Assembly (NCBI GenBank): GCA_000004985.1
Contig: GG739162.1
DNA length: 5,445 nucleotides
DNA from: Naegleria gruberi
Lineage: Eukaryota
Direction: 5' to 3' (one strand)
Position 1 is the stretch's first letter. Every line of letters starts with the position of its first letter. The notes under the pieces are model-generated. The model was not told where the DNA came from and did not search any database. It worked only from the letters and a program-made list of their open reading frames with translations. The translations under genes and the position numbers were made by a program. Positions 1-5,445 of the stretch are shown here, in pieces.

Positions 1-13
1 ATATTGATAACAT

Positions 14-20
14 AAAAAAA
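14..20 (-). terminator. RNA polymerase III terminator, T7 run, 2 nt past the tRNA 3' end
   Basis: The minus strand reads ...AGGGTAT-A-AA-TTTTTTT-ATG. A run of at least 4 T on the coding strand is the canonical Pol III termination signal. This supports a nuclear, Pol III-transcribed tRNA gene. Confidence 0.6.
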
Positions 21-22
21 TT

Positions 23-95
23 TATACCCTGTGGGACTCGAACCCACAACCCCCGGCTCCGTAGGCCGATGCTCTTCCAATTGAGCCAAGGGTAC
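23..95 (-). tRNA. Nuclear-type tRNA-Arg, anticodon ACG, 73 nt without CCA
   Basis: Reverse complement reads GTACCCT-T-G-GCTC-AATTGGAA-GAGC-A-TCGGC-CTACGGA-GCCGG-GGGTT-GTGGG-TTCGAGT-CCCAC-AGGGTAT-A. This gives a 7-bp acceptor stem (G1-U72 wobble), 4-bp D stem, 5-bp anticodon stem (U27-G43 wobble), 5-nt variable loop, 5-bp T stem with TTCGAGT loop, and discriminator A. Anticodon A34-C35-G36 follows U33 and reads Arg codon CGU. The internal Pol III A box TGGCTCAATTGG lies at 77..88 and the B box GGTTCGAGTCC at 34..44 on the minus strand. No CCA is encoded, as expected for a eukaryotic gene. Confidence 0.9.
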
Positions 96-264
96 ATATG
101 GTTTTGTTTCAACATTGCTTGTCAAGAATGCTAAAATACAGGTTCAAACAATCTCACCACCCTGGCGCTCGTGAATTTCTGTCTATGATAAATGAATAGA
201 ATGAATTGCATCCGTATTACTGCTTCTGATTCGTATCCTTATGGGCCCATATCTCGCTTTCAAA

Positions 265-270
265 TTTATT
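265..270 (-). promoter_or_regulatory. AATAAA hexamer 13 nt downstream of the stop codon, a possible polyadenylation signal
   Basis: Plus-strand tttatt at 265..270 reads AATAAA on the minus strand, directly after the TAA at 283..285. The region is AT-rich, so chance occurrence is likely. Confidence 0.25.
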
Positions 271-282
271 ATAACTATTTAT

Positions 283-2360
283 TTACTTTTCATCAATTTC
301 TTCAAGGTATTTATACGATTCCTCAACCAAACCATTTTCAGAGCTTTTAAGAAACCATTCTTTTGCTTTCGAATAATCTTGGTCTATTCCAATACCTTTA
401 AAGTATAATAATGCCAAATTATATTGAGCTTGTGCATGACCTTGTTCCGCACTTCTAAGGAACAATTCAAAAGCTTTCGTATAGTCTTTCTCAACAATAT
501 GGGAACCGTTATAATAAAATAAGGCATATTGAAAAAGAGAATTAGGATCGTTGTGTACTTCACATTGTTTAAACCATTCGAAAGCTTTCTGATAATCCTG
601 TTTTTCCAAATAAATCATTCCAATATTATATTGAGCTGCGATGTGTCCATTTTCAGCAGCCTTTAAAAACAATTCCAAACCGAGGTCAATATTCTTCTCC
701 GTACCAAATCCTTGGTAATAACAGTAAGCCAAATTGAACAAAACTTCAGAATCTTCCGTTGGCATGAGTTTTGAAAGAATTTCGAATCCTTTCGAATAAT
801 CTTTAACTGTTCCAATTCCTTTCAGATATAACCATCCTAAATTAAATTGAGCATCAGTATGTCCGTTTTCAGCAGCTTTTCCCATCCAATAAAAAGCTGT
901 TTCTGCATCCCTTTCATATAGATGCAACATTAAGGCAAGATTAAATTGTGAAGATACGAATCCTTGTTCTGCACTCTTCGTATACCATTCTATAGTTTTA
1001 GAATAATCCCTCTCAACACCTCTTCCATATTCATATAATTGCGCAAGATAACCCTGAGCATTGGCATGTCCTTGTTCAGCACTTTTCATGTACCAAATAA
1101 ATGCCTGCTCAAGTTGAGATCTTCTTTCAGATTCATCCACAAATTGATCGGTTTCGTAAACAACTCCAAGATTAAATTGTGCATCAGCATATCCTTGTTC
1201 AGCACTCTTAAGAAACCAATGTTTGGCTGGTTCCATTAGGCTATTCATGTAGTATAATAGTCCAAGATTGAACTGAGCTTTGCCATGTCCTTGTTTTGCA
1301 CTTTGATCATACCAAAAAGCTGCATTAGAGATATCTTTTTCATTGTAATATAATACTCCAAGTCTGTTCTGATCATCTGCATTTCCTTCTTTTGCTCCCT
1401 TTTCTAATTCTTCTTTGGTTTTCTCTATTTTTGGTAATTTTGATAATGTTTTGATTGAATATAGAGAACTGCTTGAAACAATTTCAACAATTTTTTCATT
1501 TTGTTGAAGAGAATCATCCACAAATTGAATAGCTTCAGGATTTTGAGAAACAGCCAAATAACAAATGTCATAATTACTTCTCATCGTGTTAGATGCAAAT
1601 TGTAGAGCTATTCCTCTATTTTTAACGCTTTCAGTAACCAATTCAACATTTCCTTTCAATGTATCTGTAGCATATTGTAAATAGGTACCATCAATGTTTA
1701 CCATTTTCTTCATCTTCTCCAAATCATTGTAATCTTGGATTGTTTTCTTTGGTAACTCAAGTTTTAAATCACTCTCAAAGTTTAAATACATGACCATTTG
1801 TTTAGGAATGAGTTCTATCACTCTTGCATCCTTTTTAACTGCTTGTTCCATGACATTCTTTGAGTACTTCCATTTTTTAGAACGAATAAATTGATAGCTG
1901 CTTGCATTTTGGTTGATAGCTCTCAAAATCACATTCCTAAATTCATGCATTTCTGTAGGAACATATTTCAGATTTAATCCATCTTCACTCAAAGCAGACA
2001 TTACAACAGATTCATTGTTAAGGAACTCACTTTTCAAATTCTTATAATTTGATTCAAAGTTTTCACGGTCAATTTCAGTAGTGTCGTTAAATATTTCTTG
2101 AAATATTCTTTCATTATCCCATCTTGAATCTTGTTCCAAAGTGAGCATTCCCAAGATGATATTCTTGATTATTTTCCATGACTTGATTTCATTCTCTAGA
2201 ATCAGTAATCTTGTTTTTTCATCCAAATTTGGTAATTCTGTATTGTTAATTTCAGTAAACAATTTTTCAAATTCCTTTTCAATATAGTCTTTAGGGCAAA
2301 CTTTTTCTTTTTCAAATATTGGCATTTCATCAGAAAAAATAACTCTTAATAAAGTAACTC
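283..2360 (-). CDS. Terminal exon, including the stop at 283..285, of a multi-exon gene. It encodes the end of a protein-kinase C-lobe (subdomains IX-XI), then DUF4116-like repeats, then about 9-10 Sel1-like repeats.
   Basis: The 680-aa ORF 283..2325 stays open upstream in the same frame to 2360 (...GA GTT ACT TTA TTA AGA GTT ATT TTT TCT GAT GAA ATG CCA). An AG acceptor precedes it at 2361..2362. Joining it to the upstream exon gives DIWSFG-VTLLRVIFSDEMPIF..., the kinase subdomain IX motif DxWSFGvxLxEl. IIKNIILGMLTLEQDSRWDNERIF then matches subdomain XI. The middle of the protein (DGLNLKYVPTEMHEFRNVILRAINQNASSYQF; DGTYLQYATDTLKGNVELVTESVKNRGIALQFASNTMRSNYDICYLAVSQNPEAIQFV) matches DUF4116-type repeats. 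The C-terminal half is made of reiterated A(Q/E)xGxxxAQ(F/Y)NLGxxYxxGxGxxxDxxKAxxW(F/Y)xK(S/A)AEqG Sel1 units. The annotated Met at 2325 is internal and not the true start. Confidence 0.85.
331..1380 (-). repeat. Tandem array of about 9-10 Sel1-like (TPR-family) repeat units of ~36 aa, encoded within the terminal exon
   Basis: Reiterated protein motifs appear: GKAQFNLGLLYY, ADAQFNLGVVYE, ANAQGYLAQLYEYGRGVERDYSKTIEWYTKSAEQG, SSQFNLALMLH, TDAQFNLGWLYLKGIGTVKDYSKGFE, EVLFNLAYCYYQGFGTEKNIDLGLELFLKAAENG, IAAQYNIGMIYLEKQDYQKAFEWFKQ, SLFQYALFYYNGSHIVEKDYTKAFELFLRSAEQG and AQAQYNLALLYFKGIGIDQDYSKAKEWFLKSSENG. The matching DNA-level reiteration is visible on the plus strand as repeated gcatgtccttgttcagcac / gcatatccttgttcagcac / gccatgtccttgttttgcac / gcatgaccttgttccgcac blocks. 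Confidence 0.75.
1486..2004 (-). repeat. About 3 DUF4116-like repeat units between the kinase domain and the Sel1 array
   Basis: Protein segments carry the recurring pattern (D)GxxLxYx(s/t)xxxxxxxxVvLxAVxQNgxALQFAS, for example LKYVPTEMHEFRNVILRAINQNASSYQFI, LQYATDTLKGNVELVTESVKNRGIALQFAS and MRSNYDICYLAVSQNPEAIQFVDDSLQQNEKIV. This matches the Pfam DUF4116 repeat type. It is recognised from memory of the family consensus and is not computed. Confidence 0.55.
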
Positions 2361-2397
2361 CTTATAAGGTTAATAAAGTTATAAGCACCAAACTTAC
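2361..2397 (-). other. Spliceosomal intron, 37 nt, phase 1
   Basis: The minus strand reads GTAAGTTTGGTGCTTATAACTTTATTAACCTTATAAG, with canonical GTAAGT donor and AG acceptor. If unspliced the reading frame runs into a stop (..KFGAYNFINLIRSYFIKSYFF*). If spliced it gives a contiguous kinase subdomain IX and shifts correctly into the frame of the 680-aa ORF (G|GA = Gly). Confidence 0.75.
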
Positions 2398-2654
2398 CAA
2401 AACTCCAAATGTCACTTTTTACTGACCATTTACCAAGACCCTGATATACAATTGGATCTCTATATCCGTTAGTGCCATATTCATCACTACTTGCATAAGA
2501 ACTTTCACTTTCACTCTCAAAATCTTCTGAGTGATATTCAGATAATTCAGAGTTGATTTCATCAAGTTTACTTGCTTCTCCCAAATCTGCTATCATGATT
2601 TTAACATTATGTTTCGTCATGTTTTTAATAAAAATATTACCAGGTTTGATATCT
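2398..2654 (-). CDS. Internal exon of the same gene. It encodes the kinase catalytic loop, activation segment and start of subdomain IX: (R)DIKPGNIFIKNMTKHNVKIMIADLGEAS...GTNGYRDPIVYQGLGKWSVKSDIWSF(G).
   Basis: The ORF-track 96-aa ORF 2330..2620 is the same frame extended upstream to 2654 (A GAT ATC AAA CCT GGT AAT ATT TTT ATT AAA AAC ATG...). Joined to the upstream exon, HR + DIKPGN forms the catalytic-loop motif HRDIKPGN. Then come DLG (a DFG variant) and the TKL-like KWSVKSDIWSFG (compare KYTEKSDVYSFG). The annotated Met at 2620 is internal. Confidence 0.8.
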
Positions 2655-2700
2655 CTTTTTCGAATATATTAAAAAAGTAATATTCGAAACATCAACTTAC
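2655..2700 (-). other. Spliceosomal intron, 46 nt, phase 2
   Basis: The minus strand reads GTAAGTTGATGTTTCGAATATTACTTTTTTAATATATTCGAAAAAG, with GTAAGT donor and AG acceptor. Unspliced, the frame hits TAA immediately after ...GFIHR. Spliced, it reconstitutes ...LHGKGFIHRDIKPGNIFI (kinase subdomain VIb). The intron contains an imperfect inverted repeat, TTCGAATATTA ... TAATATATTCGAA. Confidence 0.8.
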
Positions 2701-2745
2701 CTATGAATAAACCCTTTACCATGTAACTTTTCCAATCCCAACAAA
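2701..2745 (-). CDS. Readable 3' end of an upstream exon of the same gene (kinase subdomain VIa/VIb: ...LLGLEKLHGKGFIH-R). The exon continues 5'-ward into the N gap.
   Basis: The minus strand reads T TTG TTG GGA TTG GAA AAG TTA CAT GGT AAA GGG TTT ATT CAT AG|GTAAGT. LHxxGfIHRD is the conserved pre-catalytic-loop helix and HRD motif of eukaryotic protein kinases. The ORF-track 581-aa ORF 2697..4442 is mostly X because of the gap. Its Met at 4440..4442 abuts the gap and is not a supported start. Confidence 0.7.
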
Positions 2746-4437
2746 NNNNNNNNNNNNNNNNNNNNNNNNNNNNNNNNNNNNNNNNNNNNNNNNNNNNNNN
2801 NNNNNNNNNNNNNNNNNNNNNNNNNNNNNNNNNNNNNNNNNNNNNNNNNNNNNNNNNNNNNNNNNNNNNNNNNNNNNNNNNNNNNNNNNNNNNNNNNNNN
2901 NNNNNNNNNNNNNNNNNNNNNNNNNNNNNNNNNNNNNNNNNNNNNNNNNNNNNNNNNNNNNNNNNNNNNNNNNNNNNNNNNNNNNNNNNNNNNNNNNNNN
3001 NNNNNNNNNNNNNNNNNNNNNNNNNNNNNNNNNNNNNNNNNNNNNNNNNNNNNNNNNNNNNNNNNNNNNNNNNNNNNNNNNNNNNNNNNNNNNNNNNNNN
3101 NNNNNNNNNNNNNNNNNNNNNNNNNNNNNNNNNNNNNNNNNNNNNNNNNNNNNNNNNNNNNNNNNNNNNNNNNNNNNNNNNNNNNNNNNNNNNNNNNNNN
3201 NNNNNNNNNNNNNNNNNNNNNNNNNNNNNNNNNNNNNNNNNNNNNNNNNNNNNNNNNNNNNNNNNNNNNNNNNNNNNNNNNNNNNNNNNNNNNNNNNNNN
3301 NNNNNNNNNNNNNNNNNNNNNNNNNNNNNNNNNNNNNNNNNNNNNNNNNNNNNNNNNNNNNNNNNNNNNNNNNNNNNNNNNNNNNNNNNNNNNNNNNNNN
3401 NNNNNNNNNNNNNNNNNNNNNNNNNNNNNNNNNNNNNNNNNNNNNNNNNNNNNNNNNNNNNNNNNNNNNNNNNNNNNNNNNNNNNNNNNNNNNNNNNNNN
3501 NNNNNNNNNNNNNNNNNNNNNNNNNNNNNNNNNNNNNNNNNNNNNNNNNNNNNNNNNNNNNNNNNNNNNNNNNNNNNNNNNNNNNNNNNNNNNNNNNNNN
3601 NNNNNNNNNNNNNNNNNNNNNNNNNNNNNNNNNNNNNNNNNNNNNNNNNNNNNNNNNNNNNNNNNNNNNNNNNNNNNNNNNNNNNNNNNNNNNNNNNNNN
3701 NNNNNNNNNNNNNNNNNNNNNNNNNNNNNNNNNNNNNNNNNNNNNNNNNNNNNNNNNNNNNNNNNNNNNNNNNNNNNNNNNNNNNNNNNNNNNNNNNNNN
3801 NNNNNNNNNNNNNNNNNNNNNNNNNNNNNNNNNNNNNNNNNNNNNNNNNNNNNNNNNNNNNNNNNNNNNNNNNNNNNNNNNNNNNNNNNNNNNNNNNNNN
3901 NNNNNNNNNNNNNNNNNNNNNNNNNNNNNNNNNNNNNNNNNNNNNNNNNNNNNNNNNNNNNNNNNNNNNNNNNNNNNNNNNNNNNNNNNNNNNNNNNNNN
4001 NNNNNNNNNNNNNNNNNNNNNNNNNNNNNNNNNNNNNNNNNNNNNNNNNNNNNNNNNNNNNNNNNNNNNNNNNNNNNNNNNNNNNNNNNNNNNNNNNNNN
4101 NNNNNNNNNNNNNNNNNNNNNNNNNNNNNNNNNNNNNNNNNNNNNNNNNNNNNNNNNNNNNNNNNNNNNNNNNNNNNNNNNNNNNNNNNNNNNNNNNNNN
4201 NNNNNNNNNNNNNNNNNNNNNNNNNNNNNNNNNNNNNNNNNNNNNNNNNNNNNNNNNNNNNNNNNNNNNNNNNNNNNNNNNNNNNNNNNNNNNNNNNNNN
4301 NNNNNNNNNNNNNNNNNNNNNNNNNNNNNNNNNNNNNNNNNNNNNNNNNNNNNNNNNNNNNNNNNNNNNNNNNNNNNNNNNNNNNNNNNNNNNNNNNNNN
4401 NNNNNNNNNNNNNNNNNNNNNNNNNNNNNNNNNNNNN
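2746..4437. other. Run of 1,692 N, an assembly gap or hard-masked segment
   Basis: Uninterrupted n characters are read directly from the sequence. On the minus strand the gap interrupts the kinase gene immediately 5' of subdomain VIa. Confidence 1.
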
Positions 4438-4442
4438 CTCAT

Positions 4443-4600
4443 TAAGTGTATTTCAAATGACTGAAAATAATGTCGAACTAATTAAGGAATATTTAGTTTA
4501 TGGATCTCATTTGAGAATTGATAAAAGAAATGGTCATTTACTTTTATGTGGAGGAAATAGTAAATATATTAAAGTTTATAATTGAATTGAATCAATTGAC
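4443..4600 (-). promoter_or_regulatory. 158-bp AT-rich intergenic spacer. It lies between the stop of the upstream GPI-anchored-protein gene and the gap-truncated 5' region of the kinase gene. It presumably holds the 3' UTR/poly(A) site of the former and the promoter/5' UTR of the latter.
   Basis: No ORF is conserved across it. A stop (TAA) lies in the kinase frame about 20 codons before the gap edge. Positional inference only. Confidence 0.3.
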
Positions 4601-5445
4601 TTAAAACTGGATAATGAAAATTAAACTAAGCAACAGCAATAACATTAAGGAACAAGCAAAATTTCCATTCGATTCTCCAACTCTTTCACTTGAAGTACTT
4701 CCACTACCTTTCACACCACTATTCGCTGTTGTTGGTTGACTACTTTTAACAGGAGTGACATTTGAAGTTGAAGCTGTCACATTTACAACAGGAGTATTAG
4801 TAGTGTAGTACGGTCCTAACCAATAAGCTGGAAGAGCTTCTCCATGAGGACCAAACATGACAGCAGCTGATTTACCATCACTTCTAGTATTAGCTCTGTA
4901 AGTGACATTTCTTGCTGACATGATCAAATCATATTGATCATTTCTATGAATAATATATTGATTATTTTCAATAATTATATCAGTAATACGTTCTGGATAT
5001 GCACCATTTTGAGGAGAAATCATTGAAACCCAAACATTGTTATCCTGCAAGCTTCCCAAAATGTTATTCGAAATGACATTAAATTGAGTAATCCAACCAT
5101 TAGTTGACAAGGTAGCATTATCATTATACCATAGAGAATCATTCCTTGCACCAGAATGCATTTTAAAAGAGTGGTATCCTCCATCAATTGAAACCCCAGC
5201 AAAATGATTATGTCCAAAGAAAGTTTTGTAACATTGGGTGCATCTCATATTGTGAAATTTCGTATACTTGGCATAGTTTCCCATAAATGCAGATTTAGCA
5301 ATGGACCCAAAGAAATTTCCCTGTGTAGTTGCTGTATTACCAACTGCAATATTGTCGATGTAGAAGAATTCTTGAGGATTGTAAAATGAAGAAATTGGAA
5401 TTCTTCTATAAGGATCATCAAATATCCAATAATAAGGTTCGCCAA
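4601..5445 (-). CDS. 5'-partial gene for a secreted, N-glycosylated, Ser/Thr-rich protein with a C-terminal GPI-anchor-like signal. Its N-terminal ~230-aa globular domain is unassigned. The stop is at 4601..4603.
   Basis: The ORF-track 227-aa ORF 4601..5284 stays open in the same frame to the window edge. There is no stop and no ATG upstream of 5284. The first full codon starts at 5443 and reads GEPYYWIFDDPYRRIPISSFYNPQEFFYIDNIAVGNTATTQGNFFGSIAKSAF-MGNYAKY.... The C-terminus has a Ser/Thr/Asn/Val-rich low-complexity stalk (TTNTPVVNVTASTSNVTPVKSSQPTTANSGVKGSGSTSS). After small residues (ESNGN) the protein ends in a hydrophobic tail, FACSLMLLLLLSLIFIIQF*. That is the classic omega site plus hydrophobic GPI signal of fungal cell-wall proteins. 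Several N-x-S/T sequons are present: NDS, NAT and NVT three times. Confidence 0.75.
   Translation of the reverse strand, partial: GEPYYWIFDDPYRRIPISSFYNPQEFFYIDNIAVGNTATTQGNFFGSIAKSAFMGNYAKYTKFHNMRCTQCYKTFFGHNHFAGVSIDGGYHSFKMHSGARNDSLWYNDNATLSTNGWITQFNVISNNILGSLQDNNVWVSMISPQNGAYPERITDIIIENNQYIIHRNDQYDLIMSARNVTYRANTRSDGKSAAVMFGPHGEALPAYWLGPYYTTNTPVVNVTASTSNVTPVKSSQPTTANSGVKGSGSTSSERVGESNGNFACSLMLLLLLSLIFIIQF

What the first reader, a model, noticed from the sequence alone, without database searches (positions are those of the whole stretch)
283..2745. Three ORF-track ORFs are one spliced gene with two micro-introns (46 nt and 37 nt)
Read as separate ORFs, the window shows a 15-aa fragment ending ...GFIHR*, a 96-aa ORF starting at an internal Met, and a 680-aa Sel1 ORF. 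Both junctions have perfect GTAAGT donors and AG acceptors: 2700 down to 2655, and 2397 down to 2361. Splicing restores two diagnostic kinase motifs exactly, HR|DIKPGN and DIWSF(G)|VTLLRVIF. It also brings the reading frame into register with the 680-aa ORF. Without splicing, each frame terminates within 1-20 codons. Two independent motif restorations are very unlikely by chance. This also shows the locus is eukaryotic, so prokaryotic gene-calling would mis-describe it.
Basis: seen in the sequence. Interest (0 to 1): 0.7.

Follow-up and report, generated by a model that had tools for sequence, protein, structure and literature searches.

The report
Spliced Naegleria kinase gene, two short introns
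The three open reading frames are pieces of one ordinary intron-containing gene of the amoeba Naegleria gruberi, a protein kinase with a repeat-rich tail; the proposed splicing is well supported and improves on the public gene model, but it is routine eukaryotic biology.

Summary
The window is a complete 5445-bp scaffold of Naegleria gruberi, with a 1692-N gap at 2746-4437. On the minus strand, two interruptions (2700-2655, 46 nt; 2397-2361, 37 nt) each begin with GTAAGT. These are the only two GTAAGT on that strand. Each interruption ends at the first AG downstream of its donor.

Removing both gives one open frame of 792 codons, running from the gap edge to the TAA at 285-283. The product has a single continuous Pkinase match (64.4 bits, profile 109-260 of 263). 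Four DUF4116 repeats and seven Sel1 repeats follow it.

Every other acceptor I tried scores lower:
- 40-nt intron: 58.2 bits
- 55-nt intron: 54.3 bits
- 91-nt intron, the acceptor used in the public model: 49.2 bits

The public model (XP_002668285.1) gives no kinase match at all. It starts at the internal Met at 2620 and uses the same donor for intron 2.

Solved kinases and kinase-Sel1 proteins align across both junctions (HR|DIKPGN and DIWSF|GVTLL).

No transcript data could be reached, so excision is inferred rather than shown. A 37-nt intron is short for Naegleria. The 5' half of the kinase lies in the gap.

It is an annotation correction and scores low on interest.

The parts
2701..2745 (-). 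3' end of an upstream coding exon. It encodes LLGLEKLHGKGFIHR, the helix before the catalytic loop plus H and R of the HRD motif. The exon continues into the N-run, so its true 5' end is unknown.
   Evidence: tblastn of P0004, P0006 and RIPK1 aligns here in frame -2 up to HR.
2655..2700 (-). Intron 1: 46 nt, phase 2, GTAAGT...AG, 21.7% G+C. It carries stops in both the exon-1 and exon-2 frames. It contains an imperfect 10-bp hairpin.
   Evidence: first AG after the donor. Removing it restores HRDIKPGN.
2398..2654 (-). Exon 2, 257 nt. It encodes the catalytic loop DIKPGN, DLG (a DFG variant), an acidic Ser/Glu-rich activation-segment insert, GYRDP, and KSDIWSF.
2361..2397 (-). Intron 2: 37 nt, phase 1, GTAAGT...AG, 27% G+C. 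A TTAAC branch-point-like motif lies 9 nt before the AG. A second AG 3 nt downstream (2359-2358) makes a tandem AAG|GAG acceptor.
   Evidence: Pkinase scores by acceptor: 37 nt = 64.4, 40 nt = 58.2, 55 nt = 54.3, 91 nt = 49.2 bits.
283..2360 (-). Exon 3, ending at the TAA stop (285-283). It encodes the kinase C-lobe (GVTLLRVIF... to about 2095), a linker, the DUF4116 repeats (about 2019-1450) and the Sel1 repeats (about 1370-320).
   Evidence: Pkinase 2-189; DUF4116 107.8 bits in 4 stretches; Sel1 215.7 bits in 7 stretches. Coordinates.
2746..4437 (.). Scaffold gap of 1692 N. It hides the 5' part of this gene: the kinase N-lobe (profile positions 1-108), the start codon, and any further introns.
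   Evidence: N-run; the Pkinase match starts at profile position 109.

Best explanation
Positions 283-2745 on the minus strand hold the 3' three exons of one nuclear gene of Naegleria gruberi (locus NAEGRDRAFT_54864). Two short U2-type GT-AG spliceosomal introns interrupt it, one of 46 nt (2700-2655) and one of 37 nt (2397-2361).

The spliceosome would pair U1 with the GTAAGT donors. It would use an A in a TTAAC/TTAAT-like branch site and ligate at the first downstream AG. The resulting mRNA encodes a protein kinase whose catalytic loop (HRDIKPGN) and subdomain IX (DIWSFGVTLL) are each split by an intron.

Four DUF4116 repeats and seven Sel1 repeats follow the kinase. These probably serve as protein-interaction modules that localise or regulate the kinase.

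Shown: the signals, the frame restoration and the continuity of homology. Inferred: actual excision in RNA, the branch sites, catalytic activity and the role of the repeats.

The start of the gene lies in the scaffold gap. The public model is a truncated, mis-spliced version of this gene.
For: - The only two GTAAGT on this strand sit exactly at the two frame breaks.
- Each proposed acceptor is the first AG after its donor.
- Both introns are lower in G+C than the exons (0.22 and 0.27 against about 0.32). Their lengths are not multiples of 3, and they carry stops in the exon frames they interrupt.
- The spliced product gives one Pkinase stretch, residues 2-189 against profile 109-260 of 263. 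It scores 64.4 bits against a cutoff of 31.7.
- Scores fall stepwise for the alternative acceptors: 58.2, 54.3 and 49.2 bits. The score is 27.7 bits, below the cutoff, when exon 1 is left out, and the public model gives no kinase match.
- RIPK1 aligns in one stretch through both junctions. Two Cdc7 segments each cover one junction.
- tblastn of three unrelated kinases changes frame exactly at HR|D.
- Kinase-Sel1 proteins P0057 and P0033 align as one HSP over residues 1-118.
- The organism is an intron-containing eukaryote, with 1.7 exons per gene. Workers on N. fowleri set a minimum intron length of 30 bp from their predicted genes (PMC8296547).
- The public model uses the same donor at 2397.
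Against: - No transcript evidence could be reached. The protein collection holds no transcript-derived version of this gene.
- 37 and 46 nt are short against the reported mean of 203 bp for N. gruberi (PMC8296547) and the median of 80 bp for N. lovaniensis (PMC6125883).
- Several acceptors for intron 2 keep the frame (40, 55, 91, 97, 109 nt), so the exact 3' site rests on homology score and signal quality.
- The canonical APE glutamate is absent (GYRDPIV), and the N-lobe cannot be seen. Catalytic competence is therefore unproven.
Confidence: 0.85

Rival explanations
1. The public gene model is right. Translation starts at the Met at 2620, and a single 91-nt intron (2397-2307) joins DIWSF to EKVCPK. 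The 15-aa fragment upstream is not part of the gene.
For: It is the deposited model, XP_002668285.1. A 91-nt intron is closer to typical Naegleria intron lengths. It is in frame and uses the same GTAAGT donor.
Against: - The product has no detectable kinase domain (protein 5; precomputed Pfam), although it keeps 74 kinase-like residues.
- It deletes 18 residues (GVTLLRVIFSDEMPIFEK) that align to subdomain IX and helix F of RIPK1, Cdc7 and P0057.
- Its acceptor is the fifth AG after the donor and follows a purine-rich stretch (35% pyrimidine against 60%).
- It ignores the HR|D frame switch at a second GTAAGT.
Confidence: 0.05
2. Intron 2 uses the tandem acceptor 3 nt downstream (a 40-nt intron, 2397-2358). 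It does so either exclusively or as an alternative isoform of the NAGNAG type. The product reads DIWSF-VTLL, without the glycine.
For: AAG|GAG offers two adjacent AGs, both in frame. The 40-nt model still scores 58.2 bits on Pkinase.
Against: The 37-nt model scores 6 bits higher. It restores the nearly invariant glycine of subdomain IX, which is seen in P0004, P0006, P0057 and the Cdc7 alignment. The upstream AG is the first one met after the branch site.
Confidence: 0.08
3. The locus is a decaying pseudogene or an assembly artefact. The two interruptions are insertions or frameshifts rather than introns, and the ORFs are not expressed as one protein.
For: The scaffold is tiny (5.4 kb) and a third of it is gap. 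The gene has no close homologue outside this record. The APE motif is degenerate.
Against: - Random insertions would not both start with GTAAGT, end at the first AG and restore frame and motifs. The chance of GTAAGT at a given site is about 4.6e-4.
- After splicing, 792 codons are open in DNA of 33% G+C.
- The DUF4116 and Sel1 repeats are all intact and score strongly.
Confidence: 0.02

Closest known systems
Public model of the same locus: XP_002668285.1 / EFC35541.1 / UniProt D2W5W1_NAEGR (NAEGRDRAFT_54864), 'predicted protein', 748 aa
   Same: Same scaffold, same strand, same stop codon and the same donor at 2397. It is identical over MTKHNV...DIWSF and from EKVCPK to the end.
   Different: It starts at the internal Met at 2620 and lacks exon 1 and intron 1. 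It uses the acceptor at 2307 (91-nt intron), which deletes 18 kinase residues. As a result no kinase domain is recognised in it.
Short U2-type GT-AG spliceosomal introns of Naegleria and other protists
   Same: GTAAGT donor, AG acceptor, A+T-rich interior, a branch-site-like TTAAC, and phases 2 and 1. Naegleria genes average 1.7-2 exons (PMC8296547).
   Different: At 37 and 46 nt they lie well below the reported mean for N. gruberi (203 bp) and the median for N. lovaniensis (80 bp). They are above the 30-bp minimum used for N. fowleri read mapping.
Protein kinase + Sel1-repeat proteins, for example Tritrichomonas musculus P0040/P0059, chytrid P0057, and many bacterial 'SEL1-like repeat protein' kinases such as P0020 and P0060
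   Same: An N-terminal Pkinase domain followed by a long C-terminal Sel1 array. The kinase regions align across the junction sites.
   Different: This protein has four DUF4116 repeats between the kinase and the Sel1 array. None of the listed hits with a kinase domain also carries DUF4116 (PF13475). The kinase is only about 30% identical to them.
RIPK1 and Cdc7 kinase domains (PDB 9mzy, 7p5z)
   Same: These are the best solved-structure matches. RIPK1 aligns in one stretch from the helix before HRD through DLG to subdomain IX and beyond. Two Cdc7 segments each cover one junction.
   Different: E-values are only about 1e-7. The Naegleria protein has an acidic insert in the activation segment. 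No kinase-group assignment follows from these matches.

Membership tests
U2-type GT-AG spliceosomal intron | 5' splice site GT within an extended consensus (GTAAGT) | tested here: met
   GTAAGT at 2700 and 2397. These are the only two copies on the strand.
U2-type GT-AG spliceosomal intron | 3' splice site AG, normally the first AG downstream of the branch site | tested here: met
   The AGs at 2656-2655 and 2362-2361 are the first AG after each donor hexamer.
U2-type GT-AG spliceosomal intron | Branch-point motif (yTnAy) 10-40 nt upstream of the AG | tested here: inconclusive
   TTAAC lies 9 nt before the AG of intron 2, and TTAAT/ATTAC lie 15-23 nt before the AG of intron 1 (read). Such motifs are frequent by chance in A+T-rich DNA.
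U2-type GT-AG spliceosomal intron | Removal restores the reading frame and continuity of homology; the interior is non-coding | tested here: met
   One ORF of 792 codons results. Stops lie in the exon frames each intron interrupts, and the lengths are 46 and 37 nt. There is a single Pkinase stretch across both junctions.
U2-type GT-AG spliceosomal intron | Excision observed in RNA | not testable with these tools
   No transcript collection for N. gruberi is reachable, and no transcript-derived protein was found.
Eukaryotic protein kinase (Pfam PF00069) | Profile match above the curated cutoff | tested here: met
   64.4 bits against a cutoff of 31.7, profile positions 109-260 of 263.
Eukaryotic protein kinase (Pfam PF00069) | Catalytic loop HRDxKxxN and Mg-binding DFG | tested here: met
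   HRDIKPGN is present only after intron 1 is removed. DLG stands in place of DFG.
Eukaryotic protein kinase (Pfam PF00069) | APE motif at the end of the activation segment | tested here: not met
   The sequence reads GYRDPIV, with no glutamate at the APE position. Some active kinases lack this glutamate.
Eukaryotic protein kinase (Pfam PF00069) | N-lobe: Gly-rich loop, VAIK lysine, helix-C glutamate | not testable with these tools
   This part lies in the 1692-N gap.
   PK_Tyr_Ser-Thr scores 34.1 bits against 64.4 for Pkinase. The best solved matches mix TKL members (RIPK1, SYMRK) with non-TKL kinases (Cdc7, GCN2, FUS3).
Sel1 repeat protein (PF08238) | Multiple Sel1 repeats above the cutoff | tested here: met
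   215.7 bits, 7 stretches.
DUF4116 repeat (PF13475) | Profile match above the cutoff | tested here: met
   107.8 bits, 4 stretches.

The most novel reading that the evidence does not exclude
The 37-nt intron may be a real, efficiently spliced micro-intron near the lower length limit for Naegleria. Its tandem AAG|GAG acceptor could then produce isoforms with and without the subdomain-IX glycine. Separately, the kinase-DUF4116-Sel1 arrangement may be a Naegleria-specific signalling architecture that the public annotation missed. If gene predictors routinely skip introns this short, other Naegleria kinases may be hidden in the same way.
Probability: 0.2. Interest if true: 0.25.

Novelty: new member of a known kind. 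Interest (0 to 1): 0.15.

Why it matters
The practical result is a corrected gene model. A Naegleria gruberi 'predicted protein', annotated only with repeat domains, is really a protein kinase fused to DUF4116 and Sel1 repeats.

The case also shows that reading eukaryotic DNA with prokaryote-style ORF calling splits genes at short introns. In addition, the original eukaryotic gene predictor appears to have avoided a 37-nt intron and removed part of a conserved domain as a result.

It does not bear on any open biological question.

Tried and rejected
- Exact look-ups of the 680-aa ORF and of the public protein, made to find other contigs or a gap-filled copy, returned nothing.
- The spliced protein could not be submitted to the exhaustive HMMER search. 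Exon 2 alone gave only four weak hits.
- I counted GT..AG pairings that keep the frame open. There were 2915, so frame continuity alone is worthless as evidence.
- GTAAGT copy number is not above chance.
- A 22-mer from the end of exon 2 hit one metagenome contig, L001. It is an unrelated kinase gene, probably from a ciliate: KSDIWSFG is followed directly by LLIYELY, there is no intron there, and the coding frames contain in-frame TAA/TAG/TGA codons. I judge the match a chance or codon-level coincidence, not an orthologue. The bacterial and archaeal genome collection had no match.
- The literature search found no published N. gruberi splice-site consensus or intron-length distribution in the held library. 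The supplementary table of PMC6142364 was cut off before the Naegleria row.
- The 'TKL' assignment could not be confirmed.
Full report
**What the window is.** A protein search with the conceptually spliced product returned a 748-aa 'predicted protein [Naegleria gruberi]' whose only contig is 5445 bases long, the length of this window. Its accessions are EFC35541.1, XP_002668285.1 and UniProt D2W5W1, locus NAEGRDRAFT_54864. Naegleria gruberi is a heterolobosean amoeboflagellate. The window is therefore a complete small scaffold of a published eukaryotic genome. It has 33% G+C and a run of 1692 N at 2746-4437.

**Check of the observation.** On the minus strand, a 15-codon fragment (LLGLEKLHGKGFIHR) follows the gap. 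It stops at the TAA that lies inside a GTAAGT starting at 2700. The next frame carries DIKPGN...DIWSF; its ORF as listed begins at the Met at 2620 and is 96 aa long. A second GTAAGT starts at 2397. The 680-aa ORF (283-2325) is open upstream only as far as a TAA at 2364-2362.

The two GTAAGT are the only ones on this strand. The AGs that end the proposed 46-nt and 37-nt introns are in each case the first AG after the donor hexamer. Removing both segments gives one open frame of 792 codons ending at the TAA at 285-283. Intron 1 is phase 2 and intron 2 is phase 1.

Three small corrections apply:
- The exon-2 frame runs 22 codons, not 20 or fewer, past the donor before it stops.
- The count of GTAAGT is not above chance. 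About 1.7 are expected per strand, and 35% of shuffles have two or more.
- 2915 different GT..AG pairings keep the frame open.

The informative facts are therefore the position of the signals and the homology, not frame continuity.

**Does the kinase homology bridge the junctions?** Yes.
- The spliced product gives one continuous Pkinase stretch, residues 2-189 against profile positions 109-260 of 263.
- The 37-nt splice without exon 1 scores 27.7 bits, below the cutoff of 31.7. The public model itself has no kinase match.
- phmmer against solved structures aligns RIPK1 in one stretch: [20 protein letters not shown]...KSDVYSFAVVLWAIFANKEP against gleklhgkgfihrdikpgni...ksdiwsfgvtllrvifsdemp. 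Two Cdc7 segments each cover one junction.
- tblastn of three unrelated kinases against the raw window gives one HSP in frame -2 ending at HR and another in frame -3 starting at RD. Their query coordinates are contiguous.
- Two kinase-Sel1 proteins from other organisms (P0057, P0033) align as single HSPs over residues 1-118.

**Which acceptor for intron 2?** The public model uses the same donor (2397) but the acceptor at 2307. This deletes GVTLLRVIFSDEMPIFEK. Four points favour the 37-nt acceptor:
- It scores 15 bits higher.
- The deleted residues align to subdomain IX and helix F of other kinases.
- It is the first AG after the donor.
- It has the more pyrimidine-rich upstream tract, 60% against 35%.

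A second AG 3 nt downstream (AAG|GAG) is also in frame and would drop only the glycine. It scores 6 bits lower. I cannot exclude it as a minor isoform.

**Is such a short intron plausible in this organism?** Reported figures:
- N. gruberi: 1.7 exons per gene, mean intron length 203 bp.
- N. fowleri: mean intron length 126-144 bp. Reads were mapped with a minimum intron of 30 bp, 'based on an assessment of predicted genes' (PMC8296547).
- N. lovaniensis: median intron length 80 bp (PMC6125883).

So 37 and 46 nt are at the short end but inside the range those authors allowed. I could not find a published length distribution or splice-site logo for N. gruberi in the held library. Both introns are lower in G+C than the exons, 0.22 and 0.27 against about 0.32. 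Both contain branch-site-like TTAAC/TTAAT motifs, which is weak evidence in A+T-rich DNA.

**What the gene encodes.** After the kinase C-lobe come four DUF4116 repeats (107.8 bits) and seven Sel1 repeats (215.7 bits). The kinase has HRDIKPGN, DLG in place of DFG, and a long acidic Ser/Glu-rich insert in the activation segment. It has GYRDPIV where APE is expected. The N-lobe lies in the gap, so catalytic competence cannot be judged.

Kinase plus Sel1 is a common architecture in both bacteria and eukaryotes, with many such hits. None of the listed kinase-bearing hits also has DUF4116. I infer that the repeats act as protein-interaction modules for a signalling kinase. This was not tested. PK_Tyr_Ser-Thr scores 34 bits against 64 for Pkinase, and the best solved matches mix TKL and non-TKL kinases.

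**Rivals.**
- The public two-exon model is possible but disfavoured, for the reasons given above.
- A pseudogene or assembly artefact does not explain two interruptions that both begin with GTAAGT, end at the first AG and restore both frame and motifs. It also does not explain 792 open codons in A+T-rich DNA.
- What is missing is direct RNA evidence. The protein collection has no transcript-derived version of this gene, and exact look-ups found no other contig.

**Verdict.** Confidence is higher for intron 1 and for the donor of intron 2, and somewhat lower for the exact 37-nt acceptor. The finding is an ordinary spliced eukaryotic gene in a published genome. The only new element is a better gene model, which reveals a kinase domain that the public annotation lacks. 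Interest is low.

Noticed in passing
window 22-96 (-): A tRNA-Arg (anticodon ACG) gene lies 187 nt downstream of the kinase gene's stop codon on the same strand. A run of T follows it (a Pol III terminator-like tract), and no CCA is encoded. ARAGORN and Rfam agree (62.8 bits).
   Followed up: yes
window 4601-5443 (-): An uninterrupted 280-codon reading frame runs off the window end. It ends in a Ser/Thr-rich stretch and a hydrophobic tail (LMLLLLLSLIFIIQF), which suggests a surface or GPI-anchored protein. There is no Pfam match; the best is E = 0.2.
   Followed up: partly
window 4439-4585 (+): A 48-codon open frame emerges from the N-run and ends at a TAA (SLSVFQMTENNVELIKEYLVYGSHLRIDKRNGHLLLCGGNSKYIKVYN). 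It is probably the last part of a gene whose body is hidden in the gap, lying divergent to the kinase gene. There is no Pfam match.
   Followed up: partly
window 2655-2700 (-): Intron 1 contains an imperfect inverted repeat (TTCGAATATT ... AATATATTCGAA). It folds into a 10-bp hairpin of -7.9 kcal/mol, and only 2.8% of mononucleotide shuffles fold as well or better. Whether it matters for splicing of so short an intron is unknown.
   Followed up: partly
window 2356-2365 (-): Intron 2 ends in a tandem acceptor, AAG|GAG. Use of the second AG would remove only the conserved glycine of DIWSFG. This would be a possible NAGNAG-type alternative splice.
   Followed up: partly
window 2480-2570 (-): The activation segment of the kinase carries a long acidic, serine-rich insert (SELSEYHSEDFESESESSYASSDEY). 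Most of it is absent from the aligned kinases, and it looks like a cluster of potential phosphorylation sites.
   Followed up: no
L001 1-1251 (metagenome contig Ga0172371_10305995): This contig shares an exact 22-mer (KSDIWSFG codons) with exon 2 but is an unrelated kinase gene. In-frame TAA/TAG/TGA codons in it and in the neighbouring kinesin-like gene suggest an organism with a variant genetic code, such as a ciliate.
   Followed up: partly

What the first reader, a model, noticed from the sequence alone, without database searches (positions are those of the whole stretch)
2453..2587. Atypical kinase activation segment: DLG for DFG, a ~25-aa acidic Ser/Glu-rich insert, and a degenerate APE motif
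Between the Mg-binding motif (IADLGEA, where DFG has become DLG) and the P+1 region (GTNGYRDPIV) sits the insert SKLDEINSELSEYHSEDFESESESSYASSDEY. It is packed with S-x-x-E/D and S-E repeats, a CK2-type phospho-acceptor context, plus tyrosines. The canonical APE glutamate, which salt-bridges to the subdomain XI arginine, appears to be replaced (RDPI), although an R is retained in DSRWDNERIF. The catalytic HRD and the K of DIKPGN are intact. The protein could therefore be an active but unusually regulated kinase, for example by hierarchical priming phosphorylation of the acidic loop, or a diverging pseudokinase. The N-lobe (Gly-loop, VAIK Lys, alphaC Glu) that would settle this lies in the N gap.
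Basis: partly seen in the sequence, partly recalled or inferred. Interest (0 to 1): 0.5.

Follow-up and report, generated by a model that had tools for sequence, protein, structure and literature searches.

The report
Naegleria kinase with acidic activation-loop insert
This is the rear half of a protein kinase gene from the amoeba Naegleria gruberi whose regulatory loop carries a short, species-specific acidic/serine-rich expansion and two known motif variants (DLG, DP-x); it is a divergent but ordinary protist kinase, and its activity cannot be judged because the front half lies in an assembly gap.

Summary
Window 2453-2587 (minus strand) reads DLGEASKLDEINSELSEYHSEDFESESESSYASSDEYGTNGYRDP, inside a kinase C-lobe (Pfam Pkinase E=2.7e-16). 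The window is a whole 5445-bp Naegleria gruberi scaffold. The gene encodes kinase + 4 DUF4116 + about 8 Sel1 repeats.

After splicing two short GTAAGT..AG introns, HRD, the DxKxxN lysine and asparagine, the DLG aspartate, GT, the subdomain IX Asp and the subdomain XI Arg are all present. The APE glutamate is Ile.

- The activation segment is 46 aa, against 27-40 (median 29) in the fetched kinases. The true insertion is about 14-17 aa (EYHSEDFESESESS), not 25-32.
- The insertion contains a (GAAAGT)3 repeat, which suggests slippage.
- Only 3 serines fit strict S-x-x-D/E.
- DLG occurs in active RIPK1.
- The G[ST]xGYxDP[non-E] motif recurs in the nearest relatives, which are streptophyte RLK/Pelle kinases.

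An exhaustive search found no orthologue or paralogue carrying the insert.

Most likely this is a lineage-specific low-complexity expansion in a tolerant loop of a probably active Ser/Thr kinase. Pseudokinase status cannot be tested, because the N-lobe is in the gap. Low interest.

The parts
2701..2745 (-). Partial exon abutting the N gap. It encodes LLGLEKLHGKGFIH + the first two bases of the Arg codon (alphaE helix and the start of HRD).
   Evidence: Donor AG|GTAAGT. Splicing restores FIHRDIKPGN in frame.
2655..2700 (-). Intron 1: 46 nt, GTAAGT...AAAAAG, 22% GC. Not in the public gene model.
2398..2654 (-). Exon encoding the catalytic loop, the activation segment, the P+1 loop and subdomain IX (DIKPGN...SDIWSF).
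   Evidence: Pfam Pkinase. PDB alignments.
2636..2705 (-). Catalytic loop HRDIKPGN, split by intron 1. The Asp, the Ser/Thr-type Lys and the Asn are all present.
   Evidence: H14, R15, D16 and N21 are invariant columns in A1.
2579..2587 (-). DLG (the DFG-equivalent). The Mg-binding Asp is kept and Phe is replaced by Leu.
   Evidence: RIPK1 aligns as IADLGLAS. RIPK1 DLG motif in PMC9554302.
2576..2578 (-). Glu at the DFG+1 position (E41). Unusual: it is hydrophobic or small in all 55 fetched kinase domains.
2450..2587 (-). Whole activation segment, DLG...DPI, 46 aa.
2498..2539 (-). The real insertion by alignment: the 14-aa acidic/Ser block EYHSEDFESESESS.
   Evidence: MAFFT alignment A1, columns 59-72. 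Coordinates.
2501..2519 (-). Hexanucleotide tandem repeat, 3.2 copies of ACTTTC on the + strand (GAAAGT on the coding strand), encoding ESESES. A slippage signature inside the insert.
   Evidence: Tandem Repeats Finder.
2450..2476 (-). P+1 loop and APE-equivalent, GTNGYRDPI. APE has become DPI (2450-2458): Pro kept, Ala to Asp, Glu to Ile.
   Evidence: G75 and P82 are invariant; T76 and Y79 are nearly invariant in A1.
2361..2397 (-). Intron 2: 37 nt, GTAAGT...TATAAG, 27% GC. The public model uses a more distal AG instead, giving a 94-nt intron.
2305..2398 (-). Codons for GVTLLRVIFSDEMPIFEKE (start of alphaF; the span is interrupted by intron 2). Dropped by the public model but conserved in kinases.
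   Evidence: P0001 sequence against alignments (G101 and V102 nearly invariant).
2122..2124 (-). Subdomain XI arginine (R180 in DSRWD), the normal ion-pair partner of the APE Glu.
   Evidence: R180 is an invariant column in A1. Coordinates. Role from PMC3415842.
283..2360 (-). Last exon: the rest of the C-lobe, 4 DUF4116 repeats (approximately 1440-2020), about 8 Sel1 repeats (approximately 286-1375), and the TAA stop at 283-285.
2746..4437 (.). Assembly gap of 1692 N. It hides the N-lobe (Gly loop, VAIK Lys, alphaC Glu) and the 5' end of the gene.

Best explanation
The segment is the activation loop of a eukaryotic-type Ser/Thr protein kinase encoded by a lineage-specific Naegleria gruberi gene (kinase - DUF4116 x4 - Sel1 x about 8).

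The C-lobe keeps every catalytic and structural invariant that can be seen: the HRD Asp, the DxKxxN Lys and Asn, the DLG Asp, the GT Thr, the subdomain IX Asp and the subdomain XI Arg. I therefore infer a catalytically competent RD-type kinase.

The acidic/serine-rich stretch is a low-complexity expansion of about 14-17 aa, generated at least partly by replication slippage of a GAAAGT hexamer. It sits in the surface-exposed, insertion-tolerant middle of the activation loop and is probably disordered.

The flanks are ordinary loop. S70 and S71 align with the Ser/Thr phospho-acceptor positions of RLK/Pelle relatives, and D72/E73 sit at the position equivalent to the PKA Thr197 site. The loop may therefore be autophosphorylated, or partly phosphomimetic.

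DLG (as in RIPK1) and DP-x (as in the nearest relatives) are family-type motif variants, not decay.

Shown: the sequence, the splice model, domain identity, the alignment position of the insert, its uniqueness in the databases, and its coding potential.
Inferred: catalytic competence, disorder, a slippage origin, and any regulatory role.
For: - Peptide and coordinates.
- Organism and public model: (P0001, 'predicted protein [Naegleria gruberi]', 100% identity, contig length 5445).
- Splice model restoring HRD and alphaF.
- Domains: (Pkinase 2.7e-16, DUF4116 1.9e-31, Sel1 1.5e-65).
- Invariant columns H14, R15, D16, N21, G40, G75, P82, D96, R180, and a single 14-aa gap block opposite EYHSEDFESESESS.
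- Segment length 46 aa against 27-40 (median 29) in 55 domains.
- Hexamer repeat at 2501-2519.
- Most extreme S/D/E content and lowest entropy in the protein.
- RIPK1 aligns with DLG and a long loop. Its DLG motif is described in PMC9554302.
- Exhaustive phmmer of the exon against 1.84 billion representatives found only itself plus 7 streptophyte RLK/Pelle proteins carrying G[ST]xGYxDP[I/V/L/D/Y/E], and none with the insert.
- The insert has exon-like GC (33% against 22-27% for the introns) and in-frame coding potential.
Against: - The N-lobe is unseen, so the VAIK Lys, the alphaC Glu and the Gly loop may be missing.
- The APE Glu, half of the buried Glu208-Arg280 ion pair called a hallmark of EPKs, is Ile. 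Mutating that pair strongly impairs PKA (PMC3415842).
- Glu at DFG+1 is not seen in any of the 55 fetched kinase domains and lies next to the phospho-acceptor pocket.
- There are no orthologues, so neither conservation of the insert nor purifying selection could be measured.
- There is no transcript or protein evidence.
Confidence: 0.6

Rival explanations
1. Pseudokinase or scaffold. The kinase fold is kept but catalysis is lost or vestigial, and the domain serves as a docking module for the DUF4116/Sel1 repeat arrays. Loss of the APE Glu, the acidic DFG+1 residue and the loop expansion would reflect relaxed constraint on catalysis.
For: - APE Glu replaced by Ile while the Arg is kept. The ion pair matters for PKA activity (PMC3415842).
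- Glu at DFG+1 in 0 of 55 comparison domains.
- Three insertions relative to relatives: 4 aa between beta7 and beta8, 14 aa in the activation loop, 11 aa between alphaG and alphaH.
- No detectable orthologue, so the gene is evolving fast.
Against: - Both catalytic aspartates, the catalytic-loop Lys/Asn and the other C-lobe invariants are intact. The usual pseudokinase criterion, loss of the VAIK Lys, the HRD Asp or the DFG Asp, is not met for the two residues that can be seen.
- DLG works in RIPK1.
- The 792-codon reading frame is open.
Confidence: 0.22
2. The acidic Ser-rich loop is a dedicated switch, phosphorylated hierarchically by a CK2-like acidophilic kinase or by autophosphorylation, that gates activity.
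For: - 10 Ser and 3 Tyr in 32 aa, with 11 acidic residues.
- 3 strict S-x-x-D/E sites and 3 S-x-x-S sites.
- It is an RD kinase, so control by the activation loop is expected (established knowledge).
- S70 and S71 align with RLK activation-loop Ser/Thr.
Against: - Any acidic Ser-rich low-complexity tract matches this consensus by composition.
- Only 3 of the 10 Ser are strict sites.
- The core of the tract is a hexamer repeat.
- No homologue conserves it.
- No phosphorylation data are available.
Confidence: 0.13
3. Annotation artefact. Part of the 'insert' is an unrecognised in-frame intron (GTAAAC...CAG, 45 nt, 2527-2571). Removing it would give DLGEAKDFESES... and a normal 31-aa activation segment.
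For: A GT..AG candidate of a length typical for this gene (45 nt, against 37 and 46 nt) exists. It keeps the frame and would restore a normal segment length and a DxGxAK-like start.
Against: - The donor GTAAAC lacks the +5 G and +6 T that both real introns share (GTAAGT), and it has A rather than G at -1.
- GC is 31%, like the exons (32%) and unlike the introns (22-27%).
- In-frame codon log-likelihood is 0.568 per codon, at the 68th percentile of true coding windows, and is exceeded by only 0.2% of noncoding or out-of-frame windows.
- The public model keeps the region as coding.
Confidence: 0.04

Closest known systems
RIPK1 (human receptor-interacting Ser/Thr kinase 1, TKL group)
   Same: It has a natural DLG in place of DFG (IADLGLAS against IADLGEAS), an HRD/HKD-type catalytic loop with Lys and Asn, and a long activation segment (41 aa) that aligns end to end with only about 9 gap positions. 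It is the best continuous PDB alignment, at 35.3 bits and E=8.8e-8. The DLG motif is documented in PMC9554302.
   Different: RIPK1 keeps APE (YMAPE) and a hydrophobic DFG+1 residue. Its loop is not an acidic low-complexity tract, and its partner domains are RHIM and a death domain, not DUF4116/Sel1. The score is no better than for Cdc7, GCN2 or SYMRK, so this is a resemblance and not orthology.
Streptophyte RLK/Pelle (IRAK-like) kinases, e.g. Closterium GJP75199/GJP41065, Erigeron XP_043623694, Perilla malectin/receptor-like kinase KAH6791931
   Same: These are the only proteins besides the gene itself that reach E<1e-3 in an exhaustive search with the exon (names). They share the G[ST]xGYxDPx[Y] P+1 motif, often without the Glu (DPI, DPV, DPL, DPD, DPY), followed by ...KSD[IV][WY]SFGV.
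   Different: They have DFG with a hydrophobic +1 residue and 29-32-aa segments without the acidic block. Identity is only 23-32% over the C-lobe. Their domain contexts differ (malectin, tandem kinase domains). The hits were selected by similarity to a DPI-containing query, so the frequency of non-Glu forms among them is biased.
Cdc7 kinase inserts (yeast Cdc7, PDB 7p5z)
   Same: A large insertion between the DFG and the P+1/APE region. The top PDB hit is split into two stretches on either side of the insert (query 3-54 and 70-117; chain 150-198 and 275-321).
   Different: The Cdc7 insert is about 75 aa and, from prior knowledge rather than this analysis, conserved in that family and linked to Dbf4 binding. 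Cdc7 keeps DFG and APE (FRAPE). Here the insert is about 14-17 aa, repetitive and unconserved.
Kinase-Sel1 fusion proteins (Rhizophagus irregularis TKL-Sel1, bacterial Hanks kinase-Sel1)
   Same: The architecture of an N-terminal kinase followed by a C-terminal Sel1 array recurs among the Sel1-driven hits. The Rhizophagus protein P0096 also has DP-nonGlu (FVDPR).
   Different: These were matched through the Sel1 repeats only. None has DUF4116 in its precomputed Pfam list. Their kinase domains have DFG and 28-30-aa segments. A common origin for the kinase domains was not shown.

Membership tests
Eukaryotic protein kinase superfamily (Pfam PF00069 Pkinase) | Profile match above the curated threshold | tested here: met
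   60.2 bits against a cut-off of 31.7, E=2.7e-16, profile positions 109-260 of 263, i.e. the C-lobe only.
Eukaryotic protein kinase superfamily (Pfam PF00069 Pkinase) | Catalytic loop HRDxKxxN with the catalytic Asp, Lys and Asn | tested here: met
   FIHRDIKPGN after splicing. H14, R15, D16 and N21 are invariant in A1.
Eukaryotic protein kinase superfamily (Pfam PF00069 Pkinase) | DFG motif with the Mg-binding Asp | tested here: met
   The Asp and Gly are present as DLG. Phe to Leu also occurs in RIPK1.
Eukaryotic protein kinase superfamily (Pfam PF00069 Pkinase) | APE Glu paired with the subdomain XI Arg (Glu208-Arg280 of PKA) | tested here: not met
   The Glu position is Ile83 (DPI). The Arg is present (R180, an invariant column). 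The ion pair is described as an EPK hallmark in PMC3415842.
Eukaryotic protein kinase superfamily (Pfam PF00069 Pkinase) | Gly-rich loop, VAIK Lys, alphaC Glu (N-lobe) | not testable with these tools
   The sequence lies in the 1692-N gap at 2746-4437. No alternative contig was found.
TKL group / RLK-Pelle-IRAK-like kinases | Closest sequence relatives belong to the group, and group-specific profiles score best | tested here: inconclusive
   The exhaustive search hits are all RLK/Pelle, and RIPK1 and SYMRK are among the top PDB hits. But Cdc7, GCN2, FUS3 and LKB1 score within 5 bits, and Pfam PK_Tyr_Ser-Thr (28.1 bits) scores well below Pkinase (60.2 bits). Only half a domain is available.
Pseudokinase | Loss of at least one of the VAIK Lys, the HRD Asp or the DFG Asp | tested here: inconclusive
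   The HRD Asp and the DLG Asp are present. The Lys is not visible because of the gap.
CK2-type acidophilic phosphorylation cluster | Ser/Thr with an acidic residue at +3 (S/T-x-x-D/E), and demonstrated phosphorylation | tested here: inconclusive
   There are 3 strict sites (S43, S62, S70) and 3 S-x-x-S sites in the 32-aa stretch. This is what the composition alone would give. Phosphorylation cannot be tested here.
Sel1-repeat / DUF4116 repeat proteins (C-terminal part of the same gene) | Pfam PF08238 and PF13475 matches above threshold | tested here: met
   Sel1: 215.7 bits, 7 stretches. DUF4116: 107.8 bits, 4 stretches. Eight [AS][AS][EK][QN]G repeat cores were counted.

The most novel reading that the evidence does not exclude
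The combination of DLG, Glu at DFG+1, an acidic Ser/Tyr-rich loop and DPI may define a distinct way of building an activation segment. In this reading, Asp81 (the 'A' position of APE) replaces the lost Glu as partner of the buried subdomain XI Arg. The acidic loop acts as a built-in phosphomimetic or pseudosubstrate whose occupancy of the basic RD pocket is tuned by multisite phosphorylation. All seven DP-nonGlu relatives examined also carry Asp at that position, but they were selected by similarity to the query.
Probability: 0.08. Interest if true: 0.45.

Novelty: new member of a known kind. Interest (0 to 1): 0.15.

Why it matters
It matters little beyond annotation. The analysis shows that the public Naegleria gruberi model for this gene is truncated at the gap, misses one intron and uses a wrong acceptor that deletes 19 conserved kinase residues. 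It also documents a kinase-DUF4116-Sel1 architecture in a heterolobosean.

The activation-loop features are individually known kinds of natural variation: DLG in RIPK1, DP-x in RLK/Pelle-like kinases, and low-complexity loop insertions in protist kinases.

If the enzyme proved active, it would be one more example that the 'hallmark' APE Glu-Arg ion pair is dispensable in some lineages. That would be of modest interest to kinase structural biologists.

Tried and rejected
1. Word-indexed protein searches with the kinase C-lobe and with the kinase C-terminus plus DUF4116 returned nothing. They failed to return even P0001, which contains most of both queries, so I do not count them as evidence of absence.
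2. Exact look-ups of the 680-aa ORF and of P0001 in the assembly collection, done to find a gap-free contig, found nothing on record.
3. Scans of metagenome and viral contigs for relatives gave pattern hits but no tblastn-confirmed relative.
I therefore searched with the exon-2 translation only (86 aa), which limits sensitivity: only 8 hits reached E<1e-3. No 3D model or disorder estimate was obtained.
5. A cryptic in-frame intron inside the insert was considered and rejected on donor sequence, GC content and coding potential.
6. Literature searches for DUF4116+Sel1+kinase and for a Naegleria kinome/TKL description gave nothing relevant.
7. The kinase-Sel1 proteins among the Sel1-driven hits were inspected. 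Their kinase domains are canonical (DFG, 28-30-aa loops) and not demonstrably related.

Full report
WHAT THE WINDOW IS

The 5445-base window has 32.7% GC and contains one run of 1692 N at 2746-4437. A protein search with the long minus-strand reading frame returned a 100%-identical 748-aa 'predicted protein [Naegleria gruberi]' (P0001), whose longest contig is 5445 bases. The window is therefore a whole small scaffold of the N. gruberi assembly.

CHECK OF THE OBSERVATION

The exon around it reads DIKPGNIFIKNMTKHNVKIMIADLGEAS...GTNGYRDPIVYQGLGKWSVKSDIWSF.

Two short introns with identical GTAAGT donors join three exons in frame:
- Intron 1, 2655-2700, 46 nt. Removing it restores FIHR|DIKPGN.
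- Intron 2, 2361-2397, 37 nt. Removing it restores SDIWSF|GVTLLRVIFSDEMPIF.

The result is a 792-codon open frame ending at the TAA at 283-285.

Pfam identifies:
- a Pkinase C-lobe: 60.2 bits, cut-off 31.7, E=2.7e-16, profile positions 109-260;
- four DUF4116 repeats: E=1.9e-31;
- a Sel1 array: E=1.5e-65.

The public model P0001 starts at the Met of MTKHNV. It uses a more distal acceptor that deletes GVTLLRVIFSDEMPIFEKE. Those 19 residues align with the conserved ...SFGVVLFEVL... of other kinases, so the proximal acceptor is the better model.

WHERE THE INSERT REALLY IS

- Invariant columns are H14, R15, D16, N21, G40, G75, P82, D96 and R180.
- The only large gap block in the activation segment lies opposite EYHSEDFESESESS (aa 54-67, window 2498-2539).
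- From the Asp of DLG to the APE-Glu position the segment is 46 aa. The nearest relatives have 28-32 aa, and 55 fetched kinase domains have 27-40 with a median of 29.

The excess is therefore about 14-17 aa, not 25-32.
- ASKLDEINSEL aligns with the stretch that follows DFG in every kinase.
- SYASSDEY aligns with the ...HVSTKVKGT stretch of RLK-type kinases. That places S70 and S71 on the columns of their Ser/Thr residues.
- D72/E73 fall three and two residues before the GT glycine. From knowledge of PKA numbering, this is where Thr197 sits.

At the DNA level the block contains 3.2 copies of a hexamer (GAAAGT on the coding strand, 2501-2519) that encodes ESESES. This is a signature of replication slippage.

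The 32-aa stretch is the most S/D/E-rich window of the protein (66% against a mean of 23%, sd 10%) and also its lowest-entropy window. Only three serines satisfy strict S/T-x-x-D/E, with three more fitting S-x-x-S. The 'CK2 context' is no more than the composition implies.

IS THE INSERT PERHAPS NOT PROTEIN?

An in-frame GTAAAC...CAG candidate intron of 45 nt (2527-2571) would reduce the segment to a normal 31 aa. I reject it for four reasons:
- Its donor lacks the +5 G and +6 T shared by both real introns.
- Its GC (31%) matches the exons (32%), not the introns (22-27%).
- Its in-frame codon log-likelihood is 0.568 per codon. That is the 68th percentile of genuine coding windows of this scaffold, and only 0.2% of noncoding or out-of-frame windows exceed it.
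- The public model also keeps it as coding.

THE MOTIF VARIANTS

DLG. phmmer against the PDB gives near-equal top scores to Cdc7 (35.6 bits, split on either side of its own large insert), RIPK1 (35.3), GCN2 (32.1), SYMRK (31.6), FUS3 (31.3) and LKB1 (30.7). RIPK1 is an active kinase. It aligns as IKIADLGLAS and has a 41-aa segment only about 9 positions shorter than this one. Its DLG motif is standard in the inhibitor literature (PMC9554302). Phe to Leu is therefore a known functional variant.

DPI for APE. The Glu of APE forms a buried ion pair with the subdomain XI Arg. That pair is described as a hallmark of eukaryotic protein kinases, and mutating it strongly impairs PKA (PMC3415842). Here the Arg is kept: R180 in DSRWD, at 2122-2124, an invariant column. 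The Glu is Ile.

An exhaustive phmmer of the 86-aa exon translation against 1.84 billion representatives found only the gene itself and seven other proteins at E<1e-3. All seven are streptophyte RLK/Pelle-type kinases, from Closterium, Zostera, Erigeron, Cocos and a Perilla malectin/receptor-like kinase. They share G[ST]xGYxDPx, frequently without Glu: DPI, DPV, DPL, DPD, DPY. For example, Closterium has [27 protein letters not shown], against GTNGYRDPIVYQGLGKWSVKSDIWSFGV in the window. The 'degenerate APE' is thus a recurring variant. The caveat is that these hits were selected by similarity to a DPI query.

The residue after DLG is Glu (E41, 2576-2578). All 55 comparison domains have L, V, Y, I, S or A there. 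From established knowledge, DFG+1 lines the phospho-acceptor pocket, so this is the most unusual single residue.

There are also two further insertions relative to relatives: 4 aa between beta7 and beta8 (NMTK), and 11 aa between alphaG and alphaH (TEINNTELPNL).

RELATIVES AND CONSERVATION

No orthologue or paralogue carrying the insert was found.
- The exhaustive search returned no other Naegleria protein.
- The search with the long exon returned, after the gene itself, only Sel1-driven hits of 26-42% identity. None of them has DUF4116 in its precomputed Pfam list.
- Metagenome and viral contig scans found no relative.
- Two word-indexed searches returned nothing at all. They missed P0001 itself, so I disregard them.

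What can be said is that the block is unique to this gene in the collections searched.

MECHANISM

I consider it most likely (0.6) that this is a catalytically competent RD-type Ser/Thr kinase. Its activation loop has acquired a lineage-specific, probably disordered, acidic/Ser low-complexity expansion by slippage, at the loop position that tolerates insertions. The canonical phospho-acceptor columns are kept (S70/S71), and acidic residues at the primary-site position could make the loop partly phosphomimetic.

The steps that are shown:
- the sequence and the splicing logic;
- domain identity;
- integrity of the C-lobe invariants;
- the position and size of the insert;
- the hexamer repeat;
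- coding potential;
- absence of homologues with the block.

The steps that are inferred:
- catalytic activity;
- disorder;
- the slippage origin;
- any regulation.

Rivals:
- Pseudokinase or scaffold, 0.22. In favour are the lost APE Glu, the Glu at DFG+1 and the fast divergence. Against are the intact catalytic residues.
It is compatible with the sequence but has no support beyond composition.
- A cryptic intron, 0.04. The evidence above argues against it.

COMPARISON WITH KNOWN FAMILIES

The protein passes the ePK tests that can be applied. The exception is the APE Glu, which is not met, and the N-lobe residues, which cannot be tested.

Assignment to TKL or RLK-Pelle is inconclusive. The nearest database relatives are RLK/Pelle, and RIPK1 and SYMRK rank high. 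However, kinases of other groups score within 5 bits, and Pfam Pkinase outscores PK_Tyr_Ser-Thr.

The closest functional analogies are:
- RIPK1, for DLG and a long loop;
- Cdc7, for an insert between DFG and APE;
- DP-x RLK-like kinases, for the P+1 motif.

VERDICT

This is a new, orphan member of a known kind: a divergent protist protein kinase with a low-complexity loop expansion. Interest is low. The useful by-products are a corrected gene model and the kinase-DUF4116-Sel1 architecture.

Noticed in passing
window 22-96 (-): A tRNA-Arg (anticodon ACG) gene lies about 190 bp downstream of the kinase gene's stop codon, on the same strand (ARAGORN).
   Followed up: no
window 2305-2398 and 2655-2705 (-): The public N. 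gruberi protein model (P0001, 748 aa) is truncated. It starts at the Met of MTKHNV and so misses the upstream exon and the 46-nt intron. It also uses a distal acceptor that deletes 19 conserved kinase residues, GVTLLRVIFSDEMPIFEKE.
   Followed up: yes
window 2576-2578, 2612-2623 and 2224-2256 (-): The same kinase domain has further atypical features. Glu sits at DFG+1, seen in 0 of 55 comparison domains. There is a 4-aa insertion (NMTK) between beta7 and beta8, and an 11-aa insertion (TEINNTELPNL) in the alphaG-alphaH region.
   Followed up: partly
window 283-2020 (-): The kinase is fused to four DUF4116 repeats and about eight Sel1 repeats. After the gene itself, none of the other 119 listed hits to this region combines DUF4116 with Sel1. 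Kinase-Sel1 fusions do recur there, in bacterial Hanks-type kinases and in a Rhizophagus irregularis protein with FVDPR in place of APE.
   Followed up: partly
window 4438-4584 (+): A plus-strand reading frame is open from the edge of the gap to a TGA stop: SLSVFQMTENNVELIKEYLVYGSHLRIDKRNGHLLLCGGNSKYIKVYN*. It may be the 3' end of another gene hidden in the gap, convergent with the next gene. It has no Pfam match.
   Followed up: partly
window 4601-5445 (-): A partial gene runs off the right end of the window. It encodes at least 280 aa with a Ser/Thr-rich stretch followed by a hydrophobic C-terminus (...NFACSLMLLLLLSLIFIIQF*), which looks like a secreted or GPI-anchored surface protein. It has no significant Pfam match; the best is E=0.2.
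   Followed up: partly
tools: Two word-indexed protein searches returned 'none scored', even though the database contains P0001, which includes most of both queries verbatim. Negative results from that tool should not be read as absence.
   Followed up: partly
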